The notes under the pieces were generated by a model. The model was given only the letters and a program-made list of their open reading frames with translations, was not told where the DNA came from and did not search any database. A DNA stretch of 64,000 nucleotides, from positions 6,688,001-6,752,000 of the forward strand of contig OZ001293.3 of assembly GCA_963921275.4 (NCBI GenBank). Direction: 5' to 3'. Source of the stretch: an uncultured Hormoscilla sp. (GTDB lineage: Bacteria; Cyanobacteriota; Cyanobacteriia; Cyanobacteriales; Desertifilaceae). Of the stretch, positions 1 through 64,000 are shown piece after piece (the stretch's first letter is position 1; each line of letters begins with the position of its first letter). The position numbers and the translations under genes are program-made.

Positions 1-3000
1 ACGGCATCCGGCCTGGGGCCAAATCTTTCCTCTTAGACCTTCGGTCCGATGGCATCAAACAGATCGGCGAACTTCTCCGACAGCATCGAGAAACCGAGGT
101 TCTGCACCTACTTTCCCACGGCAGCCCTGGCTGTCTGTATCTGGGAAACTCCCAACTGAGTTTAGATACTCTAGGAGATTACGCCTCTACCCTGCAGAAG
201 TGGAAAGTAAAACAACTCCTACTCTACGGCTGTAACGTCGCCGCCGGAGATGCAGGAGAGGAGTTGATGACTAAGCTACAGGCCCTGACCGGGGCATCCC
301 TCGCCGCCTCTACTACCCGGACAGGGGCAGCAGCCCGGGGCGGAAATTGGAAGTTGGAGTGGCGAACTCCGGGGATGAAAACTCCCTTAGCATTGTCCGC
401 AGAAGCTCAGATGGCCTATGGGGGCATATTGATCTCCCAGCAGGAGTATCAGGCCTTAAGGGCTCTCTATCAAAGCACCAATGGAACTTCTTGGATTAAC
501 AATACAGGCTGGCGGGACTGGAATTTCAACAGCCCAACTCCCCCCAATGATTCTGTTTTTAATCGTTGGCATGGAGTGACGGTAGTTAACGACAGGTGAC
601 GAAACTCTGGCTGTTCTCCAACCAACTGACTGGCAGCATCCCGACGGAGTTAGGGAATCTTTCCAATTTGAACAATCTCGCGCTGTTCGACAACCAACTG
701 ACTGGCAGCATCCCGACGGAGTTAGGGAATCTTTCCAATTTGGAGTTTCTCTGGCTGTACTCCAACCAACTGACTGGCAGCATCCCGACGGAGTTAGGGA
801 ATCTTTCCAATTTGGAGTTTCTCTACCTGAACAACAACCTCCTGACTGGCACCATCCCCCAAGGGGGTCATAGATTTGAGGGCTAACAAGCAATTGGAAA
901 ACCCCCCTTATGTTTTAACCGAGATTCCCGACGTCCAACTCTTGCTAGGTAATAACCTCAACATAGACATTAGCGCAAATTTCGGCGACATCAATAACAA
1001 CATCAACAACTACACAGCTACCGGTTTACCAGGGGGCGTAACCATCAACTCTCAGGGAGTTATCAGCGGTATCCCTACTACCGCAGACACCTTTACCGTG
1101 ACGGTAACCGCCATCGACAGAGCGAAATCTGAAGTGACAGATACCTTTGATATTGTTATAAAGAACTCCCCTCCTACCGATCTAGAACTCAGCAGCAGTA
1201 GCATTGATGAAAATTCCCCTGATAATGCAGTCGTAGGGACTTTCTCAACTATCGATCCTGACTCTTCCGATACCTTTACCTACCAGTTAGTCACAGGCGA
1301 CGGTGACAATAATAACGAAGCCTTCACCATAGAAGGGAACTCACTGCAAATTAACAGTTCCCCTGACTTTGAGACCAAGTCGAGTTACAGCATCCGCGTC
1401 CAAACTACCGACTCTACTGGGAACAGTTACTCTGAGGCCTTTACTATTAACGTCAATGATGTTGCCGAACGTCCCACCGACATCGAACTCTCTAGCAACA
1501 GCATTGATGAAAACTCCCCTGATAATGCAGTCGTGGGGACTTTCTCCACTAGCGACGAAGATAATGGAGATACCTTTACCTACCAGTTAGTCACAGGCGA
1601 CGGTGACGATGATAACGACGCCTTCACCATAGAAGGGAACTCACTGCAAATTAACAGTTCCCCTGACTTTGAGACCCAGTCCAGTTACAGCATCCGCGTC
1701 CAGACTACTGATGCTGGTGGGCTTAGTTACTCGGAGGCTTTTACTATTAATGTCAACAATGTCAACTCCTCTCCTACCGACCTAGTCCTTAGCAACAGCA
1801 GCATTGATGAAAACTCCCCTGATAATGCAGTCGTAGGGACTTTCTCAACTACCGATCCTGACGCTGACGATACCTTTACCTATCAGTTAGTCTCCGGCGC
1901 CGGTGCTGATGATAACGCCGCCTTCACCATAGTAGGGGACCAATTGCGAATTAACAGTTCTTTGGACTTTGAGACCCAGTCCAGTTACCTCATCCGCGTC
2001 CAAACTACCGACTCTGCTGAGGTCAGTTACTCGGAGGTCTTCATGATTAACGTCAATGATGTTGCCGAGTCTCCTACGGACATAGTCCTTAGCAACCGCC
2101 GCATCAACAATAGCATCAATGAAAACTCTCCATTGGGTGCAGTTGTGGGGACTTTCTCTACTGCCGATCCTGACGATGGAGATAGCTTTACCTACGAGTT
2201 AGTCTTCGGCAACAATGCTTTTACTATAGTAGGGGACCAACTGCTAACTAACAGTTCTTTGGACTTTGAGACTCAGTCGAGTTACATCATCTTCGTTCAA
2301 ACTACCGACTCTGCTAATAATGCTTTGGAGTCGGTCTTGATTATTGACGTGAATGATGTTGCCGAATCTCCGACGGCGATCAATCTCAGCAGCAGCAGTA
2401 TTGATGAAAACTCGCCATTGGGTGCAGTTGTGGGGACTTTCAGAACTACTGACCCCGAGGATGGAGATAGCTTTACTTATATGCTTGTCTCAGGCGTTGG
2501 TGATGATGATAATGACGCTTTCACCATAGTAGGGGACTCACTGCGAATTAACAGTTCTTTGGACTTTGAGACTCAGTCGAGTTATAGCCTCCGCGTCCAG
2601 ACTACTGATGCTACTGGGGCCAGTTATGAGTCGGCTTTGACTATTAGCGTCATTGATGTTGCCGAACCTCCGACGGACATCAACCTCAGCAGCAGCAGCA
2701 TCAACGAAAATTCTCCATTGGGTGCAGTTGTGGGGACTTTGTCTACTAGCGATCCCGACGAGGGAGATAGCTTTACCTATATGCTTGTCTCGGGCAACAA
2801 TGCTTTTACTATAGTAGGGGACCAACTGCTAACTAACAGTTCTTTGGACTTTGAGACTCAGTCGAGTTACAGCCTCCGCGTCCAGACTACTGATGCTACT
2901 GGGGCCAGTTATGAGTCGGCTTTGACTATTAGCGTCATTGATGTTGCCGAACCTCCGACGGACATCAACCTCAGCAGCAGCAGCATCAACGAAAATTCTC

Positions 3001-4763
3001 CATTGGGTGCAGTTGTGGGGACTTTGTCTACTAGCGATCCCGACGAGGGAGATAGCTTTACCTATATGCTTGTCTCGGGCAACAATGCCTTTACTATAGT
3101 AGGGGACCAACTGCTAACTAACAGTTCTTTGGACTTTGAGACTCAGTCGAGTTACAACCTCCGCGTCCAGACTACTGACTCTGCTAGTAATAGTTTTGAG
3201 GAGGTCTTGACTATTAATGTTATAGATCTGGCAGAGAATTCTTCTCCTACCGATATAGTTCTTAGCAGCAGCAGCATCAACGAAAATTATTCATTGGGTA
3301 CAGTTGTGGGGACTTTGTCTACTAGCGATCCCGACGAGGGAGATAGCTTTACCTATATGCTTGTCTCGGGCAACAATGCCTTTACTATAGTAGGGGACCA
3401 ACTGCTAACTAACAGTTCTTTGGACTTTGAGACTCAGTCCAGTTACAGCCTCCGCGTCCAGACTACTGACTCTGCTAATAACAGTTATTCGGAGGTCTTG
3501 ACTATTAACGTGAATGATGTTGCAGAGAATTCCCCTCCTACTGATATAATTCTTAGCAGCAGCATCAATATCAACGAAAACTCCCCAGCCAATACTGTCG
3601 TGGGGACTTTCGGAACTACTGACCCCGACGAGGGAGATAGCTTTACCTACATGCTTGTCTCCGGCAACAATGCCTTCACCATAGTAGGGAACCAACTGCG
3701 AATTAACAATTCCCCTGACTTTGAGACTCAGTCCAGTTACAGCCTCCGCGTCCAGACTACCGACTCGACTGGGGCCAGTTACTCGGAGGTCTTGATTATT
3801 AACGTCAACGATGTCGGCGAGTCTCCTACCGACCTAGTCCTTAGCAGCAGCAGCATCAATGAAGATTCCCCTGAGGGTGCAGTTGTGGGGACTTTGTCTA
3901 CTAGCGATCCCGATAATGGAGATACTTTTACTTACCAGTTAGTCTCGGGCGACGGTGACGATGATAATGCTGCTTTCACTATAGTAGGGAACCAACTGCG
4001 AATTAACAGTTCTCCGGATTTTGAGACTCAGGAGATTTACAGGATATTCGTTCAGACTACCGACTTGACTGGGAACAGTTACTCGGAGGCTTTGATTATT
4101 AATGTGAACAATATTGCTGAGTCTCCTACTGATATAGTTCTTAGTAATGGCAGCATTAATTCTAATTCCCGTGTGGGTGCGATCGTGGGGACTTTCGGAA
4201 CTAGCGATCCGGACGGGGGAAATACCTTTACCTACCGGTTAATCTCTGGTTTTGGTGACGATGATAACGCTGCTTTCACTATAGTAGGGGACCAATTGCT
4301 AATTAACAGTTCTCCGGCTTTGGAGATGAGGTCGAGTTACAGCATCCGCGTTCAGACTATTGACGTTACTGGGGCCAGTTACTCGGAGGCTTTGATTATT
4401 AATGTGAACGATGTTGCCGAATCTCCTGCTGACCTTAACTTCAGCAATACTCGTCAACCCCTAACTTTCAACCCCCAACCCCTAACTTTATCACTCTTTG
4501 AGAAGGAGGAGGAGGACACTCTGATCGGCGGGGAGGGAAGCGATACCCTCCACGGAGGAGAGGACGCCGATCTTTTTGTCTTGGGGTCGGGCATGGGCTG
4601 GGATACTATCATAGACTTTGAAGATGGCACGGACTTTATCAGGCTAGCAGGAGGTTCTCAGGGCCTCGATACCTGGATTAATTTTGAATCGAAAACCATG
4701 GCCACCCTTCCGGGGATTGATGAGACCCTGATTAATGTCGATGATTTCACTGTGGTTAATTGA
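1..4763 (+). CDS. Large secreted adhesin-like protein, 5' end outside window: DUF4347-like N-terminus, 24-aa LRRs, Ig-like domain, 11 cadherin-like repeats, RTX-like C-terminal tail; two single-base frameshifts
   Basis: Upstream frame reads HGSPGCLYLG...LLLYGCNVAAG...GGNWKLE (DUF4347-like). ORF 596-886 has NQLTGSIPTELGNLSNL LRRs. ORF 876-4763 has 11 repeats with DFETQSSY-type cores and a DTLIGGEGSDTLHGG...DTIIDFEDGTD tail. Frame breaks near 595 and at the G5 run 863-867; the paralogue at the far end is continuous across the latter junction. Confidence 0.85.
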
Positions 4764-5279
4764 AGTTTACCACGATTGGGGGAACCTCAATGCCTTCGCG
4801 ATGCCTTCCGGGTTTTCGCCGTGCGTCCGGAAGGCATCGTAGGTTGCCTGCGTTGCATCCCGAAGGCATCGAAGGGGCGATCTAGTTGAAAGCTCCGACC
4901 CTCTACCTCCTACTTTGGCAATCGCGATGGGGAGGACATCGATAGAAAAGAAGCATACAGCAGACTGTAGGAGACTCTTTGTGGCAGTATTATCTTGCGG
5001 TTCGGTGGAGCTAGGGCCCAATTTACTTCGATTCGAGAATCACTGTATATCATCAACCCCCAACCCCCAACCCCGGGCTTACAGGGGTATGTTTTTAGGG
5101 CACCTACGAAAGAATGAGAGTTTCAGCGCTATCAATCTCCTAATGGTGTTTGTCAGTAGATGAAAGAAACTTTTTTATCCCTGTTGTCCGGATGAAATCG
5201 GACCATATCCCCTATTCCCTCCTCTGCTTGTTTCCTCGGTATTTTGGGTACCAGTTCTGGCTGCTTAGAGTTTACCATA

Positions 5280-6019
5280 TTAAAAGGGTAGGTCATCCAA
5301 ATCGGCATCTGTCCAATCCGATTTTTCCGGAACGGTATGGCCCCTTAGATCCTGCTCTGGTAATTCTATCACGGCAGCGATCAACTTCCAGCAGGGGTCG
5401 CCTCCTTCCCAATTATCGGGTCGCCAGGGCATACTCAGACTAACGGTCACTAAGCAGGGCTGTTCTAAACGATAGCCCAACTCCAAATGTCTGGTAAATA
5501 TGGGGTCGGTAATGGTTGCGGTCAGTCTTTTACCCTTATCTGTCACTAAGTCACCTTCCCATTTCTTTGCCCCTGGAAATCGCTACCTTTAGTCCTAGCT
5601 GAGAATCTTACCGCTTTCACCAGTTGGAGAGTGATTCTCTGTTCTCCTGGTAAGGACTGCAACCAATCCACGGTAACATAGCGACGGTCATTGTGGAGAA
5701 TATCTGTGTCCTTACTGCAATATTGACTCGCCTCTTGGGGAGTCACCTGTCCGATTTTTCGCGATTTCCCGGGCAAGATGTCTTGATTTTCACTTTCAAA
5801 GCCAAAGTCTTCTCCTGTTTTGGCCAGGGGGATTTCCAGCAGGTCTAATAATGCTGGTTCTCTCCTGTTTATCTGGCGCATTTCTTTGGGAACGCGACCG
5901 TCAGGTAAACTGGAAGTTGGCCGCACCCATTTGCCGGTCCGGGGATTGATGCCAGCAATGCATCTATCTCTATGTTTCCATGAATTCGCCAAACAGATTA
6001 TCCTGGTTAAAGATGACAT
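5280..6019 (-). CDS. Probable dual OB-fold domain protein, split by one frameshift near 5570
   Basis: N-terminus IICLANSWKHRDRCIAG...WVRP and C-terminus ITDP...VSLSMPW...CWKLIAAVI resemble the dual-OB family; the alternative frame KKWEGDLV joins the two ORFs. Confidence 0.6.
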
Positions 6020-6453
6020 ATGTTAACATTCCCCCATTTTTCGTGCAAGTATTCTGCTACTAAGCGGCGATGACAGTGATGCGGTTGGGCTTCGCTGCAC
6101 AGCAAACAGCTACTTTCTACTATCTCTGGGGAGATTTTATCTTCTATTTGCCGTGACTCCATTAATTCCAAAAATCTTTGCTCGTAGGTTTCCCAATCAC
6201 CTCCTTTTTTCTTATATTCCTCTAGCATCTCTTTGGTTGGTGCTAAGTCTATCGCGTGTTGGTACTCTATCTTACAGATAGTTTTGAGGAAATACTCTAG
6301 GTCTTTGCGCTTGGCAAATCCTGCTAGTTGGGAAACGTTATTCAGTCTGGTGTTTAGCACTCGTTTAACCCCAGACTTGCTCAGACTTTCAAAGAATTCT
6401 TGGGCTGTCTTCTTGGTAAAACCAATCGTGTATAGGTTAATGGCATCAGTCAT
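6007..6453 (-). CDS. DUF488 family protein
   Basis: LYTIGFTKK...LLCSEAQPHHCHRRLVAEYL motifs. Confidence 0.85.
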   Translation of the reverse strand: MTDAINLYTIGFTKKTAQEFFESLSKSGVKRVLNTRLNNVSQLAGFAKRKDLEYFLKTICKIEYQHAIDLAPTKEMLEEYKKKGGDWETYEQRFLELMESRQIEDKISPEIVESSCLLCSEAQPHHCHRRLVAEYLHEKWGNVNICHL

Positions 6454-7084
6454 GTGATTTCTCTACGTAGGCAATGCGATCGCCCTGTTGATGATAAGCT
6501 AATCTCAGCCTCTCAGAACGGGAACGATCGTCCTTAGCTGATTGTTGGTCAAAGAGGGACAGTTGCTGGGGTTTATTGACGGTAGCATCGTCTAAACTGT
6601 GGGCAGCTAACAACCGAGTTTCCAGTTGCTGATGGGATTCTAATTGGCCATCTTTAAGAATATGATTGATGTCCAAGTCATATTCTCGTAGATGCTGGCA
6701 AACCAGAATGGCCCGATGGCAGGTCATGGGGTCTTTCTCCGCACACATGAGGGCAATTCTATAATTTTGCACCCCTTTGAGGAGGCGCTGAATTCCTCGG
6801 CTAAAGTCGGGGGTGGCGGCGATGCGATCGTATATAGCTTTACCATCTAGGTAACAGTCGGGGTTGCGAGGTCTGGCCCCTAACTCTTGACCCAGAAAGG
6901 CATAACCAATGTCGGCCTGCTGCAGGGATGCGGCTAAGGAAGACTTGTTAAAATGGGATAAATGGCGGCTGTAAGGATGCGATCGCACGTCAGCCAAAGC
7001 AGTAATGCGATGTTGTTGCAGCAAAGCCAGGAAAGCATCCAGGCTATGATTAGAGTGACCGATGGTAAAAACTTCCTTAGTCAT
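6446..7084 (-). CDS. DUF488 family protein
   Basis: FTIGHSNH...DVRSHPYS...[13 protein letters not shown] motifs; ATG at 7084 overlaps the HxlR stop (ATGACTAA). Confidence 0.85.
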
Positions 7085-7421
7085 TTTTGCTCTCCAAATA
7101 CCGAAGGCCCCAATCATGCATAGCATAGATAATGGGTTTGAGGGCTTTGCCCAAGGGAGTCAGGGAATATTCCACCTTGGGGGGCACTTGCGGATAGACT
7201 TCTCGATGGATAATAGCATCTTGTTCGAGTTCCCGCAACTGCTGGGTAAGCATTTTCTGGGTAATGCCGGTCAGGGCCCGATGGAGTTGGCCAAAGCGCT
7301 TAACGCCGTCGAACAGTTCCCGCAGGATCAAGACTTTCCAGCGTCCGCCAATGACGCGGATAGTAGTTTCCACCGCACAGGTGAGGCGAGAATGAGGTTG
7401 GGTTTGAGCGTCCATAGTCAC
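7077..7421 (-). CDS. HxlR-family winged-helix transcriptional regulator
   Basis: CAVETT...[10 protein letters not shown]...[11 protein letters not shown]...[13 protein letters not shown]; divergent from a pirin gene, a common arrangement. Confidence 0.9.
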
Positions 7422-7789
7422 CTTTTGGGTAGTATCCCACTTTTAAGTGCCTTCTTTACAGTTGTACTGTACCTGATTACAGTTGAGATATACTGCGAAT
7501 GGTCAGAAACTGCGCTTCTAAGAGCAGCCAATATGTCCGAAACGTGGGGGGAGCATAATTGAGAGATCCTTGTAAGTTAAGAGTAACACCCCCCGTTAGC
7601 GTAGCGGCGCGACGCAGGAGCGCTAGCAATCTCCGGCGGGTAGGAGATTGCTTCGGGGGGTCAGACTGTTGTGCTGACTACAGTTACTGCTTTGAGATCC
7701 CCCCTCGCTCCAGACACCAACAATGTCTCTTTCGCGCAAGTCGCTCCCTTTCAAAGTATAGTAAGAAGTATCGCAGCAGGTGAAATCAG

Positions 7790-8440
7790 ATGAGTAACGC
7801 AACCCTGAATCAGAAGCATCTAGCCATCCGCAAAGGGACAGAAAGAGGACAGGCAATCACGGTTGGCTGAAATCATATCATACATTCTCCTTCGCCAACT
7901 ATTATGATCGCAATTATATGGGATATGGAGATCGTCTCTTATGTGCTAGAAGGTGCCCTAGAACACAAGGATAGCATGGGCAATGGTTCGGTAATTAAGC
8001 CCGGTGATGCCCAGATCATGAGTGCTGGTACGGGCATTACTCACAGCGAGTATAACCATTCTGACAGGGAGTTGGTGCATTTTCTGCAAATCTGGGTGCA
8101 GCCAAATGTGACAGGACTATCCCCCAGGTACGAACAGAAGTTTTTTCCAGAAGAGTCAAAACTAAATCAGTTGCGACTGATAGTTTCGACTGACGGACGG
8201 GAGGGTTCGATTACTATTCATCAAGATGTGAATATCTACGATTCTCTGTTGGAGGCGGGCCAGGAAATTGTCTATCAGGGGAAACCCGATCGCCATGTCT
8301 GGGTGCAGGTGGCCAGGGGTAAAATGATGCTGGAGGAGGAGTTGCTAAAAGCTGGTGACGGTGCAGCGGTGAGTGCAGCAGAATCTCTGCAACTTGTGGG
8401 TAAGGAAAAGGCGGAATTTCTGCTTTTTGACCTCGCTTGA
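7790..8440 (+). pseudogene. Pirin family protein with frameshift and internal deletion
   Basis: HGWLKSYHTFSFANYYD followed directly by DMEIVSYVLEGALEHKDSMG; the usual intervening segment with the HPH metal ligands is absent. Confidence 0.75.
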
Positions 8441-8600
8441 TATTTCCCGCTTTTCCGACAGCCCGCCGGGGGTTGCAAACCCCTCGCGTAGGCCATAAAC
8501 CAGGTCCAGGTTTTTACAAAAAACCTGGTTTCTTGAATTATCATCATGTGATTAAACGGGCGCTCTCCCCCTTTGATGACTCCCTAGTTAGTTATACTAT

Positions 8601-9313
8601 TCATTCCTGAGGAAGGTTGATTTTAATTAATTTTCCTTTTAAGATGGAAATTGCCTCATTAATGCGTGTGGCCAGTCTTTCAAAGTTGAGGTATTCTGTA
8701 CAGACAACGATTCCTGCATGGTTAGGATCTAATCGATGCAGTCGAATGAAATGACGACGATTGCGCGTCAAAACAGCGCGATTCTGGCTGACTGCAAAAG
8801 CCAGAACTTCCTCATCGGGAATGCCTAAATTAGCATTTCCTGCTGCTTTTGCTGTTAATACATCGTGACCTAAACTACTCATCCCGAGAGTGCGATCGAT
8901 CGCCAGGGACCAAACGGGAATGCGAGTATTGCCCCCACATACGCCCTTACCATTACTCACATCTTTCTTAAACTACCTGAAAGCATTACGGCGCAAGCTT
9001 TTCGAGACTTGCCGATTGGAGTTGGGCAAGACATTAATCTCTCTCTGATTCTTGATAAATTCTGATAGCGCTGCGCCCCCAGCGCAGCCATGTATTATTG
9101 AGAATGCCCCACGAATTAATGAGGGTTCCAGCCTCCGGAGTGGCCAGAGCGAGAAATGTTAAGAAAGATGTGAGTAAAGCATAGCACATACGCCAGGGGT
9201 TTTTTTATTCCCAATGACCCGTTGGTTAATGTTTGCGTTAAGGTCTCGATCGCGGATGCCTTTTGCGAGGGACTCAAGGCAAGTAGTTGGTTTTTGAGTT
9301 CTGTCACTGTCAT
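8601..9313 (-). pseudogene. Degraded DUF433 antitoxin / DUF5615 PIN-like toxin pair, MITE-interrupted and fused by deletion
   Basis: DUF433 N-terminus (to IKK) resumes as GVCGGNTRIPVW after the 239-bp insertion, then runs straight into the DUF5615-like LGHDVLT...DEEVLAFA...VLTRNRRHF...HAGIV. Confidence 0.7.
8946..9184. mobile_element. MITE, 239 bp, with 10-bp target-site duplication
   Basis: Terminal inverted repeats with core TTACTCACATCTTTCTTAA; CACATACGCC duplicated at 8936-8945 and 9185-9194; no transposase. Confidence 0.85.
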
Positions 9314-9554
9314 AGTTTATCTTGCTAATTAAGCATCGTTACCATTACTTTATTCTCACATCTTACACCTTTTACTCTACAAGGCCGAGCGCATGTATGG
9401 GCCGATCGCATGTATGGGCCGATCGCGCGTGGACCAGAAACCGGGTTTCTTTTACTAAATCTGGAGCCACTAGCGACAATTATCTCTCATTACCCGGTTT
9501 CTTAGTCTTAGCGGACGGAGCGATCGCATCTATGGAGCGATCGCATGTATGGGC

Positions 9555-9925
9555 CGATCGCATCTGGTAGGGGCACAGCGTCAGCGTATCAGAAAATTGA
9601 CTGCTTCACCCGACAATTTATGTTCCTCCGTGCCCCGTTGATGGCCGATCGCATGTATTGGGCATGACGTTGGGGCGATCGCATCTGGTAGGGGCACAGC
9701 GTCAGCGTATCAGAAAATTGACTGCTTCACCCGACAATTTATGTTCCTCCGTGCCCCGTTGATGGCCGATCGCATGTATTGGGCATGACGTTGGGGCGAT
9801 CGCATCTGGTAGGGGCACAGCGTCAGCGTATCAGAAAATTGACTGCTTCACCCGACAATTTATGTTCCTCCGTGCCCCGTTGATGGCCGATCGCATGTAT
9901 TGGGCATAACGTTGGGGCGATCGCA
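9555..9925. repeat. Three tandem copies of a 121-bp REP-like/HIP1-containing unit
   Basis: GGTAGGGGCACAGCG starts at 9566, 9687 and 9808 (period 121); each unit has a GGGGCAC...GTGCCCC stem; a degenerate fourth copy starts near 9946. Confidence 0.9.
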
Positions 9926-10246
9926 TGTATGGAACAAACGTATCGGGTAGGGGCACAGCGAAAATTAACTGCTTTACCAGACTCGGCGACGCCGTGCCCT
10001 GGATGTTTATGGTCGATCGCATGTATGTGACGGTTTATGATCGATCGCATGTATTGGGCATCGCGGGTGGGGCATCACCTTTGTTTCTTTTACCAAATCT
10101 TGCTCCTGACGTCACAATTAGCTCTCATTACCCGGTTTCTTGGTCTCAGGTGACGGGCGATCGCGCGCGGGTAATCGTTCGGGCAAGATTGAGAATGTTT
10201 ATACTAGAATTTGCTCTTTCAATTGTAAGGTCTGAAGATTTAAGAC

Positions 10247-10696
10247 TCAATGCCGATCGTCCAGCAAGCGAATCAGCAAATCATCGTCCTTGACTGTGAT
10301 ATCGGCTGCAATTTCTGGCAAACCCTCCAGACAACGAATCGAACAATCAGAGTTATTAAATAGTAACAGATCCAGTTCAGTCAAGACAACGGTGCAGTCA
10401 TCTAAAGCTATAATGTCAAACAGGGGAGTTAGCAGAGACAGGGATAGTGTAATATGACCATCTTGCAGGTCAATTGCTGCTAACCTTTGATCGACTCCCA
10501 CCCAAAGATGGGCTCCATCTTTGTCAATAGTAGTCACTGGTTGAATAATGGCGCTGCTTCTCCAACTGAGTCCGTAAGGCCCTATGCTTTGACCCAAATC
10601 TAACAAAGCAAATTGTCTCGCGTGGTCGTGAACGATAACCCGCCGCGCCCCTTCTAGCTGCTTGAATTCTGCTTCACTGATGGGTTTAATTTTCAT
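10247..10696 (-). CDS. Hypothetical protein
   Basis: 149-aa ORF with upstream AGGAGG; no recognised motif. Confidence 0.6.
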   Translation of the reverse strand: MKIKPISEAEFKQLEGARRVIVHDHARQFALLDLGQSIGPYGLSWRSSAIIQPVTTIDKDGAHLWVGVDQRLAAIDLQDGHITLSLSLLTPLFDIIALDDCTVVLTELDLLLFNNSDCSIRCLEGLPEIAADITVKDDDLLIRLLDDRH

Positions 10697-10820
10697 CTTT
10701 CCTCCTGATATATTTAGGCGATCGCGGGTGTGGCATCACCTTTGTTTCTTTTACCAAATCTGGCTCATGACGCCACAATTATCTCCTCCAAACCCGGTTT
10801 CTTATCTGGTCAAGAATAAT

Positions 10821-11210
10821 TCAAGGAATGAACAACCGGCCCAAATTATTATCAAGTTCCATGGCAATCTCAATTATCTGTATAGCACATCTTTCACGAT
10901 ATTCTGCTTGGGTGATGCGAGAGGTGCGTCCAATGGTGAGTACTGGCAAAGATGTCAGAGTATTCTCCTCACGAATAGTTTGTTCCAAAGAGTCTGGACC
11001 GTCCATATTACGATTGTCTGTTAATACGATCATCTGGTTTGTTTGGGCAAATCGCCAAACCGAGCGGTCTGTACTATCTTCGGGGAGATCTACATCTGTA
11101 AAGAACAGTAATTGCATTGGGAAAAAATCTAGCCAACCTCCTGCACTCAAAGCACCCCATAACAATAATGCTTGTCCTTCAATGTTGTGGTCTGCTAAAA
11201 TTGTAATCAT
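10821..11210 (-). CDS. DUF5615-like PIN-fold putative toxin
   Basis: ILADHNIEG...DRSVWRFAQ...VLTDNRN; ATGA overlap with the upstream DUF433 gene. Confidence 0.7.
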   Translation of the reverse strand: MITILADHNIEGQALLLWGALSAGGWLDFFPMQLLFFTDVDLPEDSTDRSVWRFAQTNQMIVLTDNRNMDGPDSLEQTIREENTLTSLPVLTIGRTSRITQAEYRERCAIQIIEIAMELDNNLGRLFIP

Positions 11211-11572
11211 GTTTGGGAGAGGGTCTTTTGACGAGAACGCAGCTTTTCAAGTAGTTCAGAGCGCAACTGAGTCAAGGACTTCTGGGAACGATCTAGGTCG
11301 CGGGAGTTGTTTCGCTCTTCCCAATAGCGCCTGATTTCTTCACCTTGCTGGATTACCTGTTGATATTCTCGTTCTACCCGATCGCGATGAGCGTCTATAT
11401 AAGCTAGGACATCGGCCATTTGATTATCTGTCAAGTTAAACCAATCCCGGATCAGATTTGGCGGCCAATCCTCATGCAGATAATCGAGGATGGCGTACAA
11501 TGTGATCCGCGTTCCGGCTATTGATAGACCGCGACTCGTGTAGATTACTGTGGGCTGCTTGCTATCGGTCAT
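11207..11572 (-). CDS. DUF433 family putative antitoxin
   Basis: RGLSIAGTRITLYAILDYL...QMADVLAYI motif. Confidence 0.8.
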   Translation of the reverse strand: MTDSKQPTVIYTSRGLSIAGTRITLYAILDYLHEDWPPNLIRDWFNLTDNQMADVLAYIDAHRDRVEREYQQVIQQGEEIRRYWEERNNSRDLDRSQKSLTQLRSELLEKLRSRQKTLSQT

Positions 11573-11849
11573 TGAGTTACTACATCTCCTATCTGACTGC
11601 TTAATTGCTTATTTTAGCTAACTACCTGCTAGTTAGCTACTCATCAAAGCTGAATTACAACTTGTTGGCGAGGAACTGTCAATCGATCGACTTGCGGTGA
11701 GCGAAGTCGAACTGCTGCAATCACCTCGATCGTCTGCTTGAGGTTGGGTTTGATTATATTTGGTAGCACTGCTCTATTTTAGCACATGGCTGTACTATTT
11801 AAAGAAAATATTTACTGCTTGACGCCAGGAAAGATTGTCACCTACGGCT

Positions 11850-13337
11850 ATCTACTGCTGAATAGCTATGAGTTTTTCCCGTGCTATTTTGCAGCCTTTA
11901 CTCCCTTGATCGCATAATATTTCTACAGCTTTCTGCATATCCTCGATTACACCTTTTTGGTCTCCCAAGTCTCTGCGTGCATACGTTGTTGTAGGCATCT
12001 GCTAAGTCTGGATCGATTGTAATCGCTTGATTGTAATCTGCGATCGCCCCTGAGTAGTCTCCCAACTGCTTGCGTACCAGACCCTGGTTATTGTAAGCCT
12101 CTGCATAGTCTGGGTTAATTTTTATCGCTTGATTAAAATCGGCGATCGCTCATTTATAATCTCCAAATTCACGGCGTGCAATTCCCATATTGACGTATGC
12201 TTCTGCATAGTCTGGGTTAATTTGTATCGCTTGATTGTAATCTAAAAACGCTGCTTTTGGTTCTCCAAATTTATAGCGTACATACCCCCTATTTTTGTAA
12301 AATTTAGCATATTCTGGGTTGATTTTTATCGCTTGATTAAAATCTGCGATCGCTCCTTTATAGTCTTCCAATTCACGGCGTCCCAGACCCCTCCTGTGCA
12401 TCATCTGGGTTAATTTTAATCGCTTGAGTGTAATCGGCGATCGCCCCTTTATAGTCTTCTAATTCACGGCGTCCCAGACCCCTCCTGTGCATCATCTGGG
12501 TTAATTTTAATTGCTTGAGTGTAATCGGCTATCGCCCCTTAAAAGTCTCCCAATTTACTGCGTACAGACGTAGGCTTTGGCATAGTCTGGGTTAATTTTT
12601 AGCGCCATATTGTAATCGGCGATCGCCCCTTGAAAGTCTCCCAATTCATGGCGTGCATTCCCCTGGTTTAAGTAGGCAAAGGGATGGGGTTTAATGTTGA
12701 TGGCTTGACTGTAAGCCTCCACTGCTTCTGCGTAGCGTTCTAATTCTTCCAGCACATTCCCTCGCAACCAATAAAGTACAGAATCTTTAGGATTGAGAGC
12801 GATCGCCTTATCATAAAATGCCAGCGCCTCTGAGTATCGCTTCAACCAGTAAAGCGCCTCTCCTCGTTGACGCCAAGCATGATATAATTTGGAATTAATT
12901 TCCGTAACTTTATCAAAAGATGCCACAGCTGCTTGATATTCTCCCTGCCACTTCAGTGCCAAACCCCGTGCATACCAAGCTTCATCGAAGTCTGGATTCA
13001 GTTTAATCGCTTTGTCAAAAGCTGCCACCGCCTCCTCGTATTGAAACAACCGCCATAATTGATTGCCATAATTCACTCAATCCTTTGCTTTTGCACCCTT
13101 TGGTGGTTTATTCGCAGTGAATAAAGCCCTCTGAATAGCAGTTATGTCTCCTCTATTCAGTGGCGGGGGTACTAACACCTCTACCTTCAACCACTTAGGT
13201 GATATCTGCGCCCTGCTTGTCAAACTCAAAAACGTCCTGACAGGCACTCCTAAACTATAACCCAACTGAACTCTAGATACTTCTTCTCCCTCCGCTGCGG
13301 CGTGAATGCCAATCACTCGTCCGCGAGAGCGATTCAT
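11850..13337 (-). pseudogene. Fragmented trypsin-like serine protease / TPR protein
   Basis: GRVIGIH protease remnant followed by several TPR fragments (AIADYNQAIKINPDYA-type) in different frames. Confidence 0.75.
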
Positions 13338-13764
13338 CTGTTGTCACCTCCTTTGTAGTTAGCTTGCGCCGCGATACCCTAAAGGGTATCGCTACATGGA
13401 CAAAGCCCGCCTGCGCGGGCTTACCCCTGGGAACGGGTCTGCTGAGGCTCCCGCCTCTGGAAGATCCCGTTCCCTGATTCGATCTCGTTCCCTGGCTCCC
13501 GCCTAGGAACGGGCCTGCTGAGGCTCCCGCCTCTAGTTCGAGATCGTTCCCTGATTGTAGGATTGTCCTTACCATTTGAAGCAACATTCTAGTAAATCCC
13601 CCGTGTTGCCAGAAATTATTTTACCTACAAAATCTGTCTCCTACACACAAGAGGCAGAGCCTCAAAGATAGCATTCCGTGGCTCAGCCACGGAACGAGAA
13701 ATACCCGTCGATTTATCTGTGACTGGTACTGGTGGGCATCGCCCACCCTACGGCACAAATCATT

Positions 13765-14127
13765 TCAAGAAGTTGGGGAATCACTATTAGGAGTTTGGCG
13801 CATCAGATATTGCCATATCCGCTTGATCTCCGCTCGATCCACCTCAGCATGGCGAATCGAATTTTCGAGAGTTAGACCTACAGCATCGACAGTACGAGCT
13901 GTATTATCGACCTGGCGGGATGAATTATCCATAGAGGTTTCCAGGGCAGCGAGTCGCCTGTCTGTTTCTTCGGTAAAGTTTTTGAGCGCAATTTCGAGGG
14001 CAGCGAGACGCCGTTCCGTTTCTTCCGCAACGCGATCGTTCGCAGCGAGACGCCGTTCCGTTTCTTCTGCAAAGCGATCGAGGCGAGTATCTATGCGAGC
14101 GATCGCCTCTGCATGTGCTTGCTGCAT
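13765..14127 (-). CDS. Hypothetical coiled-coil protein with EETERRLAA repeats
   Basis: Three internal EET(E/D)RRLAA repeats; start uncertain. Confidence 0.55.
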   Translation of the reverse strand: MQQAHAEAIARIDTRLDRFAEETERRLAANDRVAEETERRLAALEIALKNFTEETDRRLAALETSMDNSSRQVDNTARTVDAVGLTLENSIRHAEVDRAEIKRIWQYLMRQTPNSDSPTS

Positions 14128-14267
14128 CAGAGCCGTTTGTGCGAGAATCTATTCTATCTGGTCAAGTCTGCTCGTCTATTTTCCTTTTTGTCAGTTATTA
14201 TACTTTTTGATTGGCGCTGGTGGGCGATGCTCACTACAGTTATTGACGATCGGTTATTAGCATTATC

Positions 14268-14861
14268 CTACAATCCGACATTTTCGTATAATTGAAAAAT
14301 AGGACAGCTAAAATTAACGCTAGTTAGGTTAATTTTTAGTTCCGTTTCAGAGAGTGGGGTATTTTACTCAATAAAATAATGAGTCAGTTCCCATTTTCCT
14401 CGCTCGTTCAGTCTATAGCATTCCACGCTCATGCGATCGGGACTAACAAGCACATATTCTTTGAGAGTGCTGATGCGGCGGTAATGAGTGAATTTATCTC
14501 CCCGATCGTAAGCTTCGGTACTGGGAGAAAGAACTTCCACAATCAGGCAAGGATATCTTACCATTTTAATTGCCCTTCTGTCCCGGTCGTCGCAAGTTAC
14601 CATCACATCTGGGTAATGAAATGGACCTTGTTCAGAAATGCCTATTTTTACATCTTCTGATAAAACGAAACACCTTTTATCTCCCAGATGATTCTCCAGC
14701 GCCGTCGTCAGCTTAACAGCAATTCTATTGTGGGGAATAGTCCCTCCCGCCATAGCATAAACGTAGCCATTGACGTATTCGTACTTGATGGGTTGTTGTT
14801 CTTCCCATTCCAGGTACTCCTGGGGAGTCATCTCTGGTAATCTGTCTGAAATTGCTACCAT
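14268..14861 (-). pseudogene. Uma2 family endonuclease-like protein with in-frame TAA at 14364-14366
   Basis: PDVMVTCD...IVEVLSPST...DRGDKF; homology to the neighbouring paralogue continues past the stop to TAG at 14268. Confidence 0.8.
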
Positions 14862-14988
14862 CGTAGTTATCTTTTACCTCTTATCAACATTGGGAACCTA
14901 TGGAGGCTCCCATTTCTCATTTTACCTTGTGATTGGCGCTGGTGGGTGATGCCCACCCTACTATTGATGATAAGCTATTAGCATTCTC

Positions 14989-15591
14989 CTAGAATACTAC
15001 ATCTTCGTATAATTGAGAAATCGGACAGCTAAAATCAACGCTAGTCAGGTTAATTTCCAGTTCTGTTTCTGCTTGGGTAGTTTCCTCAAGCGAATAATGA
15101 GTCAGTTCCCATTTCCTCCGATCGTTCAGGCGGTAGCATTCCACGCTCATGGGATCTGGACTAACAAGCACATATTCTTTGAGAGTGCCGATCCGACGGT
15201 AATGGGTGAATTTATCTCCCCGATCGTAAGTTTCCTTACTGAGTGAAAGAACTTCCACAATCAGACAAGGATATCTTACCATTTTAATTGCCCTTCTGTC
15301 CCGATCGTCCCATGTTACCATCACATCCGGGTAGTGAAATGGACCTTGTTCAGAAATGCCGAGTTTAGCATCTGCCGATAAAACTAAACACCTTTTGCCT
15401 TTCAGGTGATTTTTCAGCGCATTCGTCAGGTTAACGGCAATTCTATTGTGGGGAATAGTTTCGCCCGCCATAGCATAAACCATAGCATAAACGTAGCCAT
15501 TGACGTATTCGTACTTGATGGGTTGTTGTTCTTCCCATTCCAGGTACTCCTGGGGAGTCATCTCTGGTAATCTGTCTGAAATTGCTACCAT
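14989..15591 (-). CDS. Uma2 family endonuclease-like protein (tandem paralogue)
   Basis: Same motifs; N-terminus identical to the 14861 copy; 12-nt internal duplication (YAMVYAM). Confidence 0.85.
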   Translation of the reverse strand: MVAISDRLPEMTPQEYLEWEEQQPIKYEYVNGYVYAMVYAMAGETIPHNRIAVNLTNALKNHLKGKRCLVLSADAKLGISEQGPFHYPDVMVTWDDRDRRAIKMVRYPCLIVEVLSLSKETYDRGDKFTHYRRIGTLKEYVLVSPDPMSVECYRLNDRRKWELTHYSLEETTQAETELEINLTSVDFSCPISQLYEDVVF

Positions 15592-15727
15592 CTTAGTTAT
15601 CTTTTACCTCTTATCAACATTGGGAACGCACAGTCTGAGGCGATCGCCTCTCGTTTCGGGGCTCTAGCCACGGAACGAGGAACTAAGGGTTCGTAGTAAG
15701 CACGAAGCGTGCTTACCATCCATTCTA

Positions 15728-16311
15728 CTATTCATCAGGTGCATTGCGGAAAAAATCCTCCAGATCCACCTTGATATAGGTTTTGCCGGAAACCCCAGAA
15801 TCATGCCCAACGGGCTTACTACTACTACCTTGAATAATTTTGCTGAGCTGATCGAGAATTTGCTCGGAATCATCTTTATGTCGCAGGGTGAATAGCAGGG
15901 TCTCGCAATCCCCATCCTTGACACTCGCCGCACAGATCACGGGTTTATCCTTGCCATTCTTATCTTTCCAAGTGCCATTAGTCATGTAATTGAGAGTGCC
16001 TTTATCGTAGGCTTCCTGAAAGGGAGGCGAGACTTGCTCGCACCGCGTCTTCGCAGGGTAGCCCATAGCTTCAAAAACATCTTTTTCCCAGCGAATCAGA
16101 GCCTTTTTCCCTCTTTGCGCCAAGGGTAAGTCGTGGGTACAGGCTTGCCACTCTGATTGTCGTAACCCTCCCGACAGATAAATGGCCACCCTGAAGCTGA
16201 CGGCGGTGGTAGTTCAGGCGAGGTATAATCTATCTGATTATTCTGATTGCAACTGCTGCTAGCAACTGCCAGTGTTGCTGTCAAGACGGCGATAAATGAT
16301 TGACCTTTCAT
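15728..16311 (-). pseudogene. COP23-domain protein, frameshifted
   Basis: Signal peptide then FIC...PTTY; second frame RCEQVSPPFQ...PVICA...LLFTL typical of COP23. Confidence 0.7.
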
Positions 16312-16948
16312 TATACATATCTTCCTGTTTAAATCCTGCTCGTGTAATCTGCTGCCGTAGGGCTGCTCGTTTGCCTGCCGTGGCCTAGGGTGGGTTACGG
16401 CTGCGCCTAACCCACCGTCGTCCTTAAATCATTTGTTTACTATTATAGTATCTGTCACCCTTTCCTAGGCTCTGCCCGTCCCAGGGGTGCGATCGTCCTC
16501 CATACCTGCTCAAGGCGGACTGTCGGGCTGCGATCGCCCATGTGCTCGCGTCCTATAAGCAATTAGCGAATCCCTAAAAATCGCCACTATAAATGTAGAG
16601 ATGTCCGCCATTGCATCTCTACAGAAGTTGCTATAAATCACATTTCTATGCTAACCAATTTTTCTGGCATTGTCAACCCCTATGCATGATTTTTGGGAAA
16701 AATTAATAATTCAATTAGCTAGTATTTAGGATGGTTGCACAAATAGGGTATGAAACTACTTGCGATCCGAGAAACCCAGTTGTTTGGAAAAACCGGGTTT
16801 CTCGCTTCGGAACGCGACCAAAACGGCCCTAATGGTAAAATATATCGCCCCTAGACTGCTTGCTGAAATTGAGCTTTTGTAGGTTGAGTTGAGGCACGAA
16901 ACCCAACCCGCGAGTCAAACAGTAATGTTGTAGGTTTAGATCGCCTCT

Positions 16949-17593
16949 CTACTGCTGAAATTGAGTCATTAACCAAGTACCTACTTCTGTTTGACTCTGG
17001 GTGCGAGTGCGCCCCAGCGCCTCCGACAACACAGACATTGTCAACCCTGGCAATACCAGAGACTCAGTTATCTGTCTGCTACCCCGATCGACCATAGAAA
17101 AAGCGAGGATACGTACATGCTGCACGTCAACTATCCAATATTCACCAACTCCGAGTTCTTCATACAGCATCCGTTTTTTGCCCCGATCGTCAGCAAGTGA
17201 AGTTAAGCTAACTTCGATAGCCAAGTCAGGAGGCGGATAAACATCCAGGTTAATAATAGATGTGCCCCAAGGAACCACTTGGAAGTTATTTCCAATGTAA
17301 TAGGATACATCAGGTTGACATTCTGCTGTCCCCATTTTGCGGTAACTACAGTTAGTTAAACCTTTAAGCGGAATGCCCGTGATAATGCCAAACAAATTGA
17401 CGGCTAAAGAGATAATCGTGTTATCGCTGGAATGGTCATGACCTACAGGTGACATTTCAATCCTCAGTTCTCCTTGGTGATAGTAGCATTTGGCTTTTTC
17501 ATCAACTTCTTCTGAATCGATAATCTGGATGTATTCTTCCCAAGGGGCTGTCATCCAGGTGTCAGTGGAGATTTTGGTTTGTAATTTGCTCAT
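16949..17593 (-). CDS. Uma2 family endonuclease-like protein
   Basis: QPDVSYYIG...PPDLAIEVS...YEELGVGEYWIVDV. Confidence 0.9.
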   Translation of the reverse strand: MSKLQTKISTDTWMTAPWEEYIQIIDSEEVDEKAKCYYHQGELRIEMSPVGHDHSSDNTIISLAVNLFGIITGIPLKGLTNCSYRKMGTAECQPDVSYYIGNNFQVVPWGTSIINLDVYPPPDLAIEVSLTSLADDRGKKRMLYEELGVGEYWIVDVQHVRILAFSMVDRGSRQITESLVLPGLTMSVLSEALGRTRTQSQTEVGTWLMTQFQQ

Positions 17594-17691
17594 TAGCTTA
17601 TCCCATTTGCGATTTGTAATCTCTCGTTCCCAGGTTCTACCTGGGAATGTGCGGCTGGAGGCAGAGCCTCTAGAATCGCTCTTCTCCTATG

Positions 17692-18486
17692 TTATAACAA
17701 ATTGAGGAACTTTTCCAGGGCATCCACCATTAAAGGAGGCCAGCGTCGAACATTGCGCACCCAATCTAAATCTTGATAGCGCCCATCTAGGCCCACAACT
17801 GCCACCCAGTTACTTTCAGCTTCACCTACTTTACCTTCTGCCCAAAGTACGGCTGTTAAGGCGGCCCGCATATCGGCAAATTGCGGATATTTTCTCACTA
17901 AGTTCCGCATGGTGCGCGTCGCCTCTTTCTGCTTCCCCGCTTGATACAATGCTAGGGCGTAATTTGTCCGGGCAAAGGCATAATCAGGATCTAACTCAAA
18001 GGCTTTTTGTAAATCGGCGATCGCCCCTTGCCAATCACCCAATCCGCTTTTCGCATTACCTCGGTTATTATATGCCTCAGCATCGTCCAGTTCCAGCACC
18101 CGCTCGTAATCCGCGATCGCCTTTTGCCACATACCCAAGGCTTCCCAAGCGATACCACGATTCAGATAAGGGTCCGTAACATTGGGTGCTAATTCCACAG
18201 CCTTGTTATAATCAGCCAAAGCCTCATCTAACTTATTCTGGCTCAGGCGGATATTCCCACGGTTACTCAAAATAGCTGGGTTATCTGGAGCTATTTCCAG
18301 CATCTGGGTCAAATATAGCTCCGCCTGGGCAAAATCGGACTCGGCGATCGCCCCAAAAGCTTTTTGATTTAAGGCATACAGTTGGGTAAATTGGGATTGA
18401 GAGATGCTAGACTGGGCCAATGTAACTGGCCAGGCCAATCCCATGACCAGGAAAATCGTGAAAATTGTCAGAAAGAAACGTTTCAT
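17692..18486 (-). CDS. TPR protein with signal peptide
   Basis: Multiple TPRs and C-terminal [13 protein letters not shown]...RRWPP motif; 4-nt overlap with ruvB. Confidence 0.85.
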
Positions 18487-19601
18487 TGCGAATAATTAAT
18501 GGTGAATAACGGTAATCTATTTGGATTATCGTAACCCAAATGTTTCCAAGCAGCCGGAGTTGCCACACGTCCTCGGTGAGTCCGCTGCAAGAAGCCAATC
18601 TGCAACAGATAAGGTTCGTAAACCTCTTCAATATTATGGGCATCTTCTCTAATTGCCGCCGATAAAGTTTCTAAACCGACGGGTCCGCCATGAAAATTTT
18701 CAATCATCGCAGTCAGAATCAGTCGGTCTGTCCAGTCGAGACCGCAAGAGTCAACATTGTACATTTCTAAAGCCTCAGCAGCAAGTTCTTGAGTAATTGG
18801 TAAACTAGCTTTAACCTGGACATAATCTCGCACTCGTCTCAAGAGGCGGTTAGCAATGCGGGGAGTACCCCGGGCGCGACGGGCAATTTCAGTAGCCCCC
18901 TCGGGGGTAATCCCAGCCTGTAAAATATTAGCAGTTCTCAGCACGATCTGAGTCAGTTCATCCAGATCGTAGAAGCGCAGTCGGTGCAGCAAACCGAAGC
19001 GATCGCGCAAAGGAGAAGTCAGGGTCCCCACGCGAGTCGTCGCCCCCACGAGAGTAAAAGGTTTCAGGGGAATGGTGCGAGTAGAGGCAGATTTCCCCTT
19101 ACCAATAGTAATTTGTAAGTGAAAATCCTCCATGGCCGGGTAAAGCAGTTCCTCAGTTACTCGGGACAGGCGATGAATTTCATCCACAAACAGCACGTCA
19201 CCAGATTGCAAACTCACCAGCAAACCCACAATATCGCGGGGTCGTTCCAAAGCGGGTGCCGCAGTAATTTTGCAATTCACACCCATTTCCGAAGCGATAA
19301 TCAAAGACATGGTAGTTTTGCCCAAACCCGGCGGACCGTAAAGCAGCAGGTGATCCAGACTTTCATTTCTCGCTTTAGCTGCTTGCATAGCAATATTCAG
19401 AATATCCTTCAGTTCAGTTTGCCCAATATAGTCAGCCAGTCGATGGGGGCGCAGTTTTTCTTCCTGCTTTTCCGTCTCCTCCACCTGGGCTTCCGGCTGT
19501 AAGAGCTGTGATTCGTCATTGCCTGGCGGTTTCTTTTTATCCGTCTTCCCCTTGCGCTCTTTCGGTTTGCCAGACTGTTGGTAAGAAGATTGGATTGCCA
19601 T
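18483..19601 (-). CDS. ruvB: Holliday junction branch migration helicase RuvB
   Basis: LRP...YIGQ, Walker [40 protein letters not shown]. Confidence 0.98.
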
Positions 19602-19640
19602 GATTACAATAGGAATATACCAGATATAGCTTAAACTACA

Positions 19641-20240
19641 ATGTCTGATTCTACTTTGACCATCCCTGACAACCTGACCTTTCAGGACGCGATCGCCCTC
19701 ACCCAGTCTTTGCTCGCCCAGCTAGAACAGGGTAAATTATCTGAACCAGAGATCCAAGAAGCGATCGCCTCTCTGGTCAGCACCTTACCTGGCGCTCGGG
19801 GATTTTTCGTAACTTATTTAACAGACGAGCGACCTTTTGCAGATAATCAGACTCCTGCGGTCATTGATGCCTTACGTCATAATACGGAAACAATAGCAGA
19901 TATAATAGTAAAAAATATCGCCATGTCAACGGCAATGGCCATTACTCATCAACGGAATCAAGACGAGGAGATGGCCACCAGTTCCCAAAGAGTGCGATCG
20001 CGCAGTGCCAAGATAATTAAACTATTACAGCTGCCTGAGGTGCAAGAGCGATCGCAGCAGTTATATGCCAGCGCCACCACAGGCAATGGCAGTTACCAGG
20101 AATTTTTGTCACGCTGGGGTTACGATCCAGAACAACGACAGGCGATCGCTCTGGCATTAGAACCTCTAACCCAACAAGGAAACAAACCGGCGTTGCACAT
20201 TCTTGGGATGATGGTTGATAATTTTCGCGATGAAAGCTAA
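19641..20240 (+). CDS. Conserved cyanobacterial hypothetical protein; C-terminus now supplied by a MITE
   Basis: [11 protein letters not shown]...FLSRWGYD; the last 16 codons lie inside the 20189-20341 insertion. Confidence 0.75.
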
Positions 20241-20341
20241 TTGCTAATTGCTAATTGATATAAAAAGTCATTAATAGGCATATATGACTAGTGGATTATC
20301 TCTTATCAACAACTCCTATCATCCCGTAATTGTGCAACGCC
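20189..20341. mobile_element. MITE, GGCGTTGCAC-ended family, 153 bp
   Basis: Inverted ends GGCGTTGCACA...TGTGCAACGCC; GGAAACAAACC duplicated at 20178-20188 and 20342-20352. Confidence 0.85.
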
Positions 20342-20424
20342 GGAAACAAACCTATAGAGAATCCATCTGAGAATATAGAAGATACCTTAAACAGGGTGCG
20401 TTAGACAAGTAAGAGAATAAACCT

Positions 20425-20850
20425 ATGCTGAAGATACGTCCTGGGATAATTTTAACCACAGTAGCGGCAATGATGTTCAGTACTGCCGCCCGGGGGAACC
20501 CAAAAGTCGTGGAAATCGTGCCCACTTTTGAACCAGATCCACTAGAACTGACTAGGGGGACATCTATAGGATCGAGCAGTAATAACTGTGCTAACCTTGC
20601 TTCAGAGCCTAATATCGTCGTCCAGCTCACGCAAGACATTAGTTCAATGCGTTTTATTCTCGAAAGTGCAGTCGGTCAACCAATCCTCAAGATTGACGGC
20701 CCCAATAGCATCCCCTGCCTGATGGCGGACAGCTTCTCTGGGGGTAAGATAGAAGTGCCGGGATATTGGCCCCAGGGGACATACTCTATTTATATAGGCG
20801 ATCGGGCGTCCGGCCCTCAAGACTATACCCTGTCCATCTCTTCCCAATAA
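20425..20850 (+). CDS. Hypothetical exported protein
   Basis: Signal peptide; PGYWPQGTYSIYIGD motif. Confidence 0.7.
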   Translation: MLKIRPGIILTTVAAMMFSTAARGNPKVVEIVPTFEPDPLELTRGTSIGSSSNNCANLASEPNIVVQLTQDISSMRFILESAVGQPILKIDGPNSIPCLMADSFSGGKIEVPGYWPQGTYSIYIGDRASGPQDYTLSISSQ

Positions 20851-20879
20851 AATGAAGTCAGCAAGGAGTAAGTGTCAGG

Positions 20880-21035
20880 ATGAACAGAGAATTTAACGTC
20901 ATCATCGAGAAGGATTCTCAGGGCTACTTAGTTGCTTCTGTGCCAAGTCTTCCTGGATGTCATACACAAGCAAAGTCTTTAGATCAACTTATGGGACAGG
21001 GAGACGCCCGGACTACGAATCCTCCAGCTGTTTGA
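20880..21035 (+). pseudogene. HicB-like antitoxin fragment (51 aa)
   Basis: MNREFNVIIEKDSQGYLVASVPSLPGCHTQAKSLDQLM, then similarity is lost. Confidence 0.65.
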
Positions 21036-21396
21036 CTGAGACATCAACAGCATCCACATCTATTGTGCCGCTAGGGGTCAGGCGACTAAAACTACCTTTT
21101 TCCACCAGGAGAGGTTCCCCACAGTTAGGGCACTGGCACTGAGTCCGATTCAAAGCCATGAATTCATGGCCGCATACAGGGCACCCATCCGATATCAGGT
21201 TGCGTTTCAGCCACCAGCGGGCCCCCAGAAACAAAATCACTGGGGAAATGGAAACCAAGGCGATTAAAATCAAGAATGAGTTGACCAACCAGCCCAGACC
21301 AACGGCACTGAGTAACCAAAACACCCCAAAGACAGCAAGCCAAAAGCCAAGGCTAGAAAGATTGAATTGGATATTCTTGAAGCCGTCTCGGTTCAC
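21013..21396 (-). CDS. Membrane protein with CxxC...CxxC zinc ribbon
   Basis: Two hydrophobic segments, CPVC...CPNC, TIDV tail. Confidence 0.8.
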   Translation of the reverse strand: MNRDGFKNIQFNLSSLGFWLAVFGVFWLLSAVGLGWLVNSFLILIALVSISPVILFLGARWWLKRNLISDGCPVCGHEFMALNRTQCQCPNCGEPLLVEKGSFSRLTPSGTIDVDAVDVSVKQLEDS

Positions 21397-21471
21397 GATC
21401 TTCTCCTTTGGGGTACATGCATCTTCAATTATTTCTATCCTAGCTAGATTCGTCGGGATCGAGCAGTTCTG

Positions 21472-22198
21472 CTAATCGCTTGGTGAAGGCCCCTTTCCCA
21501 AAGGCCCCGATCGCCTCTTGTCGCAACTACTCCCCATCGCAGCGAATATCCCCTCCTTTAAGGATTTGGATACAAGCCGCCGCCATCGCTTCCGGGTCCC
21601 GGTGAGGCACCTGCCAGCCCAGGCGTCCATCCTGCAAGGGGTCAGCCGAACCATCCCCATCACCGGCTAGCACCGGCACCCCGCAAGCCATTGCCTCCAA
21701 GTACAGGATCCCAAATCCTTCCTAGGATGGCATTATGTAGGCATCCGCTAAGCGGTAATGGTCTACCAACTCTTCTGTGGGCACAAAACCCGCAAATATT
21801 ACCCGATCGCCCACCCCCAAATCCTGGGCCAATTTTTCTAACCTAGGTCGATCATCCCCCCGTCCGATTACTAAATACTTGACTTCTCGAAAGACTTGTG
21901 CTACTTTTGGTAAAGCACGAATAGTGACATCCACCCCCTTGTAGATATCACCTGACCACAGCCGCGCCACAGTCATTAACACCTTAGATCCTGCCAGATT
22001 ATACTTTTCTACCAAAGCCTGGGATTTAGGACCAGAGGTAAATGCATCCCCATCCACAAGCTCTCAGCAGATTCTGGTTGTAGGATTGAATGCCGCCTTC
22101 CGCTGCAAAAAGCTCTAAGAAGACAAAGACATACTTGCTCCTTGCACTGATAGTTTGCTCCAACTCTTTCCTAGCTCCCACAGAATACTAATATGGCA
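21472..22198 (-). pseudogene. GT4 glycosyltransferase with large internal deletion and stop
   Basis: YKGVDVTIRAL...YRLADAYIMPS*EGFGILYLEAMACG; N-terminal EGGIQSY fragment joined directly to the C-terminal domain. Confidence 0.75.
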
Positions 22199-22200
22199 TA

Positions 22201-23196
22201 TTATGTTGCCCGTTGTACCTCAGGCGCGATCGCCTCTGTTTGCAAGCGTTCCAAGTCATGGAACACCATTTTCTCCACCAACTGCTCAAAGCTGACTTGT
22301 GGTTGCCAACCCAGCTGGCGTTTAGCTTTAAGAGGGTCCGCCACCAGATGAAAATGTTCGTCCGCGCGCAGGAATTTCGGGTTAACCACCACATAGCGCT
22401 GCCAGTCCAGTCCCACACAATCAAAAGCTGTCGCTACCAATTCTCGCACAGTATGCAGTTTCCCAGTACCAATCACGTATTCTTCTGGAACATCGACTTG
22501 CAGCATCCGCCACATCGCTTCCACGTGATCCCCAGCATAGCCCCAGTCTCGTTTCGCATCCAGGCTGCCCATTTCCAGCACCTCGCTTAACCCCAGCTTA
22601 ATTGACGCCGCCGCCATTGACACCTTGCGAGTCACGAAGCTAGGAGGTCTCCTGGGGGATTCATGATTGTACAAAATGCCGCTACAAGCAAACAAACCAT
22701 AGTGCTGTCGGTGATGCACCATCGTCCAGTGGGCGTGTAACTTCGCTGCTGCATAGGGGTTCTTTGGGCGAAAGGGGGTATTCTCGTCCTGGGGCGATCG
22801 GTCCACTTGGCCAAACATCTCCGAACTGCTAGCTTGATAGAAGCGGGCATCCAGACCCACCTCCCGCACCGCTGCCAATAGTCTGGTAGCGGTACCCGTG
22901 ACTAAGTCTAGCGTTCCCAAGGGGTCATTCCACGAGTCCGGCACGAAACTGGGCGCGGCCAGATTGTAAATTTCATCAGGATGTCGCTGTTCGACCACCT
23001 CTTTTAGGGCCTCACTGTCAGTCAAGTCTACCGCATAAATCTCTACCTGGTTCGCTAGGGCACCTAGCTTTACCACGCTACTTTGTCGTTCCGGTAGCAT
23101 TAACCCCAGTACCCGGTAGCCTTTCGACAACAGCAATTCGCTCAGATAATAGCCATCTTGACCTGTTATTCCCGCGATCAGCGCTGTTTTCGTCAT
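22201..23196 (-). CDS. gmd: GDP-mannose 4,6-dehydratase family
   Basis: GITGQDG, YNLAA, QASSSEMFG, PYAAAK, NHESPRR, FVTRK, RDWG. Confidence 0.9.
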   Translation of the reverse strand: MTKTALIAGITGQDGYYLSELLLSKGYRVLGLMLPERQSSVVKLGALANQVEIYAVDLTDSEALKEVVEQRHPDEIYNLAAPSFVPDSWNDPLGTLDLVTGTATRLLAAVREVGLDARFYQASSSEMFGQVDRSPQDENTPFRPKNPYAAAKLHAHWTMVHHRQHYGLFACSGILYNHESPRRPPSFVTRKVSMAAASIKLGLSEVLEMGSLDAKRDWGYAGDHVEAMWRMLQVDVPEEYVIGTGKLHTVRELVATAFDCVGLDWQRYVVVNPKFLRADEHFHLVADPLKAKRQLGWQPQVSFEQLVEKMVFHDLERLQTEAIAPEVQRAT

Positions 23197-23255
23197 TCTT
23201 TATCTCCCCATCTCCTACCGCTATAGCTACTTCCACTTTGCCTTTGATTCCTGCA

Positions 23256-23654
23256 TTCGTGATAACGGCATTGGCATAGCACTAGATATCTGCGATCCCA
23301 TCTTCAATCCCTTATTTATCACTAAACCGACAGGAGAAGGCACGGGCTTGGGGTTATCCTTGACCCATGATATCATTGTCGGACAGCACCGAGGCAGTAT
23401 TAAAGTAGAAAGTCAACTGGCAATAGTCCGGACAGTTTTGGTGACGTGGCTGTAAGGCTTGCAGCGTCAGTCTTGGATCGATAGAGCAATTAAGAGCAAG
23501 TTAGCCCTGGGGCTGACATTGAAAAAAATGAGGCCAGTAGGCCGCAACCCTTACCCTGTGGTCGTTATGGGGTCTAAAAACTGTCCGGAGTATTGAACTG
23601 GGAGAAATGACAGAATTTATTCTCACTTTACCTACCAATGGGGCTTATATTTAA
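23256..23654 (+). pseudogene. Histidine kinase HATPase C-terminal remnant interrupted by a MITE
   Basis: IRDNGIGI...TKPTGEGTGLGLSLTHDII...ESQLG-EMTEFILTLP after removing 23421-23595 and one TSD copy. Confidence 0.75.
23421..23595. mobile_element. MITE, 175 bp, 6-bp TSD
   Basis: TIR CAATA(G/C)TCCGGACAGTTTT; AACTGG at 23415-23420 and 23596-23601. Confidence 0.85.
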
Positions 23655-23687
23655 GAACGAGAATCTAAATGCAGTAGGAAAAAGGCT

Positions 23688-25433
23688 ATGAAACCAGCAA
23701 AAATCCTCGTCGTGGATGACGCGATAGAGTTAGAACGTTTAATCAAACAGCGATTCCGAAAAAATATCAAAGCTAAAGAGTTCGAGTTGTTATTTGTTCA
23801 TACTGGGGTAGAGGCACTGCGAAAATTGGAAACGGAACGGCAGATCGATATGATCTTGACTGATATCAACATGCCAGAAATGGATGGTCTCACCTTATTA
23901 GAAAAAGTCCTCAAAATCGATCCGAATATCAAGACGGTGGTGGTGTCAGGTTATGGGGAGCTCCAAAATATTAGGACAGCGATGAACTTTGGTGCTTTTG
24001 ACTTCCTGCTCAAGCCGATCGACTTTCAGGATTTAGAAATTACGATCAAAAAAACCCTGAAGTTGGTGCAGCACATGAAGGCACAACAGCAGCAGCTGCA
24101 ACAGGCTATGGAACAACTACAATACCAGGCCGCTTACGATAGATTAACAGATATGCCCAATCGTTATTTGATGCTACAAGAGATTCGCCAATGTATCGAA
24201 GACTCACAGCAGGGTTGTCTATTCGCTGTTTTATTTCTGGAGCTAGACCGCTACACAAGGGTTAAATACAGCTTTGGTCACGAACAAGCCGATCGCTTAT
24301 TGGTGGAGGTGGCTAGTCGGTTAAAGACCTGTGTGGGGCCCAAAGATATCATAGCTCATGTAGGAGAAAATGAATTCGCCATCTTGCTGAAGGATATCCA
24401 AGAACAGCAGGCTGTCCAAAAAGCTTCCGATATCCATATGGCCCTGGAATTGCCTTTTAACTTCAACGGGACTGTGATGTCATCGACTACCAGTATTGGA
24501 ATTGTTTTCAGCAATATCGGTTATCACCAACCGGAAGAATTTCTGCGGGCCGCTGACACGGCCATGCATTATGCGAAGATGCAGTCGTATGCTAGCACAG
24601 TTCTATTCGATCTAAGTATGCAGACAAAGGCGATCGATCGTTTACATTTGGAAGCGGACCTGCAACGGGCCATTAAATTGCAACAGTTACATCTCAATTA
24701 TCAGCCCATTGTCTCGCTGAAAACTGACGAGATTGTGGGTTTTGAAGCCCTGGTGAGGTGGGATCATCCCACCAGGGGACTGGTTTCCCCGACTGAGTTT
24801 ATTCCCTTGGCAGAAGAAACGGGACTGATTATTCCTCTGGGTGAATGGGTATTGTCAGAAGCTTGCCGACAGTTGAGTATCTGGCGCGATCGCTTGCCCG
24901 ACCATTTCCGTGTCAGTGTCAATCTCTCTGGCATGCAGCTATGGCATCCCCTGTTATTACAGTTCCTTGACGAGTTGCTGTGGACGCTCTCTGTGAGTGG
25001 GTCCTATTTGAAGCTAGAGATTACGGAAAGCATTCTGATGCAAAATAGTTCGGCTGCGATCGCCTTGCTGGAGCAATTTAAACAAAGACAGATACAGTTG
25101 TCTATGGATGACTTTGGCACTGGCTATTCTTCTTTTTCCTATCTGCAACGTCTGCCGATCGATACTCTGAAGCTTGACCGTTTGTTTGTTGACAATATTG
25201 AGGGGCATGGCAAAGACTTGGATATAGCCAAAACTATTATTACCCTAGCTCACTCTCTGGGATTGGATGTAATTGCCGAAGGGATAGAGACACCACAGCA
25301 GCGAGATATCCTGCGATCACTCGACTGCGAATACGGACAGGGATACCTTTTCTCTCGACCACTCGACGGCCAAGAGGTAATCGAATTCATGGCTACCATC
25401 AATCCCCAATATAATGACGCCTGCTTATGTTGA
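23688..25433 (+). CDS. REC-GGDEF(degenerate)-EAL c-di-GMP phosphodiesterase
   Basis: Receiver domain (VVDD, TDINMP, KP); GGDEF degenerate (VGENEF); EAL motifs FEALVRW, EITES, DDFGTGYSS, AEGIE. Confidence 0.92.
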   Translation: MKPAKILVVDDAIELERLIKQRFRKNIKAKEFELLFVHTGVEALRKLETERQIDMILTDINMPEMDGLTLLEKVLKIDPNIKTVVVSGYGELQNIRTAMNFGAFDFLLKPIDFQDLEITIKKTLKLVQHMKAQQQQLQQAMEQLQYQAAYDRLTDMPNRYLMLQEIRQCIEDSQQGCLFAVLFLELDRYTRVKYSFGHEQADRLLVEVASRLKTCVGPKDIIAHVGENEFAILLKDIQEQQAVQKASDIHMALELPFNFNGTVMSSTTSIGIVFSNIGYHQPEEFLRAADTAMHYAKMQSYASTVLFDLSMQTKAIDRLHLEADLQRAIKLQQLHLNYQPIVSLKTDEIVGFEALVRWDHPTRGLVSPTEFIPLAEETGLIIPLGEWVLSEACRQLSIWRDRLPDHFRVSVNLSGMQLWHPLLLQFLDELLWTLSVSGSYLKLEITESILMQNSSAAIALLEQFKQRQIQLSMDDFGTGYSSFSYLQRLPIDTLKLDRLFVDNIEGHGKDLDIAKTIITLAHSLGLDVIAEGIETPQQRDILRSLDCEYGQGYLFSRPLDGQEVIEFMATINPQYNDACLC

Positions 25434-25479
25434 GCAGACCTACATCCGCACCAAACAGCAGGCGTCAAGTCAGTTTTTT

Positions 25480-25962
25480 TTAGAACAGACCGAGAGTAAA
25501 GGATTCATCAATCGGGAAAGTAGCGCCAATACCCAACCAGAAGGTAACGAGGGTGCCAATCAAAAACACAGTCGTTGCCACTGGACGCCGGAAGGGATTT
25601 TGGAACTTGTTGACGTTCTCGATAAACGGAACCAGGATCAGACCCAGAGGTACTGAAGTCATCATCAAGACTCCCAGGAGTTTATTGGGAACAGTCCGCA
25701 GAATTTGGAACACTGGATAGAAGTACCACTCTGGCAGAATTTCCAGAGGCGTCGCAAAGGGGTCTGCTGGTTCGCCGATCATTGCCGGATCTAACACTGC
25801 CAGGGCCACGATACAGGTGAGGGTTCCCAGCATCACCATCGGGAAGACGTACAACAGGTCATTCGGCCAAGCGGGTTCACCGTAGTAGTTATGACCCATG
25901 CCTTGTGCCAATTTGGCCCGTAGCTTCGGATCGCTCAGATCTGGCTTTTTTTCTGTTGCCAT
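25480..25962 (-). CDS. petD: Cytochrome b6-f subunit IV
   Basis: [33 protein letters not shown]. Confidence 0.99.
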
Positions 25963-26028
25963 AGTTTTTGTTCTCCTTTTCTATTGTTGGCGAGTTTTCA
26001 CCTCACCACTCACCAGTCACTAAGATGA

Positions 26029-26697
26029 TTACAAAGGACCAGAGATGCCCTGCTTGCGAATCATTAAGAAGTGCAACAGCATGAAGACAGCGATCATCCA
26101 GGGCAGAACGAAGGTGTGGAGACTGTAGAAACGGGTCAGGGTCCCTTGACCGACGGCGGTACCACCGCGCATCAGTTCCACGATCATCGATCCAACTACC
26201 GGAATCGCTTCTGGCACGCCGCTGACAATCTTCACAGCCCAGTATCCCACCTGATCCCAAGGCAGAGAGTAGCCTGTTACACCAAAGGAAACGGTGATCA
26301 CGGCTAGGACTACCCCCGTTACCCAGGTCAGTTCCCGGGGCTTTTTGAAACCACCGGTGAGGTACACCCGAAAGATATGCAGGATCATCATCAGCACCAT
26401 CATGCTGGCAGACCAACGGTGGACGGAACGGATCAGCCAGCCGAAGCTCACCTCATTCATCAGGTATTGCACTGAGGTGAAGGCTTCGGCCACCGTTGGC
26501 TTGTAATAGAAGGTCATGGCGAATCCAGTGGCAAACTGGATTAAGAAGCACATCAAGGTTATCCCCCCCAGGCAGTAGAAGATGTTGACGTGGGGAGGGA
26601 CATACTTGCTGCTGATATCTTCGGAGATCGCCTCTATTTCTAGGCGTTCTTGAAACCAGTTGTATATTTTCGATTCTGTTACCTGCTTGGTAAACAT
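26029..26697 (-). CDS. petB: Cytochrome b6
   Basis: [38 protein letters not shown]. Confidence 0.99.
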
Positions 26698-26769
26698 GAA
26701 GCCAAGGTCCTAAATATTTATCACAGCACTTTTCAAACTGTAACATAGACGAAAGCTTAAGGGGATATT

Positions 26770-28014
26770 ATGTATAAGCGACTTGTCTGGATGGGATTTT
26801 TACTGGCACTGCCACTGACGATCGCCCTGGCCTGGGGTCCGCCTGCTGCTGAGGCTCTCACGAATAACCAGAAGCTGTTCAATGAAGTCTGGCGCATTGT
26901 CAATCGCGCCTATCTGGATGACAGCTTCAATCATCAGAACTGGTGGAAAGTCCGTCAGCGGGCTTTGAAGCAGCCTCTGGCCACAAAAGAGCAGACTTAC
27001 TCAGCCATCGACCAAATGCTCGATAGCTTAGGCGATCCTTATACTCGATTCTTGCCACGTAATGAGTATAAAAGCTTACAGGTTAGCACTTCTGGAGAGC
27101 TGACAGGGGTGGGGTTACAGATAGCTATAGATGGGGAAACGGGGGTGTTAACGGCGATCGCCCCGATCGCGGGTTCGCCAGCATCCGCAGCGGGGTTGCA
27201 ACCACTCGATCGGATCCTGAAGATTGATGGGGTGTTAACCTCGTCCATGATCTTAGAAGAGGCGGCTAACCGGATGCGGGGACCAGCGGGTACTCTGGTG
27301 ACACTGACAGTAGAACGTGAGGGCGAGGCAATATTCGATGTTAAACTGGTGCGCGATCGGATTACTCTGAACCCCGTGACTGCCGAATTGCAGGTAGTAG
27401 AAACCCAGGGAAACAGCTTGAATATCGGGTATATTCGCCTATCCCAATTCAACGCCAATGCCACCCAAGAGGTATCCGATGCGATCGATCGCTTGGAGGA
27501 AGAGGGTGCTGCGGCTTACATTTTAGACTTGCGGAATAACCCCGGTGGTTTGTTGACCGCAGGGATTGAGATTGCTCGTCTCTGGCTGGATGATGGTACG
27601 ATCGTCTATGCAGTGAATCGCCAAGGAATGTTGGATAGCTTTGATGCCGCGGGTTCGGCATTGACTGACGATCCCCTGGTGGTGTTGGTGAATCAAGGCA
27701 CTGCTAGTGCTAGTGAAATACTCGCTGGTGCTTTACATGATAACGATCGGGCTTTACTGGTGGGAGAGAAAACCTTTGGCAAAGGTTTGATCCAGTCTGT
27801 GTTTGACTTGTCAGATGGTTCTGGTTTAGTAGTGACTATTGCCAAGTATGAGACTCCCAATCACACTGATATTAACAAATTGGGAATCCAGCCAGATAAA
27901 ATAGTGCCTCTGAACCAAATTACTCTGGACCAACTGGGGATGGAAGCTGACCAGCAATATCAGGCGGCTGTGGAATTGTTGACCTCCGATATGATGTTGG
28001 CGGATGCAGCATAG
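26770..28014 (+). CDS. ctpA: C-terminal processing protease (S41A)
   Basis: PDZ domain, DLRNNPGG, TASASEI, TFGKGLIQ; divergent from petB as usual in cyanobacteria. Confidence 0.92.
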   Translation: MYKRLVWMGFLLALPLTIALAWGPPAAEALTNNQKLFNEVWRIVNRAYLDDSFNHQNWWKVRQRALKQPLATKEQTYSAIDQMLDSLGDPYTRFLPRNEYKSLQVSTSGELTGVGLQIAIDGETGVLTAIAPIAGSPASAAGLQPLDRILKIDGVLTSSMILEEAANRMRGPAGTLVTLTVEREGEAIFDVKLVRDRITLNPVTAELQVVETQGNSLNIGYIRLSQFNANATQEVSDAIDRLEEEGAAAYILDLRNNPGGLLTAGIEIARLWLDDGTIVYAVNRQGMLDSFDAAGSALTDDPLVVLVNQGTASASEILAGALHDNDRALLVGEKTFGKGLIQSVFDLSDGSGLVVTIAKYETPNHTDINKLGIQPDKIVPLNQITLDQLGMEADQQYQAAVELLTSDMMLADAA

Positions 28015-28148
28015 TGGACGAATTAAGAAACCCGGTTTTGAGATCGTACCGGGTTTCCACCATCGCCTCTTTTTGGATACAGAGCCAGTAATTGATCTCG
28101 TGGAGCTAAAACTATGATACCATAATACCGAAGTTTGTCTTAACCAAA

Positions 28149-28518
28149 ATGTCAACTCATGCAGTCGGATCCCATATATCCCAAACTGTCACAATTTACA
28201 AAGCCCCTCAAAAGGGGAAAGCTCAAAAGTTACTGCAGGAAGGATTTACACCTGCTGATTTTCCTTATAATCTTCCTTATACTGATAGAAATTGCTACTT
28301 TGCCGGACCCAATGACATAAGTATTGCCGAGGAATTCAACCAAAGCTACAAAGATGGAATTCTTGAAGTTTCGATCGATAGAGAAAGTTACGATATATTT
28401 CAAGCCGCTTGAGTTTCGCTATGATGAAAAGAACGAGTGCGAACGAATTGAGGTGATTGTTACTCAAAACTTATTTACGATACTAAACCAATTTCCACGA
28501 GTTCTCAAGCCAAGGTAA
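28149..28518 (+). pseudogene. Hypothetical protein, frameshifted near 28395
   Basis: Two overlapping ORFs join into one sequence of roughly 120 aa. Confidence 0.5.
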
Positions 28519-28523
28519 ACAGC

Positions 28524-28841
28524 ATGGATAGTAACAGTTGGCAGCAAATTAAATCCAAGTACGAACTAGGTGGGTTCGTGCAGGGTAAGGTCGAGTAAAT
28601 AGCGCCTTTTGGCGTTTTTGTCGATATTGGCGAATCTTTAGTCAAGGGGCTGATTAAAATTCCTGACTTTTTAGATTCGGGAGAGATGAGTGAAGAAATG
28701 TATCCTGAAATTGGCACAACTATAGGGGCTGTCGTGGTTGGATACAACGAGAGTAATTGCCGCGAGATATATTTGAACGCCAAGCCCAGCGTTCTACACA
28801 AAGCTCTCGTTCCCCTGAAAATTCCGACTTTGGTTGTCTAG
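28524..28841 (+). pseudogene. S1/OB-domain small protein, copy 1, in-frame TAA at 28596
   Basis: YELGGFVQGKVE*IAPFGVFVDIG...KGLIKIPDF S1-like motif. Confidence 0.7.
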
Positions 28842-29043
28842 GCTATCTACAGCTGATGGCGATCGCTCCCCAAAGGCGATCTCCACAGCCATTCCTAACA
28901 CAGAATCAGCAATACAATTGGCAAACTATGCGGATCCGTCCAGAGCCCTTGGGGCGGTTATGGTTCGTCGAGGGGCGAGGCGATCGCCCCAAAGAAAAAA
29001 ATGCTAGCATCAAGAAATACGCGCTCAGCTCACCATCACAGAA

Positions 29044-29436
29044 ATGAATATCCTCACAACTCCTAATCCGATAACCAGCGGGACAGTGACGATCTCCGTG
29101 ACTGAAATCATGGGCCACAATTTATGTATTGCAAGTGAAGATGGCCAAAAAGTATGCCAAGCGATCGCTGGGGCTTTGCGGTCTGGTAAGAAAGTCATTG
29201 TTTCCTTCAAAGATGGCGAAGATATTACCTCCGCTTTCTTGGCAGATGCGATCGGTCATCTGTACGCTTTATTTCCCGAAGATTTTCTCGAAGCCAACCT
29301 CAGGGCGATCGACATGGAGCCAGATGACGCGGCAGACCTATTAGATACGATTGAAGATGTCAAGGAATACCTGCAAGACCCAAAGGCATGGGAAGCAGCG
29401 GCGCGAGCCACCTTCGGAGATGACTACTATGAGTAA
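29044..29436 (+). CDS. STAS-like (DUF4325) protein, copy 1
   Basis: SEDGQKV...VIVSFKDGEDITSAFLADAIGHLY. Confidence 0.75.
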   Translation: MNILTTPNPITSGTVTISVTEIMGHNLCIASEDGQKVCQAIAGALRSGKKVIVSFKDGEDITSAFLADAIGHLYALFPEDFLEANLRAIDMEPDDAADLLDTIEDVKEYLQDPKAWEAAARATFGDDYYE

Positions 29437-29974
29437 CCAAGTCATCGACATCAACAATTACAAATTTACCTCTGCTGATGCTGTATTATTTGATGCCAAT
29501 GTATGGCTATACATTTATGGTCGCCAGGAAGATGTATCTCCTCGCAACCGGGCTACATATACCTTGGCACTGAGGCGGATTCGCAGCGCGAGGGGGCAGA
29601 TATTCTTGGATGGTTTCGTGCTGTCTGAATTCATTAATGCCTACGCTAGATTTGTTTATAACAAATTGCCAGCAGAGAGCAGACCCGCAGAGTTCAAGAT
29701 ATTTCGCAATAGTGCAGGCTTCAAACCAATTGCCAGAAAGATTGCCAGACAAGTTCGGAAAATTATTCAGAAGTGCCAGCTCACAGAAACTGGGTTGGAG
29801 ACCGTAGATTGGGAACCGATTTTAACTGAGTATGCCATAGGAGGTGCTGATTTTAATGATATGATGTTGGCCGAACTTTGCAAAAAAAAAGGTCTGAAGC
29901 TGGTAACGCACGATTCTGATTTTAAGGGCGACAATTTGACAATTATTACCGCTAATCGCAAGTTACTGAACTGA
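29429..29974 (+). CDS. PIN-domain ribonuclease-like protein
   Basis: LFDANVW...LSEFIN...DFND...LVTHDSDF acidic tetrad; start overlaps the STAS-like stop (ATGAGTAA). Confidence 0.85.
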   Translation: MSNQVIDINNYKFTSADAVLFDANVWLYIYGRQEDVSPRNRATYTLALRRIRSARGQIFLDGFVLSEFINAYARFVYNKLPAESRPAEFKIFRNSAGFKPIARKIARQVRKIIQKCQLTETGLETVDWEPILTEYAIGGADFNDMMLAELCKKKGLKLVTHDSDFKGDNLTIITANRKLLN

Positions 29975-30238
29975 GATTGCGGTCGGGGTTTGGGAGATCG
30001 CTCTCCAAAGGCGATCGCCACAGCCATTCCTAACACAGAATCAGCAATACAATTGGCAAACTATGCGGATCCGTCCAGAGCCCTTGGGGCGGTTCTGGTT
30101 CGTCGAGCGGCGAGGCGATCGCCCCAAACGAAAAAAATCAAGCATCGATGTGCGATGCGCAGTGCGAATAGCGCGCGCATCGCACATCGAAGTTTGTGCT
30201 AGCATCAAGGAATACGCGCTCAGCTCACCATCACAGAA

Positions 30239-30628
30239 ATGAATATCCTCACAACTCCTACTCCGACAACCAGCGGGACAGTGACGATCTCCGTGACTGA
30301 AATCATGGGCCACAATTTATGTATTGCAAGTGAAGATGGCCAAAAAGTATGCGAAGCGATCGCTGGGGCTTTGCGGTCTGGCAAGAAAGTCATTGTTTCT
30401 TTCAAAGATGGGGAGGATATTACCTCGGCTTTCTTGGCAGATGCGATCGGTCATCTGTACGGTTTATTTCCCGAAGACTTTCTGGAAGCCAACCTCCGCG
30501 CGATCGACATGGAGCCAGATGACGCGGCAGACCTTACATACACGGTTCGCTGGGTCAAAAAGTACCTCAAAGACCCAGAGAGATTCATCGCGGCAGCACG
30601 GGATGCTTTCGGGGAGGACTATGAGTAA
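30239..30628 (+). CDS. STAS-like (DUF4325) protein, copy 2
   Basis: Nearly identical to copy 1 up to DDAADL, then a different C-terminus. Confidence 0.75.
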   Translation: MNILTTPTPTTSGTVTISVTEIMGHNLCIASEDGQKVCEAIAGALRSGKKVIVSFKDGEDITSAFLADAIGHLYGLFPEDFLEANLRAIDMEPDDAADLTYTVRWVKKYLKDPERFIAAARDAFGEDYE

Positions 30629-30743
30629 CCAAGTTTATCGGATCGAAGATTACAAATTTAGCAAGACTGATGCGGTGTTATTTGATGCCAATGTCTGGCT
30701 GTATATTTATGGAACAACCGGAAATATGTATCCTCGATACTGA
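30621..30743 (+). pseudogene. Truncated PIN-domain gene, copy 2
   Basis: MSNQVYRIEDYKFSKTDAVLFDANVWLYIYG, then ends at a repeat junction. Confidence 0.75.
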
Positions 30744-30768
30744 ATCAGCAATACAATTGGCAAACTAT

Positions 30769-31073
30769 ATGGATAGTAACAGTTGGCAGCAAATTAAATC
30801 CAAGTATGAGTTAGGTGGGTTCGTGCAGGGTAAGGTCGAGTAAATAGCGCCTTTTGGCGTTTTTGTCGATCTTGGCGAATCTTTAGTCAAGGGGCTGATT
30901 AAAATTCCTGACTTTTTAGATTCCAGAGAGATGAGTGAAGAAATGTATCCTGAAATTAGCTATAGGGGCTGTTGTGGTTGGATACAACGATATTAATTGC
31001 TGCGAGATATATCTTTCATGCAAAGCCCAGCGTTCTACACAAAGCTCTCGTTCCGATAAAAATTAAAACTTAA
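30769..31073 (+). pseudogene. S1/OB-domain small protein, copy 2
   Basis: Near-identical to 28524 copy, same TAA at 30841, plus an extra deletion near 30960. Confidence 0.7.
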
Positions 31074-31084
31074 GCAGAGGAGTA

Positions 31085-31476
31085 ATGCATATGTTTGGTA
31101 ACGAACAAAAATCTGTTGTTTTAGATGCAGTGAAAGAAGCAAGTACACAGTGGAAATCCGCTTTCTATTCAGGCGATGCAGTTGGTTGTGCAGCCCAATA
31201 TGAAAAAAATGCAGTGATGCAAGCAAAGCCTTTTGGTACCTTTACTGGCAGGATTGAAATTCAAGCATTTTGGCAAAAGCCGATCGACCAGGACCAGGTT
31301 TTTCTGATGTTGAATATTTAGAACCCCGAATAGAAGTTGTCGATGAAACAAGTGCCATATTAACTTCTCGTTGGCAAATGAATAAGGCAAGTGGCGTCAT
31401 CTATAAAGAACTTTGGGTATTACAAGAAGACGGAACCGCGAAATTCCGTGAAGATGAGTTTGAAGCTATGGGCTAA
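31085..31476 (+). pseudogene. SnoaL/NTF2-like protein, frameshifted
   Basis: WKSAFYSGDAVGCAAQYE...GRIEIQAFWQ continuing in another frame as GFSDVEY...KELWV. Confidence 0.65.
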
Positions 31477-31543
31477 TAAACTACCGTTGCAGATGCTAGC
31501 ACCAATTATTGTTAATGGTACTACAGATTTGGTGCCGGACAAC

Positions 31544-32404
31544 CTAATACTTGTAGACTAAAAAGCCGGAAATGGCATCTAGCAGGGCTTCGGGTTCGTC
31601 GGCCCGCACGGAATGGCCGCTGTTTTCAAAGATTCTTAAGTCGGCATTGGGAATTTCTCGGGCAATTTCTTCTGATAATTCTGCCGGACAGATCCAGTCA
31701 TGGCGGCCAGCTATTACTAAGGTGGGGGCTGTGATTTTATGTAACTGGTCGAGGATATTGTACGATCGCAGAAACCCGCCAAAGGCAACATTGATGGCAT
31801 CGACCGAAAGCATGGTTCTTTCCCAAGCTTCAGCAGCTTTGTCGGGGTCATAAGTTAAGGAGTACATTGGTCCCATTATCTGAAAGTATTCCCGCAGTTG
31901 GGCTTCATTCTCGAAGCAAGCGTCCCACAAACGCTGGGCGATCGCCTGTTGTGCTGCTGTTCCCTTGGCAGCTAAGTTCTGCTGGGCCAGTTGCAAAAAC
32001 TGGGAACTCGCCGCTGTGGCGATCGCGATCACAGATGCAACATTCTCAGGATAGCGTACTGCATAACTCAGGGCCACCATGCCACCATAGGAAGTTCCCA
32101 TGAGTACGATTTTTTCTAGACCCAGGTATTGACGCAGTGCCTCCATGTCCTCTACATTGTTTTCTAAGGTATAGGTCTCTTTCGGTCCACGACCCGATCG
32201 CCCCTGTCCCCGATGGTCGAAATAGACCAGTTGCAACTTATGACTGAGACGAGAAAATGTGGGTTTATAGGAACTATGGTCGGCACCGGGACCGCCGTGA
32301 ATCACGAAGGCAACTGGTTTCTCTCTCATCCGAGGACCGTCTGGGACTAACCCCGCACCTTCTATATCAAAATAAATCTCTGTATCTCTGATTTTTGCTC
32401 GCAT
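31544..32404 (-). CDS. Alpha/beta hydrolase, proline iminopeptidase-like
   Basis: HGGPG, DHRGQGRS, GTSYGG nucleophile elbow, GRHD, SGH. Confidence 0.9.
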   Translation of the reverse strand: MRAKIRDTEIYFDIEGAGLVPDGPRMREKPVAFVIHGGPGADHSSYKPTFSRLSHKLQLVYFDHRGQGRSGRGPKETYTLENNVEDMEALRQYLGLEKIVLMGTSYGGMVALSYAVRYPENVASVIAIATAASSQFLQLAQQNLAAKGTAAQQAIAQRLWDACFENEAQLREYFQIMGPMYSLTYDPDKAAEAWERTMLSVDAINVAFGGFLRSYNILDQLHKITAPTLVIAGRHDWICPAELSEEIAREIPNADLRIFENSGHSVRADEPEALLDAISGFLVYKY

Positions 32405-32539
32405 TTTTATTTGTTAATGATTCACTGTTCATTCCCATTATATCAAATTATGCTCAATTACTATCCTCGATCGCCTATCTATAAACCTAGTTTCTGGATA
32501 GTATTGCCTTGCTTTTGATAATTTTGCATTTTGAATTGC

Positions 32540-35325
32540 TTAGGATTGGTTGAGATATTGCTTGACCAACTCATTAATTTCATCAACTTCAAATTCTCGA
32601 GCTAATTGCATAACTTTCTCAGCAAAGGTACCATATTTGGCATCCAACTGCTTGATGCGGTTGGCTTCTTCTTCCACTCCTTCAATATACCCGATCCTGG
32701 CCGCCTTGCCTAGGGCTTCTAGTTCCTCAGGTGGCGGTGCGATAATTTCTAGTATAGGCCGATCTCCCTGGACTGTATCATCCTTCTGTGCATAAATCCA
32801 TTCCAGTCCCAAATGCACCCGTAACTTTTCCAAGAGGTCTGGGGCCTGGACTGGTTTGGGCAGAAAATCATTGCCACCACCAAACTTTTGTGCTTGTCAG
32901 CTTCAAACACGCTAGCAGAGGAAACAATGATTAACAGATCTTGGAATTGAGGTAATTTTCGCAGGCGTTGCATCATCTGGTAGCCATCCATCACGGGCAT
33001 GGCTAAATCAGCGATCATCAAGTCGGGATTAAAGCTTGCTGCCTTCTCCAAACCCTGCTGACCATTCTCTGCTTCCATCAGTTCAAACCCGATACTCTTC
33101 AACAGATTAACTATCACGGCCCGATTTTCCCAGCGGTCATCTACGATCAGTATTTTCCGCTTGTTGCTTGTGAAGCCAATAATCTTTTCATCAGTATTAA
33201 CTGGGGCAGCAACTGTACTGTTGGCGGCCCTCGGCAAGTCCAAGTCTACCCAAAAAATGCTCCCTTTTCCGGGTTGCGATCGCACTTGTAATTTACTCCC
33301 CATGATTCTAATAATTCTCTGACTAATTGCTAATCCCAGTCCCGTCCCTTCTGACTTGCGATCGTCTTCTCCCACCTGTTCAAAGGGCAAGAAGATTTTT
33401 GCTAATTCTGTGGGGGTCATACCCACCCCCGTATCTTGGATTTTAAACCTAATTTTGTCGATCTTATCACTTTCTCTAGCTAGGAGATCGACTGATAAAT
33501 TCACCCCGCCCTTGTCAGTAAACTTAATGGCATTCCCCAGCAAATTAATCAGCACTTGTCGCAAGCGTTTTTCATCAGCATGGATGGCCGTGGGGAGTCC
33601 CGCGCCCGGTTGGTAAATAAACGAGATTTCTTTTTGCTCGGCTTTAACCCGACAGATTTGCGCTACCCCTTGGAGAAATAAGGTAAAATTAAAATCAGTA
33701 GGGTAAAGTTCTATTTTACCCGCTTCAATCTTAGATAAATCTAAAATATCATTAATCAGGGTCAGTAGGTGATTGCCGCATTGATGGATAATATTAATGC
33801 CATCTTTTTGCTTGTCCATTGCATCAGGGTCTCGTTCCAGGATTTGCGCATAACCCAAAATGCCATTCAGCGCAGTTCGTGAGACATGTTCGCCAGAGAT
33901 TCGCTTTTAGCGTGGTTCGCAGCATCCGCTACTTTCTTCGCTTCTTTCAGTTCTGCCGTCCGTTATTCTACCCGAATTTCTAGTTGTTCGTTGGTATTAA
34001 CTAGGGCGGTATTTGCCTCTTCTAGGGCAGTAAATGACTCTTGCAACTGCGATGCCATTTGGTTGAAAGAGTTGGCCAGCACGCCCAGTTCATTGATAAC
34101 GATCTCTTCTACCTCTTGGTCCAGTTCTCCATTGGCGATCGCCTGACTGGCGGTACTTAATTTCAGAATTGGTTGCGCGATCCAGCGGGAGGTAAATATT
34201 CCCAAGCCTGTAGCTATTATTAATGCTAATATACACAGACCGACGGTCAGACGAGTGTTAGCATTAATTTGCTGCATAAAGTCAGCTTCTGGAACCACCA
34301 CCACAATCAACCAGTCCAAACCATGGGGGTCTTTCAGAGGCGTTACTTGCAGGAAATGTCGCGCCCCATCTAGGTCGAAATTCAGCTGTTGGCTTGACGA
34401 TATTTGCTTGAGGTCGCCAAACTGTTTTGCTAAATAGTTGGCTGTTGCTCTAATTAACAGAGTATGGCTATTTGATGCTTTAATCCGTTCCGTCCGATCG
34501 CCATCTATGGTAAATACTGGGGATGTTGTTGACGTACTCACCAACATCCCCGATCGCTCGATAATAAAAGTCTCTCCCGAATTGCCAATTTTTAAGCTAT
34601 CAAGAAAATCATTAATTTTGTTTAATAGTAAACTGCTACCTAACACTCCTTGGAGATTGCCCACCCGATCGTAAACTGGCTGGGCCGCAGTAATTTCCAG
34701 AGTGTTGAACCTAATTTCGGTGTAAATTTCACTCCAGATGGGTTTTCCCGCTGCCACAGCAGCAATGTACCAGGGTCGCAAGCGCGGGTCTTCTTTGGTC
34801 CGGACTACCATTAACTGGATCCGATCGCCGAAGCTATTTGTGCCATAGTAATGATAAGTTTTGTTATTATCCGTTGAACTGTCTCCTACGATCGTCTCTA
34901 ATCTCCCATCCACCCGCCGTCCCGTCCCATAAAAATATCCTTCCGGGTTAATTATATAACTGTTACTGATTGATGCAAATGATTGCACCTGCTTCCCAAA
35001 GTGCCGATCGCGCACTTGTATATTTTGCAAGTCTAACTGACCGTTCTCTATTGCTTAGCATTCAACTTATTCACCAAATGGGGGTTAGCCACACAACTTT
35101 GAATGCGTTCTTGGATGCGGGCAGTAATTTCACTGCGCAGTTGCCTAGCAAGGTCGTTAACCGCTTTTTGCCCGTTCTGTAATGAAAGATACCCCACCAG
35201 TCCTACTGCCGCAAATATTTGGACGACGAAGGGCACCACTAAGATCGCAGCGGTACTTGCTTTAACCCCACTTTTTTGGTTAACATTTTTAACACCCCGA
35301 CTAATTGCTGATTGCTCACTGACAT
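32540..35325 (-). pseudogene. Cache-HAMP hybrid histidine kinase with receiver domain, several frame breaks
   Basis: RPWY Cache motif, HAMP, ANMSHELR, NAIKFT, GTGLGL and REC spread over at least five ORF pieces. Confidence 0.85.
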
Positions 35326-35328
35326 TAG

Positions 35329-37305
35329 CTAATTGTGAATCGTACCATCAGGCATAGTTGCTCCAGTCAGAATCGCCTGGTGCCGATCGACTGAGGATAT
35401 AATCGCATTTCTCAGACTAGCATAACTGAGGTTTGCCCCCGTGAGAATCGTCCCTTGTAAATCACTCCCCCACAAATATGCTTCCCTGAGACTGGTGCCG
35501 CTCAGATTGGCCTCGCACACAAATTCATGTTCGCCCCAGTCAAATCTGCCTCAGTTAAATCTGCTGCCGTTAAGTCTACCTTAGACAAGTTTGCCTGACA
35601 AAAACTCGCTTTACCGAGGGATGTCCCCATCAGATTAGCAGCTCGCAGGTTAGCCAGATCGCAGATTGCCAGACGCATCTGAGTCCCACTCAAGTTCGCC
35701 GACGTCAGGTTCGTCCCCATCAGGTTAGCACCACTAAGTTTCGCCTCAGACAAGTCCACTCCATCCAGATGCCATTCAGGTCAACTCCATTCATGTATGC
35801 TTCATCCAGTTTAACACCATTCAGCTGGGGTGTGGTCATAAGTAGTTGATAGCCGGGTGCATCTCAGAGACATATATATAGCCCCGCGCAGGCGGGCGAA
35901 GGTTCATGTAGCCCCACCCTTTGGGGGCGGCTACGATGTCCTCCAGGCATCGAAGTGCGTCCTCCAGACATCAAGCTCCCAGGAGACATCGAGCTCCCCC
36001 GAGACATCGAGCTGGACCGGGGACATCGAGCGCGCTTTAGACATCGAAGCCAAGGCGATCGCCCCTTAACGATAGATATATTTGATCATGGAATAACTCA
36101 GTCATGCCCCTCTGTGACTGAGTTATTTTTTGGAGTGACTGAGTTATTCCTTGGGGTAATTGTTCAGTTCCTGAAGTAACTGTTCAGTTCCTGGAGTAAC
36201 TGGGTCATGCCACCGAGTACGAGAGTCATGCCCTGGCGGCACCAAGCTTTGCTTTGACTTGAAACAATGTTACCAAGGGCGATCCGAGTCACTCTCAGGC
36301 CGGAAAAAGTCTCTCCAAGGCCGGAGTCAAATCCGTTCGCGCAGCGTGGCGCAGCCATTCGCGCAGCGTGGCGCAGCCATGGCCAGAGTGAATATTCCGG
36401 CTGGACTGAGTGAGGACAAAACAAAATTTAGCTAGGTCGTCACTGACAGATGTTGTAAAGTGGCCATTTTGCTCTAACTGGCGTTTGGGGATGGGTGTGG
36501 TCAAAACTCGTTGGTACTCGGCCTCGCCGCCCGAACCCTAAAGGGTCCGGCTACATGAACAAAGCAATTGTCGCTCGCGAGCGCAGAGGAGATGCACTCG
36601 CGCTCTGAGCACTACCCCTCGCGCATCGTGGCAACCTTCCTGCGATGTCTCCTGTGTGCCGTATCCCTTGCGGGAGCGCGCAGCGCAATCGCGTAGCGTG
36701 GCGTAGCCATGTCCCCTGGGACTTAAGCTCTGGCAGAGATATCGAAGCGGGCTATATTACATGCATCTAAGATGCGGCTATCAACTACTTGTGACCGCAC
36801 CCTTCAGCTGTGCCCCCCGAAGCAATGCCCCACTCAACCTCGATCCCGACAAATTTGTCCAGCTCAAGTTGGCCCCTCTCAAATCAGCAGCACGCAGGTT
36901 AATTCCACTCAAGTATGCACCGCAAAGATTAACACCCTGCAAACAGGCCCCATATAGACTGACCCAAGTGAGAATAGCACCAGTAAGTTTAGCTCCACTC
37001 AAGTCTACTCTGGCCATGTTTGCCCCTTTCAGGTTCGCTTTCGTCAAGTCAGCTTTCTGCAAATTAGCACCTTTGAGCTTGACATAATTCAGGTTAGCTG
37101 CATAGATAAAAGCCCCAGTTAAGTTTGCCCCTTCCAGCATAGCTCTGCTCAGGTCAGATCTTGCCAGAGATGCCCCGCTCAAATTAGCCCCATTCAGGTT
37201 AATTCCTTTCAGGTTCGCCCCTATTAAGTTTGCCCCTGCCAGATCCGCCCCCGTCAAACTTCTCTGGCCCTCTGTATATAGCTCTATCAGTTCATCAGCA
37301 TTCAT
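35329..37305 (-). pseudogene. Pentapeptide-repeat protein interrupted by a 975-bp insertion, with further frameshifts
   Basis: MNADEL...A(N/D)Lxx repeats to GAQL; removing 35828-36802 and one TSD copy continues as NGVKLDEAYM...; ends GATMPDGTIHN. Confidence 0.8.
35828..36802. mobile_element. Non-autonomous IS derivative, 975 bp, 8-bp TSD
   Basis: 28-bp TIR GGGTG(T/C)GGTCA(T/C)AAGTAGTTGATAGCCG; TTCAGCTG at 35820-35827 and 36803-36810; no transposase-length ORF. Confidence 0.85.
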
Positions 37306-37387
37306 CTCATTACCCTCAACTAGGTAAAAAGGCCGAGATATCCTCATCGGCAGCCAACAGACTGAAGGAGGCAACCTAATTCCTCAT

Positions 37388-39990
37388 CTACTCATGCTTG
37401 CTACCATCAGGCATGATTGCCCCTTTCAGAGTTGCATTCCGCAGGTTAGCTCTACTCAAGTTAGCATCTATCAGCATCGCCCCATTCAGCATAGCATCAG
37501 TTAGGTTAGACCAGCTAAGTTTTGCCTGATACAAGTTGGCCGATCGCATGTCTGCTTCCCGTAGCACTGTCCAACTGGCATTTACCCGCCGCATGTTAGC
37601 CTTATAGAATATCGTCCCTTTCAGGTTGGATGGGGTCGAGCCGGGAATCGCTTCCCGACCCTCCCTTGAGGAACCGGACTTGCGATTTTCACCGCATCCG
37701 GCTACTGGGTACTAGGCCCTTTTCATAGGTAGACTTAATAGGAATTACTTCCGTTAGCCCTTGCCGCCTGTCTTTTCTTCCCTTTCCTGGTTTAGCGAGT
37801 GGTTGTTCTGATAACCGTTAGTATCACCATTTTCAAGTCAGTTTTACCAGTTATCCATACCTTATCCTCCACTTGCGTTTCGGATTAGTTCCGTGGCTTT
37901 TTAGGATTACTCATTCCAGCAGCTTCCTAGTATCACCGACCCACGTCAGCGCTGGCTACCCAGCATCATCTACATTACTGTAGATGTTATCCCAGGAATT
38001 ACCCCGGGCATTCGCTTCTTGGGCCATCCCTCCCCCCGTGGCTTGCGCTTAACATCTAACTTGTCCTGATGGACAGCACACGAGAGGTTACTTCGTTCCC
38101 TAACAACATTTCGCGATACCTTTAGGTCCACACTATACCCCGGGAGCTATTTGAGTACTATATTAGCCAGAGTCTAAAACTAATACTAGCTACCATTTCC
38201 TTTTTAGGCCAGCGCATATAGCCTTATTTCGCTGGTTCCTTATAACGAGGCTTGCACATGTTTGCCTGCTCTAACCTTGGATATCTTTCCTAGCGGCGTC
38301 ACCGGCTTAGGCTGCCAGTTATCCTACATTTGAGTCCTCGCTTAGCACCACGATGATGTCGCTTCGTAGCACCGAGGACCGGTGTCACCCCCGTACCTGG
38401 GGGGAGGGGAATTTAACCCCCATGCGGTCAGAGTTCCCGGCTAATGAAACCGGGCTAGCGTTCCGTGTTTGACCACGTTAGGCTAGAACGAATCGCACAG
38501 ATCCACTCAGGTTAGCAAAGCTCAAGTCGGCGCGACTGAGGTTAGCGGACTCCAGACTTGCCCCAATCAATATAGCATTCGTCAGGTTCGCCCCCTCTAA
38601 GTTAGCCAGACTTACGAAACTGTAAGTCTGGTTCGCCCCCTCTAAGTTAGCCCGCATTAGGGATGTCTGAAGCAGTCGCGATCTGATCAGGGTAGCATGG
38701 CGCAGATTAGCATCGGACAGTTCGATCCCGCCCAGGTTAGTTTCGCTCATGTTAGTCTGAGAGAGGTCAGCCTTCGAGAAGTCAGCTTCACTGAAATTAG
38801 CGCCACGCAAATTGCTGCCCGCTAGATCTGCTGCCATCAACTTGGCTTTACTCAAGTTTGTGCCAATTAGGTTAGCATCTTGCAATATCGCCTCAGACAG
38901 GTTGGATGGGGTCGAGCCGGGAATCGCTTCCCGACCCTCCCTTGAGGAACCGGACTTGCGATTTTCACCGCATCCGGCTACTGGGTACTAGGCCCTTTTC
39001 ATAGGTAGACTTAATAGGAATTACTTCCGTTAGCCCTTGCCGCCTGTCTTTTCTTCCCTTTCCTGGTTTAGCGAGTGGTTGTTCTGATAACCGTTAGTAT
39101 CACCATTTTCAAGTCAGTTTTACCAGTTATCCATACCTTATCCTCCACTTGCGTTTCGGATTAGTTCCGTGGCTTTTTAGGATTACTCATTCCAGCAGCT
39201 TCCTAGTATCACCGACCCACGTCAGCGCTGGCTACCCAGCATCATCTACATTACTGTAGATGTTATCCCAGGAATTACCCCGGGCATTCGCTTCTTGGGC
39301 CATCCCTCCCCCCGTGGCTTGCGCTTAACATCTAACTTGTCCTGATGGACAGCACACGAGAGGTTACTTCGTTCCCTAACAACATTTCGCGATACCTTTA
39401 GGTCCACACTATACCCCGGGAGCTATTTGAGTACTATATTAGCCAGAGTCTAAAACTAATACTAGCTACCATTTCCTTTTTAGGCCAGCGCATATAGCCT
39501 TATTTCGCTGGTTCCTTATAACGAGGCTTGCACATGTTTGCCTGCTCTAACCTTGGATATCTTTCCTAGCGGCGTCACCGGCTTAGGCTGCCAGTTATCC
39601 TACATTTGAGTCCTCGCTTAGCACCACGATGATGTCGCTTTGTAGCACCGAGGACCGGTGTCACCCCCGTACCTGGGGGGAGGGGAATTTAACCCCCATG
39701 CGGTCAGAGTTCCCGGCTAATGAAACCGGGCTAGCGTTCCGTGTTTGACCACGTTAGGCTAGAACGAATCGCACAGCACCAGTCAGGTTAGCTTCCCGTA
39801 GGTTCGCCCCCTTCAGGTTAGCGTCACTCAGGTTGACTTCCGTCATCTCCGCTTCCCGCAGGTTAACCTCCACTAGGTCAAGACCCCCCATAAAGGCCCC
39901 AGAAAGTTTCACCTTGCGAAAATCTCTTTCCCCTGCATCATATCGCTTTTTTAGTTCCTTCGCGTTCATAATTATCTCTGTCATAATCAT
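37388..39990 (-). CDS. Pentapeptide-repeat protein in three exons (39990-39775, 38903-38499, 37627-37388); 286 aa spliced from the first ATG
   Basis: Removing the two 871-nt introns gives an open frame with intact register: ...ANLTG A|NLSE AILQD... and ...ANLSG S|NLKG TIFYK..., ending GAIMPDGSKHE. Confidence 0.88.
37628..38498 (-). mobile_element. ORF-less group II intron, copy 1 (871 nt)
   Basis: 5' GUGCG; domain V AGCCGGAUGCGGUGAAAAUCGCAAGUCCGGUUC; domain VI hairpin with GCGA loop; no RT ORF. Confidence 0.93.
38904..39774 (-). mobile_element. ORF-less group II intron, copy 2 (871 nt)
   Basis: Same sequence as copy 1; one substitution noticed at 39641. Confidence 0.93.
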
Positions 39991-40009
39991 AGATGCACTT
40001 TCCTGATTT

Positions 40010-40049
40010 TGTTAGTTGTCAGTTGTCAGTTGTTAGTTGTCAGTTGTCA
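40010..40049. repeat. Heptamer short tandem repeat (GTTGT(C/T)A)
   Basis: About five tandem units; similar AATTG(C/T)-type heptamer tracts near 20240, 45870 and 58535-58585. Confidence 0.8.
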
Positions 40050-40249
40050 AGGTTTTCATTTTTTATTTGTACCAGACACGGGACCGTAAAATGGCAAAAG
40101 TAGTCAAACAAACATCTATTACTTTGACATATATATAATACAGCGTTTTTCACCCTACTAGCTTGAGAAACGCTATAGTATAGGTGATTAAATCTGCATG
40201 TTGGGGTCAGAACTAGACTTAGGGTTGATAGCATTAAAGGAGAACGCCA

Positions 40250-41926
40250 ATGGAGTTGAACAAAAGAAGCAAAGTCGTAACCCAGGGAGTGCAGCGATCG
40301 CCCAACCGGGCCATGCTACGGGCAGTAGGGTTTGGGGATGACGATTTCACGAAGCCGATCGTAGGCATTGCCAATGGTTATAGCACAATTACGCCTTGCA
40401 ATATGGGGCTAAACGATCTGGCAGTCCGAGCGGAAGCGGGTGCGCGAGCTGCCGGTGCTATGCCGCAGATGTTCGGTACGATCACGGTCAGCGACGGGAT
40501 CTCGATGGGGACTGAGGGGATGAAATATTCCCTGGTGTCCCGGGAGGTGATCGCAGATGCCATTGAAACGGCCTGCAATGGCCAGAGTATGGATGGGGTA
40601 CTGGCGATCGGGGGTTGCGATAAGAATATGCCGGGGGCGATGATAGCGATCGCCAGGATGAACATTCCGGGGATATTCGTTTACGGCGGTACGATCAAAC
40701 CGGGAAATTACGAAGGACGGGACTTAACCGTTGTCAGCGCCTTTGAAGCAGTCGGAGCATACAGCGGTGGTAAGATCGATCTGGCGGAACTGACGGGAGT
40801 GGAACGGAATGCCTGTCCCGGTGCCGGGGCCTGTGGGGGCATGTTTACAGCTAATACCATGTCTTCGGCCTTTGAAGCAATGGGTATGAGTTTGCCCTAT
40901 TCTTCGACAATGTCCGCTGAGGATGCGGAAAAAGCTGATAGTACGGAAAAATCTGCTTTTGCCCTGGTCGAAGCAATTCGCAATCAGATTCTACCAAGTC
41001 AGATTCTCACCCGCAAGGCATTTGAGAATGCTATTTCTGTAATTATGGCCGTGGGCGGATCCACAAATGCGGTGCTGCACCTGCTGGCGATCGCCTCAGC
41101 AGCGGGGGTAGACTTAACCCTGTCGGACTTTGAAACCATTCGCGATCGAGTCCCAGTGCTGTGTGACTTAAAACCCTCTGGTCGATACGTGACTGTTAAC
41201 TTGCACCAAGCAGGCGGCATTCCCCAGGTAATGAAAATGCTGCTAGCACATGACCTGTTACATGGTGACGCCCTGACGATTACAGGCAAGACTATTGCTG
41301 AAGTTTTAGCAGATGTACCCGCAGAACCTCCAGGGAACCAAGATGTGATTCGTCCCTGGGATAATCCGATATACGATCGAGGACATTTGGTGATTCTGCG
41401 AGGAAATTTAGCTACTGAAGGTGGGGTGGCGAAAATCAGTGGAGTCAAGAAGCCCAAAATTACTGGTCCAGCGCGGGTATTTGAATCGGAGGAAGCTTGT
41501 TTAGAAGCAATTCTAGCAAAGAAAATTAAAGCAGGAGACGTGATTGTCGTCCGCTATGAAGGGCCCAAGGGCGGTCCGGGAATGCGGGAAATGCTAGCTC
41601 CCACTTCCGCTATTATTGGAGCTGGATTGGGTGATTCTGTGGGATTAATTACCGATGGGCGTTTCTCTGGCGGGACTTACGGTATGGTCGTGGGTCACGT
41701 GGCACCAGAAGCAGCAGTCGGAGGAGCGATCGCCCTTGTAGAAGAAGGGGACAGCATTACAATTGACGCCCCAGGAAGGTTATTGCAACTGGAAGTATCT
41801 GACGAAGAATTAGCACGACGCCGTGCCAACTGGCAACCAAAACCACCCCGTTACACGAAAGGAGTACTGGCAAAATATGCTAAGTTAGTATCTTCTAGCA
41901 GTGTCGGCGCGGTGACAGACAGTTAA
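40250..41926 (+). CDS. ilvD: Dihydroxy-acid dehydratase
   Basis: [52 protein letters not shown]. Confidence 0.98.
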
Positions 41927-41940
41927 CAGCGATCGGTAAC

Positions 41941-41966
41941 AAAAAGCCCGCCCAGGCGGGCTATAT
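41941..41966. terminator. Hairpin after ilvD, possible intrinsic terminator or REP-like repeat
   Basis: AAAAAGCCCGCC CA GGCGGGCT inverted repeat just downstream of the stop. Confidence 0.5.
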
Positions 41967-42043
41967 TACTTGCATTAAGATGCTCTCAGGGAAGATCGCC
42001 ACAGTTTTGTCCGATATATCCGAACAATCGTAATAATATAATT

Positions 42044-42160
42044 GGCGTTGCACGGGGGATGATAGCATATGCATGCACACGCTACGCTACTGAAAGTGAC
42101 TTATACTCTAGCTTTCAAACATTTGCAAAATTCCCATCATCGGTGTGATTGTGCAACGCC
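42044..42160. mobile_element. MITE, GGCGTTGCAC-ended family
   Basis: GGCGTTGCAC...GTGCAACGCC ends as at 20189; no clean TSD. Confidence 0.65.
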
Positions 42161-42187
42161 ATTCAATTATCCAGCACAGATTAGACT

Positions 42188-43464
42188 ATGCAGTTCTCCA
42201 CATCACAAAAGGATCGTCCTTTTTCCTTTGCAGCAGCTTACGGCCACCCAGGAGACCTCAAGCAAAAGGACCGCAAGGGTTCTCGCAAGCAAGTTGGTAT
42301 TATCGGCGGTGGTATTGCAGGACTCACCAGTGCCTATGAATTAAGTCAACTCGGTCACGATGTTACCATTCTCGAAGCGTCCGATCGCCTGGGGGGGCGC
42401 TCTTAAAGGAGTTGGTAGATACCCTCTCCGACTGGGAAAAGTGGGAGATGTTCTCCCCCTCCTTTACCAGTTCCCAGCTCAAGCAGTACGATCGGATGAC
42501 TTTTACTCAGTTTTTTCGCGATCGCCTCTCCCGTGATGCCTTTGAACTGGTGGGCCACGCTACGGGGATGATTCATTACGATCGGGTTTCTCTCTTAGGC
42601 GGATTAATTGACTTCTTTGCTTGGTATCGGGCCGAACAATACCAGCTTGTCGGCGGCATGGAAACTTTAGTGAAGGCTTTTGGACAGCGTTTGCCCGGGA
42701 AAGTCCAGTATAATGCTAAGGTAAATCTAATTGTGATGACCGACAGGGGAGTTCACCTTCGTTGGGACAATTTGGATAGCCCCAAAGAACAAGAGTTCGA
42801 CTATGTTATCTGCACCGTTCCCACTACCGCTTTAGCACGAATAGAATTCGATCCTTCTCTCCCAGAAGATCAAATGCAGGCTATTCGCGGTCTTGGTTAC
42901 AGCAATGCGGCTAAAACTATCTTTCACTGTACGGCCCGCCCTTGGGAACTTGACGATAATATCTATGGTGGGGGTAGCTTTACAGACTTACCCATGGAAA
43001 AATGCTGGTATCCTTCCGATAATGCTATCTTAGCTGACGAGGGGGCAGAAAATCCCCGTTGGGTGGCGCGAGACCCGGAACTTTCCCATCAACCGACTGC
43101 TTTTACCGCTGCTTACCGTTGGGAAAGTAATGCCCGGCATTTTCTCTCCCTTGAAGAAGGTAAACGAACTGAGGAGACTTTGAAGGAGGTGAAGCAACTG
43201 CATGGGCAGATAGACAAATATGTTGATGATGTGGTTCATTGTATTTGGGATGAAGAGGCTAAACCCGGTTCTGGGGCTTATGCTTTTTTTGCTCCCGGGG
43301 AACACGAACGCTATCAAGGACCGCTGTGTCAGCCTTATCCTGTAGAAAAGCCTCGCGTCTTTTTTGCAGGTGAACATTTGGGTCTCAACCATGCTTCGGT
43401 TCAGGCGGCCATTCAAACTGCAGTTGCAGCCGTTATTGAGGTTCTGGGAGGGCCAGTTTATTAG
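42188..43464 (+). pseudogene. Flavin monoamine / L-amino-acid oxidase family, split after the FAD-binding motif
   Basis: GGGIAGL...[10 protein letters not shown] then stop; downstream ORF has GGMETL, DYVICTVP, FFAGEH. Confidence 0.8.
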
Positions 43465-43568
43465 AAGCAGTTAAAATAGATGACTGAAGTTGGCAGCTGT
43501 TCTGAAGAAGAGAGAGCGTGCAACTGGTCCGCAGTTTGTTAACATTAGATAGTGATGAATGAGTTGAG

Positions 43569-44555
43569 ATGATCGATAAATTGACAAGATTCCAGCAATC
43601 TTTTTTCGCTGAGCCAAAGAAAAGGGCGCTCGCTGTTCTAGCGAGCGGTGTATTTGCTTTGTCATTTATGCCAATCCTTGTCCGGTTAGGAGAGAGAGAA
43701 ATTAGCCCCACTGCTGTCATCTTTGACCGCTTTTGGATTTGTACTATTATCTTGGGGTTGTGGAATGGACTGCTAACCGTAAGGCACAAGCGCCCCAAAG
43801 ATGTAGCCAACCAATACCTATATAGCAATCGGACGCTTGGACTATTGCTTGGAGGCGGAATCTGTTTTACGGCTGGACAATTGATATGGGCATGGTCGCT
43901 GACTCAGACAAGCATTGCCAACTCATCACTCCTGCACAGTTTTATACCCTTATTCGCGACTTTAGGAGGGTGGCTATTTTTTGCTCAGAACTTCGATCGC
44001 AGATTTATTATTGGCATGATAGTTGCTATTATCGGCTCCATAATTCTTGGATTTGACGACTTACTATATCAGACTGACAAAATACAAGGGGACACAATTG
44101 CTTTAATTTCTACGTTGTTTTTTACTACCTATTTACTTCTAGTTGAACGAATCAGAGATCATTTCAAGCTCGTAACAATCATTTTCTACTATTGCGCGAT
44201 CGGTATTGTGATGCTTATACCTTTTGTCTTGATAAGTAACGAACCGATTTTACCATCTTCTTTGAGTGGATGGTTAGTACTCATCGGTCTAGCTGTAAAT
44301 CTCTTGTTAGTTTATATAACTACAGCATATACACTGAAGTGGTTATCATCTGCACTGGTTACCGTCGTCTTGCTGATCGACCCAGTTTTGAGTGTTATCT
44401 TGGCTTGGGTCATCTTTTCTGAAGCACTAGATTTCTGGAATTTAGTCGCTTTTCTTGTAGTTTTGTTTGGTATATACTTAGTAACAACGAGCGAATCTGT
44501 CATTAAAGATAAAGATGAAGCAGAAGCATCAATGCTCATTCGAGATAAGGTTTAA
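43569..44555 (+). CDS. DMT/EamA family transporter
   Basis: About ten hydrophobic segments; SLTQTSIANS, GDTIAL, DPVLSVILAW motifs. Confidence 0.88.
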   Translation: MIDKLTRFQQSFFAEPKKRALAVLASGVFALSFMPILVRLGEREISPTAVIFDRFWICTIILGLWNGLLTVRHKRPKDVANQYLYSNRTLGLLLGGGICFTAGQLIWAWSLTQTSIANSSLLHSFIPLFATLGGWLFFAQNFDRRFIIGMIVAIIGSIILGFDDLLYQTDKIQGDTIALISTLFFTTYLLLVERIRDHFKLVTIIFYYCAIGIVMLIPFVLISNEPILPSSLSGWLVLIGLAVNLLLVYITTAYTLKWLSSALVTVVLLIDPVLSVILAWVIFSEALDFWNLVAFLVVLFGIYLVTTSESVIKDKDEAEASMLIRDKV

Positions 44556-45797
44556 TATCTTTATAAATCTGCTTCGCAATTATTAAATTGCCATTTGGAG
44601 AAACATGACAAAAGTCAATGTAGATGTACTCATCACTCGAAAACATATCTGTATAATCTACTATCCACTTATGTCCGCGCTTTCGCATAATATCTTTAAT
44701 AAGTGGATACACGGTTTTATACTGCAATTCCCTTTCATTATCCCATTGATTGAACTTTAAATGAGCTAATTTTGGGTTGCCAACATAGGCAACTGGCTGC
44801 AATATCGCCAAAAACTTGATGCCCTTTGCTTCTGCTATAGCATGAGCTATTTCCCAGTAGTTAACAATTGACTCTGCCACCCTTTGAGCCCGTTCCTTCG
44901 AGTTGTCGCAGACAAAATAATCATCAACATAACGTTTTATCGGTATTGATTCGCCTTCACGTTTCACAGTCTGAAAACTAACTAGATCGTTTTTGACCTT
45001 TCCAGCTAAGCTTCTCGTACCAAACAAGAAAACAAAATCAAGGTATTGTAAAAATTACCTCCCATTCAATGATAGCTTTATCTTCTCGTTTGTTAGATAA
45101 TTATCGGCTACTTTTTTATCATCTTTTGCCCCTTCTAATTTTTTACCCATTCGTCTCCTAAAAAATGCCGTTTCCCATGTTCGCCCACACCAATATCTGC
45201 TCTACAACTATAGTTTACATCGTTAACCCCATCGTAAAATATAGCAATATCAATTTCTTCTCCCCGAGCTAAAATATTAACTAATCGAGCGAGGCTTTGA
45301 CGGCTATTAAAGCCTCGCTCTCCCTTGTTGTAAGACGGCATTCCTGAAATTGAATTAAACAAAGCAGGAATAGTGCTATTGTCTGACGCGCCTAGACCCC
45401 ACATAGTCGAGCCCCCGAAAAAGTAAACTGATTTATTGCTCTTATCTACAAGAACATTCTCATGCAGCCTATCTCCATTATTGTCGATAGTAATTGTTTT
45501 GCCTTGAAAAGGTTGAGAAGTCCAAGCAATATATGGTTCGTATGACGAATTAAACTGCCCGTCCTCCTTGAAATAAACCTTCATAAATTCTCTATTATTA
45601 TCATAATTCGGGAGAACGTATAAATTTGCATATCTACCCGGTCCATTATCATACAGCTCTTCAGTATTGCCCTTGACGAACAACATTCTTATTTCTTCGT
45701 TCGCAAATAGTACGGCGCTACTCAAAAAATTGATACTTGCAATAAATATAACAGTTAAAGCTATATTTATCAATACTAAACGAATCTTGTCTTTCAT
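44536..45797 (-). pseudogene. SGNH/GDSL hydrolase-like protein, frameshifted near 45160
   Basis: FFGGSTMWG, FYDGVND, ILQP, DFCHVSPNGN. Confidence 0.75.
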
Positions 45798-45841
45798 TTT
45801 TTCATTGCTCCCAACCAGCCTAATTTTCGTTACTTAATTTT

Positions 45842-45987
45842 TGTTACACAATTCCGGGATGATAAGGGTTGCTAATTGCTAATTGTCAATAGTAAATTGA
45901 AATAGTCATAAATAGCCATAGATGGATGTCTGAACGATTTTCAATTTTCAACCATTGACTGCTATCATCCCCAAAATGTGCAACGCC
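45842..45987. mobile_element. Degenerate MITE, GGCGTTGCAC-ended family
   Basis: Right end TGTGCAACGCC, eroded left end GTTACACAATTCCGGGATGAT; interior resembles the 20189 copy. Confidence 0.6.
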
Positions 45988-46046
45988 AATTTTTCTATGT
46001 TACCACCTCTAAGCAGTCCTGGCAAGAAGCGGGAATCAGCCTAAAA

Positions 46047-46925
46047 TTATTTGAAAGAAGACGTCTGTTTATTGATGCCTTCTGGCTTGCTTTCTTTCCG
46101 TTCAAAGCCTAAAAAATGTTCTTTAATCTCCTTGCTCTTCTGCATTATTTTACGATCGCCCGTGTCTGCTGCAATCCGTTCCAACCAATCATAAATTAAA
46201 GCTGGGTTTACCTCTTTACTAAAGGATATTTTGCTTAAAATCGTTACGATTTCTTTAATGTTGCGATCGCTGATAATTCTGCTCAGACTATAAATATCGC
46301 TTATATCCTCATAAGTTAGAAATTTTCGAGCGATCGCCATTGGTTTTGTTTTTGGTATTGTCGTTGATTTATCCTTAAATAAATTTTGGATTGGTATATC
46401 AGAATCAAAATCCAAAATTAAGTGAAGGCGGGAGTCTGAGGACAAGTTAATTACGCTATGAACGAGGCTTCCGTCATGTAGCCAAATTTCCCCAAATCTC
46501 ATGTGATAGACACTTATTTCATTTAGATAAAGTGCATCGGGATTAGTTTTAAGGGGTATATGAATGCGCGTTAAACAATTTTCTAATTCGAGGTAGTCTC
46601 TATGAGGAAGTAAACACGATCCCTCCCTAAGGTCAAAAATGCGAGCGAATTTCATCCACTCTAAGAAAAATGTATCTTCAACTACCTTCCTAATATGTGA
46701 AAGTTCCTTGTCCAATTTTGTTAACTGAGCTGCACCTACATAATCGGAATATTGACCATCTTGGGCATTTCCTTCGCGATTCCACAAGGGATATACTTCT
46801 AACAAACCAACTTCTTTTATGCTAAATCCAACATAGCCTTGTATAGTTTTAAGCCAGTTAAGATCTTTTTCTAAAAGAGTCAAATCAAACTTATTACCAA
46901 TCCAACCTATGATTTCAGTCTTCAT
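46047..46925 (-). CDS. Fe(II)/2OG dioxygenase, proline-3-hydroxylase / Asp-beta-hydroxylase-like
   Basis: PHRDYLEL...RIHIPL...GEIW...HSVIN...RLHLILDF with C-terminal YDWL helical domain. Confidence 0.8.
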   Translation of the reverse strand: MKTEIIGWIGNKFDLTLLEKDLNWLKTIQGYVGFSIKEVGLLEVYPLWNREGNAQDGQYSDYVGAAQLTKLDKELSHIRKVVEDTFFLEWMKFARIFDLREGSCLLPHRDYLELENCLTRIHIPLKTNPDALYLNEISVYHMRFGEIWLHDGSLVHSVINLSSDSRLHLILDFDSDIPIQNLFKDKSTTIPKTKPMAIARKFLTYEDISDIYSLSRIISDRNIKEIVTILSKISFSKEVNPALIYDWLERIAADTGDRKIMQKSKEIKEHFLGFERKESKPEGINKQTSSFK

Positions 46926-46964
46926 CTTAATCTTAGCGTTGATTATCTAATTTTTTTTTTCGAG

Positions 46965-47059
46965 TAAGTAACTGGACTTACTTATTTACACCGTGAATTC
47001 TGAGTGGCAAAGGCTTTCTCAGAATAATTTTATGGTAAGTAATTTAGTCCAGTTACTTA
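46965..47059. mobile_element. Small TA-ended inverted-repeat element (95 bp)
   Basis: TAAGTAACTGGACT...AGTCCAGTTACTTA inverted ends. Confidence 0.55.
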
Positions 47060-47068
47060 AACCTCGGA

Positions 47069-47347
47069 TCAAGCAAAGTTTGGGTAATGTATCCAGCAAA
47101 CGCGACTGACTGTCTTGCCATGATTGCTCGCGGTGTGAGGTTCTTTAGCTGGAACCATAATTTCCTGACCAATATTAAGCTGAGAAACCTTACCTTGGCA
47201 AGAAACTTCCATTTGTCCCTCTAAGAGAACGAAAAATTCATCAGTTTTATGACCTGGATCTGACCAAGCATCTCCGGGAGATAACTCCCAGACTTCACAA
47301 ATCATTCCTCGCTCTTCCCACTTTTTCTTTATTTTTTCTGCGTCCAT
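47069..47347 (-). CDS. Cupin domain protein
   Basis: H..DE...LEG...VPAKEPHTASN. Confidence 0.85.
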   Translation of the reverse strand: MDAEKIKKKWEERGMICEVWELSPGDAWSDPGHKTDEFFVLLEGQMEVSCQGKVSQLNIGQEIMVPAKEPHTASNHGKTVSRVCWIHYPNFA

Positions 47348-47383
47348 TTTTATCCCCGATTGTAACTATTTGAGTGAATAGAG

Positions 47384-48139
47384 CTAACTACCGTTATGCT
47401 TTCCAACTATTTTGAGTATGGAATTCCAATTTTTGGAAGCATTATAACCGTACATATCCTGGTAATAAGCATCAACCACATACTCATCTTGATGCTTCAT
47501 TAACCATTGTCTCAAGTCATCCATTTTGCGAGCACCCCGCCCGATTAACTCCCGGTCTTCCCAATCAGACCATACTTCCCACATAAATTTATTTGTGTCT
47601 TCAATAATCAGGTAATCTCCAGTTTGCAGGCCATTGTGATGAAAATGATCGAGGATACCAACTAGATTATCATGAACGTCCTCTATAACTAACCAGGGAT
47701 GAGGCATATTAGAAAGCAATTGAGTCGGTAAAACAGCGCTTATTTCTCGACAATCTCCTTCTAAAAAATGAATTCTAGAGTCTGCTTTGGCTTTTTCATC
47801 AAGCTGAGAAAGGTCGCTATCTACACAGTAGATCTCGCCTTCGATCCCAAACTGTTGCAAATGATCTGCTAGCCAAATCGCACTTCCTCTCTTCAGGGCA
47901 CCCAGTTCAATAATGGTTTTGGGTTGCAATTCCCCCAGCAGCATAGGGTAGGCTGCTATTTGCATCGGGTCTTTTTCCAAAAGTACCCCTTTCCACGTTT
48001 GCAAATAGGCATTTTCAGTAAGAGGTCTCCAAGCCGACTTAGGAATATCGCATCTATCTTCTCGGTCAGATATTTTGACAAACCGATTATCTTTTCCCTC
48101 GACTCTCTCGACATTTTGATTGTCTTTTAGTGCCTTCAT
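47384..48139 (-). CDS. CmcI (cephalosporin hydroxylase-like) SAM-binding protein
   Basis: WKGV...YPMLL.ELQPKTIIELG...GSAIWLAD...GDYLIIED. Confidence 0.85.
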   Translation of the reverse strand: MKALKDNQNVERVEGKDNRFVKISDREDRCDIPKSAWRPLTENAYLQTWKGVLLEKDPMQIAAYPMLLGELQPKTIIELGALKRGSAIWLADHLQQFGIEGEIYCVDSDLSQLDEKAKADSRIHFLEGDCREISAVLPTQLLSNMPHPWLVIEDVHDNLVGILDHFHHNGLQTGDYLIIEDTNKFMWEVWSDWEDRELIGRGARKMDDLRQWLMKHQDEYVVDAYYQDMYGYNASKNWNSILKIVGKHNGS

Positions 48140-48765
48140 AGCGATCGCTCTTTTCTAAACGTCAAAATATAGATCGCATCTTGCTCTACGAGCCCAAGCT
48201 CATCTTGACTGAGCCAACTCCAAGGCAGTTTATCCAATGCTTCTTGCATCTGGTTGCGGTAGTCTCTCCGTATGGTCATCACCAGAATGCCGTCTGGCTT
48301 TAAAAAACCGAACAGGCTGTGCAAAACAGCAACCCCAGCATGGGCCAATGCAAATACGCCTGTCGCTAGTATAGCATCAAAGGTCTCTTTGGCAAAGGCT
48401 TGAGAGTCTTCCAGATTACACTGGTACAATTCCTTGTAAACTTGTTTCTTCTTAGCAACTGCCAACATCTCGCGGGAGAGGTCGGCCGCGACAACATTAG
48501 TATATCCTAACTTAGCCAAGGCTTCGCCCAATAATCCAGTACCCGCCCCTGCATCTAGGATCGAGGCATCCAATTCTGGCAACACTTTGGATAAAGCTAC
48601 AGCAGCTTTCTCTGGCATACAACGCCAATCATCCTCTACATCGCGATCGTAGCTATTTGCCCAGATATCATACTTATCTGACAACTCTGAAGTCGTTTTG
48701 CTATCGCATATCCATGATAGCCACTCTCTTTTCTTCTCTCGATCTGGGACGCGAGCTTTTGTCAT
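48136..48765 (-). CDS. Class I SAM-dependent methyltransferase
   Basis: YDIWANSYD, ILDAGAGTG, DLSREML, LKPDG. Confidence 0.9.
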   Translation of the reverse strand: MTKARVPDREKKREWLSWICDSKTTSELSDKYDIWANSYDRDVEDDWRCMPEKAAVALSKVLPELDASILDAGAGTGLLGEALAKLGYTNVVAADLSREMLAVAKKKQVYKELYQCNLEDSQAFAKETFDAILATGVFALAHAGVAVLHSLFGFLKPDGILVMTIRRDYRNQMQEALDKLPWSWLSQDELGLVEQDAIYILTFRKERSL

Positions 48766-48990
48766 TTTAGCCTTCGATATCCTCTACTACGGTATCTGGC
48801 GGGAGCATGCAATTTTGCAGCCCCCAGCTTATGCGATCGCCAGGGATAGCGGCGTATCGTTATAAAAATTGAGACCATCCCTATCTGACTCTATCCTTTG
48901 CCGGTGCCAGTTAGCTACTCCTTGTTCATCACTCCTTCGTCGTTTTCATCGTTACCATACCGAGTTTTTCCTAAAAAATAACAATGTCTA

Positions 48991-50039
48991 TTAGGTAGGC
49001 CACAGTCTCGGACAAAAAGTGGGATCTCTGTAATCCGGACTGCCATCACTCAATCTACGGCATAGCATATCGTTCGTGTGATAAATCAGGTTATTTTGTT
49101 CGTCATAAACCTTACGGTAATGATTCGCTTTATCTTGGATAAATAGAACAACAGCTAGGCGCGGACGCTCGGAAACATTTGGCCCGGTGTAATGAAAAAC
49201 CTGTGAATCTATAAAGCAACACTGACCTTTCTTAAGGCGAGTCTGCGCTACTTTTAAATGCTCGCCAGCCATTAGCTGCTTATCTAACTCGCTAAAGTCA
49301 TCGCAAATAAAGTTTTTCCCCTCTCTCAAACCATTCATACGATCATCATCTTGCTTTAAGTGACTTCCTTCAAGAAAGCTGGGCGTTCCCATAGTTTCAT
49401 CGCTATCTTGAAGCGGAATCCAAGCAGCTAACATTTTTTCTGACGTACATGTCTTAAAATAGGCTATATCTGTATGTTAACCAATAGTCTCTTTCTCTTG
49501 ACGGTCCCGATCTTGAGGTAATTTGCATATAAGAGAGCTATTAAACATTCTAATTTCATCGCTGCCTGCCAGAAGGGCCGCACAAGCGCCCAGTAATGGA
49601 TTCTTCATTAATTTGCGAATTTGATAATTATAACTCAAGTTGCGACCTACAGAACCTCAACCCCAAAATTAGGTCGGCAAAATTAGCTAAAATTACCTTG
49701 TGATTTACCCAAAAAAGGCATAGTTTTGAATTTTTTTAGCAAAAATGTTGTCTCAGATGTCAAAATTTTTATAGGTAGCAACTTAGGTTAATTATAGTGC
49801 GCTATGTAGGTATCAACTCTAAGGTTATCTCCTTTCCAATCTGACAAATGGGGTTTTACCTTTTCAGGCAAATCTGCATCAAGTTCTCCTTTGTAATAAC
49901 GTTTTACCCCTAACAAAGCTTTTTCTATTTCATATTCTGATAAGATTGTTTTTGTTATGTACCATCCTTTTTGCTTATACTCCTCTATTTCTTCTGGAGT
50001 TGGAAGCAATGCAATTTGTTCGTCAGTCAAGTTATCCAT
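48991..50039 (-). pseudogene. PhyH-family Fe/2OG dioxygenase, MITE-interrupted, in-frame TAA at 49477-49479
   Basis: After removing 49633-49788 and one TSD copy: AHYNYQIRK...ETIG*HTDIAYF...AWIPL...GSH...HYTGPN...R. Confidence 0.8.
49633..49788. mobile_element. MITE, 156 bp, TSD TAATTATA
   Basis: Imperfect TIR ACTCAAGTTGCGACCTA / ACCTAAGTTGCTACCTA; TSD at 49625-49632 and 49789-49796. Confidence 0.8.
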
Positions 50040-50042
50040 CCT

Positions 50043-51392
50043 TCACTCCCTGCTATTTCCCAAAAATCCACAGTCAATAACGTCAATCACTCTATTATAC
50101 TCTACATTTTTTAGATGCCAGTTAGTTATTTCTTCCCCCGGTATCAAAATCGGACTCCCTGGGGGCAGTTTCGTTAAGCAGCTACAACTTATCTTGCCTA
50201 AAGCTCTATCTATCGGCAATCTTTCCTTAGAGGCAAAAAACGCCTCTCTTGGCAACCTTCTCATCACCGGCTTCCGACAATAGTCTAATTCCACCTCTGG
50301 ACGCTTTGGTTTTGGCAAGATTATTTTTTGTATCTCTTTCAGCGCTCTCGCTACATATTCAAAATCCTCCTCTGTATGTTGAAAGGAAAAGATCGCTAAC
50401 GCGCCCTTTTCATCAGCATATTCGTCATCTATACCCCTTGAGTACAACAGATGCTCGATTTCTTTTCCCGAAGCCCGATCACTCTCCAGAAACAGCTTCA
50501 GCGGATCTCGCACTCCCTCATTATAACTTAACACCTCCCCGAAATTCCGAATCTGCTTTCTCAGTTGATCGCAATTTCTGGCCGCTTTTACAAACTCCGA
50601 TCTCCCCTCCTGGCCAAAGGCCGTATATATCGAGTCTTCGATACTCAATATTAACAGATTACTGCGAGTTGTGGTTTCAAACAGCGACAAAGCTGTCTGC
50701 ACTTCTTCTTTTGTCACCTGGGACTCTGCCTGCAGATGGAGTAAAGCAGTTTGGACTAAACTACCCGCATATTTGTGCAGACTGTGAACCACCACATCAG
50801 CTCCTTCTTCCAGCACTGAGTCCAACTCTGGCGATATAAAGGGAAAGTGAGTGCCATGGGCCTCGTCCACCACCAATTCTATCTTTCTGGCGCGACAATA
50901 TGCAACTATTTTGCCGACATCTGTGACTCTACCATCATAACTGGGATGTGTCAAGATTACAGAAGTAACATCTTTTCCTTCCCCCTCCAATGCCGCTATC
51001 ACTTCTGCCGCCGTTGGCATTACTTCCTGCGACTGGATGAAAAACGGCTCCAAACCCGACAGCACCAGTCCGTTAATTACCGCTGCATGGCTGTTCAACC
51101 CCAGGGCCACTCGACGATGCTTCCTGGCCAACAGGGCGCAGACCACCAACATTCCTTGGGTCGCTCCTCCAGTCAGAAAGAAGGTCTGTTTAGTATTGTA
51201 CAACTGCGATAAATTTTTCTCCACACCCTCCGTTCTGCTGCGGTTGAGCCAAGTAAAATCTAACCCATATATTTGGTCCTCAAAGTATTGAGTTTTCCCC
51301 GATCGTCCCTGATGCGCCGGCGTACACAGGCGCACCTTCATCCCATCGGCGCGCGATTTGATTATCTCATAGGCAGGGGATTTAGTATTCAT
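50043..51392 (-). CDS. PLP-dependent Orn/Lys/Arg decarboxylase family protein
   Basis: TPAHQG, VDEAHG, HSLHK (PLP lysine), PPGSPILIPGE. Confidence 0.88.
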   Translation of the reverse strand: MNTKSPAYEIIKSRADGMKVRLCTPAHQGRSGKTQYFEDQIYGLDFTWLNRSRTEGVEKNLSQLYNTKQTFFLTGGATQGMLVVCALLARKHRRVALGLNSHAAVINGLVLSGLEPFFIQSQEVMPTAAEVIAALEGEGKDVTSVILTHPSYDGRVTDVGKIVAYCRARKIELVVDEAHGTHFPFISPELDSVLEEGADVVVHSLHKYAGSLVQTALLHLQAESQVTKEEVQTALSLFETTTRSNLLILSIEDSIYTAFGQEGRSEFVKAARNCDQLRKQIRNFGEVLSYNEGVRDPLKLFLESDRASGKEIEHLLYSRGIDDEYADEKGALAIFSFQHTEEDFEYVARALKEIQKIILPKPKRPEVELDYCRKPVMRRLPREAFFASKERLPIDRALGKISCSCLTKLPPGSPILIPGEEITNWHLKNVEYNRVIDVIDCGFLGNSRE

Positions 51393-52713
51393 ACCCCTCG
51401 CTTTCCTTTAGAAAAATGGGAGCCAGTTGGGCCATTGGACGCTGGGTTGTTTCCGGCACTATCCCATTTCGCAACGCCAGCAGCATCCCGGCAGCTTCCA
51501 TATAGCTGTTTACATAATATATCTTCCTGCCGTCATGGTCAATCTTCAACAGTGCTGGCGTAATCTTGTACTGGGTCGGATTCTTCACCAGTATTATCGG
51601 GATGTTCTGATCCAAACTAGCAAAGAAGGGAATGTTCCCCACCGTCGTTTCTGGCCTCACCACTGCCGATATATTCTCCACTCCCAGTCGCTGACTGCCC
51701 TCCGGCACCGCTGCCGACACTGGCACCGGACGCGGAGAATAAGTCAACCCCTTCAACGGAGAACATAGGTAAGAGCTAGAGATCAATTCTGCTCCATCCC
51801 GCGGATCTACCAGCTTGCCAAACCCCGTATGTTCCCACTCTAATAATAAGGGAGCGTGGGCCGCTGTAAATGGATAAAAATTCGTGAGCATGTGGGTGAG
51901 GATTGCTTCTGCTCCTCCCCAAGGATTGGGAATCGCATCTCCTTTATAATAACGCTGTCGTATCGCATCGTCAACCATCAGGGTTGTCATCAGGGCCACC
52001 GCTGTAGCTGAGCTTCTTTCGACCACATCCAGGGCCCGCATCAATTCGTCTATGCCCTTATATTCCCCTGACGCATTCCCGTATTGGGAATAGGTACAGG
52101 TTGTTTCTATTTTTCCGCTTGTCACTATCACCGGTTCTACCTGAACCCCTCCCACGGTTCGCAACCCATTGAGAGCGTTGAGGACATTATTCAAGAATCT
52201 TTCGTCTCTGGGCTTTTCTATAATTGCGGCCACGTTTTTCCGTTGTTCGGGAATCACCGCCAGATTCCCCAATAGCAACTGGCAAATTAAGTTCCCTTCC
52301 AGGTAAAGAACGTTTTCATGAGCATAATACAGGTCTGAGGCCGTGACTGCATTCGGATTTGTCACTAAGTAGTCGCAGGCCGTGGCCAAAAGATTGGTAC
52401 TGGGGGTGCCATCGCCGGCGAATCCCCCGATTTCCGCCCGCACCCCTGTGGGGATAATGCTGACTGCCACAAAGGGTTTCGTCGCCGCCTCTTGCCGGAC
52501 GTTCATATCCAGCAATGAGGGCCATACTGGCGGTTTTGAGGTTTGAATAAAGCTACATTAAAATGTGAGCCGGTTGTCCGATACTGAGGTTAATATCAGT
52601 CTGATGGGAACTCCCGGTAGGGGCAGTTCCCCAATCTTGGGACCAATGAACCGCCAACTCCGCTCTTGGGGCGGACAGTCTATTTGCAAATCTTTGGTAA
52701 AAACTTCTGACAC
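51382..52713 (-). CDS. DUF3326 family protein; N-terminal extension has an in-frame TAA at 52558-52560
   Basis: IIPTGVRAEIGGFAGD, NPNAV, LYLEG, NPWGGAEA, AAHAP, VDPR; frame continues upstream to GTG 52713. Confidence 0.75.
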
Positions 52714-52921
52714 TCAGCCAGCTCCCTGATTTATGGCATTTTCATAAATCACTAGACAGTGCGAAGTTCTAATGTAACTGCTTGTCATAAGCGGGTTTGG
52801 GCCCGATGGACCGACTAGAGGCAATCACCAGGAGCATACGGGCTGTAAGCCCCTCCCGGCAATGGTTTCAGCTTTTATAGTATGTCTTGTTTGAGGAGAA
52901 CTTTGCACTCTCCAGTAAATA

Positions 52922-53006
52922 ACCTTCACTATCTTAACCCCCTCGGAACTCAACTAACAATGATTTATGTTAATTTATGTTAACAATTGTTAGCTTGTAG
53001 GTTCTG
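52922..53006. repeat. 85-bp direct repeat, copy 1 (copy 2 at 56955-57039)
   Basis: ACCTTCACTATCTTAACCCCCTC...TGTTAATTTATGTTAACAATT...AGCTTGTAGGTTCTG at both positions. Confidence 0.85.
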
Positions 53007-53064
53007 TTGGAGTTTAGACTAATTGCTATCAGGCACATGAATGGGCGGGCATGGTAAAATTGCT

Positions 53065-53197
53065 CACCGGTTCAGTCCAATTAAAAATATCGCCTGAAAC
53101 CCTCACCCAGTAAGGGATATAGCCCTTTTAGCTCAGATTGCCTAAACCCCTTCCCTGTCAGGGTTTCAGCAGTTTGATTAATCAAACTGAACCAGTG
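53065..53197. mobile_element. Possible MITE (133 bp)
   Basis: CACCGGTTCAGT...ACTGAACCAGTG imperfect inverted ends; no TSD seen. Confidence 0.45.
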
Positions 53198-53522
53198 CCG
53201 GTGCTGGCGGCGGCTTGAGAGGGGATTTATAAAAAAAGATTAAGAAAAACAAAAGGTAGGACAATCCGATGACATATTAAGAGTATATTGGTTGTGAGTG
53301 AGCGCATTCCGAGCGCGAAGCCTGGCGCCAGCCATGCAGAAGCTATCCGACAGACCGGTTGCGACGAGCAGTCGGTCCTAATGGAACCCCTACTGCTAGC
53401 AGTGGCCATTCCACCTCTGGGGTCGGAGAAGAGATATGGCGTCAATGTTATTGAGGCCAAAGTTAATTGAGGGCCTGTAGTAATTGTAATGTTGTAATTC
53501 ATTTTTTGAATATTTGATCGCG

Positions 53523-55224
53523 ATGAAAATTTCGGAAAAACAATTAAAAAATTACCATAAAAATGGCTTTTTGATTTTAGAAAATTACCTATCAAAAGCA
53601 GAAATAGATATCATCAAAACAGCAGCGGGTAAAAGACTTGAGGAGGACACATACCAGAGAGTTTTAGAAAAAAGTGGAGACACAAAATCGTACCTGGGGA
53701 TACATAAAGCTAATAAAGTGACGGATTGCTTAGGACGGCTTCCTCGACTGGTCGAGCCAGCGAAACAAATTTTAGAGAGTGACGTTTATGTCCATCAATC
53801 TAAGTTGAACCCCAAGGTTGCTTTGCAAGGCGAGCAACTAGAATGGCATACGGATTTCTGGTACTGGCAGAGAGAGGATGGTATGCCAACGCCTCGGGCA
53901 GTCACTGCTGGGATTTTCTTGGATAACGTCAATGAGTTTGTGCGATTCGTTCTAGCCTAACGTGGTCAAACACGGAACGCTAGCCCGGTTTCATTAGCCG
54001 GGAACTCTGACCGCATGGGGGTTAAATTCCCCTCCCCCCAGGTACGGGGGTGACACCGGTCCTCGGTGCTACGAAGCGACATCATCGTGGTGCTAAGCGA
54101 GGACTCAAATGTAGGATAACTGGCAGCCTAAGCCGGTGACGCCGCTAGGAAAGATATCCAAGGTTAGAGCAGGCAAACATGTGCAAGCCTCGTTATAAGG
54201 AACCAGCGAAATAAGGCTATATGCGCTGGCCTAAAAAGGAAATGGTAGCTAGTATTAGTTTTAGACTCTGGCTAATATAGTACTCAAATAGCTCCCGGGG
54301 TATAGTGTGGACCTAAAGGTATCGCGAAATGTTGTTAGGGAACGAAGTAACCTCTCGTGTGCTGTCCATCAGGACAAGTTAGATGTTAAGCGCAAGCCAC
54401 GGGGGGAGGGATGGCCCAAGAAGCGAATGCCCGGGGTAATTCCTGGGATAACATCTACAGTAATGTAGATGATGCTGGGTAGCCAGCGCTGACGTGGGTC
54501 GGTGATACTAGGAAGCTGCTGGAATGAGTAATCCTAAAAAGCCACGGAACTAATCCGAAACGCAAGTGGAGGATAAGGTATGGATAACTGGTAAAACTGA
54601 CTTGAAAATGGTGATACTAACGGTTATCAGAACAACCACTCGCTAAACCAGGAAAGGGAAGAAAAGACAGGCGGCAAGGGCTAACGGAAGTAATTCCTAT
54701 TAAGTCTACCTATGAAAAGGGCCTAGTACCCAGTAGCCGGATGCGGTGAAAATCGCAAGTCCGGTTCCTCAAGGGAGGGTCGGGAAGCGATTCCCGGCTC
54801 GACCCCATCCAATGGTCCAATGCTAATAATTCCGGGTTCTCATAACCAGTCAGCTCAATTAGAAGGCAACAACCCGTCTTCTTTGAGGGCAGAGAGCAGC
54901 TCCGAACGGGACGAAAAAGAACCTTTTTGGATGCAGTCAGTGATTCCAAAATACCCAATAGATAAGGATGCTCTTGCTAGAGTTATTGCCGAGTGCGGCA
55001 TTGTCTCGGTCAAGGGAACAGCCGGATTGGTTATATTCTTCCACAGTTGCGTGCTGCACGCAGCATTGTGCAATATGTCGCCGTGGGATCGATATGCTAT
55101 TTTTATTAGCTATAACAGTATTGAGAATAGTCTTATCAAGGCTGGAAGACCTCGTCCGGCATTCATCGCAGAATCTGAATTCAGTCCTATAGTCACAGTG
55201 TCGGATAGAGCTTTGTTAGAATAA
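53523..55224 (+). CDS. PhyH/ectoine-hydroxylase-like Fe/2OG dioxygenase in two exons (53523-53939, 54811-55224); 276 aa spliced
   Basis: YVHQSKLNPK...WHTDF..W...DGM; spliced junction FLDNVNEF|NGPMLIIPGSH; later LHA...NMSP..R. Confidence 0.88.
53940..54810 (+). mobile_element. ORF-less group II intron, copy 3 (871 nt)
   Basis: GTGCGATTCG...domain V at about 54733-54767...GACCCCATCC. Confidence 0.93.
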
Positions 55225-55257
55225 AGGTAAAGTCGATCGAGGTGCAATTTATTTCTC

Positions 55258-56887
55258 ATGGATTATCAGAAGACAATAAAACAAGCAAAACACAAGATCG
55301 AACCTCTTAAGCCAGATCGGTTCGTTAAAATTTCCGATCGCTCGGATAAATGTGACTTGTCCTCGTCCAGTTGGCGGTCCCTGATGAAAAATTCGTGCCT
55401 ACAGACATGGAAAGGGATGCTTCACCTAAAAGGGCCTGTGCGATTCGTTCTAGCCTAACGTGGTCAAACACGGAACGCTAGCCCGGTTTCATTAGCCGGG
55501 AACTCTGACCGCATGGGGGTTAAATTCCCCTCCCCCCAGGTACGGGGGTGACACCGGTCCTCGGTGCTACGAAGCGACATCATCGTGGTGCTAAGCGAGG
55601 ACTCAAATGTAGGATAACTGGCAGCCTAAGCCGGTGACGCCGCTAGGAAAGATATCCAAGGTTAGAGCAGGCAAACATGTGCAAGCCTCGTTATAAGGAA
55701 CCAGCGAAATAAGGCTATATGCGCTGGCCTAAAAAGGAAATGGTAGCTAGTATTAGTTTTAGACTCTGGCTAATATAGTACTCAAATAGCTCCCGGGGTA
55801 TAGTGTGGACCTAAAGGTATCGCGAAATGTTGTTAGGGAACGAAGTAACCTCTCGTGTGCTGTCCATCAGGACAAGTTAGATGTTAAGCGCAAGCCACGG
55901 GGGGAGGGATGGCCCAAGAAGCGAATGCCCGGGGTAATTCCTGGGATAACATCTACAGTAATGTAGATGATGCTGGGTAGCCAGCGCTGACGTGGGTCGG
56001 TGATACTAGGAAGCTGCTGGAATGAGTAATCCTAAAAAGCCACGGAACTAATCCGAAACGCAAGTGGAGGATAAGGTATGGATAACTGGTAAAACTGACT
56101 TGAAAATGGTGATACTAACGGTTATCAGAACAACCACTCGCTAAACCAGGAAAGGGAAGAAAAGACAGGCGGCAAGGGCTAACGGAAGTAATTCCTATTA
56201 AGTCTACCTATGAAAAGGGCCTAGTACCCAGTAGCCGGATGCGGTGAAAATCGCAAGTCCGGTTCCTCAAGGGAGGGTCGGGAAGCGATTCCCGGCTCGA
56301 CCCCATCCACAGAAATCGCACTTTACCCGATGCTTCTATACGAGATTCAGCCAAAAACGATTCTCGAAATTGGTGCTTTCACTGGTGGCTGCGCGGTTTG
56401 GCTGGCCGATCTTCTGGATGTGTTGTAGATTGAAGGTTGTATCTACTCTGTCGATATCGATCTTTCACTCCTTGAGGAGAAAGCAAAAACTGACTCTAGA
56501 ATTCATTTTGTGGAGGGAGATTGCAATAACATTCAAGCAGCTTTTCCTCCAGACTTGCTTGCTAAGCTCGCTCATCCTTGGCTTTTGGTTGAAGATGCGC
56601 ATGTAAACACAATCGGAGTCGTTGAATATATTCACAATAATGGTCTCCAGACTGGAGACTATCTTATTATTGACGACACCAACAAACTGCAGATAGAATC
56701 ATGGGGAAGTTTGGGGGAAGATGGGGAAAATAGATTGGAAGCTGTAGAACAAGGGAAGCAAAAGATAGATGAATTGAAAGCTTGGTTAATGCTTCACTCA
56801 GATGAGTATTTAATTGATACTTACTATCAAGACATGTATGGCTATAACGGAGCTAGGAGTTCAAATTATATTCTCAAAAGAGTCTAA
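55258..56887 (+). pseudogene. Second CmcI-family gene in two exons (55258-55437, 56309-56887) with in-frame TAG at 56426-56428
   Basis: Spliced KGP|TEIALYPMLLYEIQPKTILEIG aligns without gaps to paralogue KDPMQIAAYPMLLGELQPKTIIELG. Confidence 0.85.
55438..56308 (+). mobile_element. ORF-less group II intron, copy 4 (871 nt)
   Basis: Same sequence as copy 3. Confidence 0.93.
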
Positions 56888-56954
56888 GTTGCGTATTACT
56901 TGGTATTCGACAATAAGACGTGCGGAATGTAGATTGTTTGCAACTCCATAAATC

Positions 56955-57039
56955 ACCTTCACTATCTTAACCCCCTCCGAGAGCAAGTAACAAGATTTTT
57001 TGTTAATTTATGTTAACAATTATGAGCTTGTAGGTTCTG
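56955..57039. repeat. 85-bp direct repeat, copy 2
   Basis: Matches 52922-53006 with scattered substitutions. Confidence 0.85.
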
Positions 57040-57049
57040 CCTACCCTGA

Positions 57050-57340
57050 CTATAGCTTTGGTCGATCGCCCCCTCGATCGCCCCCCCGATCGCCTCTCTC
57101 CGTAGCAGGAACTGTGGTAACTTCATTCAAAGACCAGCGATAGTCAATGGGCAAGTTAGCCTGGTGGCAACTTTCTTCCAGTTGTCTCTGTTGGGCCAGG
57201 GCTTTTCGCAGGGTAATAATCAACTGATGGACTTGTTCCTGCTGCGGAGACTGGTTACTAACAGCTAACCATGTCTGCCGTTCTAAAAGTTGCAGTAGCA
57301 GTTCGTAGTGAATGTGAGAAGGAATGGGAATAGGCTCCAT
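57050..57340 (-). CDS. DUF5340-like cyanobacterial protein
   Basis: MEPIPIPSHIHYELLLQLLERQT...YRWSLN; lies downstream of trpC. Confidence 0.75.
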   Translation of the reverse strand: MEPIPIPSHIHYELLLQLLERQTWLAVSNQSPQQEQVHQLIITLRKALAQQRQLEESCHQANLPIDYRWSLNEVTTVPATERGDRGGDRGGDRPKL

Positions 57341-57496
57341 CGATGTAAATATCCCAAAAAATTGTAGTATAGACTGTCGCTCATTTAATTTGCACCCAAG
57401 AAAAGCTGATATCATTGTTGCCAATAATTTTAATTTTGAATTGCTTATAATTGATGCCTGTTATTTTTTATTCCAGGCATCAATCCGGTTTTTTTC

Positions 57497-58522
57497 TTAG
57501 GGAAACAGATGCCCGATCTCCTGTCCAGGTTCGGGCTGTTTCACTAGCGATTCGCCAATCAATACAGCAGCAGCACCCGCATCGCCAACCAGTTTCAGGT
57601 CAGTTGGAGTATGGAGTCCCGACTCACTCACTACTAATATACCCCGTGCTTGCAAAATATGCCCCCGGGCCTCTAGCAGCTGGCAAGTTGTTTGCAAGTC
57701 TACGGAAAAATCTTCCAAATTGCGATTATTAATCCCGACTATGGTAACGTCTTTCAGAGCTAAAACTCGGTCTAGTTCTGCTAGAGAGTGAACTTCTATC
57801 AAGGGAGTCATCTGCAATACCCTCGCGATCTTCACAAAGTATTGCAGATCCCGATCGCCCAGAATGGCCGCTATTAACAGTACCGCATCCGCGCCATAGA
57901 TCCGGGCCAGATATATTTGGTAAGGATAGATGATAAACTCCTTACATAACAAGGGCAAGTCTACAGCATTTCTGACCTGACCCAGGTTTTCAAAGCTGCC
58001 TTGAAAGTATTTTGCATCCGTGAGCACCGACAGGCAAGTTGCGCCCCCTTGCTGGTAGGAACGGGCGATCGCCACTGGATCGAAGTCCTCGCGAATCACC
58101 CTTAGAAGATGCTGTGGGCGAATTACCAGATCATGCGCTATGAGTAGGGAGCAGGGAGCAGGGAGCAGGGAGAGGGGAGAGGGATGAAATCATTGATTTC
58201 TGGTGGTTCGGGACAACTGGGGGTGAAACCCCAGTTAATTACCCCACAGTATCTTAGAAGGAGAGACCTTTTTCACTTCAGCGATGAGGGCGGGGGAAGT
58301 TTTGCCCCTGCGCAAGGCCCCGACAAAGTCCCGGGATGCTGGCGCTTTCTCTACCTGACGCTTCAGGTCGCTCAAAGGTAACTTTGAGCGCCTCTGGTCA
58401 ATTTCCTTTTCTTTGTGCCAGACAATTTATATATTCTGGGGGGCGCTATCAGGCAAAGTTACCTCATAACGCAGGTTAAGTAGATCTACAGGCGGGCTGG
58501 GGGAACGGCGACGGATTTGCAT
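57497..58522 (-). pseudogene. trpC: Indole-3-glycerol phosphate synthase, disrupted
   Basis: MQIRRR start, IAEVKK.SPSK, LSVLTD, LCKEF, GINNRNL, VSESG; in-frame TAA near 58428 (QNI*IVW), a 144-bp insertion and a frame loss at the insertion site. Confidence 0.9.
58109..58252. mobile_element. MITE, 144 bp, inside trpC
   Basis: TIR AT(G/A)CTGTGGG..AATTA; CTTAGAAG at 58101-58108 and 58253-58260; internal GGGAGCA heptamers. Confidence 0.82.
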
Positions 58523-58632
58523 AAATTACTCATTGTTAATTGTCAATTGCTAATTGTCAATTGTTGATTGTCAATTGTCAATTGCTAAAAAGGGATGGTG
58601 CCGACCACCTCCGGACAGGCGGGACGTCCGTC

Positions 58633-58742
58633 CTACCCATGAGACATCGCCCGTTTATAGGCATCGTCCAGGACTTCTGAGAGTGTGGGATGGGTGTGAA
58701 CCAGATGGCCCAGGGTATTGACTGACTGACGTGAGGCGATCG
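58633..58742 (-). pseudogene. lpdA: C-terminal stub of dihydrolipoamide dehydrogenase
   Basis: IASRQSVNTLGHLVHTHPTLSEVLDDAYKRA*: HPTxxE motif; located directly upstream of trpC. Confidence 0.75.
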
Positions 58743-58796
58743 GCAACTTTTTGATTAAGTCTATCACATCTTTAATAAAATGGTATTAGTTTTGTC

Positions 58797-59846
58797 TTAC
58801 ACTTCAACTGGTGTATCCTCCCGAGGCTGGCTACCATTTCCGGACACCTCCACTTCGATGTCTCCGGAGACATCGACCCGAGGTTGTAGTAATTCTTGGC
58901 GGAAAGCTTGCTTGGTTTGAACATTCAAGTACCGATGCTGTAAGCTTTGCCATTGCTGCCATGCTTGGTAACGGTTGTTGGCCAACAGTCCGGCGAGGTG
59001 AGGAGTTTTGGTGCGGATGCCCGAACCAAAGACATGGTTGAGGAATTCTTCCAAAACTTGAGAGTCTTGAATGTCACCCAAGACTGTTTGCACCTGCTTC
59101 ACGTCTTCCACATAATCTTGATAAGTAGGACCATACAGATCGGTAAATAAGCTCATTTGGTAGCGCACCCGCTTGGCTTGTTTGCGGAGGCTGTGCAGCA
59201 TCTTTCCCTGAGTGGCTATTAGTGACTCGACAGTTGCGGGTGTCATTTTCTGGGGACTGTCACTCGACCTATCGGAAAGTTGCACTCCCACTAGCCAACC
59301 GGGGTGCAGCAGCAGCTGGCTGCTCAAGGACAAAAGTATATCTGGCAGCACATCTGTAACTGGCATCTGGGCGAATTCTTTATAGGTCGGCAACCCCAGC
59401 CACCCTTGCAGAGTTTGCTTCAGTTTCTGGTATTCTTTCTGATGCTTGAGGGTTGTCTGTACTTGTTTTAAGGCTTTGCGTCGCTGTTTTGCCAGCTTCG
59501 TCAGGGCGAACTTCACTTGGGGCTGTTCTTGAGTCGGTACGGCAGGTTGGTAACGGCTTTTCAGGGCTTCTTGGAGGACATCTAGATCTCTGAGGTTTCC
59601 CAGGATGCGGACAATTTTGCCAATTTCTTTCTCACTAGCGGCTTTGGGTAAGTCTAAGGCGGCTGCGAAACCTGTCACTATTGTCCGCAAGCGCCGCATC
59701 ACGATCCGCATTTGGTGCAGTGCTTCTGGATCTCGGTCCTTGAGCACGTCGCTTTCGTACTTGATGGTTTTCTGGAAATATTTGGCGATCGCCAACTTGG
59801 CCCAGTCTCCGAGAGTTTCTGTCTGGCCTCGGGTTTGTATGCTCAT
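58797..59846 (-). CDS. CHAD domain protein
   Basis: DPEALHQMRIVMRRLR, LGNLRDLDV, LHSLRKQAKRVRY, LGDIQD. Confidence 0.92.
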   Translation of the reverse strand: MSIQTRGQTETLGDWAKLAIAKYFQKTIKYESDVLKDRDPEALHQMRIVMRRLRTIVTGFAAALDLPKAASEKEIGKIVRILGNLRDLDVLQEALKSRYQPAVPTQEQPQVKFALTKLAKQRRKALKQVQTTLKHQKEYQKLKQTLQGWLGLPTYKEFAQMPVTDVLPDILLSLSSQLLLHPGWLVGVQLSDRSSDSPQKMTPATVESLIATQGKMLHSLRKQAKRVRYQMSLFTDLYGPTYQDYVEDVKQVQTVLGDIQDSQVLEEFLNHVFGSGIRTKTPHLAGLLANNRYQAWQQWQSLQHRYLNVQTKQAFRQELLQPRVDVSGDIEVEVSGNGSQPREDTPVEV

Positions 59847-59924
59847 TGTATATACTACCTCCACAAGTCAGTAAGGGTTCAAACTATTCTCACTTCAGCT
59901 GAATGTCACTGCTGTGTCCCCTAT

Positions 59925-60125
59925 GCATGTGCTCCTACGATGTCTCCGCCGTGTCTCCTGGGTAGTGCTCCTACGATGTTCCCCGGGTAGTGCGATTACG
60001 ATGTCTCCGGAGTAGTGCTCCTACGATGTCTCCTGGGTAGTGCTCAACCGCGCTCCCAGGAGACATCAAGCTCTCCAGAGACATCGAGCTCCCGGGGAAC
60101 ATCTAGCGACCAGGAGACACGGCCT
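59925..60125. repeat. Cluster of short GGAGACATCG / CGATGTCTCC repeats in both orientations
   Basis: Same motif also occurs at 35935-36045 and 36640-36655. Confidence 0.65.
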
Positions 60126-60581
60126 GGGTAGTGCGGCTGGAGGGAGGCACGGCTTATTTCGCTGCCATTCCACTTCAGTTTAACTTCAATTCATCTTTAG
60201 GTTAACACAAAGTTAACAAAATCAGCCTATCTGATGACAATATTTTGTAATGCTACTAATAACTTAAGTGGGCTAGCTGTATAAATTGACATGGGATGAT
60301 TTTATCTGTTGCACTCAATCGCGATAAAAACCTTGTTATCATTATATGTAGCATGATTTAATAGAAATAAATTATTTTCATATTATACTGCGAACGGTCA
60401 GGAACTGAGCTTTTTGGGGCTGTAAAGAATGTCACTGGACAGTGGGAAGTTCTTTCGATGTATGCCATTAGAAATACGAACAAGGGAACAGAGGTGAGAC
60501 AAAAAAACACTCCCGCAGGCTTGGCCACAGGAATGTTATATACTGGTAGAGTTATGGAGACTCAACCAGTAGAAATCAATT

Positions 60582-61034
60582 ATGGGCATTCTAGAATCTC
60601 TCGGCATTAATATTATTACCACAGAGTCAGAAGTTAACCGCAAAGATGTCCTGCAACTGCTACGGGAAATACAATATTACTAGCGCAGTCGCCGCATTCG
60701 TCAAGGACATGCCCGCAAACGCCTGCAAGGTAAACCGCCACCGGGTAAAGTACCCTACGGATACAAGCGGGGTAAAAATAGCTATGCGATCGATCGGGCG
60801 GCGGCGCCAGTAGTGAAGGATTTTTTTGCACAATTTCTGCTGTATGGTTCTTTGCGGGGTGCGGTGCGCTATTTGGAGAAGAGATATGGCAAGAAGATAT
60901 CGGTTTCTACAGGACGGCGGTGGCTGACTAACCCCGTGTATCGGGGGGATACGGCTTTCCGAGATGGTGAGATTATCTCGGATACCTATGTAGCAATTAT
61001 TTTACGAGAAGAGGCGGCCCAGGTAGTAAATTAG
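60582..61034 (+). pseudogene. Serine recombinase family remnant
   Basis: RSRRIRQGH...PPPGKVPYGY...WLTNPVYRG; TAG at 60681 and truncation at both ends. Confidence 0.75.
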
Positions 61035-61106
61035 GGGGGCCGAGCTGCGGGAACCGCAAGATTTGACGGCCACAATTCGTCCCCTGCAATGCTGCGGTGC
61101 TGAGCT

Positions 61107-64000
61107 CTAGGTCGGTAGGAGAGGAGTGCTATTCTGATCGCTCACGTAAATCTTTGAAATCCCCTGTAGGGTGACCAGGGTGTCCCTTTCAAAGTTAATC
61201 AAGGTATCTAGGCCCTGATAGACGTGAGCCAAATCTACCGTTCCGGAAAAATCGCGTCCAGCCCGATCGCGTTCAGCCCCGTCCGTATAATCTTCAAAGT
61301 CTATGATAGTACCCATCATGTCCGACTCCAGAACAAAAATATTGGCCTCTGATCCTTCGTAGAGACGATCGCTTCCATGGTTTCCGTAGACGCGATCTCT
61401 TCCCTCCCTGCCGATCAGAGTGTCCTCCTCCTCCTTCTCAAAGAGTGATAAAGTTAGGGGTTGGGGGTTGAGAGTTAGGGATTGACGAGTATTGCTGAAG
61501 TTAAGGTCGGTAGGAGAGGAGTTGACATTGTTGACATTAATAGTAAAAGCCTCCGAGTAACTAAGCCCACCAGCATCAGTAGTCTGGACGCGGATGCTGT
61601 AACTGGACTGGGTCTCAAAGTCAGGGGAACTGTTAATTTGCAGTGAGTTCCCTTCTATGGTGAAGGCGTCGTTATCATCGGCACCAGCGCCTCCGACTAA
61701 CTGGTAGGTAAAGGTATCGGAAGAGTCAGGATCGGTAGTTGAGAAAGTCCCTACGACTGCATTATCAGGGGAGTTAGAATCAATGCTGCTGCTGCTAAGG
61801 ACTAGGTCGGTAGGAGACTCGCCGACATCGTTGACATTAATAGTCAAGACCTCCTCAAAACTATTACTAGCAGAGTCAGTAGTCTGGACGCGGAGGCTGT
61901 AACTGGACTGAGTCTCAAAGTCCAAAGAACTGTTAGTTAGCAGTTGGTCCCCTACTATAGTAAAGGCATTGTTGCCCGATCCAAGCATGTAGGTAAAGCT
62001 ATCTCCCTCGTCGGGGTCAGTAGTAGACAAAGTCCCACAACTGCACCCAATGGAGAGTTAGAATCAATGCTGCTGCTGCTAAGGACTAGGTCGGTAGGAG
62101 ACTCGCCGACATCGTTGACGCTAATAGTCAAGGCTTCTGAGTAACTGTTCCCAGTAGAGTCAGTAGTCTGGACGCCGATGCTGTAACTCGATTTTCTCTC
62201 AAAGTCAGGGGAACTGTTAATTTGCAGTGAGTTCCCTTCTATGGTGAAGGCGTCGTTATCATCGGCACCAGCGCCTCCGACTAACTGGTAGGTAAAGGTA
62301 TCGGAAGAGTCAGGATCGGTAGTTGAGAAAGTCCCTACGACTGCATTATCAGGGGAGTTAGAATCAATGCTGCTGCTGCTAAGGACTAGGTCGGTAGGAG
62401 ACTCGCCGACATCGTTGACATTAATAGTCAAGACCTCCTCAAAACTATTACTAGCAGAGTCAGTAGTCTGGACGCGGAGGCTGTAACTGGACTGAGTCTC
62501 AAAGTCCAAAGAACTGTTAGTTAGCAGTTGGTCCCCTACTATAGTAAAGGCATTGTTGCCCGATCCAAGCATGTAGGTAAGCTATCTCCCTCGTCGGGGT
62601 CAGTAGTAGACAAAGTCCCCACAACTGCACCCAATGGAGAGTTAGAATCAATGCTGCTGCTGCTAAGGACTAGGTCGGTAGGAGACTCGCCGACATCGTT
62701 GACGCTAATAGTCAAGGCTTCTGAGTAACTGTTCCCAGTAGAGTCAGTAGTCTGGACGCCGATGCTGTAACTCGATTTTATCTCAAAGTCAGGGGAACTG
62801 TTAATTTGCAGTGAGTTCCCTTCTATGGTGAAGGCGTCGTTATCATCGGCACTAGCGCCTCCGATTAACTGGTAGGTAAAGGTATCGGAAGAGTCAGGAT
62901 CGGTAGTTAAGAAAGTCCCTACGACTGCATTATCAGGGGAGTTAGAATCAATGCTGCTGCTGCTAAGGACTAGGTCGGTAGGAGAGGAGTTGACATTGTT
63001 GACATTAATAGTAAAAGCCTCCGAGTAACTAAGCCCACCAGCATCAGTAGTCTGGACGCGGATGCTGTAACTGGACTGAGTCTCAAAGTCCAAAGAACTG
63101 TTAGTTAGCAGTTGGTCCCCTACTATAGTAAAGGCATTGTTGCCGGAGACAAGCATGTAGGTAAAGCTATCTCCCTCGTTGGGGTCGGTAGTAGAGAAAG
63201 TCCCTACGACTGCACCCAATGGAGAGTTAGAATCAATGCTGCTGTTGCTGAGTTCTAGATCGGTAGGAGGGGAGTTCTCTATAACAATGTCAAAGGTATC
63301 TGTCACTTCAGATTTCGCTCTGTCGATGGCGGTTACCGTCACGGTAAAGGTGTCTGCGGTAGTAGGGATACCGCTGATAACTCCCTGAGAGTTGATCGTT
63401 ACGCCCCCTGGTAAACCGGTAGCTGTGTAATTGTCGATGTTGTTATTGATGTCGCCGAAATTTGCGCTAATGTCTATGTTGAGGTTATTACCTAGCAAGA
63501 GTTGGACGTCGGGAATCTCGGTTAAAACATAAGGGGGGTTTTCCAATCGCTTTGAGGCACTCAAATCTAGAACCTCTTGGGGGATGCTGCCAGTCAGTTG
63601 GTTGTCGGACAGCTGGAGAAACTCCAAATTGGAAAGATTCCCTAACTCCGTCGGGATGCTGCCAGTCAGTTGGTTGTCGGACAGCTGGAGAAACTCCAAA
63701 TTGGAAAGATTCCCTAACTCCGTCGGGATGCTGCCAGTCAGTCGGTTTCTGTCCAGCTGGAGATCCTTCAAATTGGAAAGATTCCCTAACTCCGTCGGGA
63801 TGCTGCCAGTCAGTTGGTTGGAGTTCAGCTGGAGAAGTTGCAAATTAGAAAGATTCCCTAACTCCGTCGGGATGCTGCCAGTCAGTTGGTTGGAGAACAG
63901 CTGGAGATCCTCCAAATTGGAAAGATTCCCTAACTCCGTCGGGATGCTGCCAGTCAGTTGGTTGTCGGACAGCTGGAGAAACTCCAAATTGGAAAGATTC
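61107..64000 (-). CDS. LRR-Ig-cadherin adhesin paralogue, 5' end outside window; six cadherin-like repeats; two homopolymer frameshifts
   Basis: Same LRR and ENPPYVLTEIPDVQ...DTFDIVI block as 876-1170; frame breaks near 62580 and 62035 where sister repeats have one more A or C. Confidence 0.85.

What the first reader, a model, noticed from the sequence alone, without database searches (positions are those of the whole stretch)
54733..54813. Non-canonical 3' end: the intron appears to end ...GACCCCAUCC, not ...AY
Seen: all four copies end GACCCCATCC, followed by AAC, AAC, AAT or ACA. With a GUGCG 5' end, the host frame and motifs (A|NLSE, S|NLKG, F|NGP, P|TEIA) are restored only if the final CC belongs to the intron. 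Established: group II introns normally end in AY with the bulged A at -7/-8. Here the canonical-looking ACCCCAU would leave a +2 frameshift, and the inferred end puts the candidate branch A at -9. A tentative J2/3 GGA (54409-54411) would pair with a terminal C. Inference: a variant 3' splice-site geometry, possibly with competing AU and CC sites giving frameshifted versus functional mRNA.
Basis: partly seen in the sequence, partly recalled or inferred. Interest (0 to 1): 0.72.

Follow-up and report, generated by a model that had tools for sequence, protein, structure and literature searches.

The report
Group II intron, overlong CC end
A protein-less mobile intron found about 150 times in this cyanobacterial genome ends in CC, one base further from its predicted branch adenosine than the usual 6-7 bases, so rule-based annotation cuts it two bases early; the extra base is likely absorbed by a one-base slip of the branch helix during splicing.

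Summary
Confirmed. The 871-nt ORF-less group IIB2 intron (53940-54810) ends ...ACCCCAUCC: all 148 genomic 3' ends are invariant through the last C, 12 empty alleles fit this end and none the AU end, and host frames need it. The guessed gamma G54409 pairs with the last base in 30 of 30 families (G-C/A-U, at least 4 swaps), and a newly located EBS3 (54303) pairs with exon +1 in 27 of 30. So the predicted branch A is 8 nt from the splice site, against a published 6-7. It is a lineage trait, not peculiar to this copy: all 33 ORF-less families here and RT-coding cyanobacterial kin (ACCCCUAAY; pattern in 32 of 401 genomes) share it. CC has precedent (RmInt1) and non-AY ends occur in named IIB2 introns. 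The competing AU site is not supported. Likely mechanism: one extra C lets domain VI slip into a 2-nt bulge, which IIB2 introns were said to be unable to do; untested, no RNA data. This scan reported the same feature before on other DNA of this genome. New variant of a known kind.

The parts
53940..54810 (+). ORF-less group IIB2 intron, 871 nt, GUGCGAUUC...ACCCCAUCC (copy 1)
   Evidence: longest stop-free frame 58 aa
53514..53939 (+). 5' exon of a PhyH-family dioxygenase gene; IBS2a 53926, IBS2 53927-53931, IBS1 53934-53939
   Evidence: PF05721 profile 1-138; IBS positions from covariation
54811..55224 (+). 3' exon of the PhyH-family gene; IBS3 = A54811
   Evidence: PF05721 profile 140-211 starting at residue 1
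54194..54200 (+). EBS2a (54194) and EBS2 (54196-54200)
   Evidence: best partner columns for exon -14 (26/30) and -9..-13 (19-24/30)
54263..54268 (+). EBS1 AGACUC (target consensus GAGTCT)
   Evidence: best partner for exon -1, -3, -4, -5, -6; position -2 not recovered by the scan
54303..54303 (+). EBS3 (U), pairs with first base of the 3' exon
   Evidence: 27 of 30 families Watson-Crick, three pair types
54409..54411 (+). J2/3 GGA; gamma = G54409
   Evidence: 30 of 30 families Watson-Crick with the last intron base
54735..54766 (+). Domain V, AGC triad at 54735-54737
   Evidence: RF00029 44.4 bits; fold
54773..54806 (+). Domain VI: GGG (54773-54775) pairs with the C run; GCGA tetraloop
54802..54802 (+). 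Predicted branch adenosine, -9 from the 3' end
   Evidence: A in 320 of 320 lineage ends (the search anchored on it); same A as in the Rfam alignment; branching not shown
54803..54810 (+). 8-nt spacer CCCCAUCC; gamma' = C54810
   Evidence: invariant in 146-148 of 148 copies, conservation stops after it
55438..56308 (+). Copy 2, in a CmcI-like methyltransferase gene that has a TAG at 56426-56428
38904..39774 (-). Copy 3, in a pentapeptide-repeat gene (exon 1 39775-39969, exon 2 38499-38903)
37628..38498 (-). Copy 4, second intron of the same pentapeptide-repeat gene (exon 3 37388-37627)

Best explanation
This is a mobile ORF-less group IIB2 intron whose inserted unit ends at C54810, eight bases after the predicted branch A, and it likely splices by branching followed by a one-base slip of domain VI that takes up the extra base. 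Shown from DNA: the boundary, and the two pairings that mark it (G54409 with the last C; U54303 with the first exon base). Inferred: step 1 uses A54802 bulged from a 3-bp G-C stem (G54773-5 with C54803-5); the 3' strand then slides one base (G54773-5 with C54804-6), leaving a 2-nt A-C bulge and the same stem-to-splice-site distance as in 7-nt-spacer siblings (ACCCU-AAC versus ACCCC-U-AAC, a single added C). The next-to-last base is free to be C or A. Splicing help and retrohoming would come in trans from the genome's RT-coding IIB2 introns.
For: Boundary: 148 of 148 3' ends keep the last C, +1 is A104/G28/C10/T6; 12 non-tandem empty alleles fit GTGCG...CC, 0 fit AT or ATC ends; frames open for 80+ codons both sides at 12/1/0 of 138 sites for CC/ATC/AT ends; PhyH profile runs 138 to 140 across the junction. 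Pairings: unbiased column scan picks 54409 for the last base (30/30; next best 26/30) and 54303 for exon +1 (27/30; next best 20/32); at least 4 G-C/A-U swaps on the family tree; 8 of 8 gamma and 7 Watson-Crick + 1 wobble EBS3 pairs in 8 chosen relatives outside the genus. Slip: the two registers score -21.9 and -21.3 kcal/mol; a fourth C goes with the 8-nt spacer (33 of 33 families here, 36 of 36 outside flanks) and a fourth U with a 7-nt spacer (30 of 30 named flanks); strand shifting is shown for other 7-nt-spacer introns (PMC9294222 section 3). Helper: 93 RT matches in the genome, EBS2a-IBS2a kept in 26 of 30 families, a pair said to need the RT (PMC8643678).
Against: No RNA data: splicing, branch site and register are unobserved. 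The G-C counts for the slipped register are partly built into the search pattern and the grouping, so they show possibility only. PMC9294222 states IIB2 introns appear unable to strand-shift. A 3-bp basal stem branches poorly in vitro in IIC introns, and lengthening the spacer by one base abolished exon ligation in one O.i.I1 construct (PMC4748821). A tandem G-A fold that buries the A scores about the same (-21.5). No RT-coding intron with this domain VI was seen in the genome (65 of 93 RT matches examined; best full-length identity to 8-nt-spacer RTs 53-57%), so the helper is unidentified.
Confidence: 0.58

Rival explanations
1. Same boundary and branch A, but no switch between steps: the extra base is simply looped out of the single-stranded tail, or the 2-nt bulge is permanent, and gamma-gamma' plus EBS3-IBS3 alone pull the splice site into place.
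For: The spacer tolerates 4-nt and 53-56-nt additions in Bacillus introns (PMC9294222); tail positions -4 to -2 vary freely among families (GAC, TAA, ATC, GGC, AGC, TAC, AAC, GGT); 7-nt IIB2 siblings are said to work without shifting.
Against: The added base is always a C inside the pairing run, never a free tail base, in 33 families and 36 outside flanks, though the searches required ACCCC for the outside set; the 1-nt bulge is reported as needed for branching.
Confidence: 0.27
2. The A at -9 is not used; the intron leaves by hydrolysis or as a circle, so the spacer length is unconstrained.
For: 3-bp basal stem and an alternative tandem G-A fold (PMC4748821); no lariat was recovered for the IIB2 host intron of the Trichodesmium twintron (PMC4649490); head-to-tail CC|GTGCG junctions exist 3 times in the genome.
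Against: The A and its stem are kept across the lineage and its RT-coding kin; about 140 base-precise insertions at both ends fit complete reverse splicing of a lariat (established mechanism); the tandem copies are also explained by re-insertion at the 5' junction, where IBS1 is intact and G can pair with EBS3 U.
Confidence: 0.1
3. One reading: AU (54808) and CC (54810) are competing 3' splice sites that give frameshifted versus functional mRNA in a regulated way.
For: B.a.I2 uses two 3' sites 4 nt apart (PMC4424553); RmInt1 is imprecise at a C run; 10 of 139 sites here have a C as first exon base.
Against: 0 of 148 copies end at AU; AU is present in 1 of 33 families, and the 92%-identical relative in G004 ends AGCC; B.a.I2 has a second gamma/EBS3 set, whereas here the AU site would have G-U at gamma and U-C at EBS3.
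Confidence: 0.04
4. CC is not intron sequence but a target-site or repair footprint, or the whole intron is shifted 1-2 nt upstream.
For: All four window copies have T before GTGCG, so a 1-nt left shift keeps their proteins; 2 of 19 matched sites fit only a shifted junction.
Against: Exon -1 varies (T118, C13, G6, A2 of 139); 11 empty alleles whose 5' exon does not end in C fit only the unshifted ends; EBS1 pairs up to the base before GTGCG.
Confidence: 0.01

Closest known systems
Cyanobacterial subgroup IIB2 (CL2) group II introns (Monachello 2021, PMC8643678 Table S3; Costa 2022, PMC9294222)
   Same: GUGCGAUUC start, two extra stem-loops at the base of domain I, EBS1/2/2a/3, gamma-gamma'. 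Named members checked by their published coordinates also break the AY rule: N.sp.I4 and the T. variabilis plasmid A intron end in AUC.
   Different: Published IIB2 spacer is 7 nt (the three named plasmid members I checked have 6, 7 and 7 nt); here 8 nt. No ORF. Sequence allows the strand shift that IIB2 introns are said to lack.
RmInt1 of Sinorhizobium meliloti (class D / IIB3; PMC4238363)
   Same: Ends in CC with a G-C gamma-gamma' pair; mobile despite lacking the penultimate A.
   Different: Different class, RT-coding, described as a lone exception followed by CC in the exon; here CY is the majority end of a lineage (25 of 33 families), EBS3 is U and the spacer is 8 nt. RmInt1's spacer was not checked here.
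ORF-less IIB1 introns of Thermosynechococcus elongatus mobilised in trans (as described in PMC8643678 discussion)
   Same: Many ORF-less copies, EBS2a-IBS2a retained, RT supplied in trans (inferred here).
   Different: IIB1 with a 6-nt spacer per PMC9294222; far fewer copies (recalled: under 30) than the 320 lineage ends here.
B.a.I2 and B.c.I4 of Bacillus (shifted 3' splice sites)
   Same: 3' splice site lies downstream of the site expected from domain VI and is set by gamma-gamma' and EBS3-IBS3.
   Different: B.a.I2 alternates between two sites 4 nt apart and B.c.I4 has a 56-nt structured insertion; here one site, one extra base.

Membership tests
Group II intron | Domain V with AGC triad and domain VI | tested here: met
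   RF00029 44.4 bits, above gathering 40; fold z -3.6
Group II intron | 5' GUGYG | tested here: met
   GTGCG in 138 of 139 full copies, GTGTG in 1
Group II intron | 3' AY consensus | tested here: not met
   ends CC (146 of 148) or UC (2); a consensus with published exceptions (PMC4238363), so not disqualifying
Group II intron | 6- or 7-nt spacer from branch A to 3' splice site | tested here: not met
   8 nt in 33 of 33 families; norm from PMC4748821 and PMC9294222
Group II intron | gamma-gamma' pair | tested here: met
   30 of 30 families that retain J2/3
Group II intron | Splices as a lariat from the bulged A | not testable with these tools
   no run on record as RNA
Subgroup IIB | EBS1, EBS2 and EBS3 pair with the exons | tested here: met
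   covariation scan
Subgroup IIB2 | 5' GUGCGAUUC and extra stem-loops at the base of domain I | tested here: met
   sequence; two hairpins in both MFE and centroid folds; criteria from PMC4649490 and PMC8643678
Subgroup IIB2 | EBS2a-IBS2a pair at exon -14 | tested here: met
   26 of 30 families, four pair types
Subgroup IIB2 | Own CL2-type RT ORF in domain IV | tested here: not met
   no frame over 58 aa; RT-coding relatives with the same domain VI sit in one tree with three named IIB2 RTs, but the tree was the quick one and had no valid outgroup
Alternatively splicing intron of B.a.I2 type | Two 3' sites, each with its own gamma-gamma' and EBS3-IBS3 | tested here: not met
   only one partner column each; AU not conserved; use in RNA untested

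The most novel reading that the evidence does not exclude
An undescribed branch of cyanobacterial IIB2 introns gained one C after the branch A, and with it an 8-nt spacer and the domain VI strand-shift that IIB2 introns are held to lack; its ORF-less offshoot then dropped the penultimate A as well and became the dominant mobile element of its host. Natural 7-nt and 8-nt siblings that differ by one C would directly test whether strand shifting exists to normalise the branch-to-splice-site distance.
Probability: 0.4. Interest if true: 0.6.

Novelty: new variant of a known kind. Interest (0 to 1): 0.4.

Why it matters
Practically, the AY rule and Rfam RF00029 place the end of these introns 1-2 nt early, which makes intact host genes look frameshifted in genomes holding hundreds of copies. 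Mechanistically, the 6/7-nt spacer and the penultimate A (predicted contact with G1) are treated as near-fixed features of 3' splice-site docking; a lineage that retrohomes precisely with 8 nt and with C at n-1 shows that gamma-gamma' and EBS3-IBS3 fix the site, and offers a one-base natural pair for testing the domain VI strand-shift model. It refines a known rule rather than revealing a new system.

Tried and rejected
RNA evidence: no RNA holder listed; laying contigs of runs X1-X6 on two insertion sites showed no joint skipping the intron, only a head-to-tail 54810-to-53940 joint in X1 and X5 that matches the tandem copies in the genome; this says nothing on splicing. Intron-free orthologue of the PhyH host: not found with this query in 4 congeneric genomes (best 29% identity). 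First EBS3 guess (54284) did not covary and was dropped for 54303. A -4/-2 complementarity in the scan (30/32) cannot be a pair across one base and reflects the GAC/TAA split, so rejected. An alternative domain VI fold pairing the branch A with U scored far worse (-12.8). Pfam on six more host genes gave compatible but loosely bounded matches for MscS, GmrSD and others, nothing for 3 of the 12 exon pieces. The careful RT tree did not finish and its root row (L049) is not a reliable outgroup, so no order of events is claimed. C. watsonii locus L072 (ACCCC-TTCT) could not be assigned a spacer length from one copy. Papers not held: Simon 2008, Toor 2001. Chromosomal entries of Table S3 in PMC8643678 were not checked by name (only plasmids are available as named records); some of them may already carry the 8-nt spacer implicitly.

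Full report
Observation. The window holds four copies of an 871-nt element (53940-54810, 55438-56308, 38904-39774 minus, 37628-38498 minus), 0-1 differences apart, each matching Rfam RF00029 at 44.4 bits with the model ending on AU, two bases early. Removing GTGCG...ATCC restores all four host frames, removing only to AT or ATC does not. The PhyH host matches PF05721 positions 1-138 on one exon and 140-211 from the first residue of the other. The CmcI-like host is broken anyway by a TAG 39 codons after the junction.

Boundary, genome-wide. Anchoring on the 56 bases that stop short of the tail finds 148 ends; -6 to -3 are invariant, -2 is C in 146 and T in 2, -1 is C in 148, and +1 is A104/G28/C10/T6 with no conservation beyond. 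Of 120 distinct flank pairs from 139 full copies, 19 had some match elsewhere in the genome: 17 fit the CC end (5 are tandem self-matches, 12 are real empty alleles, 11 of them with a 5' exon not ending in C), none fits an AT or ATC end, and 2 fit only a shifted junction where the empty repeat copy differs at the last exon base. One empty allele is the intron's own domain IV (142 copies). Of 138 sites tested (1 skipped), frames open for at least 80 codons on both sides number 12, 1 and 0 for CC, ATC and AT ends; at 60 codons 23, 3 and 4. Many copies lie antisense or outside long frames (26 antisense at 60 codons).

What marks the site. The element is one of 33 families built from 265 un-nested full-length copies, out of 320 lineage ends. 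All end A-CCCC-NNNY; last two bases CC 15, CU 10, AU 8. Scanning every well-filled alignment column for complementarity in 32 of 33 families (one dropped because another intron follows it), the last base picks G54409 in J2/3 (30 of 30; 14 G-C, 16 A-U; at least 4 changes on the family tree) and exon +1 picks 54303 (27 of 30 Watson-Crick, one wobble, two mismatches; U-A, A-U and G-C types). By copies, of 210 ends whose J2/3 was located, 172 are G-C, 37 A-U and 1 A-C; 110 were not located by that pattern. The same scan recovers EBS1, EBS2 and EBS2a, which fixes the 5' site at GTGCG. These are the two pairings known to specify the 3' site in IIB introns (PMC9294222 section 3), so the 8-nt spacer does not rest on reading frames alone.

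How far it extends. An ACCCC pattern matched 32 of 401 genomes of the order, 10 of 142 genera. Outside the genus 36 distinct flanks all end ACCCC-UAAY and vary after it; most fetched examples encode 550-620-aa RTs, and one ORF-less example lies on a named Chondrocystis plasmid (L152). In 8 chosen representatives gamma pairs with the ninth base in 8 and EBS3 with the next base in 7 plus one wobble. So the 8-nt spacer is shared with RT-coding introns that keep AY; loss of the penultimate A is common in both the 7-nt group and the ORF-less lineage. This family's AUCC is the most deviant tail, also lacking the A at -3 found in 30 of 32 families, yet has the most copies.

Mechanism. Domain VI folds with GGG against the C run, the A bulged under an A-G opposition; sliding the 3' strand by one base keeps three G-C pairs and costs 0.6 kcal/mol, and a tandem G-A form is as stable. 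ACCCCUAAC is ACCCUAAC plus one C, so after the slip the distance from stem to splice site equals that of the 7-nt siblings. Costa 2022 describes exactly this 1-nt to 2-nt bulge switch for other 7-nt introns and says IIB2 introns appear unable to do it. The slip is therefore my best reading, about even against simple looping-out, and untested; the pair counts are partly imposed by the pattern. RT help in trans is inferred from the missing ORF, 93 RT matches in the genome and the kept EBS2a pair; of 65 RT matches examined, most are followed by AGUUUAAU-type ends and none by its own ACCCC-type end (three have one 740-2028 nt past the stop, read as nested insertions). The competing AU site has no support (see rivals).

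Comparison with what is known. [quoted passage not shown] By the coordinates in Table S3 of PMC8643678 (passages, section 5, supplement part 1 of 2) two of three named plasmid IIB2 introns end in AUC, with matching EBS3 and restored frames, and have 6-7-nt spacers. PMC4748821 (passages) and PMC9294222 (passages and section 3) give 6 or 7 nt as the norm, 'in most' subclasses, with Bacillus exceptions of +4 and +53/56 nt. Nine full-text searches and passages of PMC4424553, PMC4649490 (also part 1 of 5), PMC8919778, PMC4143802, PMC6224600, PMC13026550, PMC13190283 and PMC4024640 showed no description of an 8-nt branch spacer. Michel 1989, Chanfreau and Jacquier 1993, Costa 2016, Toor 2001, Simon 2008 and the Candales database were not read; given how common the RT-coding form is, curated boundary lists likely contain it unremarked.

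Verdict. Real, precise and lineage-wide; a new variant of IIB2 introns with partial precedent, reported before by this scan at other places in the same genome. Interest 0.40.

Noticed in passing
G000 whole genome: Very high group II intron load: 387 domain V matches with one pattern, 320 ends of the ORF-less lineage in 33 families, 93 RT matches; 61 of 139 full copies of this family are 100% identical to the window copy, so the spread is recent.
   Followed up: partly
window 54706/54707 (G000 copies at C1:1326652, 5180973, 6030547, 6411229): The intron's own domain IV contains its target site, and 5 copies sit inside another copy of the same family.
   Followed up: partly
G000:C1:5447656-5450268 and C1:824934-826675: Head-to-tail tandem copies (three and two) with exact CC|GTGCG junctions; fits re-insertion at the 5' junction, or a circle route.
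   Followed up: partly
window 56426-56428: In-frame TAG in the CmcI-like host gene, with methyltransferase-like sequence continuing after it: probably a pseudogene.
   Followed up: no
window 37388-39969 (-): One pentapeptide-repeat gene carries two copies; its repeated AAC CTG codons supply the IBS2a/IBS2 motif, making such genes natural targets.
   Followed up: partly
L149, L150: Named IIB2 introns N.sp.I4 and the T. variabilis plasmid A intron end in AUC, not AY, by their published coordinates.
   Followed up: yes
G000 5' exons of families F0 and F1: A at exon -15 in 68-71% of sites, outside the mapped RNA pairings and also the commonest base (50%) at sites of RT-coding-type introns: possibly a protein-read position.
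   Followed up: no
window 605-4763 and 61107-64000: Two oppositely oriented long repeat-protein genes with 72-nt and about 300-nt units; the right-hand one is split over three ORFs.
   Followed up: no
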